Shown here: in pieces, positions 1 to 57,156 of the stretch | Layout of the letters: every line of letters starts with the position of its first letter | How positions within the stretch are numbered: the first letter of the stretch is position 1 | The notes under the pieces: model-generated | The model's database searches: none | What the model saw: only the letters and a program-made list of their open reading frames with translations | Told to the model about the DNA's origin: nothing | IMG/VR virus record: IMGVR_UViG_3300033067_000970 | Coordinates: 1-57,156 of that record | Length of the DNA: 57,156 nucleotides | Source: a virus | Lineage: Duplodnaviria; Caudoviricetes | Direction: 5' to 3' (one strand) | Program-made: the position numbers and the translations under genes

Positions 1-281
1 GGGCGCGGTCGAGGCGGGCGCGGTCGAGGCGGGCGCGGTCGAGGCGAGCGCGGACGAGGCGGGCGCCGTCGAGGCGGACGCGGTCGAGGCGGGCGCCGTC
101 GAGGCGGACGCGGTCGAGGCTGGCGCCGTCGAGGCTGGCGCCGTCGAGGCGGGCGCCGTCGAGGCTGGCGCCGTCGAGGCGGGCGCCGTCGAGGCTGGCG
201 CCGACGAGGCGGGCGCCGTCGAGGCTGGCGCCGACGAGGCTGGCGCCGTCGAGGCTGGCGCCGACGAGGCGGGCGCCGTCG
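1..281. repeat. 15-bp tandem repeat (gaggc[g/t]ggcgccgtc variants)
   Basis: Directly visible; encodes the pentapeptide repeats. Confidence 0.97.
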
Positions 282-394
282 CTGACAGCGCGGCGCACGG
301 CGAGTCCTAGTTGATCGGCGGCGGGCATGTCGTCGGGGACGTCTGTCTCATACAGAACGGCGTCAGTGAAGCGGTGCAGAATTTTGACGATCAC
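1..394 (-). CDS. Pentapeptide-repeat protein, 5' part (continues across the window end)
   Basis: GTG at 394 after GGAG reads [17 protein letters not shown]... then A(R/S)L(D/V)(G/R) repeats from 15-bp units; absent from the ORF track; frame continues at 57156. Confidence 0.9.
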
Positions 395-397
395 GGG

Positions 398-613
398 TCA
401 GGACTCCTCGCGCAAGCGCGCCGCGGTGCGGCTCAAGTAGGCGTGGAAGTAGCGCGCCCGCGATCCGTTCGCGTTGCGCGGCTTGCGGTAGCCGTAGGCG
501 TCGGCCTCGGCAATCAGGGCGTCGACGACGGCGGACGGGAGGGCGTGGAAGTCGCCGCGGGCGTGCGTGCGGTCGAGGATGTCGGCGGCGTCGAAGGGGG
601 TCAGGCGGGCCAT
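398..613 (-). CDS. Hypothetical early protein
   Basis: GAGGAG RBS, operon packing. Confidence 0.75.
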   Translation of the reverse strand: MARLTPFDAADILDRTHARGDFHALPSAVVDALIAEADAYGYRKPRNANGSRARYFHAYLSRTAARLREES

Positions 614-631
614 GGGCGGGGCTCCTCGGGG

Positions 632-1324
632 TTAAGAGGCGAGGCCGAGACAGACGCGGACGTATCGGCGGATACGCCCGAGCGCCAAGCGGTCAAGACC
701 GCGCCGATCGGCGTCGGCGATCCAAATGGCGACGCCGCGGTCATCCAGTCCGGTGAAGCGGCAGGCGAGGGCGAAGAGGAGCCGATGCACGTACTTGCTT
801 TCGACCCAGTCCCGCACGACGTAATCCGGCACCTTGCCGTTGACGTCCGGCACGATCCACGGGTCGCCGCGGGAGTCCTCGGCGGACGGCAGGCCGCGCT
901 CGCGCCAGGCGCGCATATAGGCGTCGATTTGCTTGCGCGTCTTGTCGACGTCGCCCGGCGCCAGATCGGACACGACGGCGCCATCCGCCGAGACCGTGGC
1001 GGTTTCCAGAACCGGGAAGGCAGCGCCACGCGGCGTCCCGAGATACAGCGCGCCGCGCGAGGTGTAGACGCTCCAGCCACGCGGGAGGGTGGCATTCATC
1101 CGCGCCCGCGTCGTGACGGTGGAAAACCCGCCGGTGTAGATCGTGAAGCCGCCATCGGCGGGAAAGGTCAGAATGTCAGTGTCGTGCAGCCGCACGACGC
1201 GGGCGCCATCGGCGCGGGTGTATTCGAGCGTGTTCCGCGCGATCAAGCGCGCCGACGTCGGGGGCGCCGGCAACGCGGCGATCATGGCGGACTTGCTGCG
1301 ACGGGGGATAATGTTCGCGTACAT
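632..1324 (-). CDS. Hypothetical early protein
   Basis: GAGGAG RBS, protein-like composition. Confidence 0.8.
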   Translation of the reverse strand: MYANIIPRRSKSAMIAALPAPPTSARLIARNTLEYTRADGARVVRLHDTDILTFPADGGFTIYTGGFSTVTTRARMNATLPRGWSVYTSRGALYLGTPRGAAFPVLETATVSADGAVVSDLAPGDVDKTRKQIDAYMRAWRERGLPSAEDSRGDPWIVPDVNGKVPDYVVRDWVESKYVHRLLFALACRFTGLDDRGVAIWIADADRRGLDRLALGRIRRYVRVCLGLAS

Positions 1325-1351
1325 GGGCGAGGCTCCTCGGGGTTGTCGGGG

Positions 1352-1711
1352 TCAGGCGGGCGGGAGGGGTTTCGTATCCGGAAGGTCGGCGAACGGTTTC
1401 CATGTGCCCCAATTGATCAGGCGCACATATCGACCACCGTGTGCGCGATACATGACCGGCGCGGGAATGGCGTTCCACCCGAGGCGGTCGGATACAAGAT
1501 CGAAAGTGTCTAGGATCGGGGGTGTTATGTAGTGCCCGTCAACGCTGAAATCGAAGGCGCCCATAGCGGAGCAGAAGCTAACTTCTTTGTCAGGATGCTT
1601 GCGCGCGAGGCTGAAAAAGACTTGCGCGGCGCGGCGTTCCAACTCGGCCGCGATTTCGCGTTCGGCGCGGTAGATGACGGATTCGAGTTGCGCGATTTTG
1701 TCCTTAGCCAT
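1352..1711 (-). CDS. Hypothetical early protein
   Basis: AGGAGG RBS. Confidence 0.75.
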   Translation of the reverse strand: MAKDKIAQLESVIYRAEREIAAELERRAAQVFFSLARKHPDKEVSFCSAMGAFDFSVDGHYITPPILDTFDLVSDRLGWNAIPAPVMYRAHGGRYVRLINWGTWKPFADLPDTKPLPPA

Positions 1712-1723
1712 GGCGTCCTCCTG

Positions 1724-2200
1724 TCAGGCGTAGATCGGCCAGGCGCGCAAGCCGGAGTCGTCGGAGCCCCACCCGTCGCCCGGCATGTCCGAGACGTACA
1801 GGGTCGCGCAGGGGCCGCGCGGGTCGCCGCCGAACGCCAGGCGGAGCCAGCGGGGGGCGCCGACAGAAAGCACGACGCGAGTCGCGCCCGTGCCGTCGAT
1901 AGAGGCAGCGATTACAGGCGCCGCGCCAGAGACGGAAGACGCGCCCGAGGCGGCGTCATAGATCGCACGCTCCGCCGCCGCGGCCAGCTTCACAAGCCGG
2001 CGTTCGGCGCGGGTGCGATAGGGCTCCTCGGACGCCCACGCGAAAGAACACTCGCGTTCGGCCTCGCGCTTGTGAGCGCGGGCGGCGGCGATCATGGCGA
2101 CGACGGCGCGCCCGACCATGTGCGGCGCGGCGCCGGGGATGGCGGACGCGAGCACGGCGGCGAGGGTCGCGGCGCGATTTTCGACGGGACGGCGGGTCAT
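1724..2200 (-). CDS. Hypothetical early protein
   Basis: GAGGAG RBS downstream of a promoter-like element. Confidence 0.75.
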   Translation of the reverse strand: MTRRPVENRAATLAAVLASAIPGAAPHMVGRAVVAMIAAARAHKREAERECSFAWASEEPYRTRAERRLVKLAAAAERAIYDAASGASSVSGAAPVIAASIDGTGATRVVLSVGAPRWLRLAFGGDPRGPCATLYVSDMPGDGWGSDDSGLRAWPIYA

Positions 2201-2228
2201 GGCGTAATCTCCTCGGGTTTTTCGTATG

Positions 2229-2268
2229 TGCGGATTGATTAACAGTCTAGGCGGGCGTTGTCAAGCGG
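2229..2268 (-). promoter_or_regulatory. Sigma70-type early promoter, copy 1
   Basis: CCGCTTGACA...AGACTGTTAATCAATCCGCA; 32/40 identical to 54272-54311. Confidence 0.75.
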
Positions 2269-2284
2269 CGTTGACAGGTTTTTG

Positions 2285-2881
2285 TCAGGCCGCGCGGGCG
2301 GCGATGCGGGCGCGCCTGGCGCGAGCGTCGTGCAGCGCGTCGGCGAGCACGTCAGCGGCGATCTCGTCGATATAGGCGTTATCGCTGCCCGGATAGTTGA
2401 CGTCGACACGCCAGATGGACGCGGACGCAAGCTCGACGTCCTCCTCCGCGTCGGAGATCGTCACGACGACGCCGGCATAATACCAATCGTCCCGGCACCA
2501 TGCGCGGAGCGCGGCGAAGTCAGCGCGGGCGGCGTTCGCGGCAACCTGGCGCCGCGTCAGGCCGGCGGCGACGTGCTCGGCGGCGCTCTTGCCATCGTAT
2601 CCCCAGCCATCGGCGAGGGCGATACGGCAAGCCTCGGCGAAGTCATAGTAACGGCGCGCGGAGCGGTTGGCGTGAAGGATCAATTCGCCCGCACGCTTGG
2701 GGCGGGTCTCCCAGTCCGAGACCGGCCCATGCCCGTCGTCTTCCCAGGGCGGCGATGCGTCCGAGTCGTACTCGACAGTGAACACGGCGCGGAGACCATC
2801 CGGCGTGGTGATCTCGGCGAGCGTGTGGCCGGGATAGATGTCATGGCGTCCGGCGACGGACGGGAAAGCGGGGTCAGTCAT
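2285..2881 (-). CDS. Hypothetical early protein
   Basis: AAGGAG RBS; acidic/aromatic globular ORF (...LRAWCRDDWYYAGVVV...). Confidence 0.8.
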   Translation of the reverse strand: MTDPAFPSVAGRHDIYPGHTLAEITTPDGLRAVFTVEYDSDASPPWEDDGHGPVSDWETRPKRAGELILHANRSARRYYDFAEACRIALADGWGYDGKSAAEHVAAGLTRRQVAANAARADFAALRAWCRDDWYYAGVVVTISDAEEDVELASASIWRVDVNYPGSDNAYIDEIAADVLADALHDARARRARIAARAA

Positions 2882-2883
2882 GG

Positions 2884-3123
2884 TCAGGACTCCTTGTTGT
2901 CAGCGGCGAGGCGGGATTGCCACGCGGTGTAGTCGGCAGGGGCGAGCACGTCGCACGCGATAAGCGTGCGGACGCGGCGAGAGGCGAAGAGGCGGACACG
3001 ATAGCGGCGCGGGGTCGAAGGGAAACGCGGCGCCAAGCTGGCCATGATGGTGACACGCGAGCCATCGCGGAGCGTGGCCACGTCGCCCGACTGGAACCTG
3101 TACGATTCGCAGTAGTTACACAT
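2884..3123 (-). CDS. Hypothetical early protein
   Basis: ATG at 3123 with AAGGAG RBS. Confidence 0.7.
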   Translation of the reverse strand: MCNYCESYRFQSGDVATLRDGSRVTIMASLAPRFPSTPRRYRVRLFASRRVRTLIACDVLAPADYTAWQSRLAADNKES

Positions 3124-3155
3124 GGCGTTAACTCCTTCGGGGTTGCGACACGTGC

Positions 3156-3189
3156 ACCTTATCCGGTTTGTGTTTTTTCTGTCAAGCGG
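3156..3189 (-). promoter_or_regulatory. Sigma70-type promoter heading the leftward early operon
   Basis: CCGCTTGACA-N18-TAAGGT; same CCGCTTGAC core as the other early promoters. Confidence 0.6.
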
Positions 3190-3199
3190 TTTTTCGCGT

Positions 3200-3900
3200 A
3201 ACAATTACGAGAAGCAAGTCACAAAATTCCGGTTTCGACTTATCCACAGTACACACTTTAACGTGAAAATCGGTTAAAATTTGGAAAATTCCCGTAATGT
3301 TAAACCTGTTTTTTGGCCACGTTGCTATACCGGCTCGACGTGATACGGTCGAGAGCGTAAGGAAAAATTAAAATCTTTTTTCTCCCTGTTTAGGTCTGCA
3401 TGTTTATTCACGTTAATTTTTCGTTATGAGGTGACTGTGATTAAGGAATCCGGGAAGTGTATGTAGGGAAGTGAGAAATAGGGGGCCGGGAAGCCCCCTC
3501 GCGCCGTAGCGGATGGTTAAAATAGGGGGTATTTTGGCGAGACGGATAGGGCCGGAATGCGACCTAAAATTTTTTCTACCAGAAACTTTTTCAAAACGGC
3601 GTTTTTTGATACTTTTGCACCGGCGCGCCATCGTTCCGCCCCCAGCTTGGTGAAATTCAAAAAATTTAAAGCGTGAGATGCAGAGCGGGTTTATTTAAAT
3701 TCATTTTTTCCAAACCCTTAAAAAGTGTGTGACGAACTCGGCAAAAAAGTCGATCGTTACGCAATGATCGACTTTTCGGTAACGACGTTTGACCTCCGAC
3801 ATTACCTAGCGTTATTTTTACTTTTTAAACGTAAATCGGTTAAAATCAGAAAGGGCGCGTTGACAATTCCTGTTAACCGCCTAGCGTGCCGATTCGCGCT
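3200..3900. other. AT-rich non-coding spacer between divergent early and packaging operons
   Basis: Many A/T tracts, sharp GC drop, no convincing ORF. Confidence 0.75.
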
Positions 3901-3940
3901 CCGCTTGCCGATCTCGGACGGATTAGCGTATCGTCCGGCC

Positions 3941-4711
3941 ATGTCCCGCACCCGCATTGACCCTTCAGCGCCCGTCCTCCCGTTGCTCGGCGACGACTCG
4001 GCGTCGACGGCAGGCCCGCCGTCCCTAATGTCTATAGGCGTGCTGGCTCGCACCTATACCGCCGACGCGGTTGCAACGCTGGTGGATTGCCTGTCTCCCG
4101 GTATGCCCCCCGCCGTTCGCGTCAAAGCTGCCAGCGTCATCCTCGAACGGGGTTGGGGCGCACCCGTGCAGCACATAGAGGGCGGGGAACGGGAGACGGT
4201 TAAGGTTATCAGCGGGGAGCCGCTAAGCGAAGATGATTGGCTTGCGAAATATACCGGCGCGGGTATATCCGGCGAGGCGATGCGCAACGCGGTCGACCGG
4301 GCGGCGGAGGCGATGGCAAACGCGGATGCGATCACAGTCGAAAAAATAAAAACCGACGCGAGTCGGGGGGATGGGTCCCATCCGCCCCCGCTAAATTCAA
4401 CCCCGAAAACCGATCAGGAAGATATACCCCGCCTAAATCCAACCCAGGAAAGCCCCACCCCCGTAAAAAAATCAAGCCTCGAAAACCAAGAGGAAAAAAC
4501 TCTCTATGAAGACGACCCCGACGTGGCCGACGACGACACGCCGCGTGTGGTCCCGTTCCAGATTATCAGACGGCAGCCGCCGCCGACGCCTCCCCTGCAC
4601 CCCAATGGCTGGGCAGCGCCCGCCTCCTTCGACGAAGCGTTGAAAAACTATCGCAAAAGCCGCTACACTGACGAGGAAGTGGCTCGAATGATAGACGATG
4701 GAGACATATGA
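3941..4711 (+). CDS. terS: Terminase small subunit (probable)
   Basis: LARTYTADAVATLV...RVKAASVILERGWG motif; directly upstream of and overlapping terL; ATG 3941 preferred. Confidence 0.7.
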   Translation: MSRTRIDPSAPVLPLLGDDSASTAGPPSLMSIGVLARTYTADAVATLVDCLSPGMPPAVRVKAASVILERGWGAPVQHIEGGERETVKVISGEPLSEDDWLAKYTGAGISGEAMRNAVDRAAEAMANADAITVEKIKTDASRGDGSHPPPLNSTPKTDQEDIPRLNPTQESPTPVKKSSLENQEEKTLYEDDPDVADDDTPRVVPFQIIRRQPPPTPPLHPNGWAAPASFDEALKNYRKSRYTDEEVARMIDDGDI

Positions 4712-6138
4712 ACCCCGACCAGACCCTCATCTGGGCGCCGCAAGCGGGACCGCAGAAAGCCTATTTTGACTGCCCGATCGGTGAAATCCTCTTCGGGGGA
4801 AGCCGAGGGGGCGGCAAATCGGATGGCATTCTCGGCAAGTGGGGGGTCAAGGCGACGCGCTACGGGGCGGGCTTCAACGCTGTGTTCTTCCGGCAAGAGA
4901 TGCCGCAGGTGGACGACCTGGTCGAGCGCGCCAAGGAGATTTACGGCCCCCTTGGCGCGCAATGGAAGGAGCAGCAGCGTCAGTTCATCTTCCCGGAGGG
5001 TGGCAGACTGCGTTTTCGCCCCCTGGAGCGGGTCGAGGACGCGGCGAAGTATCAGGGGCAGAACCTTTCCGACGCCGCGGTCGAGGAAGCCGGCAACTAC
5101 GTGACGCCCAAGCCGATCGACATGCTCCACGGCGCCTTGCGGTCGGTGCGGGGCGTGCCGGTGCAACTCACGTTGACCGCCAACCCTGGCGGCCCCGGCC
5201 ACACTTGGCTGAAACACCGCTACATCGACCCCGCACCGCTGGGGATGAAGCCGCTCTACCGTGAACTGCCGGACGGGACCAAGCACCTCTACATCTACAT
5301 TCCGTCGAAGGTGCAGGACAACCGCGCCCTTCTCACGCGCGACCCCGGCTACATCTCGCGGCTCTACCTCGTCGGCAGCGACGCGCTGGTGAAGGCGTGG
5401 CTGTCAGGCGACTGGAACGTGGTCGCGGGGGCGTTCTTCGAGTGCTGGGACAGCACCAAGCACATCATCGCGCCGTTCACGATCCCGCGGCACTGGGTCC
5501 GGGCGATGTCCTTCGACTGGGGTAGCGCCAGGCCCTTCGTGGCGCAGTGGTGGGCGATCTCGGACGGGAGCCTCCTGCCGGATGGGCGTCAGTACCCGAC
5601 CGGGGCGGCGATCCTGTATCGTGAATGGTACGGAGCGAAGGCGCCGAACGAAGGGCTCAAGTTGCCCACGCTCGACGTCGCCAGGGGCATCCGCGCCCGC
5701 GAGGACAAGGACGAGAGGATCGACTACCGCGTCGCCGACCCGGCGTGCTGGAAGTCCGATGGCGGCCCGAGCCACGCGGAAATCTTCGCCAACAACGGCG
5801 TGGTGATGCGCCCGGCGGACAACTCCCGCGTGACAGGCGCCAACCAGGTGCGGGATCGCCTGATCGGCATCGACGACACGCCGATGATGTACGTGTTCGG
5901 CACGGCGGTTGACTTCATCCGCACGGTGCCCGTATTGCAACACGACAAGACCCGGCCCGAAGACGTGGACAGTTCGGGAGAAGATCATTCTTATGACGCA
6001 ACTAGGTATTTGTGCATGTCGCGTCCGTGGCACCGCGCGCCGGCCGTCGTGCTACCGATGCGGTCGATGGGGCAGATGACGATGGACGAGGCTTGGAAAC
6101 TCGCCAGACCGCAGCAACGCCGGGAAGGACGCATCTAG
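4708..6138 (+). CDS. terL: Terminase large subunit
   Basis: GGSRGGGKS Walker A, AAVEEA Walker B, TANPGG coupling motif, FDWG and DHSYDA nuclease motifs. Confidence 0.95.
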   Translation: MNPDQTLIWAPQAGPQKAYFDCPIGEILFGGSRGGGKSDGILGKWGVKATRYGAGFNAVFFRQEMPQVDDLVERAKEIYGPLGAQWKEQQRQFIFPEGGRLRFRPLERVEDAAKYQGQNLSDAAVEEAGNYVTPKPIDMLHGALRSVRGVPVQLTLTANPGGPGHTWLKHRYIDPAPLGMKPLYRELPDGTKHLYIYIPSKVQDNRALLTRDPGYISRLYLVGSDALVKAWLSGDWNVVAGAFFECWDSTKHIIAPFTIPRHWVRAMSFDWGSARPFVAQWWAISDGSLLPDGRQYPTGAAILYREWYGAKAPNEGLKLPTLDVARGIRAREDKDERIDYRVADPACWKSDGGPSHAEIFANNGVVMRPADNSRVTGANQVRDRLIGIDDTPMMYVFGTAVDFIRTVPVLQHDKTRPEDVDSSGEDHSYDATRYLCMSRPWHRAPAVVLPMRSMGQMTMDEAWKLARPQQRREGRI

Positions 6139-6141
6139 GCC

Positions 6142-8598
6142 ATGTCCGACACGCTTTCGATCACGCCACCGCAGGACACCACGGGCGTCGAGACCCAGGC
6201 CGACTTCGGCAAGGGTGAGCCCGGCCTGTGGGCCTACTGGATGGGGCAGGAGCGCATCGCCGACAAGGAGGACGAGAAGTGGGTGCGCCGCGCCGACCGC
6301 GTGATCGCGCGGTATCGCGACGAACGCCCGACGACGGGCTCGTCCGCCGCGGCGAACGCGCACCGCTTCAACATCCTGTGGTCGAACGTCCAGACCTTGC
6401 AGCCGGTCCTCTACGCCCGGACGCCCAAGCCGGTCGTGAAGCGCCGCTTTCTCGACAAGGACCCGACCGGGCGGCTAGCCTCGCTTCTGCTGGAGCGGTC
6501 CATCGCCTACTCGATCGACCAGTACGACTTCGACGCCGTGATGGAGCAAGCGGTCCTTGACCGGCTCCTGCCGGGCCGAGGGCAGGTGCGTATCCTATAC
6601 ACACCGCATTTCGCCCCGGCGACGACCGAGCCCTACAAGGACGTGGAGAGTTCGGCCGCGGTGGTGAGCGGCCCCGGCGATATGGTGCAGGACGCCACGA
6701 CGCCGGACAGCACCCTGGCCGGGACGTCGTCAGCCGCGATGCCGAACGCCCCTCGCCCGTCGCTCGACGCCATCCAGCAGTCGCAGGACGCCCCACTGAC
6801 GCCGCAGACGAAGACGCCCCAGGCATCGACGCAGCCGACGCAGGACCGCGAGGTGGTCTACGAAGAGACGAGCATCAAATACACCTACTGGAAGGACTAC
6901 AAGGAGAGCCCGGCGCGGACGTGGGAGGAAGTCTCGTGGGTGCGCTATCAGGCGTACATGACACGGGATGAACTCGTCGAGCGGTTCGGCAAGAAGGGCG
7001 AGCGGGTGACGCTCGATTTCACGCCGAAGGGGGCGGACGGCGGCAGGCTGGAGGAGAAACCGCCGCCGGACGTGTTCAAGAAGGCGATCGTGCGGGAGTA
7101 TTGGGACAAGAACCAGCGCAAGGTGATCTGGATCGCGCCGGGGACGCCTGACCTCATCCTCGACGAGATCGACGACCCGCTCGGGCTGCCTGACTTCTTC
7201 CCGAGCCCGGCGCCGCTCCTGGCCACCACCACGACCGACAAGCGGGTGCCGGTGCCTGACTACGTCGAGTATCAGGACCAGGCGGACGAGATCGACGTGC
7301 TGACGGCACGCATCGACCGGCTGACGCGGGCGCTCAAGGTGTCCGGCGTCTATCCCGGCAGCGCCAAGCAGGAGTTGCAGCAACTCATCGACGACGGGTC
7401 GGAGAACAAGCTGATCCCGGTCGAGGACTGGGCGTCCTTCGCGGCCAAGGGCGGCCTCAAGGAAATGATCGTCTGGATGCCGGTCGAGCAGGTGGCGCAG
7501 ACGCTCATTCAACTTTCCGACCTCCGAGACCGGGCGAAGAACATCATCTACGAGATCACCGGCATCGGCGACATCGTGCGCGGTGCGTCGCAGCCAATGG
7601 AGACCGCCGCGGCGCAGAAACTCAAGGCCAGCTTCTCGACGCGGCGCCAGGTGCCGGAGCAGAAGCGTGTCGCCCGCTTCGCCCGCGACATCGTGCGCCT
7701 GATCGGCGCCGTCATCGCCGAGCACTTCTCGGCGGCGACCATCTCGGCGATCACGGGCTACCCGGAACTCCAGCCGGTGCCGCCTCTGCCGCCCCCGCCG
7801 CCGCAGATGATCCCGAACCCGCAGGCAGGCCCCCTGGCGCCCCAGCAGCCGATGCAGGCGATGCAGCCGCAGATGCCCGGCGCCCCCATGGCGCCTGACC
7901 AGCAGCCTCCCCAGCAGCCGCCGATGGTGCCGAATCCGGCCTACCAGCAATGGGAGCAGGCCGCGCAGGCGCGGGCCGTCGTGATCGGCGCGAACGCGGC
8001 CAAGCAGAAGCAGTTCGACGACGCCGTGGCGCTCATCAAGAAGGACGGCGTGACGGGCTTCCGCCTCGACATCGAGACGGACTCGACCATCGCCGCCGAC
8101 GAGACACAGGACCGGCAGGACCGCACCGAGTTCATCTCGGCGCTGCTGCCGCTGATGCAGCAGACAGTCCCCTACGCCATGGGCAACCCCGCGGCGGCCG
8201 AGTTCGCCAAGCAGTTGACGATGTTCGGCGTGCGCGGCTTCCCGATTGCCCGGTCGCTGGAGGAGAGCATCGAGCAGTTCTTCGACCAACTGGCCACGAT
8301 GCCGCCGCAGCCGCCCGGCGGAAAGCCCGGCGCATCGCCCGGCAAGGACCCGCAGGTCGAGCACGCCAAGATCGCGGCCGACGTCCACGCCACGGACCAG
8401 AAGACGGCCACGGAGCGGATGGCGATCCAGCAGAAGGCGCAGGCGGCGCAGAACCAGTTGCAGATCGCGACCATGCGGAACGAGTCGGAGCAGCAGCGCG
8501 ACATGGTCGACCTCGCCATCCAGGCCAGCGAGGCGCAGGGCCGTCAGGACTTGCAGCGCCACAAGATCGACGCCAGAGCGGCGACGGGCCTTGTTTAA
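6142..8598 (+). CDS. Portal protein
   Basis: 818 aa, follows terL; FNILWSNVQTL..LY and YEITGIGDIVRG segments; helical C-terminus. Confidence 0.85.
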   Translation: MSDTLSITPPQDTTGVETQADFGKGEPGLWAYWMGQERIADKEDEKWVRRADRVIARYRDERPTTGSSAAANAHRFNILWSNVQTLQPVLYARTPKPVVKRRFLDKDPTGRLASLLLERSIAYSIDQYDFDAVMEQAVLDRLLPGRGQVRILYTPHFAPATTEPYKDVESSAAVVSGPGDMVQDATTPDSTLAGTSSAAMPNAPRPSLDAIQQSQDAPLTPQTKTPQASTQPTQDREVVYEETSIKYTYWKDYKESPARTWEEVSWVRYQAYMTRDELVERFGKKGERVTLDFTPKGADGGRLEEKPPPDVFKKAIVREYWDKNQRKVIWIAPGTPDLILDEIDDPLGLPDFFPSPAPLLATTTTDKRVPVPDYVEYQDQADEIDVLTARIDRLTRALKVSGVYPGSAKQELQQLIDDGSENKLIPVEDWASFAAKGGLKEMIVWMPVEQVAQTLIQLSDLRDRAKNIIYEITGIGDIVRGASQPMETAAAQKLKASFSTRRQVPEQKRVARFARDIVRLIGAVIAEHFSAATISAITGYPELQPVPPLPPPPPQMIPNPQAGPLAPQQPMQAMQPQMPGAPMAPDQQPPQQPPMVPNPAYQQWEQAAQARAVVIGANAAKQKQFDDAVALIKKDGVTGFRLDIETDSTIAADETQDRQDRTEFISALLPLMQQTVPYAMGNPAAAEFAKQLTMFGVRGFPIARSLEESIEQFFDQLATMPPQPPGGKPGASPGKDPQVEHAKIAADVHATDQKTATERMAIQQKAQAAQNQLQIATMRNESEQQRDMVDLAIQASEAQGRQDLQRHKIDARAATGLV

Positions 8599-8791
8599 CC
8601 CGGAGACACAGATTGTCGGCAGCCGGCGCACGAGCGAGGGCTACGAGTACGACGTGGACCTCGACGGGCGCCGGTTGACGGTCGCGGTGCCGGACACCGC
8701 CTTCAAGCGAGTGACGCCGGGCATCCTTGGCGCCCCCGAGCGGCGGCGGATCGTCGCTTCCATGGTCAAGAAGGCGGCGGCCGATGCGTGA
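8591..8791 (+). CDS. Small hypothetical protein
   Basis: TTG start overlapping the portal end; 3' part of track ORF 8246..8791. Confidence 0.55.
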   Translation: MFNPETQIVGSRRTSEGYEYDVDLDGRRLTVAVPDTAFKRVTPGILGAPERRRIVASMVKKAAADA

Positions 8792-8910
8792 CCGGACGTC
8801 GGTGCTGCAATCGCTGCTTGAATACAACGCCGTCACGGGCGCGAAGCACGACTACAAGCCGATCGACCGGGAGAACGGCTCGGAGATCATCGCCAGAGAG
8901 GAGAGCGAAC

Positions 8911-9246
8911 TTGCGCCGGACCTTCGTCTACGACCCCGACCTGGACGCGATGGTGGAGATCACGAACGGGACGAACCGCGTCCTGGAGCCCCGGTCGTCC
9001 GATGGCGTCCAGATCATTCGTGACCTGGAGCCCTACAAGACCGTCGCGGGCGATGTCGCCAACGGCGGCGACCCGATCGCGGTCGGCGGCCGGCGACAGC
9101 ACCGCGAGTTCCTTCAGCGAAACGCCTACATCGAGGCGGGCAACGAACTGTCCTACATGGGCAAGAAGCAGGAATCCTACGTCGACCGCCGCGAATACCA
9201 GCGGGAACTCGTAAACGACATCAAGCGTGCGGCCAAGTGGCTGTAA
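8911..9246 (+). CDS. Hypothetical head-region protein
   Basis: GAGGAG before TTG 8911; QIIRDLEPY...RRQHREFLQRN. Confidence 0.65.
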   Translation: MRRTFVYDPDLDAMVEITNGTNRVLEPRSSDGVQIIRDLEPYKTVAGDVANGGDPIAVGGRRQHREFLQRNAYIEAGNELSYMGKKQESYVDRREYQRELVNDIKRAAKWL

Positions 9247-9261
9247 CCAACAGGAGCACAC

Positions 9262-10464
9262 ATGTCTGAGACCATGGACCAGTCGCCGGCCGAACAGCCC
9301 GACGACATCCGATCGGCAATCGAGCAGGCTTTCGAGCAACACGAGACCGCGCAATCGGACCAGCCGCGCGACGAGCGGGGGCGGTTCGCGCAGAAGGCGG
9401 CCGAGGCCGCGGCGGCAGCGGCGGAAACGCCGGACGCCCCGGAGGAGCCCGAGACCGCGGAGGCGCCGCCGGAGGAGCCCGAGGCGCCCACCGAGACGCC
9501 CGAGGGCGAGGAGAAGGTCGAGCAGCCCGCCAAGACGGCGGAGCCTCCGGCCACCTGGCGGGCGGCGGACAAGGAGATGTTCGGCAAGATACCGCCGGAG
9601 GCGCAGGAGTTCCTGCTTCGCCGCCACGGCGAGATGGAGGCCGACTACACCCGCAAGAACATGCAGCGGGCGGCGCTGATCCGCGACTACGAGCCGATCC
9701 GCCAGATGTTCGAGCCACACGCCGAGACCATGCGGCAGAAAGGCATCACGCCGTCCGGGCTCATCCAGGGCTGGTACAACGCCGAGACCGCCCTGATGGA
9801 CGCCAGGCAGGCGCCGGCCCTCGTGGCCAACATCATCAAGGGCTACAACGTCGACCCGCAGAGCGTCTTCCGCGCGCTCGGCTACCAGATTCCGGCCGCG
9901 CAGGATGGCGAGCCGCCACCGCCCGCCGCGGCGTCGAGCACAACGCTGCCGCCGGAGGTGCAGCAGGTCCTCCAGCACGTCGTCAACCGCGTGGAGACGT
10001 TCGAGCAACAGCAACGCCGTCAGCAGCAGGAGCAGATGGCGCAAGCGGCGTCGAGGGTCGAGAGCGAGATCAAGCGGTTCGCCCAGGAGACCGACGCATC
10101 CGGCGCGCCGCTCCGTCCGTACTTTTCCGAGGTCGAGGACGAAATGGCGCTGATCGCCGATTCGTACACTCGAAAAGGGGGTGACATTCCTCCGCTTCAG
10201 GAGTTATATGAGGCTGCCGTGTGGGCGAACCCCATCACGCGCGCCCGAGTGCAGCAAGACATGACCGCAGCCGCCGAGGCCCAGCGCGTCGCTGCCGACC
10301 GGAAGCGCGCGGAGGAGGCCAGGGCTCGATCGGCGAGAGCGCAACGCGCTGCCGCGCCCGTCACCGGAGCCCCACGCACCGGCCTAGGCGATCCCCGCGA
10401 GACAAGCGAGTTGTCCCTTCGTCAACAACTTGAGCGGGCCTTTGAAGAAGCCAACAACGGCTAA
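9262..10464 (+). CDS. Capsid scaffolding protein (probable)
   Basis: Acidic disordered N-terminus with RDERGRF, helical body; directly upstream of the capsid gene. Confidence 0.8.
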   Translation: MSETMDQSPAEQPDDIRSAIEQAFEQHETAQSDQPRDERGRFAQKAAEAAAAAAETPDAPEEPETAEAPPEEPEAPTETPEGEEKVEQPAKTAEPPATWRAADKEMFGKIPPEAQEFLLRRHGEMEADYTRKNMQRAALIRDYEPIRQMFEPHAETMRQKGITPSGLIQGWYNAETALMDARQAPALVANIIKGYNVDPQSVFRALGYQIPAAQDGEPPPPAAASSTTLPPEVQQVLQHVVNRVETFEQQQRRQQQEQMAQAASRVESEIKRFAQETDASGAPLRPYFSEVEDEMALIADSYTRKGGDIPPLQELYEAAVWANPITRARVQQDMTAAAEAQRVAADRKRAEEARARSARAQRAAAPVTGAPRTGLGDPRETSELSLRQQLERAFEEANNG

Positions 10465-10487
10465 TTCGGCCTCGCAGGAGAACACCC

Positions 10488-11519
10488 TTGGCTACTCCCT
10501 CCTCAACCTGGTCGGAAATCGCGACCACCACGCTGTACAACCGCACGCGGAAGCTGGCGGACAACGTGACGAAGAACAACGCCCTTCTGTCGCGCCTGAA
10601 CAGCAAGTCGAACGTGAAGCCCTTCGACGGCGGCACGGCGATCGTGCAGGAACTCGAATACTCGGAAAACGGCACGTTCACCCGCTATTCGGGCTACGAC
10701 GTGCTGAACATCTCGCCGTCCGACGTGTTCACCGCCGCGCAGTTCAGCATCACCCAGGCCGCCGTCGCCGTGTCGATCTCGGGCCTCGAAATGCTCCAGA
10801 ACGACGGCAAGGAGCGCATGATTCCGCTGCTGGAGAGCCGCATCGCCAACGCCGAGAAGACGATGGCGAACAACCTCTCCAACGACTGCTACTCTGACGG
10901 CACCGCCAGCGGCGGCAAGCAGATCGGTGGTCTTCAGCTTCTCGTCGCCGACGTGAACAACAGCGGCACCGTGGGCGGCATCTCCGCCGCCACCTGGGGC
11001 TTCTGGCAGGACTACGTGGCGTCCTTCGCCTCGAACTCCCTGACGCCCGGCGCCGCGACCATCCAGACGATGATGAATCGCGTGTGGCTGAACGTCACCC
11101 GCGGTAACGATCGCCCGGACCTGTTCATCTCGGACAACACCTACTTCCGCTACTACTGGGAGAGCCTCCAGGCGATCCAGCGGATCACCTCGACGGACAA
11201 GGGCATGGCGGGCTTCCAGGCCCTCAAGTTCATGGACGCCGACGTGGTGTTCGACGGTGGCTTCCAGGGCACCTCGGCGGGCAACGTCTCGGCGCTCGGT
11301 TCCGGCGGTTCGTGGCTGTCCGGCTCCGGTGCTCCGGCGTCGCACATGTACGCCCTCCAGACGGACTACATCTTCCTCCGGCCCCACAGCCAGCGGAACA
11401 TGGTCCCCCTCGACCCCGACCGTTTCTCGGTCAACCAGGACGCCATGGTGAAGCTGATCGCTTGGGCGGGGAACATGACCATGTCCAACCGCTGGGCTCA
11501 GGGCGTCATCACGGCCTGA
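10488..11519 (+). CDS. Major capsid protein
   Basis: TTG start after AGGAG; LADNVTKNNALL, YSGYDVLN, DGTASGGKQIGGL motifs; position. Confidence 0.9.
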   Translation: MATPSSTWSEIATTTLYNRTRKLADNVTKNNALLSRLNSKSNVKPFDGGTAIVQELEYSENGTFTRYSGYDVLNISPSDVFTAAQFSITQAAVAVSISGLEMLQNDGKERMIPLLESRIANAEKTMANNLSNDCYSDGTASGGKQIGGLQLLVADVNNSGTVGGISAATWGFWQDYVASFASNSLTPGAATIQTMMNRVWLNVTRGNDRPDLFISDNTYFRYYWESLQAIQRITSTDKGMAGFQALKFMDADVVFDGGFQGTSAGNVSALGSGGSWLSGSGAPASHMYALQTDYIFLRPHSQRNMVPLDPDRFSVNQDAMVKLIAWAGNMTMSNRWAQGVITA

Positions 11520-11544
11520 TCGAGAGCAGAAGGAGACAACACAG

Positions 11545-12045
11545 ATGGCCTACACTCCGACTACGACCCTGGCGGGCATCCAGCCGATCGCGTCGACGAA
11601 CTCGACGGCGAACCATCCGCTCGGCATGACTGTCACGGCGAACGACCCGACCTACGGCGGCGGCACCTTCATCTACCTGAAGGGCGTCACCTCCACGGTT
11701 GTCGGCTCCGTCGTCCAGTACAACAACATCGCCGGCACGACGACCCTGGTGCCGAACACCGCCAACCTCGGCGCTCCGCTCGCGGTCGCCATGGCGGCCT
11801 GCACCACCGGCCTCTACGGCTGGTACCAGGTCGGCGGCGAGGCCGTCATCAAGAAGACGGCGGTCAAGGTCAGCCCGAACGTCAAGATGTATATCAGCGG
11901 CACGGCGGGCCGCTTGATGTCCACCGCGGTCTCGGGTAAGCAGGTGGCGGCACTCATCACCAGCAACGCGGCGACGGTCCTTTCGGCGACCTCCACCGTG
12001 ACCTGCCTGATCCAGTGGCCCGTGGCGCAAGGAGCGGTTGCCTGA
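11545..12045 (+). CDS. Capsid decoration/cement-like protein
   Basis: Thr/Ala/Gly-rich beta protein after the capsid gene (FIYLKG, YGWYQ). Confidence 0.65.
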   Translation: MAYTPTTTLAGIQPIASTNSTANHPLGMTVTANDPTYGGGTFIYLKGVTSTVVGSVVQYNNIAGTTTLVPNTANLGAPLAVAMAACTTGLYGWYQVGGEAVIKKTAVKVSPNVKMYISGTAGRLMSTAVSGKQVAALITSNAATVLSATSTVTCLIQWPVAQGAVA

Positions 12046-12746
12046 TGGACATTTGGCCTGTGGACGAGGATTGGCGCGAGATTCGAGGCGCCCGCGTTTC
12101 CAGTCTCGCTCACGTCCTCCCATGGGCCAACCTGTCTCCAGGCGTCGTCGTCCATCCGTTCGCCCTTGTGGGGCATCTCGCGAGCCAGTCTCGCGCGTTG
12201 GCCCACAAGGGAACGCCCTATCGGTTTCTCCGAGTGGGCGAACGGACGGAAATCGGGCCGCACTCGACCATCTACGGCGGCGCCATCATCGGCGAGGACA
12301 CCCTCGTCGGCGATGGCGCCTCTATCCGAGAGGACGTCAGGATCGGTGATCGGTGCATCATCGGCCGTCACGTCACCATCGGGTTTGGCGCGACGATCGG
12401 CAACGACGTCCGCATCATGGACGGCTCGTTCGTCGCCGAAGGCGCGGTCATCGGCGACCGGACGCTTCTCGGCGCCGGGGTCGTGATGAGCGGGCACCGG
12501 CAGCCGGACCTGAACGACTACAAGTACACCGAGAACCGCGCCCCGATCATCGACGAGGGCTGTCTCATCGGCTCGGGCGCCAACCTCCTGCCGGGCGTCC
12601 GGATCGGCGCTGGCGCCGTCATCGCCGCGGGCGCCGTGGTGGCAGAGAGCGTGCCGCCGAACTGGAAAGCGGTCGGCCCCAAGGCCGCCGTCTCCTACGT
12701 GACGCGACCGCCTACCGTCCTCCCCCTGGATCACCACCGCGTATGA
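12045..12746 (+). CDS. Hexapeptide-repeat (left-handed beta helix) acyltransferase
   Basis: Repeated [IV]G-x4 hexapeptides, IGSGANLLPGVRIGAGAVIAAGAVV; TGATG coupling to the upstream gene. Confidence 0.9.
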   Translation: MDIWPVDEDWREIRGARVSSLAHVLPWANLSPGVVVHPFALVGHLASQSRALAHKGTPYRFLRVGERTEIGPHSTIYGGAIIGEDTLVGDGASIREDVRIGDRCIIGRHVTIGFGATIGNDVRIMDGSFVAEGAVIGDRTLLGAGVVMSGHRQPDLNDYKYTENRAPIIDEGCLIGSGANLLPGVRIGAGAVIAAGAVVAESVPPNWKAVGPKAAVSYVTRPPTVLPLDHHRV

Positions 12747-13318
12747 TCGAGGTGACAGACCGCGGCAAGCCGCTGACGGTCGTCGCTTTTTCCGGCTTGG
12801 CGCCGGACAACCACGTTTACGAGTGGACCAAGTCGTTCGCCGACCTGCCCGTCAACCTGATCGGCGTCAAAGACCCGCACAACGCCTGGTGGCAGATTGA
12901 ACGGCGCCAAATCCGTGAGGAAGTCGATAAGGCGATCCTCAAACTGCGAGCCCCCTGGATCGCGATCGGCGGTTCGGCAGGCGGTTTCGGCGCGATCATG
13001 TTCGGGCGCCAGCTTGCGGCGCGAAAAATCATCGCCTTTGTGCCTCAGACGGCTTGCGGAGCGACGAAAAGGGCACTTGGCGACTGGCGGTGGGCCAATT
13101 TCTGCCTGGAGACGCCTGAAAACGACCTCGCCGGGTGGGGCGAGAACGTCGAAATCCACGTCGGGGAAGACCCACACGACATCATCCACGCCGACCGGAT
13201 GCCGGAGGCCAAGATCGTGCGCTATGCTAGGTCGGGACATGATCTCCCGCACGACCTCAAGAACGACGGACGCCTCAAACCCTTGCTGGAATCCTTCCTG
13301 GAGCGTGAAACCGCGTGA
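12743..13318 (+). CDS. Alpha/beta hydrolase-like (esterase) protein
   Basis: ATG 12743; GGSAGG nucleophile elbow, later D and H (SGHD). Confidence 0.75.
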   Translation: MIEVTDRGKPLTVVAFSGLAPDNHVYEWTKSFADLPVNLIGVKDPHNAWWQIERRQIREEVDKAILKLRAPWIAIGGSAGGFGAIMFGRQLAARKIIAFVPQTACGATKRALGDWRWANFCLETPENDLAGWGENVEIHVGEDPHDIIHADRMPEAKIVRYARSGHDLPHDLKNDGRLKPLLESFLERETA

Positions 13319-14739
13319 AAATCATATCGTTTTGGGCGCCGCGACCTGACCATCCGCATTTCCACGACTACACGCCCTATCTCGACCTCCTGCGCGAGTC
13401 GTGCTTGCGCTACGGGCACGAGCACGTCGTTCTGACGGACGATCCCTCGGTAGGTCCCGACGCCTACGTCCGCATCCTGCCGCACAACCTCATGCTGGCC
13501 TACCTCGTCGCGCAGCACTCGTGGCTATCGGACCCGGCCAACGCCGACACGCCCTGCCTGCTGACTGGCGCTGACTGCGTTCTGGCGCAGGACCCGTCCG
13601 TCTTCGCTGAACTGTGCGGGGGCGCCGACATTCTCGTGACCTCTGACCCGACCTTCCTCGACTGCCGCATCAACATGGGCGCGATCTATATCCCGACGCC
13701 GTCCAAGGTCGTGTCGGTGTGGCGGGACGCCATTCAACGGTGCAAGGGCGAGTGGGGCGACGACCAGATCGCGTTCGCCGCGGCGCTTGAGGCGTCCGAT
13801 CTGTCGGTCGTCGACGTCCCGTGCGACCCGTACAACCTCGCGCCGGAGCATCCCGGTGACGACTGCCGCCGCGGTGTCGTGCTGCATTTCCGCAGTGACC
13901 GCAAGGCGTGGATGACGGCCTACTGCCGCGAATGGCTCGACCTCGGGCCGGGCATCCAGGTCAAGGTGGCGCCGAACACCGACGACGAGACCGCGATCGC
14001 GCAGATCAAGGTCAACCTCGCCGGAGGTTATACCGAACTGCAAGCGGCGGACGGCCACGCGGGTTGCGCCGTCCTGGTGGGCAGCGGGCCGTCCGTCGCG
14101 GACGATTTCGAGAAGATCAAGCACCTTGCCGCCGAAGGCGCCACCATCTTCGCGCTGAACGGCGCGGCGGGCTGGCTCGCCGAGCGCGGCGTCGTCGCCG
14201 ACTACGGCGTGATGCTCGACATGCGCGAGGGCAACACGAAGTTCATCCGGTCGGCGTCGCGCGACACGACTTGGCTGATCGCCTCGCACTGTCACCCGGC
14301 GGTGTTCAAGGAGGCGACGCGACTCAAGATGTATCACTTCGGGGCCGAGACCTCCCGTCCGCATCTTCCCAACGGGGCGATGCTGATCGGCGGCGGCCCA
14401 ACTGTCGGGCTGACCGCGATGGTTCTCGCCGTGGCGACGGGATTTCGCGAACTTCGGCTGTTCGGCTACGACTCTTCCTTCTCCGGCAACGAGTTGCACG
14501 TCAAGCCGCAGTCGATGACCGAGGATGAGGCTCGCCGGCTGGACGTGTGGGTCGACGGCCTGAAGTTCCACACGAACATCGCCATGTACGCGCAAGCGGC
14601 GTCGTTCCAGGACGTGTGCCGAAGCCTTCTCGACGCCGTGCCTGACGTTCATATTGCAGTACATGGCCGAGGACTGCTACCTACTATCGCGCAAGTCATG
14701 GCGCGAGACGCCACCCAAACTGCGGCAGAGGCCGCGTAG
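13315..14739 (+). CDS. Two-domain glycosyltransferase-like protein (GT-A-like + DUF115/Maf-like)
   Basis: N-terminal VVLTD, INMG, DDQ, YN, LHF motifs; C-terminal LVGSGPS, FALN, GFRELRLFGYD motifs. Confidence 0.75.
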   Translation: MKIISFWAPRPDHPHFHDYTPYLDLLRESCLRYGHEHVVLTDDPSVGPDAYVRILPHNLMLAYLVAQHSWLSDPANADTPCLLTGADCVLAQDPSVFAELCGGADILVTSDPTFLDCRINMGAIYIPTPSKVVSVWRDAIQRCKGEWGDDQIAFAAALEASDLSVVDVPCDPYNLAPEHPGDDCRRGVVLHFRSDRKAWMTAYCREWLDLGPGIQVKVAPNTDDETAIAQIKVNLAGGYTELQAADGHAGCAVLVGSGPSVADDFEKIKHLAAEGATIFALNGAAGWLAERGVVADYGVMLDMREGNTKFIRSASRDTTWLIASHCHPAVFKEATRLKMYHFGAETSRPHLPNGAMLIGGGPTVGLTAMVLAVATGFRELRLFGYDSSFSGNELHVKPQSMTEDEARRLDVWVDGLKFHTNIAMYAQAASFQDVCRSLLDAVPDVHIAVHGRGLLPTIAQVMARDATQTAAEAA

Positions 14740-14749
14740 GAGACAGACA

Positions 14750-15118
14750 ATGTCCACCCAAGCAGTCCTTCTGGCGACGGGCGTTCCCGCGGGGCAGGCC
14801 ACCGGCCTCGGCTACGTCGAAAGCACCGGCCAGACCGCATCGGCCACGACCAAGGCGACGGCGTCGGTCCTGACCGCCTCGGTCAACACCTTCTCAACCG
14901 TCGCGTCCAACGGCTCCGTCGTCCTGCCGCCCGCCGCGACCGCACCGCCCTGCATCGCCATCTACAACGGCGGCGCCAACCCCCTCCTGGTCTACGCCAA
15001 CGGCACCGCCGAGACGATCAACGCGCTGTCGGCTGCCGCCTCGTTCTCCGTGACCAACGGCAAGAGCGCCATCTTCATCCCTGGCAACCAGAAGTGGGTT
15101 GCGAACCTGAGTGCATAA
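14750..15118 (+). CDS. Small virion structural protein
   Basis: AGGAG RBS, ATG 14750; Ala/Thr/Ser-rich beta protein. Confidence 0.75.
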   Translation: MSTQAVLLATGVPAGQATGLGYVESTGQTASATTKATASVLTASVNTFSTVASNGSVVLPPAATAPPCIAIYNGGANPLLVYANGTAETINALSAAASFSVTNGKSAIFIPGNQKWVANLSA

Positions 15119-15119
15119 C

Positions 15120-15845
15120 ATGAGCGAAGCCCGCATCGAGAACACGTTCCACCGTTCCTTCGACTTTTCGCCGAAGGCGGCGCCCTACGATCCGGTCAAG
15201 CCTCGTTTCCATCTCGCCGAGGTGCAGGACGAGGCTGCGACGGCGTCGGCCGGTCGCCCGATCTTCCGGTCGGTGGAGCGTGTCGAGATCATCATCCCCG
15301 GCTCGTTCAACACGCCCGTCAAGAACGTGACGGACGAGCACCGCTCCCGCTGGCCCACCGAGTACGCGAAGTTCAAGGCGGGTCAGGAGGTGGCGGTCGA
15401 GGGGACGCCGATCGACGAGTGGGCGGCGCTCAACCGTGCGCAGGTTCACGAACTCAAGGCACTCAACATCTTCACCGTCGAGCAGTGCGCGGCGCTCGAC
15501 GACAACGCGATCAAGCGCATCGGCATGGGCGGCATGTCGATCCGAAACGCCGCCAAGGCGTATCTGGACGACGCCGAGTCGATGAAGATGGTCACGCAAA
15601 TGACCCGCGAACTCGAAATGCGGGACGCCGAGATCGCCAGGCTGAAGGTGGCGGTCGAGGCGCAGAACGCCGCGATCTCGCAGATGCAGGCGGCGATGGC
15701 GTCCGGCAATCACCCGGCGGCGGTCGCCCACGCCATCGCCGCGGCGCCGGTCGTGCCGGAGGCACCGGCGCCTTCGTCGCTCGACTCGCTCGCCAAGCCG
15801 CGCCGTGGTCGCCCTCCCCGGCAAATGGTTGAGGAAGACGTGTAA
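15120..15845 (+). CDS. Hypothetical head-region protein
   Basis: EGTPIDEW...NIFTVEQCA motif, coiled coil, RRGRP tail. Confidence 0.8.
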   Translation: MSEARIENTFHRSFDFSPKAAPYDPVKPRFHLAEVQDEAATASAGRPIFRSVERVEIIIPGSFNTPVKNVTDEHRSRWPTEYAKFKAGQEVAVEGTPIDEWAALNRAQVHELKALNIFTVEQCAALDDNAIKRIGMGGMSIRNAAKAYLDDAESMKMVTQMTRELEMRDAEIARLKVAVEAQNAAISQMQAAMASGNHPAAVAHAIAAAPVVPEAPAPSSLDSLAKPRRGRPPRQMVEEDV

Positions 15846-16999
15846 TGGATACTTACAGCCAGTGGTGGAACATGAAGCCGATGGACTCCGGTCCCTCGAT
15901 TTCGCCTCTCGCCGACTACGCCACGCGGATGCGCGCGGCGATGGCGGCACCGCAGGCTGTGAACCCGCTCGTCGCGGCCTACACGCCCCCGACCTACCAG
16001 ACGACGCCGCCGCACGTCGACGTCAACGCCGTCATCGCGGCGATGCGGGGCGACAAGGGGCCGGCGCCGGGCGCCCCGCAGCAGGCGCCGGTCGCGGCGC
16101 TGCTTGGCCTGCCCGGCGGCTCCGAAGCCAACATCGGCGGCGCTGATCGAGCGGTCGGGGGTTTTCCGACCGCCCGCGAGTTCCAAGACCTCGCGGCAGG
16201 CGGCAAGGCGGCCTTCGCCGGGATGCCTGGCGCGCTGATGGGCGCCCTGTCCGGCTCGGGCGATTTCCAGACGGGCGGCCTGACGGGCGACACGGTCGGC
16301 GCTGGCGGCGGCAGCGTCGGTCCCGGCACGGGCGCCAACAGCGACCCGGTTGGCGGCCAGAACTCGTCGAACGACCCGCAGGGCATGGGCGGCTACGCCG
16401 AAGGAGGAGAAGTGCGCGACCTGCCAGAAGTGGCCCCTTGGATGACGATGGACAAATTGGTCGAAGCCGCAGGGCCGAACCTCGACCTGATTCCGCAGCA
16501 AATAATTCGCAAAAAGAACGGCGACATCGACGTCCGCGCAACCGCTTTGGCCTATAACAAGGCCCTCTCAGACCACGTCATCGGGCAGTATCTACGGCAG
16601 AGCCCGGAATCGGGGCCGGCCAAATACGGAGAGTATGTGTCCGGCGCTTTCAACGGGGGCGAATACCCTAAAAGCATCGCTGATGCTTTAGCGGCTCAAC
16701 AAGCGCGTGATACCACCGCCGCGCAGCCTGCCGGAGCGTCGATGATGCCGGCCTATAAGAAGGGCGGCCCGGTCAACAAGGTGTCCGGCCCTGACCCAAA
16801 AGGCCCTGACGACGGCTACGCGGCGCTCGACAAGGGCGAATACGTCATCCGCAAGTCGGCGGCCAAAGACATCGGCAAGAAAAACCTCGACAAGATGAAC
16901 AAGGGCGGCATCGACGCCAAGGCCGAAGGCGAGGCCATGGCCAAGCGGATCAGCGCCCGGAACGACCGCAAGTACGACAAGGACAAGGACGGTATGTGA
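15845..16999 (+). CDS. Putative internal virion protein
   Basis: Low complexity; YKKGGPV...DDGYAALDKGEYVI motif. Confidence 0.65.
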   Translation: MDTYSQWWNMKPMDSGPSISPLADYATRMRAAMAAPQAVNPLVAAYTPPTYQTTPPHVDVNAVIAAMRGDKGPAPGAPQQAPVAALLGLPGGSEANIGGADRAVGGFPTAREFQDLAAGGKAAFAGMPGALMGALSGSGDFQTGGLTGDTVGAGGGSVGPGTGANSDPVGGQNSSNDPQGMGGYAEGGEVRDLPEVAPWMTMDKLVEAAGPNLDLIPQQIIRKKNGDIDVRATALAYNKALSDHVIGQYLRQSPESGPAKYGEYVSGAFNGGEYPKSIADALAAQQARDTTAAQPAGASMMPAYKKGGPVNKVSGPDPKGPDDGYAALDKGEYVIRKSAAKDIGKKNLDKMNKGGIDAKAEGEAMAKRISARNDRKYDKDKDGM

Positions 17000-18213
17000 T
17001 GCCGAGCCTTCTCGACATTTTGTTGGGGAGGAATGACACGCCGGTTCTACCGCCGCGTGACGGCATAGGCTCGCTCGGCCAGGTTCCTTTCCGCTACGCG
17101 GGCAACGCGGTAGGGACCGAGACGACGGCGGGCATCGAACCGAGGCCGATTGATCGGTTCATGGCGCGGGCGGAGGCGCCCGACGTGCAGAACATGACGG
17201 CTATCGGAATGGGCCTTGATGCTGGGCCGATGGCGTCCATCCGCGCCTATCACGGTTCGCCGCACATGTTCGACCGCTTCGACATGTCCAAGATCGGGAC
17301 GGGCGAGGGGGCGCAGGCGTATGGGCATGGGTTGTATTTTGCGGGGAAGGAAGGAACGGCTCGCTTTTACCGCGACGCGCTCTCGCCTCCTCACGGCCTA
17401 AACAAAAGCGTTTTGATCGACGGCACGCCGCTAGGAGAAATGCCGGAATACTTGGCTATGAATCCCTTAGCGCGAGCGCGGGCAGCGAATGCTATCGCGG
17501 CCGGCGGCGACAAAGGGTCATGGCTGCAATACGCCGAAGCGGCAAACGCCGCTGATCCTTTTGCCGCGCAAATAACCCCTTCCGGCAAAACAAAAGCGGA
17601 ATTAGTTCACGCTCCCGCGTTGGATTTTCTAAACACAATCGACCCGTCGCGCGTCACGCGGGCTCAACACCCCGGCCACATGTATGAAGTCAACATCAAC
17701 GCGCGCCCGGAGCAGTTGCTGGATTGGGATAAGCCGCTGGCGGGGCAGAACCCGCAAATTCAAAGCGCGCTTGAACGTATCGGCGTGCCTCGTGATACGC
17801 CGCAGCCTTACACCGGGCTTCCTCTCGCCAACGGCGCAAAACTTCGCGTCGAAACCGACCCTGATTTCGGGCCGCGCTATTTTATGGACATGCCTAGCGG
17901 CGGAAGTTTTCGGATAAACGCATCGGATTTGTCTAATCTGATCGGCCCGGCAGGCGGTCAACTGCATGGGAAAGCGGCATGGTCTAACGTGGCGGGGAGA
18001 CTGGGTGAACAAGACGCGTCCGTCGCCCTCCGCGACGCCGGCATCCCCGGCATCCAATACCTAGACGCCGGCTCCCGTGGCGCGGGCGAGGGCTCGCGCA
18101 ACTACGTCATCTTCGACGACAAGTTGATCGACATCTTGCGCCGCTATGCCTTTCCCGGCATGGTAGGCGCTGGTGCAGCGGCAGGAGCGACGAATGCCGA
18201 GCAAGTCCCCTAA
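16996..18213 (+). CDS. ADP-ribosyltransferase-like (ART-PolyVal-type) protein
   Basis: AYHGS...GTGEGAQAYGHGLYFA, MYEVNI, GIPGIQY...NYVIFD motifs. Confidence 0.6.
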   Translation: MMPSLLDILLGRNDTPVLPPRDGIGSLGQVPFRYAGNAVGTETTAGIEPRPIDRFMARAEAPDVQNMTAIGMGLDAGPMASIRAYHGSPHMFDRFDMSKIGTGEGAQAYGHGLYFAGKEGTARFYRDALSPPHGLNKSVLIDGTPLGEMPEYLAMNPLARARAANAIAAGGDKGSWLQYAEAANAADPFAAQITPSGKTKAELVHAPALDFLNTIDPSRVTRAQHPGHMYEVNINARPEQLLDWDKPLAGQNPQIQSALERIGVPRDTPQPYTGLPLANGAKLRVETDPDFGPRYFMDMPSGGSFRINASDLSNLIGPAGGQLHGKAAWSNVAGRLGEQDASVALRDAGIPGIQYLDAGSRGAGEGSRNYVIFDDKLIDILRRYAFPGMVGAGAAAGATNAEQVP

Positions 18214-18340
18214 ACAGGCGGCGATGATGCGCGCCGCGGCGCACGATCCCAAGTTTGCGGCCAAGGTCGGCGCGCCGGTCAAGGTCGCCAAGGAGTTCGC
18301 TGCCGCTGACGCCGCCAAGAAGAAGCCGCCCCGCAAATGA
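18194..18340 (+). CDS. Small basic phage protein (48 aa)
   Basis: MPSKSPKQAAMMRAAAHDPKFAAKVG...; AGGAG RBS; below the track cutoff. Confidence 0.75.
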   Translation: MPSKSPKQAAMMRAAAHDPKFAAKVGAPVKVAKEFAAADAAKKKPPRK

Positions 18341-19332
18341 CCCTCCTGACCATCGCCCAGGCCGCGTGTAACGCGATCCCGATCGCCTGCCCGTCCAGCA
18401 TCGTCGGCAACACGTCCGACATGTCGGCGCTGACGCTCCTCGCCCTCGCCAACGAGGCAGGGAACGCGGTGGCATCGAAGAAGCCCGGCGGCTGGGTCGC
18501 GATGGTCCGCGAGTATGACTTCAAGACCGTCGCCTACGGTCCGGTCGCGGGCGCCGTCGCCAATGTCGGCGGCTACGCCACCGTGACGACGGTCGGCTCG
18601 GCCGGTGCCGGTATCTCGGCCTACGCCTGGGTCCTGTCCGGCCCGTCGCTGTTCAACAACGCCGTCATCACCAACGTGCAGGTCGTCGGGCCAGACTACG
18701 TCTACACCACCAACCTCCCAATGTCGGACGACGCGACGACGGGCGACTTCTACTTCTCGCAATCGGACTACCCGATGCCGAGCGACTTCGACCGCCTGGT
18801 CGATCAGACGTCGTGGGATCGGACCCGTTACTGGCAGATGCGCGGCGTGATGTCGCCGCAGCAATGGCAGTTCACGCGGTCCTCAATCTTCGGCAAGACG
18901 ACGATCCAGCGGCGCTACCGCGAACGTAACTCCGACTGGCTGTCGTCCGCGACCGGGACGCCCTCGATCAACGTCTACTCGATCGACCCGGTGCCACTCG
19001 ACAACGGCGCGAACCTCGTCTTCGAGTATATCTCGAACGGCTGGTGCGCCAACGCCGACACGGGCGCCCGGCAGAACCAATGGCTTGCCGACACCGATTA
19101 CGGCATCGTCAGCGAATACCTCCTGACCCTCAACCTCAAGTGGCGCATCCTGCGCCGCATGGGTGTCTCCTACAACGAGGAGATGGACGAGTACGAACGA
19201 GAAGCCGACAAGTTCGTCGCCCGCGACGGCGGCACCGCGATCCTCGACATGACTCCGAACTTCGGCGCCGGGCTGCTAACGAGTTGGAACACTCAAGAGG
19301 GAAATTTCCCTAGTCAGCCGGTATCGGGATAA
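18337..19332 (+). CDS. Head-tail adaptor (podoviral)
   Basis: MTLLTIAQ start, DYPMPSDFD, FEYISNGW; position before the nozzle gene. Confidence 0.7.
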   Translation: MTLLTIAQAACNAIPIACPSSIVGNTSDMSALTLLALANEAGNAVASKKPGGWVAMVREYDFKTVAYGPVAGAVANVGGYATVTTVGSAGAGISAYAWVLSGPSLFNNAVITNVQVVGPDYVYTTNLPMSDDATTGDFYFSQSDYPMPSDFDRLVDQTSWDRTRYWQMRGVMSPQQWQFTRSSIFGKTTIQRRYRERNSDWLSSATGTPSINVYSIDPVPLDNGANLVFEYISNGWCANADTGARQNQWLADTDYGIVSEYLLTLNLKWRILRRMGVSYNEEMDEYEREADKFVARDGGTAILDMTPNFGAGLLTSWNTQEGNFPSQPVSG

Positions 19333-19335
19333 ACT

Positions 19336-20001
19336 ATGCGACTTGTAGCCGCTTTCGACGATTTGTTCGTGCCTGAAGCGCTTAGCGGTTGCTGGTTGTG
19401 GCACGGCGAAGTAAATCGAAGTGGTTACGGCCAATACTACGAAAGTTACACGCCTAGAATCCGCCATATGGCGCATAGACACGCATGGAAAATTCACTTC
19501 GGCCCCATCCCTGACGGACTTTGGGTTTGTCACCACTGCGACACTCCAAGCTGCGTGAACCCGAGTCATTTGTTTCTTGGGACTCCGGCCGATAACAGCG
19601 CCGATATGGTGCGAAAAGGTCGTAGCTCGTGGGGCGAAAGAAAAGGCAGAGGCGCCAGCCTTACAAACGCGCAGGCCGAGGAAATTCTAGCATCGACCGA
19701 GACCAACACGGCTCTCGGGCGTAAATACGGCGTGGATCACCGGACCATAAGTCAGATTCGACTTGGGACGACGTGGAGTCGCCTGGGCGGCGCCCGCCAA
19801 GACGACCCGAAAGCGGCGCTATCACACAAAGGAACAGCGCACCCTCTAGCCATCTTGAACGACGAGAAGGTGCGCGAGATACGCCGACTTCTCCGTGATG
19901 GCGTTGGGCCGACCGAGATCGGTCGGCGTTACGGCGTCTCCAAAGTCGTGATCGGCCACATCAAACGTGGTAAGACGTGGCGCCACGTCTCGGACGACTG
20001 A
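19336..20001 (+). CDS. HNH homing endonuclease with tandem C-terminal HTH modules
   Basis: CWLW, AHR, VCHHCDTPSCVNPSHLFLGT..DN; lower GC. Confidence 0.92.
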   Translation: MRLVAAFDDLFVPEALSGCWLWHGEVNRSGYGQYYESYTPRIRHMAHRHAWKIHFGPIPDGLWVCHHCDTPSCVNPSHLFLGTPADNSADMVRKGRSSWGERKGRGASLTNAQAEEILASTETNTALGRKYGVDHRTISQIRLGTTWSRLGGARQDDPKAALSHKGTAHPLAILNDEKVREIRRLLRDGVGPTEIGRRYGVSKVVIGHIKRGKTWRHVSDD

Positions 20002-20004
20002 CCG

Positions 20005-21540
20005 ATGCCCTTCGCGCCGCTCCAACTCCAGCAACGGCTCCAGATGGCGGTGCAGCCGGTCTCGCAGCCGGTCCCTATTCCGCCGCCCATCAAAGGGTGG
20101 AACACGCGCGATCAGTTGGACGCGATGGACCCGCTCGACGCGGTTCAACTGGACAACTGGTTCCCTGACAAGAACGGCGTCTACGTCCGCAACGGCTACC
20201 AGGAGTATGCCTCGTGCGGCGGCTCGACCCCGGTGTGGACTCTCGCCGAGTTTGACGCCGGCAGCGCCAAGAAACTTCTCGCCGCGACGAACGGTCACAT
20301 CTACGACGTGACCGACCCGCTGACGGTTACGTCTCTGGCCTCCGGGCTCACGTCGGACAAGTGGCAGACGGTCAACTTCCTCGGGCGCACCTTCTTTATG
20401 AACGGCGTCGACACCATGAAGGTGTATGACGGCTCGACGATCGCCGACGCGACCTTCACCGGCGTTACCCTCAGCACGATCGTGGGCGGTTGGCAGTATC
20501 AGAACCGCCTCTACTTCTGGACCGCGAACTCGACCGGCTTCTGGTACGCTCCGCTCAACTCGATCTCCGGCGCCCTCACGTTCTATGACCTCGCCGCGTT
20601 CTCGCCAAACGGCGGTAACATGACCGTGATGACCAACTTCACGCACGACGGCTCAAACGGCGTGAACGACTTCGCCGTGTTCATGCTGTCGTCCGGCGAC
20701 GCGCTGGTCTATTTCGGCGACGATCCTGGCCTTCTGTCGGCCTGGCAGCTTGTCGGGCGGTTCCGCCTTGCGCCGCCGGTCAACCCGCGGGCGATGACCA
20801 CCTACGGCGGTGACTCCTTCGCGACCACCTTCGACGATCACATCCCGCTTCACACTGTCCTCGTGGCCTTGATGCAGGGGCAGATGCCGCCGCGCAGCAA
20901 GGTCTCGACGGCGGTCGCCGAGGCGGTCGCGGACGGAAGCGATCTGGACGGCTGGCAGGCGCTCTACTACCCGAAAGGCCGCTATCTCCTGTTCAACATC
21001 CCGCAGACCAACGGGACGTTTCAGCAGCATGTGTGCAATACATCGCTGCCGGACAAGCCGTGGTGCCGGTTCACCAATCAGACCGCCTACAACTGGGCGG
21101 TGTTCGACAACAACCTCTACTTCGGCGGCGCGAACGGTGTCGTCTATCAGGCGGACACGAGCGCCCTCGACAATCTCGGCGCCATCCAGGCGACGGTGCA
21201 GCAGGCGTGGAACCGGCTAGAGTCGCCGAACCGGAAGCGCGTGGCGGCAGTGCGGCCGATCATCCAGACGTCGGGCAGCCTGACCTACGAGTTCTCGGTC
21301 GGCTTCGACTATCAACCGTTCAACATCCCGGTGCCGGTCGTCACGACGGCCTACGGGTCGCCGTGGAATATCTCGCCGTGGAACACGTCTCCTTGGAGTT
21401 CGGAGAACTCGGTCGACGTGCAATGGCGGATCGGTGGCGGCTCCGGCACCGCGGTAGCGTGGGGCATGGCGCTGTCCAGTTCCAAGGCGGCGTCGTGGCT
21501 CCGCACCGACTTGCGGGTTGAAGGCGGCAACGCCTTCTGA
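20005..21540 (+). CDS. Tail nozzle / DNA stabilisation protein
   Basis: 511-aa beta-rich protein, PIKGWNTRD start; position. Confidence 0.75.
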   Translation: MPFAPLQLQQRLQMAVQPVSQPVPIPPPIKGWNTRDQLDAMDPLDAVQLDNWFPDKNGVYVRNGYQEYASCGGSTPVWTLAEFDAGSAKKLLAATNGHIYDVTDPLTVTSLASGLTSDKWQTVNFLGRTFFMNGVDTMKVYDGSTIADATFTGVTLSTIVGGWQYQNRLYFWTANSTGFWYAPLNSISGALTFYDLAAFSPNGGNMTVMTNFTHDGSNGVNDFAVFMLSSGDALVYFGDDPGLLSAWQLVGRFRLAPPVNPRAMTTYGGDSFATTFDDHIPLHTVLVALMQGQMPPRSKVSTAVAEAVADGSDLDGWQALYYPKGRYLLFNIPQTNGTFQQHVCNTSLPDKPWCRFTNQTAYNWAVFDNNLYFGGANGVVYQADTSALDNLGAIQATVQQAWNRLESPNRKRVAAVRPIIQTSGSLTYEFSVGFDYQPFNIPVPVVTTAYGSPWNISPWNTSPWSSENSVDVQWRIGGGSGTAVAWGMALSSSKAASWLRTDLRVEGGNAF

Positions 21541-21968
21541 TGCTGGTCCACAGGCCAGACCTCGACGCCCCTCTCGCCACCTATGCCGCCGAGCGTCTTG
21601 GGCTTCCGCCGCGCCGCTGGGACCGATGCCGGTCATTCGGCGTGATGCGTGGAAAAGACCTCGTGGCGGTGATCGTCTTTCACGACTACCGCTGGCCGAA
21701 CATCGAGGCGTCGATATGGTCGAGCACGCCGCGATGGGCCACCCGGCATGTCCTCGGCGCCGTGATGAAATACGCTTTTCAACAGTTGGATTGTCGTCGT
21801 ATAACGGCTCTCACCGAGACCACGAACCAGCGCGCTCGCGCATTCCTCTGCCGTCTCGGCTTCACGCAGGAGGGCATCCACCCACACGCTTTGCCTTCGG
21901 GGGACGCCGTAACCTATGGGCTGCTTCGCGAGAACGCCGCCCGCTGGATGGCAGAGGTAAATGGCTAA
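21540..21968 (+). CDS. GNAT-like protein of the ejection module
   Basis: YAFQQLDCRRITA...NQRA..LCRLGFTQEG GNAT signature. Confidence 0.8.
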   Translation: MLVHRPDLDAPLATYAAERLGLPPRRWDRCRSFGVMRGKDLVAVIVFHDYRWPNIEASIWSSTPRWATRHVLGAVMKYAFQQLDCRRITALTETTNQRARAFLCRLGFTQEGIHPHALPSGDAVTYGLLRENAARWMAEVNG

Positions 21969-22854
21969 ATCATCGCCCAGCACTCCCTCCGTAGCCGACC
22001 CCGCCGTGACGGCGGCGGCGCAGGGGAACGCCAACGTCAACACCGCGGCGGCGAATGCGGCGCTGAATTTCGTCAACCAAGTGACACCGTACGGCTCGAC
22101 AACCTACGACACCACCGGAACCTACACGACCCCGGACGGCCAGGTTGTCCCGCGCTATACGCAGACGACCGCGCTCTCGCCGCTCGGGCAGTCGATCCTC
22201 ACCGGGCAGCAGCACGTCACGAGCAACCTGCTGCCGGCGGCGGAGACCTTGAGCAAGTCGGTCGGAGCGGCGATCACCAACCCGCTCGACTTCAACACGC
22301 CGCAGTCCGGCATCCTGAACTCGTCGCCGCAGCAGATCAGCGACCGTGCCGCCGACGCCGCCTACGCCAAGCAGAAGGGCTTCCTTGACCCGCAATGGGG
22401 CCAGCAGCAGCGCCAACTTGAGGATCAGCTTGCCCGGCAGGGTATCCCGGTCGGGTCCGAGGCGTACTCCAACGCCATGACGCAGTTCAACAACGCCAAG
22501 ACCCAAGCCTACGACGCTGCGCAGAACGGCGCGATCGCCAACGGCACGTCGGCGGCGGGCAACCTGTTCAACATGGCTCTGGCGGGCAACCAGCAGAACA
22601 TCGCGCAACAGCAGTTGGCGCAGCAGCAGCCGCTCTCGATCCTGCAATCCCTCTTCTCGTCGTCGCCGTCGACGCAACAGCAGCCGATCACGCAGCCGAA
22701 CCCGATCGGCGTCGCCAACACCGACGTGATCGGGGCGACGAACGCCGCCAATAACCAGGCGATGAACATCTACAACGCGCAGATGGGCCAGCAAAACTCG
22801 ATGTTCGGCGGTCTCGCCGGTCTCGGCAGCGCAGCGATCAGGGCCTTCGTATGA
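21961..22854 (+). CDS. Internal virion/ejection protein 1
   Basis: VNQVTPYGS motif, Gln/Asn/Ala-rich, GGLAGLG C-terminus. Confidence 0.7.
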   Translation: MAKSSPSTPSVADPAVTAAAQGNANVNTAAANAALNFVNQVTPYGSTTYDTTGTYTTPDGQVVPRYTQTTALSPLGQSILTGQQHVTSNLLPAAETLSKSVGAAITNPLDFNTPQSGILNSSPQQISDRAADAAYAKQKGFLDPQWGQQQRQLEDQLARQGIPVGSEAYSNAMTQFNNAKTQAYDAAQNGAIANGTSAAGNLFNMALAGNQQNIAQQQLAQQQPLSILQSLFSSSPSTQQQPITQPNPIGVANTDVIGATNAANNQAMNIYNAQMGQQNSMFGGLAGLGSAAIRAFV

Positions 22855-25094
22855 GCGAATCCCTCACGCAACTCTATCTGTCCAACCCTGCGCTCGCGAC
22901 GGCGATCCGTCGCCAGCAGGCCGGACAGTCGCTCGTCAACGAGGGCATGTCCACGGCGCCGACCGGCCCGTGGGGCGCTCTCGCGCGGCTCGCGCAAGCC
23001 TACGTCGGCACGCGGGACGTCAACAAGGCTGAGCAGGACATCAAGGATTACGGCGAGCAGAGCCGTGCCGACATGAACAACTTCATGTCGATGGTCAACG
23101 GCGGCGGGCAAAGCCCGGCGGGTTCGATGCCGTCGTCCGTGCCGCCTCCGACGACCGGGGTTCCGGGAAGCTACACCGCATCGGTCGAAAAACTGGAGGG
23201 GACGGGGCAGAACCCCCTTTCATCGGCCAGCGGTGTCGGGCAGTTCACCACAGGGACGTGGATGGACTACGCCAAGAACAACCCGGAACGGTTTTCGGGC
23301 ATGGACCCGCAGCAAATCCTCGCGATGCGCGACAACCCCGAGGTTGGCCGCGACGCGATCAAGTGGCTCGCAGGGCGCAACGCGCCTATCCTCGCGCAAA
23401 GCGGCGTCCAGCCGACGAACGGCGCTCTCGCCCTCGCGCACTTCCTTGGGCCGAAAGCCGCCGCCGCGGTATGGCAGGCCGACCCGAATACGCCGATCGC
23501 CTCCGTTCTCCAGACCGCCATCGGGCCGGAGCAGACGCAAGCCTACCTTCGCGCCAATCCCACGCTGTCGGCGGCTACGGCGGGCACGCTGACGACCAAG
23601 TATCGCGCACTGGACGGTGGAGCCGCCTATTCGGGAGGCGACGGCGCGAGTTCGGGCGGCAACGGCGGCTACGATCCTGTGGCGACGGCCGAGCGGTATC
23701 GCCGCCTAGCCATCTATGCCGCCGCGTCGCCCAACCCGCAAATCAAGGCGATGGCGCAGACGCTTGGTCAGATGGCGTCGCAGGCTCTCCAGACGAACCG
23801 CTACGTGCCGCAGCCGCGGAACGGCGTCGCCGGGCAACTCAACCTCACGACGAACGAGTGGAAGCCGGATTTCACCAACACCGCCACGACGTTCACGACC
23901 GAGAACGGCGACGTCTATCAGAACCCGCCGGGCGGCGGAGCGCCTGTCCTTGTCCACCGCAACCCGACCGGGATCACGGGTCAGGGGGCGGAGGCGAGCG
24001 CCGAGCGTGTTCTGTCGACCTTGGCGCCGAAGGTCCGCGATGGGACCGCGACGCCGCAGGAGCAGTCGCAATATGCCCAGGCGGCGCAGGGTTACATCCG
24101 CCCCGAGGCCAAGTTCGACACCACGACCGGCAAGTGGATCATGCTGCCGCAGCGATCTCTCCCGCCCGGCTACCCGATGCCGACTGCGTGGGGCGGACAG
24201 GGCGCGGCTGCGCCCGCCCAGCCCGGTGCGGTTGCGCCCGCCCAGCCCGGTGCGGCCCCGGCCGCGCAGCCCGGTGCGGCCCCGGCCGCGCAGCCCGGTG
24301 CGGCCCCGGCCGCACAGCCCGGCGCGGCGCCTCCCGCCCAGCCGCCGCAGACTTTCGGCGGAGCGCAAGAACTCACGCCGGGCGGCTTCCACCAGGCAGA
24401 GGCGTCCAAGGTGACGGCCGGTTCGGCCAAAGGGATGCTCGACGAGGCGATCAAACAGCAGGCCGAGGCGAACACAGGGGCGCCGATCCGGCAGACCGCC
24501 GCGACGATCCGGTCCATGCTTGATGATGTCCGAACCGGCAAGTTGGCCGAACAGGCGATCAATGCGGGCGCGTGGCTGACCTCGCTTGGCGTCCCGCCCG
24601 AAACCGTGAAATCCATCACTGGATCGAGCACGTCCCAAGCTGAAATTCTCCGCAAGGCATTGTTCCAACTCAGCACGGGCGCGGTGCGCGGTATGGGCGC
24701 TCGCGAGCCGGGGTCGGTCATCCAACTGTTCACGACGCGCTATCCGAACCTCTCCGATCAGAACCTCACGATCGACGCCATGAGCCGTCTATTGGAGTCG
24801 GATCAGCAGTACAAGGAGGACGCGGCGAACTCGCGTGTGGCGCATCTTCAGAACTCCGTGGATGAGTTCGGCAAGACCGGCAAGTTCCGCGGCGCTGAAG
24901 GCTACCAGCCGCCGGACGCCTACGTCTATCAGGCGGCGGCGCTCGCGGCTGGCGGAATGCCCTACAACGTCTGGACGCATGGGCTCTCCAACGAGCAGCA
25001 GACCGAGGCGCTGCGTCTGGCGTCGAAGATTTGGCCGGACGCCGCGGCGCTTGATCGTTCGGGGCGGCGAGTCATTCTCAAAGGGTCGCGCTGA
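22851..25094 (+). CDS. Ejection protein with lysozyme-like/transglycosylase domain
   Basis: E...SSASGVGQFTTGTW...LAHFLGP motif. Confidence 0.75.
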   Translation: MSESLTQLYLSNPALATAIRRQQAGQSLVNEGMSTAPTGPWGALARLAQAYVGTRDVNKAEQDIKDYGEQSRADMNNFMSMVNGGGQSPAGSMPSSVPPPTTGVPGSYTASVEKLEGTGQNPLSSASGVGQFTTGTWMDYAKNNPERFSGMDPQQILAMRDNPEVGRDAIKWLAGRNAPILAQSGVQPTNGALALAHFLGPKAAAAVWQADPNTPIASVLQTAIGPEQTQAYLRANPTLSAATAGTLTTKYRALDGGAAYSGGDGASSGGNGGYDPVATAERYRRLAIYAAASPNPQIKAMAQTLGQMASQALQTNRYVPQPRNGVAGQLNLTTNEWKPDFTNTATTFTTENGDVYQNPPGGGAPVLVHRNPTGITGQGAEASAERVLSTLAPKVRDGTATPQEQSQYAQAAQGYIRPEAKFDTTTGKWIMLPQRSLPPGYPMPTAWGGQGAAAPAQPGAVAPAQPGAAPAAQPGAAPAAQPGAAPAAQPGAAPPAQPPQTFGGAQELTPGGFHQAEASKVTAGSAKGMLDEAIKQQAEANTGAPIRQTAATIRSMLDDVRTGKLAEQAINAGAWLTSLGVPPETVKSITGSSTSQAEILRKALFQLSTGAVRGMGAREPGSVIQLFTTRYPNLSDQNLTIDAMSRLLESDQQYKEDAANSRVAHLQNSVDEFGKTGKFRGAEGYQPPDAYVYQAAALAAGGMPYNVWTHGLSNEQQTEALRLASKIWPDAAALDRSGRRVILKGSR
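24211..24345 (+). repeat. 24-bp tandem repeat encoding AQPGAAPA
   Basis: About five visible copies. Confidence 0.9.
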
Positions 25095-27559
25095 TGGCGC
25101 AGCCTTTCGATCCTTTCGCCGCCGCCGGGTTCGGAGGCGCTTCAGCGCCCCCGCCGCAAGCCGAACCCGAAGGAATGTCGGCGCCCTTCGACCCGTTCGG
25201 CGCGGCGGGCTTCGCTCAAGTGGCGCCGGACGCCCCCACTCAGACCGTCGCCAAACCGCCGCGTCCGAAGGTGCTCGCGGTCATGCCGGACGGGCGCCCG
25301 ATCTTCGACGACCCGGCGCTCAACAACAAGATCACCGAGAACAACCTCCGCATCGGCGAGAAGATGGGTGAAGGGGCGACCTTCGGCCTTCTGCCGCACA
25401 TCGTCGCGGGCGTCCGGTCGCTGTTCGGGACGCCCTACCAGCAAGGGCTTGCGGAAGCGCGGAAGTTCACCAACGACACGTCGGAGGAGATGCCCGGCGT
25501 CTCCATGGCGGCCGAAGCGATGGGCGGCCTCGCCCCCGGCGGTCTGATCGGCAAAGCGGCGCAATTCGGCACCGCCGGTAGAGTCCCCGCCTTGGCCGAG
25601 AAGGCGGCGCGCGGTGCGGCCATGGGTGGCGCGTTCGGCGCCGCCAACACAGCCGGACACAACGTCGGCATGGGCACGATGGACAACTTCGCGCCTGACC
25701 TGAAGACCGCTTTTCTCGTCAACGCCGGTCTCGGCGGCGGCATCCCGATCGTCGGCGCCGGTCTGCAAGCCGGGGCGAACACAGGCCGCGCTCTCGTGAA
25801 CGCCTTCCGCAACGCGGCGACAGAGGGCGGACGCGGCGCCGTCGCGGGGCAAATCCTCAAGGAGACGATGGGCGATTTCACCGGGACCCCAGCCACGTCG
25901 CCGATCCCAGGCGTCACGCTGCGTCCGGCGCAAGCAACCGGCAATCCCGGCTTGGCGTCGCTGGAGCGCACGCTGGGGCCGGCGGGAGCGACGACGGCGG
26001 AAGACGTGGTGCAGAACGGCATGACGCCGCGGCAAACCGGCGCTCTGATCGAGCACCTGGTCGGCCCCGACAACGCTGCCCGGACTCCGACCGCGATCGT
26101 GAACGAGGCGAGCCAGCGCGGTGTCGGCACGATCCGCGCCCTGGACGCCGCGCTTGGCGGACGCGAGCGCGAACTGTGGCAAGACCCGGCACTGGCCAAC
26201 GTGACCTTCCACGGGCCAACAATGGCGCAAGGAGTGGCACGGTCGGTCGCGCAACTACCCGCGTCCTGGCGCGACGCCATCACCGGCCCGAACGCCACGC
26301 TCGGCTCGTTCCTGAAAGAACTTGGTGAACTCGGGCCGAACGCCACAATCCAGGAAGTGAACTCGGTTCGCAGCCGCATTCTCGCCGCGGCTCGCGACGC
26401 GGCGGCGGGCGCCAACCCGGACAGCGTGAAAGCGCAAGCGGCGCGGTCCATGGCTGACGCGGTCATCAACCAGATGGAGCAAGCGCCCGCCTTCGCCGCA
26501 GCGGCGCAACCGGCGACGACTCGCGTCGTGTGGGAGCCGTCAGCGTCGATCGAACATTTCGGACCCGCGCGTCGCGTAGTCGACGTGCCAGCGACCCCTA
26601 GCGGCGACGCGGCGCGTGAAGCCTACCAGCGGGCGCGGGACTTCACCCGGCAATACAACACGACGCTCGGCTTCCCCGAGTTCGACCCCATCTTCACGCG
26701 CAACTACGCCGGGAACATCACTGGCAATGATGAGGCGATCTTCGGCCGGTTCTTCGACCCTCGGGCCGGGACGTCGGCCGGGGCGAGCCGTCTGCAAGAC
26801 CTGATCGACTTCGCGACCGCCAACGGCAATCCGAACCTCGCCAATCAACTTTCCGGCGATATGCAGCAGTATCTCCGGGCGCTCGTGGCGGCGCGCGGTC
26901 GCGCCAGCACGGCGGTCGACGCCGCCGGGCGCCCGGCAGTCAATGTCCGTGATCTCGCGGCGGCGGGCGAGAACCTAGGGCCGGTCGTCGAGAAGACGCC
27001 AGCCCTCGCGCCTGCCGCGTCGGACCTGACTACCGCGGTCCAGACGGCGCGGCTTCTCGGCCGTCCGTCCTCGGTGCGAAGCGACACGGGCAGCCCGACC
27101 TACGACAAGTTGAAGAACGACCAACTGATCGCAGCCATCCTCGGGCAGTCCGGCTCGTCGGCGCTCGGGATGCTTGGAGGCGGGGCGGCAGGGTATCGCT
27201 ATACGCCGGACGACGCAGGACCGCTGACGACAGCCGCCATGACAGGCGGCGGGGCGCTCGCTGGCGCGCTTCTTGGGCGAACATTCGGCGGCAAACTCAC
27301 GAGCCTTCCACTGGCTAACAAGGTCACGAACTGGGTCAACGAACCAGCCCGCAAGGAGATCGAGAAACTCCTGGCCGGTGGTCTCGGGTCGGAGGCCGAA
27401 CTTCAGCGGCTTCTCTCTTTGCGTCCTCACCAGATGCCGAATCTCTCCGACCCCGGCGCAGTCAGCAACCTCGCCGACATCATCGCGCGGCAATCCTTGT
27501 CGCCGTCAGCGGCGGCGGTCGAGCGGCTGCGTCGTCGCCCGGCGGAGCAGGTCAGATGA
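25094..27559 (+). CDS. Large ejection protein
   Basis: 821 aa, Ala/Gly-rich; duplicated PFDPFxAAGF at the N-terminus; GATFG motif. Confidence 0.75.
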   Translation: MAQPFDPFAAAGFGGASAPPPQAEPEGMSAPFDPFGAAGFAQVAPDAPTQTVAKPPRPKVLAVMPDGRPIFDDPALNNKITENNLRIGEKMGEGATFGLLPHIVAGVRSLFGTPYQQGLAEARKFTNDTSEEMPGVSMAAEAMGGLAPGGLIGKAAQFGTAGRVPALAEKAARGAAMGGAFGAANTAGHNVGMGTMDNFAPDLKTAFLVNAGLGGGIPIVGAGLQAGANTGRALVNAFRNAATEGGRGAVAGQILKETMGDFTGTPATSPIPGVTLRPAQATGNPGLASLERTLGPAGATTAEDVVQNGMTPRQTGALIEHLVGPDNAARTPTAIVNEASQRGVGTIRALDAALGGRERELWQDPALANVTFHGPTMAQGVARSVAQLPASWRDAITGPNATLGSFLKELGELGPNATIQEVNSVRSRILAAARDAAAGANPDSVKAQAARSMADAVINQMEQAPAFAAAAQPATTRVVWEPSASIEHFGPARRVVDVPATPSGDAAREAYQRARDFTRQYNTTLGFPEFDPIFTRNYAGNITGNDEAIFGRFFDPRAGTSAGASRLQDLIDFATANGNPNLANQLSGDMQQYLRALVAARGRASTAVDAAGRPAVNVRDLAAAGENLGPVVEKTPALAPAASDLTTAVQTARLLGRPSSVRSDTGSPTYDKLKNDQLIAAILGQSGSSALGMLGGGAAGYRYTPDDAGPLTTAAMTGGGALAGALLGRTFGGKLTSLPLANKVTNWVNEPARKEIEKLLAGGLGSEAELQRLLSLRPHQMPNLSDPGAVSNLADIIARQSLSPSAAAVERLRRRPAEQVR

Positions 27560-27788
27560 GCCGCGATTTCCGCCGTAGCGGGCCAGCACACGCCCAGTCG
27601 AGCGCACGCAGCACGATCCATAGCGGCAAGACGAGCACCAGGTTGAGATGCAGATACACCCGCATCACGGCGAGGGGCCAAGGCGTGAAGAAGTTCGCGG
27701 CGTTGAACAGTGCCGCCATCAAGAACAGGACGACCGCGATCAGGGTTGATAAGACCGCCGGGATCGTGTCACACCAAGGCATCCGCAT
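27552..27788 (-). CDS. Small membrane protein, antisense to the late operon
   Basis: Two hydrophobic helices; fills the gap between + strand genes. Confidence 0.6.
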   Translation of the reverse strand: MRMPWCDTIPAVLSTLIAVVLFLMAALFNAANFFTPWPLAVMRVYLHLNLVLVLPLWIVLRALDWACAGPLRRKSRLI

Positions 27789-27821
27789 GGCACATCGTAG
27801 CGCATTCTCGGGAGTCGTCTA

Positions 27822-29917
<2,096 letters not shown>

Positions 29918-29935
29918 GCAAACAGGAGACCACCC

Positions 29936-30211
29936 ATGGCTGGCCCAATCTACGGAGTTCCCATGACGGGCGGGGCGCCGATCCAAGGCGTCGAGGCCCT
30001 GACCAACAACGTCACGGCGGCGAACGGCGCGCGGCAGGCGATCATCCTCTACGCCACCACGGCCGGGACGGTGACGTTCACCTTCATCGACGGTAGCACG
30101 GCGACCCTGAACGCGGCGCTTGGCACCAACATCTTTCCGTTCGCCTGCACCAAGTACGCTGTCGGCACCGCGGTCGTCCCCAACGCCTACAACGCTTTCG
30201 TCACGACCTAA
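29936..30211 (+). CDS. Small tail-associated protein
   Basis: AGGAG RBS, beta-rich. Confidence 0.7.
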
Positions 30212-30411
30212 TGGCCGACAACCCGTCCACGACGAACGTCGGCCTGAATTTCGGCCTCGGGACGCAGCCCGGCAACGCCGGCATCCGCGTCGGCGTGATG
30301 ACGGGTGCTGACACAGGCGGCGCGACCTTCTACATTGATCTGGAGGACGGCTCCGGCGTGGTCGCGCTGGAGGACAACTCCGGCAACATCCTTCTGGAGA
30401 TCGCTCCGTGA
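30211..30411 (+). CDS. Small tail-associated protein
   Basis: TAATG coupling; repeated LEDGSG/LEDNSG. Confidence 0.65.
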
Positions 30412-31229
30412 GCATGACCATGATCCCCCAAGATGGGGGCGATCCGACCAAGGGGCCGAAAGGTGACATCGGCGATCGCGGTCCAGAAGGTCCGGTTGGG
30501 CCGGTCGGCCCGGCTGGCGAGCGCGGCGAGCGTGGCGAGCAAGGCCCGCAAGGGCCGCAGGGCGAGCGTGGCGAGCAAGGCCCGCAAGGGCCGCAGGGCG
30601 AGCGTGGCGAGCAAGGCCCGCAAGGGCCGCAGGGCGAGCGCGGCGAGCCGGGAGAGCGCGGTGAGAAGGGACCGCCCGGCGACGTAGGTCCGCAGGGCGA
30701 GCGCGGCCCACAGGGCGAGCGCGGCGACGCCGGGCCGACAGGAGCGCAAGGCCCGCAGGGCGAGCGTGGCCTGCAAGGCGACAAGGGCGATCGCGGCGAT
30801 CGCGGGGCGCCTGGCGACACCGGGCCACAGGGCGAGAAGGGCGAGCGTGGCGACGTCGGGCCGCAGGGAGAGCGCGGGCCGGAAGGCCCCGTCTACGTGC
30901 CGCCCACAGTGAAGGGCCGCGTGCTCTATGGCGACATCGGCCGCCTCACGGCCGACCGCAAGGCGCCTGGCGCGGCCAACACGCTGAACATTCCGGACGG
31001 CTTTACGCGCGCCGTAATGCTCTTGGTGACGGATGGCCGAGGGCGCACGGCATTCATCCGCGGCGCGCACACGCGAGCGGACGGCCCGGAGTCGACGACG
31101 TGGCGCGGCTGGGATTTTCTCGGCGACGCCTCGGTGACGGTCGAGGCCGACACCGACAACGGCGGTCTCGCGGTAACGGCGACGGAGCCCGGCGACTGGA
31201 CGTGCCGAATGATCGGCGCCCCGGAGTAA
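30408..31229 (+). CDS. Charged collagen-like protein
   Basis: Long G-X-Y run (GPQGERGEQ). Confidence 0.85.
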
Positions 31230-31235
31230 CCGCCA

Positions 31236-32023
<788 letters not shown>

Positions 32024-32027
<4 letters not shown>

Positions 32028-32533
32028 GCGATATCATCCCGCCGCCGAGCGACGAGCCGCTGCCGACGCCGGAGGAGAACCTGGCAGGCGTCAAGGCGAA
32101 CGCCGTCGAATGGGACGCGGCCATCCGAGCGCATCCGGCGTATCAAGCTGGCGGCTCCGACGAAGCCATCGCTGCGGCGATCAATGCCGACGACCGAGTC
32201 GGGCCAGACCAGCCCGTGCCGGTATCGGCCATCGTCAACTACCTTCGCCGGGAAGGCGTTTGGCTGGCGATCAAGATGGCGGCGTCGCAGGGTGTCGTCT
32301 CGGCAGCCGCCGCTGTCGATCTGGCGAGCGACATGCACGCCGGGACGGTCGATCTGACGCTGCCAATCGTGCGCGAACTCCTGCCGGACCTCGTGACGCG
32401 CGGCCTGATGAAGCAAGCACAACTCGACATGGTGTTCGCCATGGGCAAGACAGTGACGCCGGGATGGCAGGCCCTCGGCGCTCCTTCGGCGCTCAACGAG
32501 CACGACATCTACCGCGCACGAGCGGGGGCGTAA
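32024..32533 (+). CDS. Hypothetical (possible fibre chaperone)
   Basis: ATGA coupling; helical. Confidence 0.7.
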
Positions 32534-32536
32534 CCC

Positions 32537-33016
32537 ATGGCAACGAATTTCCTCTGGTATTCCGGCACCAGCAACGATGGTCTGCTGACCTCAGCGCTGA
32601 CGATCATGTCGACCGAGTTGAACACCCTCACCTCCGGCTCCTACGCGATCAGCAGCGTGGCTGGCTCGTCGGGCGTGATCTCCAACAGCAGCACCGCGCA
32701 AGGCATGTGGGCGGTCCCCTTTTTCACTTTCGGCGGCACCGTCACCCCGGCGAGCCCGCTCAACCTGTCGCTGTGGTTCGCTGAATCGCTTGACGGCTCC
32801 ACGTTCGAGGATGCGTCATCGCTTCTCGCCCGATCGCCGGACGTCGTCTTCGCCTTCGCCAACTCGTCCTACGCGAGCAAGACCGTGATCGGTCAGTCGC
32901 GCATCGTGCGGGTGCCGGCCCTCAAGTTCAAGGTGATCGTCCAGAACAACATCGGAGGGTCGCTTCCCTCGTCCGGCAACCTGGTCAAACTCGGCCTCTT
33001 CGCCGCGCAGTATTGA
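32537..33016 (+). CDS. Hypothetical virion protein
   Basis: Ser-rich beta protein, SLDGSTFE. Confidence 0.7.
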   Translation: MATNFLWYSGTSNDGLLTSALTIMSTELNTLTSGSYAISSVAGSSGVISNSSTAQGMWAVPFFTFGGTVTPASPLNLSLWFAESLDGSTFEDASSLLARSPDVVFAFANSSYASKTVIGQSRIVRVPALKFKVIVQNNIGGSLPSSGNLVKLGLFAAQY

Positions 33017-33019
33017 GCC

Positions 33020-33838
33020 ATGTGGCTGCAACAAAAACTTCGCAGGGATCGGTTCAAGGCGCCGGGATTGCCACGCCTAGGGAAAGACGTCCCGCGCGGG
33101 TTGATGTTGTGTTTGCCTTTTGTCGACCCCGCCTACTACGGCATTGGTCCGCGCATGGCGCCGCTGAAACCCGCTTGGATTGGTTCAAGCGTAACGATGT
33201 CCAACACTTACGGGGGAAGCGGCGCCAACGTCAACGGATTGGGAACTGGCTATGCAATCACTTGGCAGACGTTTCAAGTCAATAATCCGTTTTCCATTGA
33301 GGCGATGTTTTGGTCCGGACCGTCTATAACGGATAGGACTATTTGTGGCTACAATCAATCTTCGGATAACTCTTCGGGCACATTCGACAAAGCGATTTAT
33401 TTCAATGCCAGCAACCAACTTGTCGGCTACGTCTATGACGGGGCGCCGCAAACTGCTGTTGACAGCACGACAACGTTCGCGACCAACACCATATACCATG
33501 CCGTTCTTACATATGACGGGACGACACTCCGCCTGTATGTGAATGGGCGGCAGACCGCCACGACGGCGGCGGCAAGCAGTTTTTCAAGCTACTCGGTCCC
33601 TCTCTACTTCGGCATAGGCGCAGGTCCGCGTCAAAAGCCGCTTGGTTACGACCTGATCGCCTCGTCTTGCACGATGTTATTGGCCAATGTCGCCAACTCT
33701 TGCTGGACGGCGGCCGAAGTTTTAGGTCGTTATCTTTCACCGTTCGGCTTTCTCGACTATCCGGATGACGATGTGTTCAGCGCGATGTTCGGTCGTGCGG
33801 CGACCGTACGGCCGAGGATGATCCGAATGAATTTTTAG
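33020..33838 (+). CDS. LamG/concanavalin-like receptor-binding protein
   Basis: FSIEAMF, YHAVLTYDGTTLRLYVNG; lower GC. Confidence 0.85.
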   Translation: MWLQQKLRRDRFKAPGLPRLGKDVPRGLMLCLPFVDPAYYGIGPRMAPLKPAWIGSSVTMSNTYGGSGANVNGLGTGYAITWQTFQVNNPFSIEAMFWSGPSITDRTICGYNQSSDNSSGTFDKAIYFNASNQLVGYVYDGAPQTAVDSTTTFATNTIYHAVLTYDGTTLRLYVNGRQTATTAAASSFSSYSVPLYFGIGAGPRQKPLGYDLIASSCTMLLANVANSCWTAAEVLGRYLSPFGFLDYPDDDVFSAMFGRAATVRPRMIRMNF

Positions 33839-33915
33839 GATTCGCCGTTGTTTATCGAGAGCGCAGCGGTGGTTGTTCACGGTGATTTCACGATGCTCTC
33901 ACACAGGAGGCTTAG

Positions 33916-34071
33916 ATGAGCGAGACGGCTGGTATTCCGGACGGGGCTGCGAACCAAGACGAGGGCAAAAGCCAGAATGACACCGGAGACCCCAACAACC
34001 CTCAGGGTGGTGGCGGATCGCAGCAGGCCGGTAATCCCGGCGGCGGCGAATCCGGCGCCGGTCGCGGCTGA
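33916..34071 (+). CDS. 51-aa Gly/Asn/Gln-rich peptide
   Basis: AGGAGG 5 nt before ATG; MSETAGIPDG...GAGRG. Confidence 0.5.
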   Translation: MSETAGIPDGAANQDEGKSQNDTGDPNNPQGGGGSQQAGNPGGGESGAGRG

Positions 34072-34090
34072 CGAGACGGGGGACGAAGTC

Positions 34091-34456
34091 ATGCGCGCCA
34101 CCGTGATGCAAGCCATCAACGGTCAGTGGGCCGTGGTGGCGATTCGTGTCTTTGTCCTCCCTCTCACCCTGCTGATGATGAGTTACATCGCGTCGGAACT
34201 CGTCTCAATGCGCGACGGTGTGCGCGACCTCCAGGCCGCGGCGCGCGAACTGCGGGCGCAGATCATGGATATCCGGCAGGACGCGAACGCGGCCATGAAG
34301 GACGCCGAGCAGTTCCGGCGAGCCTCCCTGGTCGCCGATGCCGAGACCAAGACCAAACTGCAATCGTTCGAGACGGCGCTCAAGGCGTTGCAGGACCAGG
34401 TAGCCGCGATCTGGCGCAAGTCCGAACTGGAAAGGAACGCGAGGGCGCCGACATGA
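34091..34456 (+). CDS. Membrane-anchored coiled-coil protein (lysis region)
   Basis: One TM helix then coiled coil; start 34091 or 33977. Confidence 0.65.
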   Translation: MRATVMQAINGQWAVVAIRVFVLPLTLLMMSYIASELVSMRDGVRDLQAAARELRAQIMDIRQDANAAMKDAEQFRRASLVADAETKTKLQSFETALKALQDQVAAIWRKSELERNARAPT

Positions 34457-34953
34457 TAATCTACGCCATCGCCGCCGTCATCGGCGCCTTGACCAACCGC
34501 CTTCGCGGCGGGTGGCTGTCCGTCCCGAATGGACGTGTGATTTGGGGCGCGACCTGCGCCCTCGTGGCGCTCAAGATCGGCGGTCCGTCGATCCTCGTCG
34601 GCATCGGGGCGACCCTAGGGTGCATGATGGGGCAGTACGGCGGTCTGGCGATGGGCCGGCGCGGCGCGACGCCGCGCGTGTCGCCGTGGATCACCATGAC
34701 GGCCTGGGGACTGGCGCGGGTGGCGTTGCCGGCGGTTGTCATCGCCTTTGTCGGGGGCGCCTGGTGGTGGCTCGTGCTGTCCGGCCTTCTATGCGCGCCG
34801 ATCTACCGCGCCGTGTGGTTCGTGCCCGGCCGCTGGCTGCCGCCCGGCTTCGGTCGTGGCGACGGCGCCGCGACCGGCTATGATCCGCCGGAACTCGCCG
34901 AGGCGATCCACGGCGCCGCTATGATGATGGCGCTTGTTGCGGGAGTCATGTGA
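34453..34953 (+). CDS. Multi-pass membrane protein
   Basis: ATG 34453; several hydrophobic helices. Confidence 0.75.
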   Translation: MIIYAIAAVIGALTNRLRGGWLSVPNGRVIWGATCALVALKIGGPSILVGIGATLGCMMGQYGGLAMGRRGATPRVSPWITMTAWGLARVALPAVVIAFVGGAWWWLVLSGLLCAPIYRAVWFVPGRWLPPGFGRGDGAATGYDPPELAEAIHGAAMMMALVAGVM

Positions 34954-35177
34954 TGAAGATGCTTCGGGACATCCTGACCGGCAAGGACAACGAGACGCAC
35001 GATATCGGCCGCTGGGGCTTGGCGGCGGGCATCCTGTCGCTCCTCGGGTTCACCGGCTGGGCGATCACACACGGCCAACAGTTCGACCCGACCACCTACG
35101 CGGGCGCAGTGACGATCCTGCTTGGCGGCGGGGCCGGAGCGCTCAAGTTGAAAGCCTCGACGGAACCGGGCGGTTGA
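34950..35177 (+). CDS. Holin-like small membrane protein
   Basis: Two TM helices, directly before the spanins. Confidence 0.6.
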   Translation: MMKMLRDILTGKDNETHDIGRWGLAAGILSLLGFTGWAITHGQQFDPTTYAGAVTILLGGGAGALKLKASTEPGG

Positions 35178-35602
35178 TCGGAGCGGCCTTCGCCTTCTTC
35201 AGCGGCCCGCTCGGGCGCATCGCGCTCTACGTCATCGGCGCTGTGGCCCTCGTTGGCGCCGCGGTCTTCGTCGTCAAGCAGCACGACGCGCGTGTCCTCG
35301 CCGAGCAGGCCGCCCGCGAGGCGCAGGCCGTCGCCGCGCAGCAGATCGCCGACATGCGCCGGGCCGTCGAGGCGGCCAACGCGGAGACCGTGGCCGCCAA
35401 TGAGCGAGCCGCCAAGGCCGCCACCATCAAGACGGAGATCGCCCGTGCGCCTGTCACCACGGCTTGCACGACTAGCCCTGCCCTGCGTGTGGTCCTTGAC
35501 CAGTTGCGCGCCTCCAGCGCCGGTCCTGGTGCGCCAGGAGGTCCCGGCGGTCCTGCTGGAGTGCCAGGCGCAGCCCCCGCCGCCAAGCCCGCTCCGCGAT
35601 GA
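35174..35602 (+). CDS. Inner-membrane spanin (Rz-like)
   Basis: TTG 35174; N-terminal TM helix plus Ala-rich coiled coil. Confidence 0.75.
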   Translation: MIGAAFAFFSGPLGRIALYVIGAVALVGAAVFVVKQHDARVLAEQAAREAQAVAAQQIADMRRAVEAANAETVAANERAAKAATIKTEIARAPVTTACTTSPALRVVLDQLRASSAGPGAPGGPGGPAGVPGAAPAAKPAPR

Positions 35603-35693
35603 CGCGGACCTCGCCTACTGGATCGTCGACCTCGCCAATGCCGGCGCGGACTGTCGCGCCAAGCTGGCGCGTGTGAAGGACCTGCTGAAATGA
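35445..35693 (+). CDS. Outer-membrane spanin lipoprotein (Rz1-like)
   Basis: GGAG then GTG; LTSC lipobox; Pro-rich; overlaps the i-spanin in another frame. Confidence 0.8.
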   Translation: MRLSPRLARLALPCVWSLTSCAPPAPVLVRQEVPAVLLECQAQPPPPSPLRDDADLAYWIVDLANAGADCRAKLARVKDLLK

Positions 35694-36118
35694 TGCTGAC
35701 CTTGGAACGCCAACCCTCGGCTGATGGCGCCACGATCGGAGAACTGTTCGTCGACGGCGCCCACGAGTGCTACACCTGTGAAGACGTCGTGCGTGCGCCC
35801 GGCGTCAAGGTGCCCGGCGAGACGGCGATCCCGGCTGGGAAGTATCGGGTCATCGTCAACCGGAGCGAGCGGTTCTCCCGGCTTGCGGGGAAAGACGTGT
35901 ATCTGCCGCTGTTGCTCGACGTCCCCGGCTTCGACGGCGTGCGGATGCACACCGGCAACCGCCCGGAGGACACCGATGGCTGCATTCTGGTCGGCGAGAC
36001 CAAGGGCGAGAACAGCGTTGGGCAGTCGCTGGCGGCGTTCGAGGCGCTGTTCCCCAAAATCGCCGCCGCGGTTCAGGATGGCGGGGAGTGCTGGATCGAC
36101 ATCCACGACGCGGTGTGA
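35690..36118 (+). CDS. DUF5675-family putative endolysin
   Basis: TIGEL, IPAGKY, MHTGN...DTDGCILVG. Confidence 0.8.
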   Translation: MMLTLERQPSADGATIGELFVDGAHECYTCEDVVRAPGVKVPGETAIPAGKYRVIVNRSERFSRLAGKDVYLPLLLDVPGFDGVRMHTGNRPEDTDGCILVGETKGENSVGQSLAAFEALFPKIAAAVQDGGECWIDIHDAV

Positions 36119-36188
36119 AGCCTCGGGTGGACTCGAACCACCATCTCCCGGTCCAAAGCCGGGCGTCCTGCCACTGAACGACGAGGCC
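36118..36188 (-). tRNA. tRNA-Gln(UUG), no encoded CCA
   Basis: Cloverleaf: GGCCTCG/CGAGGCT acceptor, GTTC/GGAC D stem, CCCGG-CTTTGGA-CCGGG, GGTGG-TTCGAGT-CCACC. Confidence 0.88.
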
Positions 36189-36191
36189 GCA

Positions 36192-36686
36192 TCAACGCTT
36201 CTCGGCTTGCAGCGCCAACTCGCGAAGCAGGTCGATGATGACCGCCTCCCGCTCTGGCTGCTTCGCCGCTTGCGCTCCCTTGAGCCAACGCACCAATGTT
36301 CGGCGGAGAGCGGCGTGGGGTGACGGCGTTCCAACGACCGCCACCCCTTTCGCTCCGGGATCGCGAAGTGACCCCGAAACAGAAGACGCCGATATGCAAC
36401 TGTCCGGCGCCTTTTTCACCTTGGGCGTGATACCTGCACCCTTGGCGGACGGCTCGTTCCTGGCAGTGGCCGGGCCGTCATCTGACACTGCGCCTGCGCG
36501 CAGCGCCAACACCTCCGGCCAACCGGCCGTCAGTGTCCCAGCGGCCCGCTTGGCGATGCTGCGCGGCAGACGCTCATCGTCAATGGACCAACCTTTGTGG
36601 GCGCGAACGGCGTCGACCACCGCGCCGCGCACCATGCGATATACCTTAGCCTGCGCCGGGGTGGCGCGAAAGATCAAAGTGGCCAC
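36192..36686 (-). CDS. Hypothetical protein
   Basis: GTG 36686 after GGAG, right after the primase stop. Confidence 0.6.
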   Translation of the reverse strand: MATLIFRATPAQAKVYRMVRGAVVDAVRAHKGWSIDDERLPRSIAKRAAGTLTAGWPEVLALRAGAVSDDGPATARNEPSAKGAGITPKVKKAPDSCISASSVSGSLRDPGAKGVAVVGTPSPHAALRRTLVRWLKGAQAAKQPEREAVIIDLLRELALQAEKR

Positions 36687-36687
36687 G

Positions 36688-39147
36688 TCACAACGACTCC
36701 TGCGCCCACCGGATGATCTTGTCCCAGTCCCAAGAGCCGTCCGGCAACTCGAACTCCTTCGGCTTCTTGGACCAGAATATCTCAACCGATTTGCCCAAGC
36801 GGCGGCGTCCGAGGCATGTCCACCCTTGGGAAAGCAGGTATCGCCTGATCTCCCACTTGGTCAAGACGCTCTCAGTAAGCGCCTCGATCTCGTCTCGTAG
36901 CCGCGAGAAGATGAGCAGTTCCTCCGTCACGTCCTCGCGCTGCGTCTCCTTCAAGGTCGCCTCGATGTCGCTGTCCTCGGCCGAGCGCGACATGGCGATC
37001 ATGTAGTCCCGCGCCTTCGTGAGCGGCGCGCGGCCGACAGGATCGAACTCGGGGTGCAACGGCATCTCGATCAGCCAGCGGCGCAGGGCGCCAGGCGACT
37101 CGTCGAGCGCCTTGAACAAGTCGACGAAGTAGCTGGGGCGCTTGCGGAGGTGCGACCGCACGTCCTCGGCGGTCTGGAAATCGGAGCGCAGGACGAAGTA
37201 GCGCCGGTCGTTGTTGTTGATCGGCAGCGCGTCGACGAAGTTGGTCAGCAGGACATAGGACTGCGTGTTCGGCACCTGGTAGTGCCCCTCGTATTTCACC
37301 CGCATGGCGATCACCGAGTTGGTGATGAGGGGCTTGATCGTGTTCATCACGTCATGGCGGTTGTTGCCATGCAGCTTCACTTCCTCGACCACGGCCAACT
37401 GCGAGCCCGACGCCCAGTCGTTGAACCCGCTTTCGAGCGTCTTGCCGTCGATCGTCTTCACGTTGTCCGACCCGAGCACCGCCCCCATGAGCGGTGTGAT
37501 GAAGGACTTGCCGTCGCCCTCGACGCCTTGCAACATGACCGCCCAATTGATGCGCCTGCCGCCTCGGGCGATGTGGCCGAGGAAGGAGAGCAACAGGTCG
37601 CGTTCTCGCGCGTCGGGGATCAGGTTGGCGAAATGGGCGTGAACGCGGCCGATGTTGATCTCGTCCATCTTCGTCAGGTCGCGCGGGACGGCGGGCACGA
37701 GATTGCGGCGGTAGGAGTTGACCACGGGGCGCCCCTGAAAGTGGAAGAAATCATCCTCGCCGGGCATGTAGACGAGGTGGTCGGCGGTGGGGATGTGCAT
37801 GGCGTTCAGGACGAACGTCGATGCGGGCGTGTCCGGCATCGTCTTTCCCGCGGCGCGCTGCGCCTCGGTAATCATCCGCCGGTTGAACTGCGAGTCGAAC
37901 CCCACCCTGGTCGACGACGAGCCTGACGGGACGTGGTAGAACTTGTCGCTCATCGTGAGGTAAGCCCACCCCTTCGCCCAGTTGGGGTCGTCGATGTCAC
38001 GGATGGCCAGCGGCATGATGGCCCTGGCGCGCGACTCGGAGAGCGGCGAGCCCTCGACGCGCCTCCAAGCGTTGCGGAATGCGCCGATGAGACGGTCGCG
38101 ATCAACCTGCCCGAGCGGCCCGATATCCATCGCCTTCTCGGCGGCGGCCTTCAAGTCTTCAACCGTCTGCGCCTTGGTGAACAGGCTGCGGGTATCGTTG
38201 ACGTTCTGGCGCGTGTCATCGTCAAGGATGGAGCGGCCCATCTTGATGATGTAGCGGGCCGTGACGACGCGGCGCGTCCCCTGCGACTCCTTGAACGACT
38301 TCCACTTCGCGTTGAGGACGTCTTCGGCATACTTGTCCGACTTGGCTGACCAGTCGTGCCATATGTCGAGCCCGTCGTCGCCGAACTGGTGTTGGAGCGC
38401 CATGCCGACGTGGAGCCAGACGTCGTAGTCGTCGGACGAGATGCTGTCGAGATAGCGCACGATCGTGTCTTTGTCGACGTCGACCGGGTCCTGCGCGAAG
38501 GCCAGGGCGTCGTCAGGAGACGCGGGGAGGACGGTGTGCGACTGCGCCCGCGTGTGGGCGACCTGGAGGGCCGGGCGCGTCCAACCCCTCTCCTGGGCAA
38601 ACTGGTCGAAAGCAGCGAGGACTTCTGCGCCGAGTTCGGCGGTCAGGATCGGCAGTTTCGACCGCAGCGTGTTCAGCGGCGTGTCGGCCGACCAGCGATA
38701 GGGCTTCCTTGTGTCCGGATGGACGGCCCACGCCACGAACTGCTGGCCTTCTCCGAGAATTTCGACCTTGTGGCGCGTCCCCTCGTGGTCGAGCCATGTG
38801 CTCTGCATCTTGCGGAAGGGCTCGTCCGTCCGATAGACGAGCAGCCGCTTGGGCGCCAAGCCGACGCGGACAGGCGCCAAGCCTAGCCGCTCGTGGCACC
38901 ACACTTCCAGATCGTCTGCCATCTCCTTGTCGGTGACGTCGATGTCGATCGCCGGAGTCGCGGCGGTGCGGATGCCAACGCCGTCATGCGCTCTCCCATT
39001 GGCGAGCCAGGCGTCGAGGTTTTTCTGTGACGACGGGACTTTCTGCCACCCGTCCATGCCGGGGTGCTTGAGGCCGGGCTTGATGGGGACGATCTCATAG
39101 CCCGCTTCGAGCAGGCGACGCCCGTGGAGCGCGAGGTAGTCCCTCAT
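36688..39147 (-). CDS. Primase-polymerase / PriCT-2 / SF3-like helicase fusion
   Basis: IVPI...AIDIDV prim-pol; YDVWLHVGMAL..WS..S.KY PriCT-2; GVEGDGKS P-loop. Confidence 0.9.
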   Translation of the reverse strand: MRDYLALHGRRLLEAGYEIVPIKPGLKHPGMDGWQKVPSSQKNLDAWLANGRAHDGVGIRTAATPAIDIDVTDKEMADDLEVWCHERLGLAPVRVGLAPKRLLVYRTDEPFRKMQSTWLDHEGTRHKVEILGEGQQFVAWAVHPDTRKPYRWSADTPLNTLRSKLPILTAELGAEVLAAFDQFAQERGWTRPALQVAHTRAQSHTVLPASPDDALAFAQDPVDVDKDTIVRYLDSISSDDYDVWLHVGMALQHQFGDDGLDIWHDWSAKSDKYAEDVLNAKWKSFKESQGTRRVVTARYIIKMGRSILDDDTRQNVNDTRSLFTKAQTVEDLKAAAEKAMDIGPLGQVDRDRLIGAFRNAWRRVEGSPLSESRARAIMPLAIRDIDDPNWAKGWAYLTMSDKFYHVPSGSSSTRVGFDSQFNRRMITEAQRAAGKTMPDTPASTFVLNAMHIPTADHLVYMPGEDDFFHFQGRPVVNSYRRNLVPAVPRDLTKMDEINIGRVHAHFANLIPDARERDLLLSFLGHIARGGRRINWAVMLQGVEGDGKSFITPLMGAVLGSDNVKTIDGKTLESGFNDWASGSQLAVVEEVKLHGNNRHDVMNTIKPLITNSVIAMRVKYEGHYQVPNTQSYVLLTNFVDALPINNNDRRYFVLRSDFQTAEDVRSHLRKRPSYFVDLFKALDESPGALRRWLIEMPLHPEFDPVGRAPLTKARDYMIAMSRSAEDSDIEATLKETQREDVTEELLIFSRLRDEIEALTESVLTKWEIRRYLLSQGWTCLGRRRLGKSVEIFWSKKPKEFELPDGSWDWDKIIRWAQESL

Positions 39148-40061
39148 ATGCCGCACCCCAAATCATCGCAAGGAAGATCGGGTTCGTTGGTCGGAGCGGG
39201 TCGTTCGGCCGCGACGTCAGCAAGTATGGCCGCATAGGCATACTTGGCGCCCTTGCGAAAAGTCTTGCCCGCCCCGTCTCCACGCGGCACCGCTTCTTGA
39301 GCGGCCCACCAATCAAGCGCGCCTGGGTGATCTTTCTCGACCTGCATAAGAGACGCGCGAGACTTCAAAAAACACCCGTCGCAGTTCCCTTCCCACGGAC
39401 CGGCAAGACGTAAATCGAAAGGCCGCGCTTTCCAAAATTGAAGCACGTCGATTTGTTCGACGCCTGCTTCAAACAGAGGGCAAATCACATCCCAACGATC
39501 TTTTTTGTTGCGCGCAGGATCGGTTGCTTTGACGACGCGGCCCGGCTCGTCCGCGCGGAGCCCGACTACGTTCGTCCACCGTTTCCAGCCGAACACGTCC
39601 ACGAGGTAGCGTTTGGCGGTTCTTATCTTGAGTTCGATCGTGCAAAACCGCGCGACCGGATTCGGAAGCGCGCTCTTGCGCGCCAACATATCCTTGAAAG
39701 GTTCGCCGTTTCGCGCGGCGCGCCTATAATCTGTCACGCGGTAGGACGGCTTGTCGTTCGCTCCCTCATACTCCAACCAGGTGATGGGGACGAGCCAGCG
39801 TTCCGATACATCGCGGACGAACTCCAGTGTGGGTTCCATCTCCTTGCCAGTGTTTTGAAACAGCACGACGACGTCGTCAGGGAGGACGCCATGATGCGAC
39901 TCCAAAATACGCCAAAGCATGTAGGCGCTGGTGCGCCCGCCTGAGAAACTAATGACCGCCGGGCCGGTGATGTGGAAAGGATCGGGGCGGTCGCGCGCCC
40001 AACCGTTCAGACCAACCGCGAGCCCGAGTTCGCGCAGCTTTTGCTCGAAATGGACAGGCAT
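39144..40061 (-). CDS. PAPS-reductase / PP-loop family enzyme (DndC-like superfamily)
   Basis: SFSGGRTS, FQNTGKE, RFCT.ELK, GLRADE, GNCDGC. Confidence 0.85.
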   Translation of the reverse strand: MPVHFEQKLRELGLAVGLNGWARDRPDPFHITGPAVISFSGGRTSAYMLWRILESHHGVLPDDVVVLFQNTGKEMEPTLEFVRDVSERWLVPITWLEYEGANDKPSYRVTDYRRAARNGEPFKDMLARKSALPNPVARFCTIELKIRTAKRYLVDVFGWKRWTNVVGLRADEPGRVVKATDPARNKKDRWDVICPLFEAGVEQIDVLQFWKARPFDLRLAGPWEGNCDGCFLKSRASLMQVEKDHPGALDWWAAQEAVPRGDGAGKTFRKGAKYAYAAILADVAAERPAPTNEPDLPCDDLGCGI

Positions 40062-40324
40062 CACTCACCCAACAGGTCTGAGGCTTTCACGGCGCCGTCC
40101 GTGGCGCTCTCGATCTTCTCCGCCAACTCGCGGGGGAGCGGCTTCTTCTTGTTGAGCCAGTTGGTCAGGCTGGACGGGTGCAGCCGGAGTCGGCGCGCCA
40201 TCGCGCTCGTCGTGCCTTGCGGCGACGCGAGCAACGCGGCGGTGCGTAGCAGATAGCGGCGGTGCTGGAACGCCTTGTCCGTATCAGGCACCTTGTCGAG
40301 CCAGGTGGGGGCGGGAACAGTCAT
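40061..40324 (-). CDS. Cro/YdaS-like HTH regulator
   Basis: MARRLRLHPSSLTNW...AEKIESATDGAVKASDL. Confidence 0.8.
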   Translation of the reverse strand: MTVPAPTWLDKVPDTDKAFQHRRYLLRTAALLASPQGTTSAMARRLRLHPSSLTNWLNKKKPLPRELAEKIESATDGAVKASDLLGE

Positions 40325-40328
40325 CGAA

Positions 40329-40412
40329 ATCCTCCGTGACCTCCCATATACCCCCTTGCGGACAGAAAATCAATCCGCTATATGGGTGACGCCAACCAAC
40401 CCCACGGAGGAT
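40329..40412. promoter_or_regulatory. Overlapping divergent promoters
   Basis: + strand TTGCGG-N17-TATATG; - strand TTGATT-N17-TATATG; both followed by CACGGAGGAT. Confidence 0.75.
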
Positions 40413-40419
40413 ATCGGAC

Positions 40420-40983
40420 ATGGCACTTGAGGACAAGATCGACGCCCTGACGGCGGCGATCAACAAGAACACCGAGATCGTGCGCGAGCACATCGCCCTG
40501 CTGAAGAATGCGCCGCTGCCTAGCGTCATGGCGCCGTCCAGCGAACTCGTCCAGACCGCGTCGGTCAACGTCGCCGTCGCCGCCGCAATCGCCCCCGATG
40601 GCAAGAAGCGCCGCGGTCGGCCGGCGAAGACGATCCAGCCCTCGGCGATCGAGCCCGAGGCCGAAGACGAGGAGCCCACCGACGCCGTCGCGTCCGAACC
40701 CGAACCCGAGCCGGAGCCCGAGCCTGAGCCTGAGCCGGAACCCGAGCCCGAGCCCGAACCCGAGCCGGAGCCTGAGCGCAAGATGGTGCCGACGTTCTCC
40801 TACGACGACCTCAAGGTCGAACTGACGATGGCGCTCAAGGTCATCGGCCGCGACAAGGTGAAGTCGATCATCTCCGACATCGGCGGCGTCGAGGCGTCGA
40901 AGGACCTTCACCCCGACGACTACGGCGACGTCGTCAAGGCGCTCCAACTCGCCGTCGAGGCGCACGACCCGGAGGAGGTGTGA
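40420..40983 (+). CDS. Replication-operon protein: N-terminal coiled coil, RRGRP motif, (EP)n linker, small helical C-terminal domain
   Basis: Strong RBS; architecture visible in the translation. Confidence 0.85.
   Translation: MALEDKIDALTAAINKNTEIVREHIALLKNAPLPSVMAPSSELVQTASVNVAVAAAIAPDGKKRRGRPAKTIQPSAIEPEAEDEEPTDAVASEPEPEPEPEPEPEPEPEPEPEPEPEPERKMVPTFSYDDLKVELTMALKVIGRDKVKSIISDIGGVEASKDLHPDDYGDVVKALQLAVEAHDPEEV
40694..40776 (+). repeat. 6-bp repeat encoding (Glu-Pro)n
   Basis: ga[ag]cc[cgt] tandem run. Confidence 0.92.
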
Positions 40984-40984
40984 C

Positions 40985-42163
40985 GTGAGCGAGCGCGCCC
41001 ACGCGGTCTTCTCGCCTTCGGCGGCGCATCGGTGGCTCCCCTGTCCGGGGAGCCTCCAGCCGAACCTACTCGCGGAGGGCGACGGCGACGGGTCGTCGCC
41101 CTACGCCGAGGAGGGCACCGCGGCGCACGCCCTGGCCGAGAAGATGCTGCGCGGCATGGACGTGGTCGGCGACCCGGTCATGCTCGACTACGTGCGTCAG
41201 TACGTCGACTGGGCGAACGAGGCGGCGGCCGACGCCGACCTGGTGCTGATCGAGGAGCGCGTGAACTTCTCGGCGTGGACGCCGCTGCCGAACCAGTTTG
41301 GCACGGCGGACCACGTCGCGATGCACTTCACGAAGATGGGCGGCGTCTGCACGATCACCGACCTCAAATACGGTATGGGCGTCCGAGTCCGCGCCCGCGA
41401 CAACCCGCAACTCATGCTCTATGCCCTCGGCGTCCTCGACGCCTACGACTTCATCGGCGACTTCAAGCGGTTCGACCTGCGTATCTGTCAGCCGCGCCTC
41501 GGCATGTTCGACACCTGGGAAGTCAGCCGGGCCGACCTGCTGGCGTTCGGCGAATACGTCAAGGAGCGGTCGGCTCTCGCGCTTGAGCCGAACGCCCCCC
41601 GCGTGGCGGGCGAGAAACAGTGCAAGTTCTGCAAGGTCAAGGCGTCCTGCCCGGCGCAGGTCGATCTGCTTCACCAGCTTGCCGAGGACACGTTCGAGGC
41701 GGTCGAGCCGACGACAGCCATCTCGGCGGCAGCGGCGGTCGATAGCCGCCCATCGCTCCCCGCCATCGCCGACATGACGGTCGCGCAGAAGGCGCGCATC
41801 CTGCCCTACCGGAAGACGGTCGAGAACTGGTTCAAGGCGATGGCCGAGGACCTGGAGCGCCGTGCCAACGACGGCGAGACGATCCCCGGCTACAAGATGG
41901 TGGCGGGGCGCTCGCGCCGCCAGTGGACCGATGAAGCGGGCTTGGCGACCACGCTCGCGACCTATAGCATCGACCCCTGGGATACGTCGCTCGTCGCGCC
42001 TTCCGAGGCCGAGCGCCGCATGATGAAGGCCGGTATGAAAAGCAAGGAGGCCAAGGCCGCGGTCGCGGCACTGACGACCAAGCCCCTCGGCAAGCCGACA
42101 CTCGTGCCTGACAGCGACGAGCGCGACGAGGACGACGCCGGGGATGTTTTCGACGCCGTGTGA
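40985..42163 (+). CDS. DUF2800 Cas4-like PD-(D/E)xK nuclease
   Basis: HAVFSPS.AHRW..CPGS, EGTAAH, FGTAD, DLKYG, CKFC...C. Confidence 0.9.
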   Translation: MSERAHAVFSPSAAHRWLPCPGSLQPNLLAEGDGDGSSPYAEEGTAAHALAEKMLRGMDVVGDPVMLDYVRQYVDWANEAAADADLVLIEERVNFSAWTPLPNQFGTADHVAMHFTKMGGVCTITDLKYGMGVRVRARDNPQLMLYALGVLDAYDFIGDFKRFDLRICQPRLGMFDTWEVSRADLLAFGEYVKERSALALEPNAPRVAGEKQCKFCKVKASCPAQVDLLHQLAEDTFEAVEPTTAISAAAAVDSRPSLPAIADMTVAQKARILPYRKTVENWFKAMAEDLERRANDGETIPGYKMVAGRSRRQWTDEAGLATTLATYSIDPWDTSLVAPSEAERRMMKAGMKSKEAKAAVAALTTKPLGKPTLVPDSDERDEDDAGDVFDAV

Positions 42164-42220
42164 CCGTCGCGGCGTCGTCGAAGACGACAGACGGTTTCAA
42201 CTGTGAAAGGTAAGACGACT

Positions 42221-42805
42221 ATGGCTCGCGAGAATCGTACGACGGTGAAGTCTGTGGAGAACGCCACTCTCTTTTCCGATGGGACCATCCTGCTGAAGAA
42301 CGTCCGGGCGTCCTACCCGCACGTCGTCACCCAGGGCAAGTTCGACGGCAAGGACAGCGGCTACTCCATCCAGGCGATGATGCCGAAGAAGTCCCACGCC
42401 AAGGCGATTGCCCTGGTGAACGAGCAGATCGAGAAGACCAAGACCGAGGCGAAGGTCAAGGTCGCGGCCGACAAGATCGCGTTCAAGGACGGCGACAACT
42501 CCGACAAGGACGCCTACGACGGCTGCATGGTCCTGTCGGCGCGTGAGACCAAGCGCCCCGCCCTGCGGGACGCGCGGAACGAGCGCATCGACGTCGACAA
42601 GGCGGACGGCATCTTCTACGGCGGCTGCTGGGTCAATGTTCTCGTCCGCCCATGGGCGCAGAACAACTCCTGGGGCAAGCGGATCAATTTCAATCTGCTG
42701 GCCGTCCAGAAGGTGCGTGACGACGAGGCGTTCGGCGAAGGCCGGATCACCGAGGACGAGATCGACGACACGTTCGCCGACGAGACCGAAGACCTCGACG
42801 TCTGA
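42221..42805 (+). CDS. DUF2815 / gp2.5-like ssDNA-binding protein
   Basis: VRASYP, FYGGCW, VQKVRDDEAFG, acidic tail. Confidence 0.88.
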   Translation: MARENRTTVKSVENATLFSDGTILLKNVRASYPHVVTQGKFDGKDSGYSIQAMMPKKSHAKAIALVNEQIEKTKTEAKVKVAADKIAFKDGDNSDKDAYDGCMVLSARETKRPALRDARNERIDVDKADGIFYGGCWVNVLVRPWAQNNSWGKRINFNLLAVQKVRDDEAFGEGRITEDEIDDTFADETEDLDV

Positions 42806-42814
42806 CGGAAGGAG

Positions 42815-42838
42815 GCCCCGCCTGGCAACGGGCGGGGC
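42815..42838 (+). other. GC-rich hairpin with GCAA tetraloop
   Basis: GCCCCGCCTG-GCAA-CGGGCGGGGC; no U tract. Confidence 0.7.
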
Positions 42839-42847
42839 TAACCGAGC

Positions 42848-43663
42848 ATGACAATCCTCGCCCACGACCACGAGACGGCGAGCGAGGTCGACCTGAAAGA
42901 AGAAGGGCTCGACCGCTACGCCTCGCACCCGTCAACGCGCGTCCTGATGACGGCCTACAAGATCGACGACGGGCCGGTGCGGCTCTGGACCGCGGAGCGC
43001 GGCAGGGCGTTCCCGTTGACCGAGATGCTTCTCGACCCGAAAGTCATCAAGGTGGCGTTCAACGCCCAGTTCGAGCGCACGATCGCCCGCAAGGTGCTCA
43101 AGATCGACACGCCCTACACCAACTGGCGATGCACCATGGCGCTCGCCTACTCGCAGTCCTACGTCGGCAACCTGGAGGACATCGGCAAGCAGATGGGCTT
43201 GTCGGAGGACAAACAGAAGAACAAGCGCGGCAAGGCGCTGATCCGCATGTTCTGCTCCCCCGACCGCAAGACCGGGCGCATCTGGAAGCCACACGAGAAG
43301 CCCGAGGAGTGGGAGGAGTTCAAGCGTTACTGCGTGCAGGACGTGATCGCCGAGGAGCATATCCGCGAGCGGCTTGAGCGGTTCCCGATCGCTGACCGCG
43401 AGTGGGACCTCTACGAGTTGGACCAGCGCATCAACGACACCGGCCTGCCGATCGACATGCGCTTCGTCAGCAACGCCATGCGGCTGTCCAAAGTCCGGCG
43501 CGACGCCCTGTTCGCCGAGATCAAGGCGATCAGCGGCGTGGCCAATCCAGGGGCGCCGGCACAGATGCTCGCCTGGTTGAAGACGCAAGGCTACCCTTTC
43601 GACGACATGCAGAAGGACACCGTGGTCAAGGCGCTGAAGGAGCGAGACGAGTATGACAGTTGA
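42848..43663 (+). CDS. Family A DNA polymerase, N-terminal part (3'-5' exonuclease to start of thumb)
   Basis: DHET ExoI, AFNAQFER ExoII, YCVQDV ExoIII, DQRINDTG. Confidence 0.9.
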   Translation: MTILAHDHETASEVDLKEEGLDRYASHPSTRVLMTAYKIDDGPVRLWTAERGRAFPLTEMLLDPKVIKVAFNAQFERTIARKVLKIDTPYTNWRCTMALAYSQSYVGNLEDIGKQMGLSEDKQKNKRGKALIRMFCSPDRKTGRIWKPHEKPEEWEEFKRYCVQDVIAEEHIRERLERFPIADREWDLYELDQRINDTGLPIDMRFVSNAMRLSKVRRDALFAEIKAISGVANPGAPAQMLAWLKTQGYPFDDMQKDTVVKALKERDEYDS

Positions 43664-44816
43664 CGTGATTCACGCGGACTGCCGCTGCGCCTTGGCGGCG
43701 ATGGCGTCGGAAAGCATCGACTCCGTGGTGACGGACCCGCCCTACCACCTGACCACCGGCAAGAAGGGCGGCACTGGCGAAGCCTCTGTCGACCTCGATA
43801 GCCCATACGGGCGATCGCGCATCACCGCCGGCTTCATGGGCAAGCAATGGGACGGCGGCGACGTCGCGTTCCAGCCAGACCTCTGGCGAGCCGTTCTGCG
43901 CGTCCTCAAGCCCGGCGGCCACGTCCTCGCCTTCGGAGGCACACGCACCTACCACCGTCTCGCCTGCGCGATCGAGGACGCCGGTTTCGAGATACGCGAT
44001 CAGATCGGTTGGCTCTACGGCACCGGCTTCCCGAAAAGTCACAACCTCGATGGCGACTGGCGGGGCTGGGGCACCGCCTTGAAACCCGCCTGGGAACCCA
44101 TCGTCGTCGCTCGCAAACCTCTCATCGGCACCGTCGCCGAAAACGTCCAAACTCATCGCGTCGGCGCCCTGAACATCAACGGATGCCGTATCCCAACCGA
44201 CGACAATCTGAACGGGGGAGCCTACGCCGCCGAAGGTGGCAGGTCCGTCTCGGGTTCCCTTCACGGCGGAAGCGGCATGAACCAACCCGGAAAGACGACT
44301 GGCAAGGAGTTCACACCTCCCCCCGGCCGATGGCCCGCCAACATCATCCACGACGGATCAGACGAAGTCATCGCGGCGTTTCCGGCCAACGCGGGAGGCG
44401 GATACGGAACCGAAAACAAAACATCCAGCGGGGTTTACGGCGCGTATTCAGGGGCGACTAAGGGGCGCCTTGTTGGATTTGGAGATGCGGGCTCCGCAGC
44501 ACGCTTCTTCTACACCGCAAAAGCATCCAAAGCCGAACGCCAAGGCTCCAAACACCCAACAGTCAAACCCCTCGCTCTCATGCGATACCTCTGCCGCCTC
44601 GTCACGCCGCCCGGCGGCACTGTCCTCGACCCCTTCGCCGGCACCGGCACGACCGGACAAGCCGCCCGAGAAGAAGGCTTCAACGCCGTCCTCATCGAGC
44701 GCGAAGACGAATACGTCGCCGACATCCGACGCCGTCTTGGCATCGAGGATAAAATTTCCGACGCGCTTCGCGGTCTAGGCGCCGCAGTCGATGCCAACAT
44801 TGGGGCACGCTCGTGA
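43653..44816 (+). CDS. DNA amino-methyltransferase (beta class, DPPY)
   Basis: VTDPPY, HPTVKP, LDPFAGTGTT. Confidence 0.95.
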   Translation: MTVDVIHADCRCALAAMASESIDSVVTDPPYHLTTGKKGGTGEASVDLDSPYGRSRITAGFMGKQWDGGDVAFQPDLWRAVLRVLKPGGHVLAFGGTRTYHRLACAIEDAGFEIRDQIGWLYGTGFPKSHNLDGDWRGWGTALKPAWEPIVVARKPLIGTVAENVQTHRVGALNINGCRIPTDDNLNGGAYAAEGGRSVSGSLHGGSGMNQPGKTTGKEFTPPPGRWPANIIHDGSDEVIAAFPANAGGGYGTENKTSSGVYGAYSGATKGRLVGFGDAGSAARFFYTAKASKAERQGSKHPTVKPLALMRYLCRLVTPPGGTVLDPFAGTGTTGQAAREEGFNAVLIEREDEYVADIRRRLGIEDKISDALRGLGAAVDANIGARS

Positions 44817-46072
44817 CCCCGGAAGCCGTCGCCGTCCTACGTCTCTATCAGAAGGCCACACGCGCCAGCGTGAAGAAATACAACGCCGTCGACAAGGGGA
44901 TCGGTGAAGGCGACAGGCTCCGCAACACCTTCCAGTTCGCCGGGGCGTCACGCACGAACCGTTGGGCCGGGAGGCGCTTCCAGCCGACCAACCTGACCCG
45001 GACGCCCAAGAGCCTTGAAAACGTCCTGCACGAAGCCACCGATGCGATCCGCAACGGCGACGATGACTACCTCGACGTGCTCATCGGCGAGCCCATGGAC
45101 GCCCTGGCGGGCTGCCTGCGCTCCGCGATCCGGGCGCAGAACGGCTACGAACTCAGGGCGTGCGACCTCAACGCCATCGAGACCCGCGTCATCGGCTGGC
45201 TGGCGGGATGCGAGAAGCTGCTGGACGTCTTTCGTCAAGGGCTCGACCCCTACAAGGCGTTCGCGGTCTATCTGTTCGACGTGCCCTATGAACAGGTGAC
45301 GCGGACCCAACGGAACGACAGTAAGCCGCCTACGTTGGGCTGCGGCTTCGGGCTCTCTGCCGGGGAGCAGGTCGGCGACAAGAAGACCGGCCTTCTCGGC
45401 TACGCCGACAAGATGGGCATTCCCTTCACGCCTGAGTTCGCCAAGCGCGCCGTCCGCATCTATCGGGAGACCTACGCCGAGGTGCCGCAGTTCTGGAACG
45501 CCATCGGCGACGCGGCCAGGGTGTGCGTGAAGACCGGCAAGACGCAGGAGATCAACCAATGGCTGCGGTTCGAGCGCCGCGGTTCCTACCTCGCGCTCCG
45601 GCTACCCTCGGGCCGCTACATCTACTACCTCCACCCGAAGATGCTGACGACCTGGTGGGCCAAGCACCCCTACACGGGCGCGATCAAGTCGCTCGGCCCC
45701 GACGAGCCCCGCGCGCAGCGCGCCAAGGCGAAAGGGTGGGAAGTGTTCGACCGCCTGAGCCTGACCTACATGGGCAAGCCGCAGAACAAGACGGGTTGGG
45801 AGCGTGTCATCACCCATCCCGCCAAAGTTTGTGAAAACGCGGTGCAGGCCGTAGCGCGCGACGTCCTCAAGGAAGGGATGCTGCGCGCCGACGCGGACGG
45901 CTTCAACATCGTCCTCCACGTCTATGACGAAATCTGCTGCGAGGAGCGCATCACCGACCGCTACCACTCGGTCGAACGCCTCGCCGAGCACATGAGCGCG
46001 CCGATCGACTGGGCGCCCGGCTTGCCGCTCGGAGCGGCGGGCTGGTCCGGCCCGTTCTACAAGAAGGATTGA
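44813..46072 (+). CDS. Family A DNA polymerase, C-terminal polymerase part
   Basis: GASRTNRWAG, motif A DLNAIE.R, motif B R...K...L, ENAVQAVARD, motif C HVYDE. Confidence 0.92.
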   Translation: MTPEAVAVLRLYQKATRASVKKYNAVDKGIGEGDRLRNTFQFAGASRTNRWAGRRFQPTNLTRTPKSLENVLHEATDAIRNGDDDYLDVLIGEPMDALAGCLRSAIRAQNGYELRACDLNAIETRVIGWLAGCEKLLDVFRQGLDPYKAFAVYLFDVPYEQVTRTQRNDSKPPTLGCGFGLSAGEQVGDKKTGLLGYADKMGIPFTPEFAKRAVRIYRETYAEVPQFWNAIGDAARVCVKTGKTQEINQWLRFERRGSYLALRLPSGRYIYYLHPKMLTTWWAKHPYTGAIKSLGPDEPRAQRAKAKGWEVFDRLSLTYMGKPQNKTGWERVITHPAKVCENAVQAVARDVLKEGMLRADADGFNIVLHVYDEICCEERITDRYHSVERLAEHMSAPIDWAPGLPLGAAGWSGPFYKKD

Positions 46073-46075
46073 GGG

Positions 46076-46306
46076 TTGAAACAGATATCGCTTGCGTCCG
46101 TCTATGGCCGCATCCGCATCGCCATCAACAAGGCCGGCACGCAGAAGGCGTGGGCCGAGGAGATCGGCGTCTCGCCGCAGTTCTTGAACGACGTCCTGCA
46201 CGGCAAACGCCAGCCGTCCGACCGGATGTTGAAACCGCTTGGCATAATCCGTCAAACGACGTATAGCGTGGAAGAGGAACCGACCGATGCCGCTCATTCT
46301 CGGTAA
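46076..46306 (+). CDS. XRE/Cro-like HTH protein
   Basis: TQKAWAEEIGVSPQFLNDVLHGKR. Confidence 0.75.
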   Translation: MKQISLASVYGRIRIAINKAGTQKAWAEEIGVSPQFLNDVLHGKRQPSDRMLKPLGIIRQTTYSVEEEPTDAAHSR

Positions 46307-46724
46307 ACCGTGGACATTCGCCGACCGCGACAAGCTGCGGGTGCTATGGGCGACGCAAGCGTCCGCCGCGGAGATCGGCGAGATGCTCGGCGGCCGGACG
46401 AAGAACTCCATCTTGGGGGAGGCCCACCGCATGAAACTGCCACTGCGCGCGACTCCGGCCAATCTTGCCAAGGAGGCGAAGAAGTCCAGCGCGCCCGTCG
46501 TGCGTATCGCGGGAGATGGCCTGACGCTGCCGCTGCCGCCGTCCGTCGCGCACATGGACCCAAAACAGTTCGGCCCTGCGCTCCCCAGCGTGCCGCGCTC
46601 ATGCACCTGGCTGGTGAGCCATGACCGCCCGTGGCGTGCCTGTGAGGCCGTCCTAGCGCCGGGGAAACCCTACTGTGTCGCGCACGCTGCGATCGCCTAT
46701 GTCGTGTTGGAGAAGAGGGCGTGA
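46287..46724 (+). CDS. gcrA: GcrA-like regulator
   Basis: WT...L..LW...SAAEI..LGGRTKNSILG.AHR.KL N-terminus; C.W...C...PYC..H..IAY C-terminus. Confidence 0.85.
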   Translation: MPLILGKPWTFADRDKLRVLWATQASAAEIGEMLGGRTKNSILGEAHRMKLPLRATPANLAKEAKKSSAPVVRIAGDGLTLPLPPSVAHMDPKQFGPALPSVPRSCTWLVSHDRPWRACEAVLAPGKPYCVAHAAIAYVVLEKRA

Positions 46725-47689
46725 TTCTGGTCGGAGACACGCGGAAGGTTCTGAAGACGCTTCCTGTCGAAAGCGTCCAGTGTTGCGTCACGTCGCCCCC
46801 TTACTTCGGCCTACGCGACTACGGCGTCGATGGTCAGATCGGGCTTGAGCCATCGCCCGACGAGTATGTCGCCGAATTGGTGGCTGTGTTCCGTGAAGTG
46901 CGGCGTGTGCTGCGGGCGGATGGGACGCTGTGGCTTAACCTGGGAGACAGCTACGCTCGCCAAGGGGGAGAGGGCGGCCACGGGCCTAATGCTCAAGTCG
47001 GCAACACAAAATCGCTTGAACAACGGCGGATGCTTGTCCCGCCGTCTGGGACAAAGCCCAAAGACCTCCTCATGATCCCCGCCCGCGTCGCGCTGGCCCT
47101 CCAGGCGGACGGCTGGTGGCTCCGCTCCGACATCATCTGGCACAAGCCCAACCCGATGCCCGAGAGCGTGACCGACCGACCTACGTCGGCGCACGAGCAT
47201 GTGTTTCTGCTGACCAAGAGCGCGCGGTATTTCTACGACGCGGAGGCGGTGAAGGAAGAGGCTTGTTATCCAGTTGGATCCCGCGAGGACGTGCCGAGGG
47301 GAGGGTTTCAAGGCAAAGGCTCGGATCCCAGGGGGCAAGAAGCATTCCGCGCCATTCGCGACACCCGCAACCTCCGCAACGTCTGGACCATCGCCACTCA
47401 GCCTTTCTCTGGCGCTCACTTCGCCACCATGCCGCCCGATCTGGTGGAGCGGTGCATCAAGGCAGGCTCACGCCCCGGTGACATGATCCTCGACCCGTTT
47501 GGCGGCGCGGGCACGACCGGGCTTGTCGCGCAGCGTCTAGGCCGCGACTACACGCTGATTGAACTCAATCCGACATACGCCGACATGGCGCGAGACCGGA
47601 TCAACGCTGAAACATCAGGGGTGGAGGGTGCTTTGGCGCGGCTAGGCAAGGAGGTGGAGAAGAATGCGCGAATCCGTCATCGAGCGTAA
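46721..47689 (+). CDS. DNA methyltransferase (beta class, SPPY; likely N4-cytosine)
   Basis: VTSPPY, HFATMP, LDPFGGAGTT. Confidence 0.93.
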   Translation: MILVGDTRKVLKTLPVESVQCCVTSPPYFGLRDYGVDGQIGLEPSPDEYVAELVAVFREVRRVLRADGTLWLNLGDSYARQGGEGGHGPNAQVGNTKSLEQRRMLVPPSGTKPKDLLMIPARVALALQADGWWLRSDIIWHKPNPMPESVTDRPTSAHEHVFLLTKSARYFYDAEAVKEEACYPVGSREDVPRGGFQGKGSDPRGQEAFRAIRDTRNLRNVWTIATQPFSGAHFATMPPDLVERCIKAGSRPGDMILDPFGGAGTTGLVAQRLGRDYTLIELNPTYADMARDRINAETSGVEGALARLGKEVEKNARIRHRA

Positions 47690-47930
47690 GGCGTGCGAGG
47701 CCGCGCGTTCGCTCGGCTGGGACAACCGGAAGATGGACAGCCGTCGCGGCGATCCTGACCGCTTGTTCTTCCGGAAAGGCGTCTATGTCTGGTGCGAGTT
47801 CAAGAAGCCCGGCAAGACGCCGACGCCCCTCCAACGGCGTCGGATGCTCGACCTCAAGGAGCGCGGCGAGCGCGTCCTGTGGGCCGACAACGTCGAGGAC
47901 GTGATCGCCTACCTGAAAGACGCCATGTGA
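47664..47930 (+). CDS. VRR-NUC nuclease
   Basis: ESVIE...G.PDR...EFKKPG....LQ. Confidence 0.85.
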   Translation: MRESVIERKACEAARSLGWDNRKMDSRRGDPDRLFFRKGVYVWCEFKKPGKTPTPLQRRRMLDLKERGERVLWADNVEDVIAYLKDAM

Positions 47931-49288
47931 CCGTCAGGCGTCTCCACGGCTATCAGCGCAGCGCCGTCAACTGGCTGCTGGATAACCCCGAAGGCGGCCT
48001 TCTCGCCGACCTCGGGCTCGGCAAGACGGCGATCATGCTCGACCTGCTGGCGTCGCTCAAACTGGTCTGGGACCTCCGCCGGGCGCTCGTCATCGGGCCG
48101 CTCCGCGTCGTCAACGCGACCTGGCCGGACGAGATCGCCGCGTGGCGCGTGCCGCTGTCCTGGTCGATCATAGGAGGCTCCGCAGCGCAGCGTCAGGCGG
48201 CCATGGAGGAGCCGACTGACCTCCACCTGGTCAACCGGGAGAACGTCGCGTGGCTGGTCGGCCAGCACGTCAAGAAGGTCAAGGGCAAGTGGACCCTAGT
48301 CAAGCCGTGGCCCTACGACGTCGTGATCGTGGACGAACTGACGTCCTTCGGCGACTCGCAGTCGGAGCGGTTCAAGACCCTCGCCCGCGTCCGGTCTCAG
48401 ATCAAGCGGTTCCACGGCATGACCGCGACGCCGGCCGCCGAGGGCTACATGAAGACCTTCGCCATGACCTACCTGCACGACCGCGGCGCGCGGTTCGGCA
48501 AAGGCGTCACGGCCTTTCGGGAGCGCTATTTCAACCAGAACCCCTACACCCGGCAGTGGACGCTGCGAGACGGCGCCGACGAGGAAATCCTCGCCAAGCT
48601 GCAAGGGGCCTTCCTGGTGATGCGTGCTGACGATCACCTGCCGCGCGACAAGCCCACCTATATCAACCGGCGGGTCCACCTGACCGACGCCGAGATGGCC
48701 CAGTACAAGGCGTTCGAGCGGGACTTCTTCACCGAGACACGCGACGGGACGGTCGTCGAGGCCGTCCACGCCGCGGCGCTCGCGACCAAGATGTTGCAAC
48801 TGTCGAGCGGCTTCATCTACGACGCCGATCGCCGGGCGCACTGGTTCCACGATCACAAAATCGACGAGTTGCGCCAGCTTGCCGAGGAGGCGGAAGGGGA
48901 AAACCTGATCGTCGCTTACTGGTTCAAGCCAAGTTTGGCGAAACTCCAGAAGGCGTTCCCTCACGCCGTCGTGATGGATCGCGAGGGAAAAGCTTTGCGA
49001 GACTGGAACTCTGGAAAAACTCGCATGCTTTTGATGCATCCGATGTCGGCAGGGTTCGGGCTGAACGCTCAATTTGGTGGTGCGACGATCGTGTTCTTTG
49101 ACATTCCGGCGCCCTACGAAGCGTATTTCCAGATGATCGGGCGAGTCGATCGCCAGGGGCAGATCAGGCCGGTGAAGGTCTATCACCTCGTCGCGGCGGA
49201 CACGGACGACGAACTGGTCGCCGTGCCACGCCTCGCCGCGAAGAAGAACGTGTCGGACTACTACCTGGATCGGCTCAAGAGCATCTAA
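47927..49288 (+). CDS. SNF2-like helicase
   Basis: GTG 47927; DLGLGKT, VDE, TATP, GLN.Q, GRVDRQGQ. Confidence 0.92.
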   Translation: MTVRRLHGYQRSAVNWLLDNPEGGLLADLGLGKTAIMLDLLASLKLVWDLRRALVIGPLRVVNATWPDEIAAWRVPLSWSIIGGSAAQRQAAMEEPTDLHLVNRENVAWLVGQHVKKVKGKWTLVKPWPYDVVIVDELTSFGDSQSERFKTLARVRSQIKRFHGMTATPAAEGYMKTFAMTYLHDRGARFGKGVTAFRERYFNQNPYTRQWTLRDGADEEILAKLQGAFLVMRADDHLPRDKPTYINRRVHLTDAEMAQYKAFERDFFTETRDGTVVEAVHAAALATKMLQLSSGFIYDADRRAHWFHDHKIDELRQLAEEAEGENLIVAYWFKPSLAKLQKAFPHAVVMDREGKALRDWNSGKTRMLLMHPMSAGFGLNAQFGGATIVFFDIPAPYEAYFQMIGRVDRQGQIRPVKVYHLVAADTDDELVAVPRLAAKKNVSDYYLDRLKSI

Positions 49289-49547
49289 GCCGCTTGTAGT
49301 AGTGCTTGGAGCACAGCCGTGTGCTGGCGTTGACCACCGCGTCGCGACAGTCCGGCGACACGCAGGGGAGCCGCCAGCGTTCCTCGGTGTGCGCCTGGCA
49401 GTAGCGGGACTTCTTGAACGAACGCGAGGCGCACCCCGGCTCGGCGCAAGTCTTCGACGGCCATCGCTCGCGGATGTAGCACCGCCGGCACTTGCCTGTG
49501 GCGTAGTGAACGCGCGAGCATCCCGGCGTGGAGCAATAACGGATCAC
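49275..49547 (-). CDS. Triple Zn-binding-repeat protein
   Basis: Three C-x4-C...C-x2-[CH] units. Confidence 0.65.
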   Translation of the reverse strand: MIRYCSTPGCSRVHYATGKCRRCYIRERWPSKTCAEPGCASRSFKKSRYCQAHTEERWRLPCVSPDCRDAVVNASTRLCSKHYYKRLRCS

Positions 49548-49873
49548 CCCATCCTCTCGCGCATCAGGTCGAGGATGGCGTCGGCGGCGGGTAGCCGCTC
49601 CTCGTCGTAAACCACGTCGATCAGCGCCTCCGCCACCTCCTCCCTCGTCGGCAGCGCGACGGGGGCGCGGCGGTTCCAGGCATCGGCGGCGTCCTGTTGC
49701 CAGTCTGGCAGGCCGCCCCAGTTGGCGCGCACATCGGGGCTTCGTGCGCCGCAATCGCATTCGATCCACGCCCATTTGCCGATCTGCGCCTTGCTGCCGC
49801 TGTCCGTCGCGAGGTTGTCGGTCATGTTCGGCACCGTGTCGCACCACGGACACGCCCTAAGCGCCTCGGTCAT
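49544..49873 (-). CDS. Lar-like restriction alleviation protein
   Basis: LRACPWC...IECDCGA...A..AWNRR. Confidence 0.75.
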   Translation of the reverse strand: MTEALRACPWCDTVPNMTDNLATDSGSKAQIGKWAWIECDCGARSPDVRANWGGLPDWQQDAADAWNRRAPVALPTREEVAEALIDVVYDEERLPAADAILDLMRERMG

Positions 49874-50082
49874 GGCATCCCTCCCTTTCCGATCTTCTCC
49901 CGCAACACGCGGCCGACGAACTGCGCGTTGCTCTCGCTCCGGTGCGGCTCGTAGCCATGCGAGCGGAGCCAGTCGGCCAGCAACTTGAACGAACGGATGG
50001 CTTCCTCGCCCTTGCGGATATCAGCCCGCAACTTGTCAGGGTCTGGTTTCCAGACGTGCGTGCTTAGCTCGTAGTGGCTCAT
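49870..50082 (-). CDS. Hypothetical
   Basis: ATGA-coupled chain. Confidence 0.6.
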   Translation of the reverse strand: MSHYELSTHVWKPDPDKLRADIRKGEEAIRSFKLLADWLRSHGYEPHRSESNAQFVGRVLREKIGKGGMP

Positions 50083-50258
50083 GGGGCGCGCTCCTTCTCT
50101 TGTTCCTCTGGCCACCGCCAGTCGCAGGCCACGCACTTCCAGTTGCGCCGCACGCGCTGGTCATGCTGGCCGGGCCGAGGGGTGGTCTGACCTGGCAGCG
50201 GATCACCCCATGTGTAGGTCGGGGCGCCGCACTTGGGGCATCGGTCAAGATCGCTCAT
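50079..50258 (-). CDS. Small Zn-ribbon protein
   Basis: CPKC...CVAC. Confidence 0.6.
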   Translation of the reverse strand: MSDLDRCPKCGAPTYTWGDPLPGQTTPRPGQHDQRVRRNWKCVACDWRWPEEQEKERAP

Positions 50259-50491
50259 CGCCCGGCCTTCCTGTTGTGCTTCACCCACTCGCGGACAAGT
50301 GCCATGTGCTCCGGTGTGATCGGAATTTCGCCGAGGTCCATCATCCGCGTCCGCCAACCGTGATGATAAGCGCGCGTGTGGTTGGCACCGGGCTCCGGGT
50401 CGCCGCGCTCGGCGCCTATGTGCCCGGCAACGATCTCGTCACTATCCAGCGCCAGCAAGTCGGCCAACGTCGTGACTGGTGCGTGGCTCAT
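50255..50491 (-). CDS. Hypothetical, flanked by 16-bp direct repeats
   Basis: ATGA coupling on both sides. Confidence 0.65.
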   Translation of the reverse strand: MSHAPVTTLADLLALDSDEIVAGHIGAERGDPEPGANHTRAYHHGWRTRMMDLGEIPITPEHMALVREWVKHNRKAGR

Positions 50492-50859
50492 CGCCCGGCC
50501 TCCCTCGCGCGCAGGAATGCGAGGACAAGGGCGAGGCGGCGGTCGGGATGGTTCCCCGCCGAGTGCCGTCCATCGTTGTCGCCGAGGGTGTATCCGACAT
50601 AGGCCGACATGATCCCGCTTTGCCACTCCATCCCCGCCTCCTCGATCATCCGCACGATGTCGTCCAGCGAGCCGGTGGGGCGGGGCTGATACCCAAAACA
50701 GACTACGCGCCCCGCTGGATTGATCCAGTTGGAAAGGTGTTTAGGCAACCAATCGGGCGACGGCGCCCGCGTCCACCCGCACGCCAGCAACACCTCGCGG
50801 TCAAGCTCCGCGCTGCCCTCCGTCGCGGCGGACAGGCGGGAAATAAGGTCAGTGGTCAT
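50488..50859 (-). CDS. Hypothetical
   Basis: DLISRL.AATEGS.ELD N-terminus. Confidence 0.65.
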   Translation of the reverse strand: MTTDLISRLSAATEGSAELDREVLLACGWTRAPSPDWLPKHLSNWINPAGRVVCFGYQPRPTGSLDDIVRMIEEAGMEWQSGIMSAYVGYTLGDNDGRHSAGNHPDRRLALVLAFLRAREAGR

Positions 50860-50987
50860 GGGCGAAACCCTCGGATCAGCACTGCCGCCAGCGCGACGGC
50901 TCCCTGCGTGACGGTGCCGATGAGGATCGCGCAGCCGACAAACGTCCAAAAGCTGGACGTTGCGTATTGCAAAATTTCAAGGATCAT
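50856..50987 (-). CDS. Small membrane peptide
   Basis: Hydrophobic, coupled. Confidence 0.55.
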   Translation of the reverse strand: MILEILQYATSSFWTFVGCAILIGTVTQGAVALAAVLIRGFRP

Positions 50988-51202
50988 TCGCCCCTCTCCT
51001 TGATCGCCCGCGCGGCGGCGAGGCCGCGAGGTGTCAGCACCACGTAATGCCTCCCGTTGATCACCGTCACCGCATGGAGTGTCGGACGGCTCAAAATCCA
51101 ACGGATATCGCGATAGCGATACATCCGCGTCATCCGCCCCGCCTCCCAATCCTCCAGCAGCCGCAGCAGCGCAGCCCGGCGGGCATCCTCGCGCTCACTC
51201 AT
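50984..51202 (-). CDS. Hypothetical
   Basis: Coupled; LTPRG wing-like motif. Confidence 0.55.
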   Translation of the reverse strand: MSEREDARRAALLRLLEDWEAGRMTRMYRYRDIRWILSRPTLHAVTVINGRHYVVLTPRGLAAARAIKERGE

Positions 51203-51521
51203 CCCCGCCTCCCTCCGCCCCCAGCGCCTTCATCACGGCCTCCTCCACGGCGCGCATGGCGGCGGGGCGGGTGGCATATCGGCGGTTGAGCCATTCACAA
51301 GCGGCAACCCACTGAGTTGTGCCGCCGATGGTCGGGCCTACACGCCCCATTTTCACCGTCTGGTGACCACAAGGCATCAACAGATAATCCCCCCGCCACA
51401 CCAGCGGCAGCGTCACGGTGAGGCGGTCAGCCGCGCGGCAAACGTGCGTTCGGTCGCCGTAGAGAGTCGCCCCGCAGGCGCAGCGTGGCGTCTCGGTGCT
51501 GTATGTGGTGCGGTCAGCCAT
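51195..51521 (-). CDS. Hypothetical
   Basis: GGAGG RBS. Confidence 0.55.
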   Translation of the reverse strand: MADRTTYSTETPRCACGATLYGDRTHVCRAADRLTVTLPLVWRGDYLLMPCGHQTVKMGRVGPTIGGTTQWVAACEWLNRRYATRPAAMRAVEEAVMKALGAEGGGDE

Positions 51522-51951
51522 GGTCGGCCTCCGGGGCGGGCGGAAGGGGGCGCCAGTGGGTGGGGGGATCACCGGGCGTCCATTTCCCGTTGGCCGCCCA
51601 ATGCTCCACAAGCCACTCGGTAGGGCGGCACCACACAGCCATATCAAACGCAGGATGCGTGCGAAGGCCGACTTTTGAATCGCCGCCTGTCGATGGCCAG
51701 TAAGCTAAAATCCACGTACCATCCCTCGGCGCCGTCGCGATTGGCTGCCACGCCGCGCGCTCGGCGGCGAGAAGGGCGGCGCGGGCGATATCTCGAAACT
51801 CGTTCACTCGCCATAACCCTTGATGGCCTTGTGCCACCATCTCGCCCCATGATGGCCAACGGTCGGGATGCGATTGCTGTTCGACAAACACGCCATAAGC
51901 GGCGGAGGCACCCGCCTCCACCATCGCGTCCGTGATGTGGTCACTGGTCAT
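51514..51951 (-). CDS. DUF551-like protein
   Basis: WQPIATAPRDGTWIL...PTHWRPLPPAP. Confidence 0.8.
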   Translation of the reverse strand: MTSDHITDAMVEAGASAAYGVFVEQQSHPDRWPSWGEMVAQGHQGLWRVNEFRDIARAALLAAERAAWQPIATAPRDGTWILAYWPSTGGDSKVGLRTHPAFDMAVWCRPTEWLVEHWAANGKWTPGDPPTHWRPLPPAPEADHG

Positions 51952-52243
51952 TGGTGGCCTCCTTGGCGGCGAGGGAGCGGATGGCGGCAAGCGCGGCATC
52001 TAGACTGTCAGACGTTTTGATGAAGCCGGCATCGCGCAACAAAAAAACGGCGTCCTCCGCCAAATCTTTGGGGATCAGACGCGCCGCCTCCTCCAACGCC
52101 TGGCGCCGGGCCGCCGCCTCGCGCTCGGCGATCAGGGCGGCGATGGCGCGGGCCAAAGGCGCGATGCCTGTAAGGTTGGCGCGGGTAAGCGGCAGCCACG
52201 AACTGGCGATCTTCTCGATCTCCTGCGTCAGGTCCGCGCTCAT
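51941..52243 (-). CDS. Hypothetical
   Basis: ARRQALEEAA module. Confidence 0.65.
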   Translation of the reverse strand: MSADLTQEIEKIASSWLPLTRANLTGIAPLARAIAALIAEREAAARRQALEEAARLIPKDLAEDAVFLLRDAGFIKTSDSLDAALAAIRSLAAKEATNDQ

Positions 52244-52608
52244 GGCTTGTCCTCCGGGAAGGGGGCGAGGGCCACGGCAAGGGCGTCAAAATCTGACCCC
52301 ATCGTGCGTCCCTCGTGCATACCGGCGGCGTAGCTGCGACCGTGCGACCGGCTCACCATCCGCCGCGCCGCCTCCACCAGCCGCGCCACGGCTTCCGGCG
52401 AAGGTACGGGGGCGAGGTAGATGTATCCATACATCTGTCCCGCATCTTGGCCGTCCAGCCACCAATGGGTGCTACCCATCGGAGCGGCAATCCATTCCGC
52501 AATTTCAGGTTTGCAGCGATCTGGGTCTGGGTGAAGCGTATATCGCACCCAATGCCACCCATCCACGCCCCGCAGGCGCTCCGTGGGCTCGCAACGCGCG
52601 TCAGTCAT
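52240..52608 (-). CDS. Hypothetical
   Basis: AGGAGG RBS. Confidence 0.6.
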   Translation of the reverse strand: MTDARCEPTERLRGVDGWHWVRYTLHPDPDRCKPEIAEWIAAPMGSTHWWLDGQDAGQMYGYIYLAPVPSPEAVARLVEAARRMVSRSHGRSYAAGMHEGRTMGSDFDALAVALAPFPEDKP

Positions 52609-52900
52609 GGGGCGCCTCCTTCGCGCGTTCTTTGGCCCACCGGACAGCGCCAAGCGCAGTTGCGCCCGACGCTCTAGCGGCCTGCCACTCGCGGAACAGG
52701 TCGGTGGGGCCGATGTGAATCTGCATGTCGCTGCGCTTGATCAGCTTAGTCAGGCCGAGCCGCTTGAGCTTCCGGCAAGCCGCCTTCGTGTTGCCGTAGC
52801 GCCAGTGCGGCAGGTCAGGGAAAGTGAACGAGCCAGTGCGCGCGATGATCTCTTCAATCTCGCCCGCGCCCCGTGACTTGTGGCCCTTGATCTCACGCAT
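52601..52900 (-). CDS. Hypothetical
   Basis: GGAGG RBS. Confidence 0.6.
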   Translation of the reverse strand: MREIKGHKSRGAGEIEEIIARTGSFTFPDLPHWRYGNTKAACRKLKRLGLTKLIKRSDMQIHIGPTDLFREWQAARASGATALGAVRWAKERAKEAPHD

Positions 52901-53378
52901 CCGGCGCCTCCACGCTGGCCCGCACGGTCGGCACGTCGCGCACCGGCACGGGGATTTCAGCGATGCAGAGGCGGGTCCAAAATCCTGCGGCCTGCAATCG
53001 GTGCCAAACGCGGGCCTCGTCGTCGCCGACAATCTCGTAATATCGGCGTTCCCCATCATCTGGGCATTCTGCCACCGCCACCCGCACGATCCGCACGTCA
53101 GCCGCCGGGGCGGATGGCGGGGAGAGGGCGGCGCGGAATGCGGCGCGGATATCCCGCATGTTGTCGGACTCTGCGGGTGCCAACCACCCGCGCTTGCTCA
53201 GATGTTCGCGGAACCGCGTCCACTGCTCTTCGGTCAGGTCGGTCGAAAGGCGCCGCCCATCCGCCTCTGGCCACGCGGCAGAGAGGACGGAGATGGCGTC
53301 TTCGAAACCTTGCTGCCAGCCAGTATCAGCATCCTCAAACGCCTCGCGCGCCCGCGCCAGCAGGTCAGGGGGGATCAT
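52893..53378 (-). CDS. Hypothetical
   Basis: ATGA coupling. Confidence 0.6.
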   Translation of the reverse strand: MIPPDLLARAREAFEDADTGWQQGFEDAISVLSAAWPEADGRRLSTDLTEEQWTRFREHLSKRGWLAPAESDNMRDIRAAFRAALSPPSAPAADVRIVRVAVAECPDDGERRYYEIVGDDEARVWHRLQAAGFWTRLCIAEIPVPVRDVPTVRASVEAPDA

Positions 53379-53638
53379 GGGGCGGGGTCCTCTTCGTCTT
53401 TGGCCAACTGCGCCGATGCGGAATTGCAAGGGGCGTAACAAACATTCCCCTGCGTGATGTGCTCCAAGAAACTCCATTCCTCGACGTAAACGTCAGAAAT
53501 GCCTTCGGGCTGATCGTCGCGAGGGTTGACTTCGCATTCGACGCCATACGCAGCTTCTATGGCTTCCGCCTTATTTTCTGCTTCGACGGTTATCGTGACA
53601 TAGCCAGCGAAGGGCATCGTGACGTAGAACTTGCTCAT
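53375..53638 (-). CDS. Small acidic protein
   Basis: VEAENKAEA motif; GGAGG RBS. Confidence 0.7.
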   Translation of the reverse strand: MSKFYVTMPFAGYVTITVEAENKAEAIEAAYGVECEVNPRDDQPEGISDVYVEEWSFLEHITQGNVCYAPCNSASAQLAKDEEDPAP

Positions 53639-54045
53639 GCCGCGCCTCCCTTCTCGGCGAGGCGGTCGAGGGCGGCGGAGAGGCGCCGACCAGCCGCGAG
53701 CACGCTGCCGTTGCTATCGCCTGAGTTGAGCATGTCTTCCAGCGCCTCCCGCGCCTCCCGCAGCGGGTCGGGCGGGGCGAGGGTGGCGGCGTAGGCGTCG
53801 ATAGCGACGAGATCGGCAGACTGCCACCCGTTAGGGCAGCCCGCGCGACGCCACCGCACCGCCGCCTCCAGCACCGCCCGCGCCTGGGGGCTCAGGGCGT
53901 CGGGGAGGGCGGGGACGGGATGGCCGAGGACGCGAAGAGCGTCAAACGTATGGCCGTCTGCCGCCGCTATCGGAATCCAGCCCGGTATTTTTCGCCCTTC
54001 CGGCGGCTTCTCAATCGGCAGATAGACGATCTCGGGCTTGGTCAT
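53635..54045 (-). CDS. Hypothetical
   Basis: ATGA coupling. Confidence 0.6.
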   Translation of the reverse strand: MTKPEIVYLPIEKPPEGRKIPGWIPIAAADGHTFDALRVLGHPVPALPDALSPQARAVLEAAVRWRRAGCPNGWQSADLVAIDAYAATLAPPDPLREAREALEDMLNSGDSNGSVLAAGRRLSAALDRLAEKGGAA

Positions 54046-54254
54046 GGCGTGACTCCGAACATCGAAGGGGACAGGAACAGGGCGACGGCGCCGCCGGCAC
54101 AGCACGCAGCCTTGACGAACCGACCGAGCGTGGTGTTTCCGGCTACGTGGTCGACCTCCTTGCACGCGACGATCACGTATCCGAACGACAGACATCCGCT
54201 CAACACCCCGAACGGATAGCAGATCGCCGCGGCGGCGATGTAGGACCAGGTCAT
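54042..54254 (-). CDS. Small membrane protein
   Basis: AAGGAG RBS; hydrophobic. Confidence 0.65.
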   Translation of the reverse strand: MTWSYIAAAAICYPFGVLSGCLSFGYVIVACKEVDHVAGNTTLGRFVKAACCAGGAVALFLSPSMFGVTP

Positions 54255-54271
54255 GCGTTTTCTCCTTTTTA

Positions 54272-54311
54272 TGCGAATTGATTAGCAGTCTTGGCGCGTT
54301 GCGTCAAGCGG
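54272..54311 (-). promoter_or_regulatory. Sigma70-type early promoter, copy 2
   Basis: CCGCTTGACG...AGACTGCTAATCAATTCGCA. Confidence 0.75.
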
Positions 54312-54340
54312 TCATGCCGAAAACGGTCAACGTAAGCGAG

Positions 54341-54381
54341 AAAAGAAAGCCCGGCGCCAGCATTGGGGGCAAGCGCCGGGC
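54341..54381 (-). terminator. Rho-independent terminator
   Basis: GCCCGGCGC...GCGCCGGGC followed by TTTCTTTT. Confidence 0.85.
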
Positions 54382-54438
54382 GAGTTTGAAGGGAGGAAAC
54401 GTCCAAGAAGCGGCCGGGCGCGTCACACCGCGGCTGCG
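54341..54438 (-). ncRNA. alpha-r8 / MmgR (SuhB)-like small RNA
   Basis: Own promoter TTGACA-N18-TAGTGT, core CTTGGACGTTTCCTCCCT, intrinsic terminator. Confidence 0.75.
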
Positions 54439-54470
54439 TCTCGAACACTACGGCGAGGATTGACGACATG

Positions 54471-54698
54471 TCAAGCACCCGCTCGGCCGTCCGCCAAACC
54501 TTCCTCGTAGGAGCGCGATTGCACCCCGTCGATTACGGCTTCAACCGCCGCGTCTACGCGCCGGCTTATCTCATGTTCTGCCATCGTGGCGTCATTGCGC
54601 GCCGTCTGGAGGCGTTCGACCAGGTCGCGGGCCTCGTCGCACGGCAGCCCGTCGCGGGCCTTGAGCCAGAGGGTCAGCAGGTCATTGTCGAGTTCCAT
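54471..54698 (-). CDS. Hypothetical
   Basis: ATG 54698; YEEG..DG motif. Confidence 0.6.
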   Translation of the reverse strand: MELDNDLLTLWLKARDGLPCDEARDLVERLQTARNDATMAEHEISRRVDAAVEAVIDGVQSRSYEEGLADGRAGA

Positions 54699-54699
54699 G

Positions 54700-54843
54700 T
54701 CAGCGGCTTCTCGGGTAGCGGTTGAACAGGTAGACAGCGAAGGCGAAGCACGCGACGCCCGCGGCGGCGACAGCGGCGCCGTGGAGCGTGTCACCCTCGG
54801 CGATCGCCGAGACGCCCAGGAGGACGTCCAGCAGCGCCAGCAT
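54700..54843 (-). CDS. Small membrane peptide
   Basis: MLALLDVLLG...VYLFNRYPRSR fills the gap. Confidence 0.45.
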   Translation of the reverse strand: MLALLDVLLGVSAIAEGDTLHGAAVAAAGVACFAFAVYLFNRYPRSR

Positions 54844-54875
54844 GGCCGACGTCGCGGCGAGGGCGCGGGGCGTGT

Positions 54876-55340
54876 TCACGTCTTGTCCTCCAGCACGGCC
54901 AGCAGCGCGGCCTTGTCCTCGCCGCCGTGGGCCTCGATCAAGGCGCGGAGCCGGTCGGCGGGGCTCGGCGGCGGGCGTGTCCGCGCGTAGGCGCGAAGGG
55001 CGGCGACCACGCGGCGGTATTCGTCCGGGTAACTAGAGTTGTCCTCGGGGTCGGTGCCGTAGTGCGCTAACACCGCCTCCGCCAACTCCAGCGCCGCCGT
55101 TGTGCGCGGGTCGGGGGCGGGTGTCTCGGCGAGGGGGCGCACGCAGGTTGTCTTTATCAGCCAGCCTTCGCCGAGGGGCGCCGGGGCCATGAGCGCAGGG
55201 TCGTCCATGCGGACTTCGACGTAATCACCGGACACCCCGGTAATAGCGCCGGGGCCTGGTCCCCTGATATATGTCCACCCGTCGTTCGGGTCGGGCGCGA
55301 ACACCTCGACGCGGTCGCCGATCTTGTATGTGTTGCTCAT
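54876..55340 (-). CDS. Hypothetical with SH3/KOW-like N-terminus
   Basis: YKIGDRVEV...G.ITGV....VEVRMD. Confidence 0.65.
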   Translation of the reverse strand: MSNTYKIGDRVEVFAPDPNDGWTYIRGPGPGAITGVSGDYVEVRMDDPALMAPAPLGEGWLIKTTCVRPLAETPAPDPRTTAALELAEAVLAHYGTDPEDNSSYPDEYRRVVAALRAYARTRPPPSPADRLRALIEAHGGEDKAALLAVLEDKT

Positions 55341-55645
55341 GTCCGGCCCTCCGCCTTGGCGATGGCTTCGCGGATGGCCGTCTGAAGCCCGTCCGGCAGC
55401 GTCGCCATGTGCTCGCTGTAGACGTCCCGCAGGGATTGAAGAACCGCCAGTAGGTCAGGCGCGGCGTTCCGAACACGTTCCAGCGCGTCCGCACCTCCGC
55501 GAGCAAGTCGAGTCGGGTCGAGTATGTCTAGGGCTTCACGCAAACCGCAACGTGTGCGGGCGCGCAAGGCGCGGACAGCCAGGGGTCCTTTTCCCGCGTT
55601 CCACAGCGCCGTCTCCTCGGCGGTCGGCTTGATGTCTTCGCTCAC
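55337..55645 (-). CDS. Protein with bL12-CTD-like motif
   Basis: AVRALRARTRCGLREALDIL; NAAPDLL...AIAKAEG module. Confidence 0.55.
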   Translation of the reverse strand: MSEDIKPTAEETALWNAGKGPLAVRALRARTRCGLREALDILDPTRLARGGADALERVRNAAPDLLAVLQSLRDVYSEHMATLPDGLQTAIREAIAKAEGRT

Positions 55646-55832
55646 AGTGTGGCCTCCTTCTCCATGATGCAGGTCCCGCACCACTCGCCGCGGAGCAGCT
55701 TCCCGCGCGTCGTGCGTAGTCGGTAGAGGGGCGCCCAGCCGCCGGAGCAGCCCGAGCACAAGTCGTCATCGAAGCGCGTCCGAGGCGGCGCGATCTCACG
55801 CGTGACGCGGCGGCGACGGGAGCGGCGGGCGA

Positions 55833-56096
55833 TCACGGCGCCATCCTCCGCGTCAGGCCGAACCCGACGAAGACGACGTTCGAGTCGGGGTTGCGCGCCT
55901 CGGCCTGGGCGGCGGCGTCTTCCTCCTGGGCGATTTGGACGATGCCATCGAGGCGATACAGCGCGCGGGCGTGGTCGATCTCCAGGCGTTCGACGCGGTC
56001 GGCGATGTCGACGAGGTCGAGCGCCGCGGCGGCGCAAGCCGGGTCGCGCGCCATGGCGCGCAGCCGGGCGGAGAGGGGCGGGGTGAAGTCGGTCAT
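55833..56096 (-). CDS. Hypothetical
   Basis: GGAGG RBS; SNVVF motif. Confidence 0.65.
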   Translation of the reverse strand: MTDFTPPLSARLRAMARDPACAAAALDLVDIADRVERLEIDHARALYRLDGIVQIAQEEDAAAQAEARNPDSNVVFVGFGLTRRMAP

Positions 56097-56194
56097 GGGT
56101 CAACCTCCGATGATGGCGACGAGGGCCGTGACGAGCACGGCGAGGGCGATGGCGACGAGCACGATGGCGGCGGCCAGGTTGTCGTCCATGGCGC

Positions 56195-56668
56195 CTAGAC
56201 CTCGAAGCGGGCGACGGTGACGGCGTCCGGCAAGACGCCCGTCACGACGCGCCAGCAGGCGCCAGACGGCGATGTGGCAAGCACGACGTCGCCGGGGTGG
56301 AACATGCCCGCCGCAGCGTTGAAGTAGCCCGGCGCGTCGACGATCCGCGGCGTGATGGGGCGATGGATGGCGTAAATCCAGACCGTCCGGCCAAGCGCCA
56401 AGGCCGCCGTGGACAGGTCCGCCGGCTTGAACGCCGGGGCGTCGCGGGGCAGGTCGGTCGGGGCGGTGGTCATTTCCAGCGTGGTCATGCCGAGCGCGCG
56501 GGCGATCGCGGCCAGCTTGTGCTCGGGGGGCTTGATCCCGCGGTTTTCGTACTGCGCGATAGCCGAGCGGGTCACGCCGGAACGCGCGGCCAGGTCGGAC
56601 TGCGACAGGCCGAGGGCGTGACGGTGGGCGGCGATGTTGTAGGGGTCGGCGGGGGTCGGGCGGGTCAT
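56195..56668 (-). CDS. XRE-family HTH protein
   Basis: R.ALGLSQSDLAARSGVTRSAIAQYE. Confidence 0.85.
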   Translation of the reverse strand: MTRPTPADPYNIAAHRHALGLSQSDLAARSGVTRSAIAQYENRGIKPPEHKLAAIARALGMTTLEMTTAPTDLPRDAPAFKPADLSTAALALGRTVWIYAIHRPITPRIVDAPGYFNAAAGMFHPGDVVLATSPSGACWRVVTGVLPDAVTVARFEV

Positions 56669-56671
56669 GGG

Positions 56672-57156
56672 TCAGGACTCCGGGATAAGATTGCGGATGC
56701 GCGCCATGCGCTCGATGTAGTCGAGCATGGCGAAAGTCTCCTCGCCGAGCGGCGTTCCGCCGCGCGTGTGTCGCCAGTGGTCGCGCGCCTCGGCAATGGT
56801 GAAGTCGCGGCAACCGGCGCGGATCATCAGCGCGCCATCTTTGACCCATCCAACGAACCGATAACCATCCGAACGCGCGCCCGCGTCGACAACGCCGCCG
56901 GCGCCGTCGAGGCTGGCGCGGACGAGGCTGGCGCCGTCGAGGCGGGCGCCGTCGAGGCGGGCGCCGTCGAGGCGGGCGCCGTCGAGGCGGGCGCCGTCGA
57001 GGCTGGCGCGGACGAGGCTGGCGCCGTCGAGGCGGGCGCCGTCGAGGCGGGCGCCGTCGAGGCGGGCGCCGTCGAGGCGGGCGCCGTCGAGGCTGGCGCG
57101 GACGAGGCTGGCGCCGTCGAGGCGGGCGCCGTCGAGGCGGGCGCCGTCGAGGCGGG
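56672..57156 (-). CDS. Pentapeptide-repeat protein, 3' part with C-terminal globular domain
   Basis: [10 protein letters not shown] repeats then RSDGYRF...IRAGCRDFT..EA..HW; stop at 56672. Confidence 0.9.
   Translation of the reverse strand, partial: RLDGARLDGARLDGASLVRASLDGARLDGARLDGARLDGARLDGASLVRASLDGARLDGARLDGARLDGARLDGASLVRASLDGAGGVVDAGARSDGYRFVGWVKDGALMIRAGCRDFTIAEARDHWRHTRGGTPLGEETFAMLDYIERMARIRNLIPES
56900..57156. repeat. 15-bp tandem repeat, same unit as the window start
   Basis: Directly visible. Confidence 0.97.

Follow-up and report, generated by a model that had tools for sequence, protein, structure and literature searches.

Introduction

Full modification of phage DNA before host restriction is usually ascribed to the abundance or the timing of the modifying enzymes. 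Among short peptides that recruit or assemble proteins, β-clamp-binding motifs have the consensus QL[SD]LF, GCN4-type leucine zippers rely on an Asn in the core to fix partner choice and register, and encapsulin cargo-loading peptides and dockerin-type modules are portable tags that work at either terminus. The PIP box of Dnmt1 is reported to bind PCNA (PMC9690074), MuC is described as a phage example with a clamp-binding motif (bioRxiv 10.1101/2025.01.04.631326), and for SSB and T7 gp2.5 an acidic tail at the C-terminus is described as binding polymerase and helicase (PMC5686142).

Here we analyze a stretch of 57,156 nucleotides of phage DNA (the window), in which an earlier note had described four similar 15-residue peptides: one at the N-terminus of the protein encoded from position 40420 (the 40420 protein), one at the C-terminus of each of two N6_N4 DNA methyltransferases (MTase1 and MTase2), and one at the N-terminus of a PAPS-reductase-like (PAPS-like) enzyme. 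The three enzyme peptides are called tags below. Judging from sequence, we tentatively favor the reading that the two MTases and the PAPS-like enzyme may carry a docking helix that mimics the N-terminus of the 40420 family.

Like clamp motifs and PIP boxes, the tags are short terminal peptides outside the catalytic core that might recruit enzymes acting on DNA to the replication machinery, and look-alikes of clamp motifs are found on homologs of both MTases exactly at the tag position. Nevertheless, the tags do not match the clamp consensus, they are helical heptad peptides instead of extended ones, and their likeness is to a phage-encoded helix. As with the tails of SSB and gp2.5, one type of short terminal peptide would organize several replication proteins. 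In those systems, however, the tail is part of the hub and the pockets belong to its clients, whereas here the clients would carry the tag, and the chemistry differs as well, the tags being amphipathic and those tails acidic. The hydrophobic residues at positions 1, 5, 8, and 12, followed by Asn at the next core position, recall GCN4 zippers, although each enzyme tag is only two heptads long and contains a conserved Gly. As with encapsulin and dockerin tags, one short element occurs on enzymes that are not related, at the N-terminus of some and the C-terminus of others. The parallel is one of concept only; the tags have no linked gene for a shell or scaffold, and their sequences are unlike those of such tags. 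The earlier note knew of no such system, and our search of the open literature likewise found no published description of the enzyme tags or of clamp-like tails on phage MTases.

Results

Four peptides outside the enzyme domains

Translation at the four sites, two N-terminal and two C-terminal, reproduces exactly the sequences quoted in the earlier note, and thus confirms the peptides, their positions, and their common pattern (Table 1).

Table 1. Features of the window discussed in the text.
Feature	Coordinates	Strand	Details
PAPS-reductase-like gene	39144..40064	-	phrog_424 4.8e-49, residues 29-305
PAPS-like tag FEQKLRELGLAVGLN	40005-40049	-	residues 6-20 of 306
40420 protein gene (U family)	40420..40983	+	ORF; replication-module opener
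40420 N-terminal peptide LEDKIDALTAAINKN	40426-40470	+	residues 3-17 of 187
DUF2800 PD-(D/E)XK nuclease	40985-42163	+	conserved neighbor of the 40420 gene
Enc34-type ssDNA-binding protein	42203-42805	+	conserved neighbor of the 40420 gene
Split family A DNA polymerase	42848..46072	+	halves flank the MTase1 gene
PolA exonuclease half	42848-43663	+	phrog_17 positions 670-919
MTase1, N6_N4 DNA methyltransferase	43653..44816	+	PF01555 1.6e-29, residues 22-358; phrog_67
MTase1 tag ISDALRGLGAAVDAN	44754-44798	+	residues 368-382 of 387
PolA polymerase half	44813-46072	+	phrog_17 positions 936-1232
MTase2, N6_N4 DNA methyltransferase	46721..47689	+	PF01555 1.5e-47, residues 19-291
MTase2 tag VEGALARLGKEVEKN	47621-47665	+	residues 301-315 of 322

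Both methyltransferases are assigned with bit scores far above the PF01555 gathering cut-off of 26.7 (103.8 for MTase1 and 162.9 for MTase2), and a genome search confirmed them as the only two PF01555 genes genome-wide; no match to PF00145 or PF02384 was found in the genome. The catalytic consensus of N6_N4 MTases, (D/S)PPY, appears as TDPPY in MTase1 and TSPPY in MTase2, and in a 32-sequence MTase alignment S25, P26, P27, and Y28 are invariant. The PAPS-like protein scores 21.1 bits with PF01507, under the cut-off of 22.5, and presumably has a role in DNA modification.

The Pfam and PHROG domain limits bear out that the enzyme motifs lie outside the catalytic core, at either terminus. In MTase1 the Pfam match stops at residue 358, and the tag begins 10 residues later and ends 5 residues before the stop codon; in MTase2 the match stops at 291, with the tag at 301-315. 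In the PAPS-like protein the tag (6-20) precedes both the Pfam match, which starts at residue 36, and the PHROG match, which starts at 29. Alignments with MTase homologs break off at about residue 362 in MTase1 and about residue 297 in MTase2, before the tags, which are therefore terminal extensions. Each enzyme tag spans only about two heptads (motif positions 1, 5, 8, 12, and 15), where a coiled coil such as the earlier note had proposed would be expected to keep its hydrophobic spacing for at least three or four, and all three share a Gly in the middle of the motif, with L-G at positions 8-9.

Among the 77 ORF products of the window (17,094 residues), the pattern of the earlier note (strict) and a loosened version each match exactly these four sites, against expected counts of 0.018 and 0.66, respectively. 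The 6 strict and 100 loose matches in 3.03 million residues of 240 other phage loci agree with expectation. The pattern was fitted post hoc, and further tests of the similarity were therefore run. Both the peptide length of 15 residues and the terminal segments of 30 residues used in them follow the alignment of the earlier note.

The 40420 protein and its family

The 40420 protein has no Pfam or PHROG family match. Its gene ends 1 base before the DUF2800 gene (40985) on the same strand, and comparable ORFs were found upstream of DUF2800 in most of 80 DUF2800 loci, where the upstream genes share both its location and its architecture. We refer to these proteins, encoded just upstream of DUF2800, as U, which is our own label and does not correspond to a curated family. 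Gene position was the only route by which the family was recovered: word-indexed HMMER searches with the 40420 protein gave only low-complexity matches to its EP run, and no homologs were found by tblastn against phage records or by pattern scans of viral and genome contigs. All BFVD matches are uncharacterised phage proteins, the ESM Atlas returned only unnamed viral clusters (scores ≤0.85), and a PDB fold search with the 40420 model gave no match at E ≤ 0.001. The Red-beta C-terminal domain (6m9k_F, E=2.9) is a lead only.

In the 40420 protein the U layout opens with a helix (residues 2-30) and closes with a C-terminal domain of three helices (128-181; helices 128-142, 144-153, and 165-181 in the AF2 model), and the disordered linker between them contains RRGRP and an (EP)n run. 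The RRGRP motif, EP linker, and helical C-terminal domain named in the earlier note are all present. AT-hooks have an R-G-R-P core with basic flanks, and the linker (pLDDT about 50) contains such a sequence, KKRRGRPAK. An alignment of the family shows the low-complexity linker together with a helical C-terminal domain of about 60 residues, for which pairwise sequence scores are weak (best E 0.015).

The N-terminus was predicted by the earlier note to be helical with heptad-spaced hydrophobics, and helix 2-30 is indeed modeled confidently (pLDDT 85-92 in the AF2 model). Its core positions are 3, 7, 10, 14, 17 (Asn), 21, 24, and 28, with hydrophobic residues in heptad spacing, Asn17 in a core position, and heptads that run on to about residue 28. 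The peptide LEDKIDALTAAINKN corresponds to the opening 15 residues of this N-terminal heptad helix, which is conserved family-wide, and its Asn corresponds to the N that never varies in the family's "NT". The motif of U N-termini, M-S/A-L/I-E ... N-T, is present in the 40420 protein, and an HMM built on other phages' N-termini (nine sequences) matches residues 1-22 with E=1.1e-6. We take this helix as the probable assembly or docking element of the family. On the 40420 protein the peptide is not the portable tag that the earlier note had proposed: every member of the family has it as a conserved N-terminus, including in five phage records that contain the closest U motif and have no PF01555 methyltransferase, which counts against the docking reading.

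Resemblance of the enzyme termini to the U helix

We scored the termini of 70 window proteins with a BLOSUM matrix built only from U N-termini of other phages, which were picked solely by phmmer with the 40420 N-terminus (4 motifs). The 40420 protein ranked first, followed by MTase1, MTase2, and the PAPS-like protein, so that the enzyme termini resemble the 40420 helix far more than those of other proteins do. The probability that the three named enzymes occupy the top three of 69 places is 1.9e-5. With a broader matrix of 9 motifs, comprising all type-A N-termini, the enzymes rank 2, 3, and 5 (P = 7.6e-5), and the chance of the MTases alone being at ranks 2 and 3 is 1 in 2346. When whole proteins are scanned instead of termini, the PAPS-like protein falls to rank 7 or 18. 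Genes were called crudely by GC3, and some ORFs of the null set are probably not genes.

The peptides might instead be unrelated amphipathic helices, each protein having its own terminal helix (for example for homodimerization, or as a prolongation of the last helix of the fold) and no partner in common, in which case the likeness would reflect helix or coiled-coil grammar and the selection made in the earlier note. We regard this as rather unlikely, given that the three termini ranked highest after the 40420 protein belong to the three predicted DNA-modifying enzymes of the genome, that the two MTases suffice for ranks 2 and 3, and that L-G at positions 8-9 of all three enzyme tags does not belong to generic coiled-coil grammar. 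Several comparisons are nevertheless what unrelated helices would give. Pairwise local scores are unremarkable (the six tag pairs rank 29, 72, 160, 755, 1381, and 1389 of 11,704), and an unguided search for the best set of four peptides was not significant, as the score of the earlier note's set was reached in 40 of 150 shuffles. With homologs of the same families as a null, the plain sum score is matched in 2-7% of cases. Two further comparisons do reach significance: against the same null, only 1 to 28 of 4000 draws did as well on the two statistics for which the MTases must resemble the PAPS-like protein, and the three enzymes, taken as a predefined group, beat all but 4 of 8000 random protein triples. 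The similarity exceeds chance, but on condition that the enzymes are grouped in advance by function.

In a reverse scan, a matrix of the three enzyme tags alone was run over the 80 DUF2800 loci translated in six frames (1,410,117 positions). Its best five matches are the motif LExxIxxLT[AE]AVEAN, which in four loci (L280, L320, L304, and L301) begins at the third residue of an MSLE... N-terminus encoded upstream of DUF2800; the fifth match is in L308. These U homologs score 71-83 against the enzyme tags, and the 40420 protein itself 64. A resemblance picked from noise should weaken in homologs; here the score rises, which argues against unrelated helices. Any pair of enzyme tags recovers the same U motif among the top matches, and the PAPS tag used alone does not recover the U N-termini. 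In the opposite direction, an HMM of nine U N-termini, mostly of the MSIEALIQ subtype, scores the enzyme tags at noise level.

Tails of the MTases and of their homologs

The tag pattern was found in none of 149 homolog tails (0/72 for MTase1 and 0/77 for MTase2), a further point against unrelated helices. In a tail-restricted search of 5.8 billion proteins with MTase1, none of the 22 tails inspected was tag-like. What the homologs show at this place is a different short motif: tails of the clamp-binding-like PLF or QxDLF type occur in 58/72 MTase1 homologs and 46/77 MTase2 homologs, and [LMI]F is found near the C-terminus in 58/72 and 37/77, respectively, where 2.4 and 3.0 are expected. The place of the MTase tail therefore has the look of a docking site. 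MTase1 and MTase2 themselves contain neither [LMI]F nor Qxx[LM][FL] in their last 30 residues, and so lack the β-clamp motif.

The tag of MTase2 lies inside a long modeled terminal helix (residues 284-321, block pLDDT 83-92), in agreement with the helical state assumed in the earlier note; that it prolongs the last helix of the domain and overlaps a likely ribosome-binding site (see below) would suit an unrelated helix. A complex prediction for MTase1 with residues 1-60 of the 40420 protein scored 0.00 (mark 0.34), a result that counts neither way on binding. MTase1 and MTase2 are homologous, and their tails may be one event and not two.

The gene context of the MTases also touches on replication. 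PolA is undivided in most relatives and is interrupted here by the MTase1 gene, and MTase genes lie inside or beside PolA genes in many related loci, an adjacency that fits a functional link of methylation with replication.

The extension of the PAPS-like enzyme

The PAPS-like tag sits in an N-terminal extension of roughly 25 residues, before the DPF start conserved in most homologs. The start codon is likely the ATG at 40061, which overlaps the TGA of the upstream gene. Codons 2 to 28 contain no in-frame ATG, GTG, or TTG, hence no alternative start, and the extension must therefore be translated. A tail-restricted search with the N-terminus in the same 5.8 billion proteins yielded a single homolog, P0127, on a contig of 1.5 kb without gene context. 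This closest PAPS-like homolog is 66% identical and has FAEKLRDLDMAARRM at the tag position: it keeps F1, L5, and L8 and loses G9, V12, and N15, or half of the motif (3/6 positions). Its extension is homologous, so that of the PAPS-like enzyme is partly inherited, which again is in keeping with helices unrelated to U and counts against the docking reading.

Other loci

Five other loci encode an MTase as well as a U homolog. When the 63-91 ORFs of each were compared with the U N-terminus of that locus, the termini of the MTases came only at ranks 5 to 28 and did not match it; this absence of matching is also what unrelated helices would produce. Three other U-bearing phage records contain no second U-like motif. 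One apparent N-terminal match, in L325, proved to be the duplicated N-terminus of a neighboring HTH gene.

Signals at the DNA level

The peptides could also be by-products of the DNA that owe their form to a copied segment or to signals that overlap them, such as ribosome-binding sites, gene overlaps, and insertion joints, with no selection on the peptide itself. The K-E-V codons of the MTase2 tag read AAGGAGGTG at 47648, 7 bases before the ATG of the next gene (47664), and this is likely the ribosome-binding site of that gene. The stop codon of MTase1 overlaps the start of the PolA-C gene, and L-G is encoded in both MTase tags by the rare CTA (53 of about 1325 Leu codons) followed by GGC. We consider such an origin very improbable, however, since alignments among the four DNA segments are no better than those of codon-shuffled controls (p = 0.13 to 0.75), the N-terminal peptides of the 40420 and PAPS-like proteins overlap other genes by no more than 1-4 bases, and the likeness is to a protein motif kept across phages with very different DNA.

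Discussion

The docking reading that we tentatively favor starts from the U family, which opens DUF2800-SSB-PolA replication modules and whose N-terminal amphipathic helix would be its assembly or docking element. Enzyme termini that look like the first 15 or so residues of this helix would dock where the U helix docks, either on U itself, in a mixed helical bundle, or on a replisome partner of U; the hub could equally be this normal binding partner of the U helix. The docked enzymes would then modify new phage DNA during its synthesis, and homologous MTases elsewhere appear to achieve the same end by a clamp-binding-like tail at the same position. The analysis establishes the peptides and where they lie, their resemblance in statistical terms to the family motif, the predicted helices, and the lack of the tags in the homologs examined; that the enzymes bind, what the hub is, and how modification is affected are inferred.

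A broader version holds that the U helix is a general assembly handle of DUF2800-SSB-PolA replisomes, and that its look-alikes on the three enzymes bring modification to the phage fork in place of tails of the host-clamp type, so that the phage would encode a hub-and-tag system for replication-coupled modification. This we find doubtful.

Another common signal might account for the likeness, if the tags and U were recognized by a protease adaptor, for timed degradation of early enzymes, or by a capsid-loading receptor. By analogy, elements that are short, occur at either terminus, and lie outside domains resemble known degrons and cargo-loading peptides, and the anti-restriction investment of this genome (a Lar-like gene, the two MTases, and the PAPS-like gene) would suit such a signal. 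It is nonetheless improbable, because gene order links the U motif to DUF2800-SSB-PolA modules and not to head genes, no protease occurs among the Pfam and PHROG matches of the subset of genome ORFs searched, and the tails of homologous MTases resemble replisome (clamp) motifs.

If the docking reading is true, tethering of the modification enzymes to the phage replication complex by their tags would be a physical mechanism for timely modification. It would also give a first function to a widespread unannotated family that heads DUF2800-type replication modules. A by-product of the analysis, possibly more general, is the clamp-like tails on the sampled phage N6_N4 MTases, which suggest that many phages couple methylation to replication. 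As a minor observation, the MTase2 gene adjoins a GcrA-like gene.

The four terminal peptides and their setting

The record is a complete virus (57,156 bases; CheckV completeness 100%) with a G+C content of about 65%, and the region studied here is its replication module. On the minus strand this module carries a primase/VapE-like gene and the PAPS-reductase-like gene (PAPS-like); on the plus strand it comprises the 40420 gene, a DUF2800 PD-(D/E)XK nuclease, an Enc34-type ssDNA-binding protein, a split family A DNA polymerase (PolA), an HTH gene, a GcrA-like gene, the methyltransferase MTase2, a VRR-NUC gene, and a SNF2 helicase. The gene of the other methyltransferase, MTase1, has start/stop overlaps with the PolA halves at both joints. 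Among the related phage loci compared here (L-numbers), L309 and L313 have an MTase2-type gene within PolA, at a different site, and several further loci have a PolA with internal gaps.

Coordinates of the features discussed in the text
Feature	Position	Strand	Remark
PAPS-like gene	39144-40064	-	tag at N-terminus
40420 gene	40420-40983	+	upstream of DUF2800
40420 N-terminal peptide	40426-40470	+	fourth peptide
40420 C-terminus	40957-40983	+	...HDPEEV
Family A DNA polymerase	42848-46072	+	exonuclease and polymerase halves, cleanly split, MTase1 gene between
MTase1 gene	43653-44816	+	tag at C-terminus
CTAGGC in MTase1 tag	44775		motif L-G
GcrA-like cell-cycle regulator gene	46287-46724	+	PF07750 at 1.8e-11; directly upstream of MTase2
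MTase2 gene	46721-47689	+	tag at C-terminus
CTAGGC in MTase2 tag	47642		motif L-G
Lar-like restriction-alleviation protein	49544-49873	-	phrog_599 at E=1.8e-8
ORF with shared N-terminal motif	27552-27788	-	PWCDT[IV]P

The earlier note proposed that 15-residue peptides at the ends of MTase1, MTase2, and PAPS-like (the tags) and at the N-terminus of the 40420 protein are one shared coiled-coil tag that binds the 40420 protein. Translation at the coordinates given there returned the four peptides as quoted. None of them falls within a Pfam or PHROG domain match: in each methyltransferase the peptide comes 10 residues beyond the match, and in PAPS-like it precedes the match. Since the PAPS-like gene has no alternative in-frame start codon from codon 2 to the conserved DPF, its N-terminal extension must be translated. 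The genome contains exactly two PF01555 genes, and its search gave no match to PF00145 or PF02384; no predicted DNA-modifying enzyme was found besides the three that carry tags.

AF2 modeling of MTase2 from a 32-sequence alignment (mean pLDDT 79) makes the tag the outer part of a single long terminal helix (284-321), with a block pLDDT of 83-92 that derives from the query sequence alone, as 0 alignment rows cover the tail. The K-E-V codons of this tag, AAGGAGGTG, lie 7 bases upstream of the following gene's ATG, and this stretch is also under DNA-level constraint. CTAG is strongly depleted window-wide (38 seen, 181 expected from base composition), and CTAGGC occurs in both methyltransferase tags, encoding L-G with the rare Leu codon CTA.

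The 40420 N-terminus and the U family

Pfam and PHROG assign the 40420 protein to no family, and searching by sequence returned no relatives. Its unannotated family, labeled U, was recognized by position, as the gene just upstream of DUF2800 across 80 related loci. These genes have one architecture: an N-terminal helix that often begins MSLE and has an invariant N-T, a variable linker rich in Pro, Glu, Ala, and Lys, and, at the C-terminus, a helical domain some 60 residues long. Residues 1-22 of the 40420 protein are matched by an HMM built on nine U N-termini from other phages (E=1.1e-6), and the AF2 model of this protein has a helix at 2-30 (pLDDT 85-92), disorder at 31-127, and three helices at 128-181. 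This peptide is therefore a conserved feature of the U family and not, as had been supposed, a tag added to the protein. The heptad spacing of the helix (L3, I7, L10, I14, N17, V21, H24, L28) places the invariant Asn at a core position. BFVD matches to the model are uncharacterized phage proteins, including those of Enc34, AH2, PaMx28, and RDJL Phi 2, and a PDB fold search with it gave nothing significant.

Several U homologs (L320, L307, and L280) have acidic tails closing with hydrophobic residues (...DDEDEEGMV, ...DEDDDGALV, and ...EEDDDDSLM). They recall the acidic tails of T7-type SSBs, which bind polymerase according to PMC5686142.

Resemblance of the enzyme tags to the U motif

Sequence comparison indicates that the resemblance of the enzyme termini to the U N-terminal motif is probably real for MTase1, and with less assurance for MTase2 and PAPS-like. 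When a matrix built from the three enzyme tags only was run over the 80 loci in six frames (1,410,117 positions), the five top-scoring matches were LEQAIKDLTAAVEAN, LEDRIAELTAAVEAN, LETAIAKLTEAVEAN, and LEAAITALTAAVEAN, the last one twice, and four of the five lie directly after M-S at the N-terminus of a U homolog, a count from which L308 is excluded. These homologs score 71-83 against the tags, compared with 64 for the 40420 protein itself, the opposite of the behavior expected for a resemblance picked from noise. Every pair of tags recovers the U motif among its top matches, as do the MTase1 and MTase2 tags singly; the PAPS-like tag alone did not in the 80-locus scan.

For the reverse comparison, phmmer with the 40420 N-terminus as query was the sole criterion for choosing U motifs of other phages. 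Against the termini of 70 window proteins, the resulting matrix gave the order 40420, MTase1, MTase2, PAPS-like; the probability that the three named enzymes take the places right after 40420 is 1 in 52,394, or 1 in 2346 for the two methyltransferases alone. With a broader U matrix the enzymes rank 2, 3, and 5 (P = 7.6e-5). These figures take the 15-residue window and 30-residue terminal segments from the original alignment, use an ORF set that includes some doubtful genes, and count two homologous methyltransferases whose tails may have one common origin.

Whether the peptides resemble one another more than by chance receives a verdict that varies by test. The original pattern has 4 matches against 0.018 expected, and a loosened form the same 4 against 0.66, and 3.03 million residues from other phage loci confirmed the background rate; as the four peptides themselves served to define the pattern, this count by itself proves little. 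Local scores of tag pairs rank from 29 to 1389 of 11,704, and when terminal segments were searched without guidance for the best set of four peptides, 40 of 150 shuffles reached the original sum-of-pairs of 134. These three tests give no support or do not decide.

The tests in favor of more than chance take the three enzymes as a functional group set in advance. Of 8000 random triples, 4 equaled the best terminal triple of the enzymes (score 70), and the 40420 N-terminus is an outlying fourth member (134 versus 104 for the next candidate). When random combinations of same-family homologs from other phages served as the null, the plain sum score was reached in 2-7% of draws, a figure driven by domain homology between the methyltransferases. 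Of 4000 draws, between 1 and 28 reached the two statistics that demand similarity between methyltransferase and PAPS-like.

Several results run against a general system. PF01555 genes are absent from the five records whose U motif is closest, two of which are at least 90% complete. In three U-bearing records scanned whole, no second U-like motif was found, the second-best scores being 21.0-25.8; the same scan, with a matrix selected partly by likeness to the tags, gave 30.8, 25.5, and 20.5 for MTase1, MTase2, and PAPS-like in the window genome. Five loci have both a U homolog and a methyltransferase; when the 63-91 ORFs of each are scored against the U N-terminus of that locus, the methyltransferase termini come in at ranks 5 to 28. 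The DNA-level constraint on K-E-V in the MTase2 tag also weighs on this side.

Origin of the tags and tails of homologous methyltransferases

Alignments of methyltransferase homologs (tblastn, IMG/VR; 43-64% identical) end at about residue 362 of MTase1 and 297 of MTase2. The core pattern of the tag is found in 0 of 72 MTase1-homolog and 0 of 77 MTase2-homolog tails (distinct and complete), and a tail-restricted MTase1 search of 5.8 billion proteins gave no tag-like tail among the matches listed. Most PAPS-like homologs begin with M-x-DPF, at about residue 26 of the window protein. In the closest one, P0127, which is identical at 168 of 253 residues, the homologous extension FAEKLRDLDMAARRM keeps motif positions 1, 5, and 8 but not 9, 12, or 15; the extension is therefore older than the full motif.

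Third-position G+C is 0.73, 0.72, and 0.66 in the MTase1, MTase2, and PAPS-like genes, compared with 0.88-0.91 in neighboring replication genes, which suggests that the three were acquired later than the surrounding module. The tags (0.55, 0.61, 0.73) are no richer, and the U N-terminus stands at 0.90. DNA alignments among the tag-coding segments were not significant, and there was no sign of recent copying from the resident U gene.

Homologous methyltransferases have another kind of tail. Across loci L001-L160, [LMI]F occurs a few residues from the C-terminus in 58 of 72 MTase1 homologs and 37 of 77 MTase2 homologs (2.4 and 3.0 expected from the protein bodies), or in 46 of 77 of the latter with Qx[DS][LM][FL] forms included. 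The local consensus is [DE]-x-[GA]-P-[LM]-F-[AG], and some tails read AAQLDLL or AAQMDVF. The sampled phage N6_N4 methyltransferases commonly end in such a short motif, which resembles bacterial beta-clamp-binding peptides. Methyltransferase genes also directly adjoin PolA in many loci and lie inside it in L309 and L313. The C-terminal tail therefore looks like a place for replisome-docking motifs, with a different motif there in the window phage. The most likely function of the tags, put forward tentatively, is that of a docking helix using the same contact as the U N-terminus; the partner would be either U itself, as first proposed, or U's own partner. The main rival explanation, which we rate somewhat lower, is that these terminal helices are unrelated and share no partner. 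In a limited set of open literature, we found no description of the U family, the tag, or clamp-type tails on phage methyltransferases.

Host and neighboring genes

The same GcrA and methyltransferase pair occurs in L325, from a Sandarakinorhabdus MAG, followed by a PAPS-like gene, and this shared pairing points to an alphaproteobacterial host. In L325 (9920-11106), about 25 N-terminal residues of an HTH gene (MT[SA]AVATGA[DG]LVAKLRSDCAAAGGQG) are duplicated: one copy precedes the PAPS-like gene and the other is at the HTH gene. This looks like the footprint of a PAPS-like gene insertion. The two minus-strand ORFs that have PWCDT[IV]P in common give the top terminal pairwise score in the genome, and the smaller may be a second Lar-like copy.

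Follow-up and report, generated by a model that had tools for sequence, protein, structure and literature searches.

Family A DNA polymerases are textbook single-chain enzymes. In an uncultured phage, represented by the 57,156 nucleotides of IMG/VR record IMGVR_UViG_3300033067_000970 (the whole stretch is referred to below as the window), the ORF list gives such a polymerase as two ORFs with a DNA methyltransferase (MTase) gene between them. The locus raises the question of how a working enzyme could be made from this arrangement, and of whether the methyltransferase is what divided the gene. The answer favoured here, and considered reasonably probable, is that the two products form a PolA heterodimer, with gene fission having come first and the MTase having been inserted at the ORF junction afterwards.

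Layout of the locus

The features of the locus, in order of position, are as follows.

42848..43663, + strand: polA N-piece, 271 aa, ATG start, ending ...DTVVKALKERDEYDS (ORF list); 3'-5' exonuclease domain and some 100 residues from the start of the polymerase domain, up to a putative thumb loop
43637..43642, + strand: Shine-Dalgarno-like AAGGAG, 10 nt 5' of the MTase ATG (read from the sequence)
43653..43663, + strand: N-piece/MTase overlap, 11 nt, TAT GAC AGT TGA against ATG ACA GTT GA
43653..44816, + strand: MTase gene, 387 aa, ATG start, intact (ORF list and PF01555)
44813..44816, + strand: MTase/C-piece overlap, 4 nt, GTGA, with the C-piece GTG start at 44813 and the MTase TGA stop at 44814-44816
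44813..46072, + strand: polA C-piece, 419 aa, GTG start, beginning (M)TPEAVAVLRLYQKATRASVKKY (ORF list); remainder of the thumb, palm and fingers, with motifs A, B and C

An earlier note on this DNA had described a two-ORF polymerase with exactly these coordinates and with both halves in the same frame, and the ORF list bears this out, as both start coordinates are 2 modulo 3; the MTase lies in another frame. The note was equally right that the MTase overlaps both halves, the GTGA included. The MTase ATG (43653) lies inside the end of the N-piece, whose TGA stop is at 43661-43663, and the GTG at 44813 is the earliest start codon of the C-piece open frame as read from the sequence. Judged by their sequence, both overlaps are of the kind that permits translational coupling. 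The AAGGAG hexamer is encoded by the conserved Lys-Glu of KALKE in the N-piece. No strong ribosome-binding site is seen upstream of the C-piece start, where there is only GGGG at 44802-44805. The two polymerase ORFs are separated by 1.15 kb. A scan of 40300-49500 for promoter and terminator consensus sequences gave nothing on the + strand, a negative that carries no weight with an unknown host. The layout is known from one metagenomic contig, and each of the three proteins has one member on one contig.

Identity of the polymerase

The C-piece matches PF00476 at 51.7 bits (Pfam, cut-off 34.3), and a Pfam search with the N-piece gave no family. Both pieces match phrog_17 'DNA polymerase' of PHROGs, the N-piece over profile positions 670-919 and the C-piece over 936-1232. 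Moreover, the one annotated polymerase gene of Pseudomonas phage vB_Pae-SS2019XI is matched by residues 1-265 of the N-piece and residues 4-419 of the C-piece, with 15 codons between the two matches. The intact PolAs of Chi-like phages align end to end with the two pieces at 44-52% identity, and the N-piece is 47-52% identical to their N-terminal part.

Catalytic motifs had been reported as retained in both halves, and the alignments agree. D7, E9, F75, E76, Y161 and D165 of the N-piece, in columns that are presumably Exo I-III, are invariant in 21 N-pieces, and D118, E123, R167, K171, D372 and E373 of the C-piece are invariant in 41 sequences, in columns that we take to be polymerase motifs A, B and C. 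Taq and Klenow align with the C-piece over motifs A and B. The motif residues of a family A enzyme, both exonuclease and polymerase, are hence present, but on two ORFs in place of a single exonuclease-polymerase polypeptide, and on sequence grounds the two together amount to an intact PolA. The record, which is rated 100% complete, has one PF00476 match and no PF00136 match, and a second polymerase was not found in it.

The clade of Chi-like (Casjensviridae) phages is described by Yutin et al. 2024 (PMC11348598). The intact polymerases of such phages (Pseudomonas phage vB_Pae-SS2019XI, Pectobacterium phage MA11 and Salmonella phage Chi) are single ORFs of ~680-700 aa with no gene inside. The window has the same replication module as these phages (DUF2800 nuclease, Enc34-type SSB, PolA, VRR-NUC and SNF2), and the genes surrounding the polymerase are as follows.

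40985-42163, + strand: DUF2800 PD-(D/E)XK nuclease, upstream replication module (Pfam)
42203-42805, + strand: Enc34-type ssDNA-binding protein, upstream replication module (Pfam)
within 46076..49288, + strand: HTH protein, then GcrA-like protein, downstream (Pfam, PHROGs, synteny)
46721-47689, + strand: second N6/N4 MTase, downstream (Pfam, PHROGs, synteny)
47664-47930, + strand: VRR-NUC-type endonuclease, downstream (Pfam, PHROGs, synteny)
47792-49288, + strand: SNF2 helicase, downstream (Pfam, PHROGs, synteny)

By synteny, the order of the upstream module is common to eight relatives and is found in part on a ninth, short contig.

Position of the break

Alignment to intact PolA homologues, which the earlier note had proposed, locates the break in a linker. 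The N-piece terminates at KALKERDE and the C-piece opens at the conserved (V/L)TPEA..LRLRQ, so that the two ends are nearly contiguous, as the earlier note had it. The linker of intact relatives ranges from 2 to about 55 residues, and the break costs no conserved residue. Beyond the homology with intact PolAs, the N-piece has 3-6 further residues and the C-piece none.

The structural setting comes from L002, an intact relative whose AlphaFold model has a mean pLDDT of 94.5 and in which the residues equivalent to the break, 271-275, fall in a loop (271-277) flanked by helices 258-270 and 278-290. The top Foldseek matches of this model are to Klenow and Bst over the whole length, with E values of 1e-18 to 1e-16 and TM of 0.6-0.7; the Klenow-like fold is that of L002, which is 47-52% identical, the window's own pieces having been folded only as a complex. 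The N-piece extends 106 residues past D165 and takes in four polymerase-domain helices (helices 185-270 of the L002 model). Compared with the PDB by sequence, it gives chance matches only (E>0.3). The chain is thus cut in a loop of variable length that joins two helices and that we place in the thumb; this placement, as made in the earlier note, is our reading of the L002 model, a profile alignment to Aquifex Pol I and known topology.

In silico excision of 43652-44812 (1161 nt, divisible by 3) joins the halves in frame as ...KALKERDE-VTPEAV..., with a linker of the same length as that of P0004, to which it aligns without gaps. With both halves in one frame and so seamless a virtual junction, the interruption might be removed after transcription or translation, be it as an intron carrying the MTase ORF, as a split intein or by ribosomal bypass, to give a single chain; phage polymerase genes are classic hosts of introns and inteins (Dassa et al. 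2009, PMC2677866). Such a removal is nevertheless scarcely credible here. A search of Rfam, a library that includes intron families, gave 0 matches at E<=1 over 42000-47000, although a divergent intron could escape it. The 3-6 and 0 extra residues at the new termini leave no room for intein fragments, and the gene in the gap matches PF01555 only; an intron or intein signature, which the earlier note could not see, is thus lacking in these searches as well. The MTase is moreover read in another frame from its own ribosome-binding site, and the second ORF of cargo-free relatives (described below) has its own ATG. The coding overlaps, like the cargo-free relatives, speak against an intron in particular. 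Ribosomal bypass at T4 gene 60 spans about 50 nt, and the 1.16 kb found here is far above that length.

The inserted methyltransferase

The inserted MTase matches PF01555 at 103.8 bits (Pfam, cut-off 26.7) and keeps 111 of the 111 invariant columns of a 14-sequence alignment, including D28-P29-P30-Y31 and F328/G330/G332. From the motif order, with motif IV (DPPY) before the AdoMet motif (FxGxG), we take it to be a beta-class N6/N4 enzyme. It is not a CcrM by NCBIfam NF050803, for which at least 830 bits are needed; the inserted MTase scores 69.4 bits and the second MTase 106.4 bits. Its best homologue, P0023, is 71% identical. The distinct codon style that had been remarked upon is real and foreign to the polymerase pieces: GC3 is 0.73 for the MTase against 0.91 for the N-piece and 0.88 for the C-piece, and its third-position GC skew of -0.52 is the most extreme among the 38 long + strand ORFs retained by the GC3 filter (mean -0.05, sd 0.18).

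The earlier note held that the polymerase was split in two by the methyltransferase. In that case a cassette of 1161 nt, either mobile or illegitimately recombined, would have entered an intact polA within the codons of the thumb loop; an out-of-frame stop would have ended the N-piece, a pre-existing in-frame Val GTG would have become the start of the C-piece, and the loop would have tolerated the break. This account is considered doubtful, though several observations speak for it. The gapless junction with the linker of P0004 that is restored by excision fits a clean insertion equally well, several intact relatives have Val or Leu directly before the conserved Thr, and TGAC is found at both junctions (ATGAC at 43653 and GTGAC at 44813). 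This 4-nt repeat may, however, be chance. The search for repeats or mobile-element ends flanking the MTase gave matches of at most 20 nt, none of them at the junctions except TGAC, and the gene has no terminal repeats, no target duplication above 4-5 nt and no recombinase or endonuclease alongside. Its adjoining ORFs are the polymerase pieces. Homing into genes is not known for MTases of this family. None of the 80 closest MTase loci in IMG/VR is flanked by both polA halves, and no MTase lies inside polA at the 229 other polA loci. MTase homologues of 50-55% identity are found downstream of intact polA, at L242 and L168.

Recurrence of the break and order of events

The survey for the same split with or without cargo, also suggested in the earlier note, bears most directly on what came first. 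The linker is intact at 213 of the 229 unique polA loci. Five loci from IMG/VR (L082-L085 and L087), belonging to a clade other than the window's, have a cargo-free two-ORF polA in which the second ORF has an ATG that overlaps the stop of the first by 8-14 nt. All five fall into a single clade (99*) that is nested among L086 and L088, both intact. At a further locus, L065, the same loop is broken and carries an unrelated 881-nt cargo, whose ORFs gave sub-threshold DUF matches only. A break in the thumb loop, as read from these loci, recurs in at least three lineages.

The nearest relatives are in two pieces as well. Fifteen protein clusters of 264-273 aa terminate at the same break site, and amongst N-pieces P0002 and P0003 (59%) end where that of the window does. 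The closest matches of the C-piece, P0143 (61%, 423 aa), P0144 (60%, 421 aa) and P0150 (55%, 423 aa), begin at the same residue as it does. P0003 and P0143 have in common a longest contig of 58552 nt, and the tail of the former (...R-E-C-stop) and the head of the latter (M-L-T) fit one string, GAA TGC TGA being read as ATG CTG AC. From these protein termini, the two ORFs would overlap directly by 7 nt (GAATGCTGAC), without cargo. For the nearest split relatives, the absence of cargo is thus a matter of codon logic for this one pair, and the tails of other split relatives (…IGT*, …TGQ*, …IVG*) fit an overlap onto an MTase start (M-T…) equally well.

A careful tree built from the joined halves places the window in a single clade with P0003+P0143 and P0262+P0270 (81/97; recovered in 84% of 200 bootstrap trees), which lends moderate support to a single clade of split forms. 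A quick tree of the C-part (49 rows), by contrast, does not resolve the window from the intact P0145-P0147, with which it forms a trichotomy, and groups the intact P0152 with the split P0144. Insertion of the MTase into an intact gene can draw on this lack of a resolved sistership, and on the independent loop breaks in L065 and the P0017 clade, with which convergence with the sister clade becomes possible. Against it, the closest relatives of both halves are already cut at the same residue and are joined with the window by the careful tree. Since the split recurs free of cargo and the relatives are in two pieces, the split probably predates the MTase, and the claim that the methyltransferase caused it is not supported in that form, direct insertion into an intact gene being the less probable course.

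A close relative with the MTase-in-polA layout was not found in a single-protein scan of IMG/VR. In alignment-based scans of IMG/VR and of GTDB genomes (2 loci), identity to the N-piece nowhere exceeded 52%, the best N-piece identity in metagenome contigs was 51% among the matches listed, and GenBank phages reached at most 51%.

With the layout present on one contig only, and with degraded relatives in existence (truncated polA in L063 and L074, frameshifts in L072 and L159), the pieces could also be pseudogene remnants in a phage that is defective or relies on its host, or the product of chimeric assembly. That the polymerase is dead in either sense is very improbable. The pieces have no internal stops, all invariant catalytic columns are present, no conserved residue is lost, and start and stop codons overlap precisely at both junctions. 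The halves are 59-61% identical to their relatives, with intact genes resembling each other as much, and clusters with 40% sequence divergence still share the two-piece form. Moreover, this is the sole polymerase of a record rated complete.

Proposed assembly and expression

The favoured history, with fission before insertion, has the following consequences for how the enzyme would be made. The only replicative polymerase of the phage, of the Chi-like family A type, would be built from two gene products. On our reading, the 271-aa piece would supply the proofreading exonuclease together with the ascending arm and tip helices of the thumb, and the 419-aa piece the descending thumb helix, the palm and the fingers. 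Because the cut lies in a solvent-exposed, length-variable loop, the pieces would be expected to re-associate through their large native intramolecular interface to give a working heterodimer, with no splicing.

A predicted complex of the N-piece and C-piece is consistent with this. The model, for which our own alignments were used, scores 0.91 against 0.44 for the best control, a score reached by 58 of 80 solved complexes and by 2 of 110 mismatched pairs, and at least 96% of contacts are common to the runs, with a partner pLDDT of at least 88. It supports re-association of the halves, although the score could reflect memory of single-chain PolA structures. The heterodimeric polymerase of the earlier note is retained as the best reading.

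Gene fission most likely took place in an ancestor that the window has in common with its nearest relatives, whose two ORFs appear to overlap. A putative orphan MTase gene, belonging to a type often seen in this replication module, would later have been inserted at the ORF junction, where it would have inherited the overlap of stop and start. All three ORFs are presumably carried on one transcript. As the GTG lies within the MTase stop and has no good ribosome-binding site, the C-piece is probably made by termination-reinitiation of ribosomes that have just read the MTase gene, and would so depend on its translation. The MTase itself probably shields the phage DNA from host restriction.

Relationship to known split genes

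In T4-like phages, homing endonuclease genes have given rise to intein-less 'genes in pieces', such as Aeh1 nrdA/mobE and the split gp43 of Aeromonas phages. As with these, an essential replication gene is found here as two ORFs, a free-standing gene occupies the gap and association of the subunits is presumed. The T4-like cargo is, however, a nuclease, whereas that of the window is a methyltransferase and the break is probably older than the cargo. The 'fractured genes' of Dassa et al. 2009 (PMC2677866) have split inteins and an endonuclease gene in the gap, and the window, which lacks intein fragments, does not belong with them.

The nearest precedent is the exo/pol gene fission in PolAs of S-SBP1-like, T7-like cyanophages reported by Czernecki et al. 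2023 (Nucleic Acids Res 51:4488, PMC10201439), who call this the first split seen in PolAs. The locus described here is a real split gene, of a two-piece PolA kind already published in 2023 for T7-like phages, and represents a new variant within it. In both cases a family A phage polymerase derives from two genes and neither intein nor intron is involved, the downstream gene begins at a start codon of its own that overlaps the end of the gene before it, and the predicted complex superposes on the single-chain enzyme with the new termini solvent-exposed. The S-SBP1-type genes are adjacent and break at the exo/pol border, whereas here the break is ~100 residues further on, dividing the polymerase domain itself, and a 1.16-kb MTase gene lies between the genes. 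The S-SBP1-type enzymes also belong to the T7-like cluster, with Tyr at motif B position B3. The window has Leu175 at K+4 (consensus KPAxLGxGY), which we read as the equivalent of B3, and Leu at that position is, in the same paper, a feature of the SPO2-like and KPP25-like clusters. By break site, gene spacing and cluster, the window is not of the S-SBP1 type.

The same paper (PMC10201439) also describes the thioredoxin-binding loop of T7 gp5 and a roughly 100-aa insertion at the thumb tip of phiKMV-like PolAs. The thumb region is similarly tolerant of insertions in the window's relatives, which carry up to ~53 extra residues, but the T7 gp5 and phiKMV-like cases are in-frame protein insertions whereas the chain of the window is broken. 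Neither a methyltransferase gene inside polA nor a split Chi-like PolA was found in the accessible literature outside subscription journals and supplements.

Significance

The locus adds a second, unrelated PolA lineage to the one published in 2023, and it is cut within the polymerase domain, whereas that split, the only natural one in print, separates the exonuclease from the polymerase domain. The cut has arisen repeatedly, which marks the loop as a natural permissive site, of use in the engineering of split or insert-bearing polymerases and in considering the acquisition of processivity modules like the thioredoxin-binding loop of T7. For annotation, such polymerases will be overlooked or mis-sized by gene callers and by phage phylogenies built on the polymerase.

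The locking-in of the MTase and the Pol-MTase complex put forward in the earlier note are speculative. An extended version, in which translation of the MTase controls synthesis of the C-piece through GTGA termination-reinitiation and the MTase, made beside the two polymerase pieces, rides the heterodimer at the open thumb tip, methylating nascent DNA at the fork, is distinctly improbable. If true, the arrangement would be functional and no accident, the phage would encode a replication-coupled methylation machine, and any deletion of the MTase that was not exact would inactivate the polymerase, leaving the cargo evolutionarily locked in. On the favoured reading, an ORF junction in an essential gene has served an accessory gene, probably one with an anti-restriction role, as a landing pad, and cargo at such a junction would be removable only by a very precise deletion.

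Layout of the polymerase gene

The polymerase gene (polA) is carried by two reading frames that flank a DNA methyltransferase (MTase), the three forming an overlapping trio on the + strand of a 57,156-bp viral record with a CheckV completeness of 100%.

Overlapping reading frames at the polA locus
42848-43663, + strand: polA N-piece, 271 aa; PHROGs phrog_17 positions 670-919
43653-44816, + strand: MTase, 387 aa; Pfam N6/N4 DNA methylase PF01555, 103.8 bits
44813-46072, + strand: polA C-piece, 419 aa; Pfam family A polymerase PF00476, 51.7 bits; phrog_17 positions 936-1232

The N-piece and C-piece share a reading frame, with the MTase in a different one, and consecutively cover one polymerase profile (phrog_17); no match to a second PolA or PolB was found in the window. 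At the 5′ junction the N-piece contains the MTase ATG (43653), giving an 11-nt overlap, and an AAGGAG hexamer 10 nt 5′ of this ATG doubles as the codons for the conserved Lys-Glu of KALKE. At the 3′ junction, GTGA, the C-piece GTG (44813) shares bases with the MTase TGA and is the earliest start codon of its open frame, with only GGGG upstream. Because these overlaps are tight, translational coupling is plausible. The stretch from the SSB stop to the N-piece ATG (42807-42847) holds GGAAGGAGG, then a GC-rich hairpin (~42814-42838; GGCCCCGCC / loop / GGGCGGGGC), which could bring a distant Shine-Dalgarno sequence close to the start codon or act as a regulatory stem.

The best GenBank phage relatives by tblastn are PolAs of Chi-like (Casjensviridae-type) phages (44-51% identity). 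In vB_Pae-SS2019XI a single annotated gene is matched by both pieces with 15 codons between the matches, in agreement with the earlier note, which had described two ORFs whose ends are nearly contiguous in intact homologues. The alignment to intact PolAs that it proposed shows the N-piece ending directly after the conserved ...KDTVxKxL(K/R)E and the C-piece starting at the conserved (V/L)T.E....L.LRQ; these blocks lie 2 to ~55 residues apart in intact relatives, so the break sits in an indel-rich linker and removes nothing conserved. Retention of the catalytic motifs was likewise confirmed, since every column invariant across relatives is kept in both the N-piece (D7, E9, E76, Y161, D165) and the C-piece (D118, E123, R167, K171, D372, E373). 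By these alignments the two pieces together amount to one intact polymerase. The module order of DUF2800 nuclease, Enc34-type SSB, PolA, VRR-NUC and SNF2 helicase is kept in eight relatives examined, and its SSB-PolA part is visible in a ninth on a short contig.

Position of the break and predicted re-association of the pieces

An AlphaFold model of an intact relative (L002; mean pLDDT 94.5) aligns with Klenow and Bst from end to end (TM 0.6-0.7). The break-equivalent residues, 271-275, fall in a 7-residue loop flanked by helices 258-270 and 278-290, ~100 residues past the last exonuclease motif and ~115 ahead of motif A, and a profile alignment with Aquifex Pol I continues through the region. 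By Klenow/Taq topology and the description in Czernecki et al. 2023 (PMC10201439) we take this loop to belong to the thumb, near the site of the T7 thioredoxin-binding loop. Of the earlier placement of the break in the thumb, the loop between helices is seen in the model, and the name itself comes from this topology and description. Given its place in the fold, the cut divides the polymerase domain itself, and the pieces are not 'exo' and 'pol'.

The predicted N+C complex scored 0.91 (0.90-0.91 over three runs, with ~244 contacts, at least 96% of them shared, and partner pLDDT of at least 88), the controls giving 0.00, 0.44 and 0.00. It passes a mark attained by 58 of 80 solved complexes and by 2 of 110 mismatched pairs. 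The two pieces come from a single fold whose single-chain relatives have solved structures, and the authors' own alignments were used; the pass shows likeness to the native interface, not proof of binding.

A splicing device at the break appears to be absent; the earlier note had seen no evident intron or intein signature. Rfam gave no match over 42000-47000 at E<=1, and comparison with intact relatives indicates that the termini of both pieces are too short to hold intein fragments. The MTase is read in a separate frame with a ribosome-binding site of its own, and its flanks show neither repeats nor mobile-element ends, except TGAC at both junctions.

Recurrence of the split

A search with the N-piece, limited to proteins of similar length, gave 20 others; 15 of them (P0007, P0008, P0010-P0019, P0021; 264-273 aa, 32-38% identity) have acidic tails and their C-terminus at the break site, and P0002 and P0003 (59%) share this end site. 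Of the polA loci listed in scans of IMG/VR, metagenome contigs and GTDB genomes, 242 were fetched, 229 of them unique. The linker is intact in 213; five have two ORFs without cargo, and in one (L065) 881 nt separate the parts at the shared break site. One (L072) has a frame change somewhat downstream of the linker, one (L109) is interrupted elsewhere, and in eight the C-part is not detectable, seven of these on contigs that are too short. This survey, also proposed earlier, establishes the polA split as a recurrent natural variant.

Cargo-free polA loci with two overlapping ORFs
L082:6998-9074
L083:6995-9056
L084:7001-9062
L085:6992-9077
L087:6998-9068

In these five the second ORF has its own ATG, giving an 8-14 nt overlap with the end of the first ORF at its stop. 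On a quick tree they form a single clade (99*) placed inside the intact sister loci L086 and L088, and the split state requires at least four changes. The N-piece tails of this clade are acidic (…DVDD, …DDDE, …DEDE); an acidic tail at the presumed thumb tip is reminiscent of the acidic C-termini of proteins docking onto T7 polymerase. The 881 nt of L065 (listed at L065:7793-8649) hold small ORFs only: one of 156 aa, in which a lipoprotein-like signal segment is internally duplicated, and another of 128 aa. For these Pfam gave just sub-threshold DUF6491/DUF6234 matches.

The inserted methyltransferase

The MTase is intact, keeping 111 of 111 invariant columns of a 14-sequence alignment, DPPY and FxGxG included. 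Its family is very large (at least 8000 scored candidates, all significant; best identity 71% among the matches listed), with the best GenBank matches (45-51%) in actinophages and in Caulobacter, Rhizobium and Klebsiella phages. In codon style the gene is foreign to the window, much as had been noticed from the sequence: its GC3 is 0.73, where the flanking pieces have 0.88-0.91, and its third-position GC skew is -0.52, where 38 long + strand ORFs average -0.05 (sd 0.18).

Homologues in relatives with intact polA sit elsewhere, in L242 (50-55%) further downstream in the module, just before VRR-NUC, and in L168 (52%) 1.4 kb after polA. Seven of the 80 closest IMG/VR MTase loci are near at least one replication-module gene and none lies between polA halves, so the MTase-in-polA arrangement is unique to the window within everything sampled. 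The L242 copy (L242:10672-12081) matches in two pieces, q3-132 and q136-385, ~220 nt apart, and therefore carries an extra segment or interruption.

After polA, at 46287-47689, the window encodes a GcrA-like protein (PF07750) and, with a 4-nt overlap, a second N6/N4 MTase (322 aa, GC3 0.72). A 53% homologue directly follows the intact polA of L242 (59.5 kb), which was binned with a Mesorhizobium MAG; together these observations hint at an alphaproteobacterial host.

Order of events

The best C-piece homologues, P0143 (61%, 423 aa), P0144 (60%, 421 aa) and P0150 (55%, 423 aa), all start at M(L)TPEA, and the next best (P0145-P0149, 55-57%) are intact at 697-702 aa. P0003 and P0143 have their longest contig in common (58,552 nt), as do P0262 and P0270 (11,469 nt). 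A single string, GAA TGC TGA / ATG CTG AC, can encode both the end of P0003 (…R-E-C-stop) and the beginning of P0143 (M-L-T…); it would explain the extra Leu of P0143 and give a 7-nt overlap with no gene between. The tails of other split relatives fit ATGA overlaps, less specifically. In a careful tree of joined pieces the window groups with P0003+P0143 and P0262+P0270 (81/97), and the split has a single origin for the window and both pairs in 84% of 200 bootstrap trees.

Given the split nearest relatives, this putative overlap and the careful tree, the favoured reading, held with reasonable though not strong confidence, is that polA underwent fission in the ancestor common to the window and its split relatives, and that the MTase would have been inserted later at the ORF junction, in the window's lineage. 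The earlier description of a polymerase split by an MTase is thus right about the MTase lying between the halves; as to cause, the split also occurs without cargo and fission first is favoured. A rival reading, in which arrival of the MTase was what cut an intact polA, stays alive, because deletion of 43652-44812 (1161 nt) gives a seamless frame with a linker of normal length, the thumb loop is a demonstrated convergent break site, and tree support for grouping the window with the split pairs is moderate. The MTase is probably a secondary passenger at the gene junction.

Other interruptions and neighbouring genes

In a close relative at 57% identity, represented by P0004/P0271 (388-391 aa) and P0159 (447 aa) with a longest contig of 57923, the thumb loop is intact and the break falls instead at a second site, immediately ahead of motif A (…SAIRAPGA stop / MTEEYELRVCDLNAIE…). 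Motif B of P0159 additionally contains a ~135-aa insert, with a Cys start and His-Asn-Cys end, that by eye looks like a mini-intein and was not flagged by Pfam. Interruptions of 0.5-2.6 kb occur at other positions of the C-part in L109, L127, L135, L146, L170 and L178, in frame in L127, L135, L146 and L178 and with stops in L170; they suggest inteins or endonuclease genes, and polA is an insertion hot spot. In two gut-type relatives (L063:2556-3932, L074:6983-8434) polA is cut off after the N-part or motif A and fused to unrelated sequence; these are probably degraded elements.

In the window, a 187-aa ORF (40420-40983) just 5′ of the DUF2800 nuclease has ~17 Pro-Glu dipeptides in a run (EPEPEPEP…) and no family match. 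On the - strand, 36688-40064 encodes a primase-like 822-aa ORF (phrog_1156) and a PAPS-reductase-like 306-aa ORF (phrog_424), transcribed divergently from the polymerase module.

Comparison with known polymerases

In Czernecki et al. 2023 (PMC10201439), an exo/pol gene fission in S-SBP1-like T7-like phages is reported as the first split PolA, originating in a +1 frameshift, with the genes adjacent and nothing between. Unlike that split, the present break lies inside the polymerase domain, is recurrent and has an MTase between the parts; the subfamily also differs, motif B having Leu at K+4 in place of Tyr. An overlapping start of its own for the second ORF is used there to argue for gene fission over frameshifting, and the cargo-free loci likewise have their own ATG. 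The polymerase-swapping passages on Casjensviridae in Yutin et al. 2024 (PMC11348598) describe no split polymerase, and no MTase inside polA appears in the titles and abstracts listed from the openly searchable literature.

A physical Pol-MTase complex is hypothetical and decidedly improbable. The two-piece family A polymerase itself is real and most likely functional.
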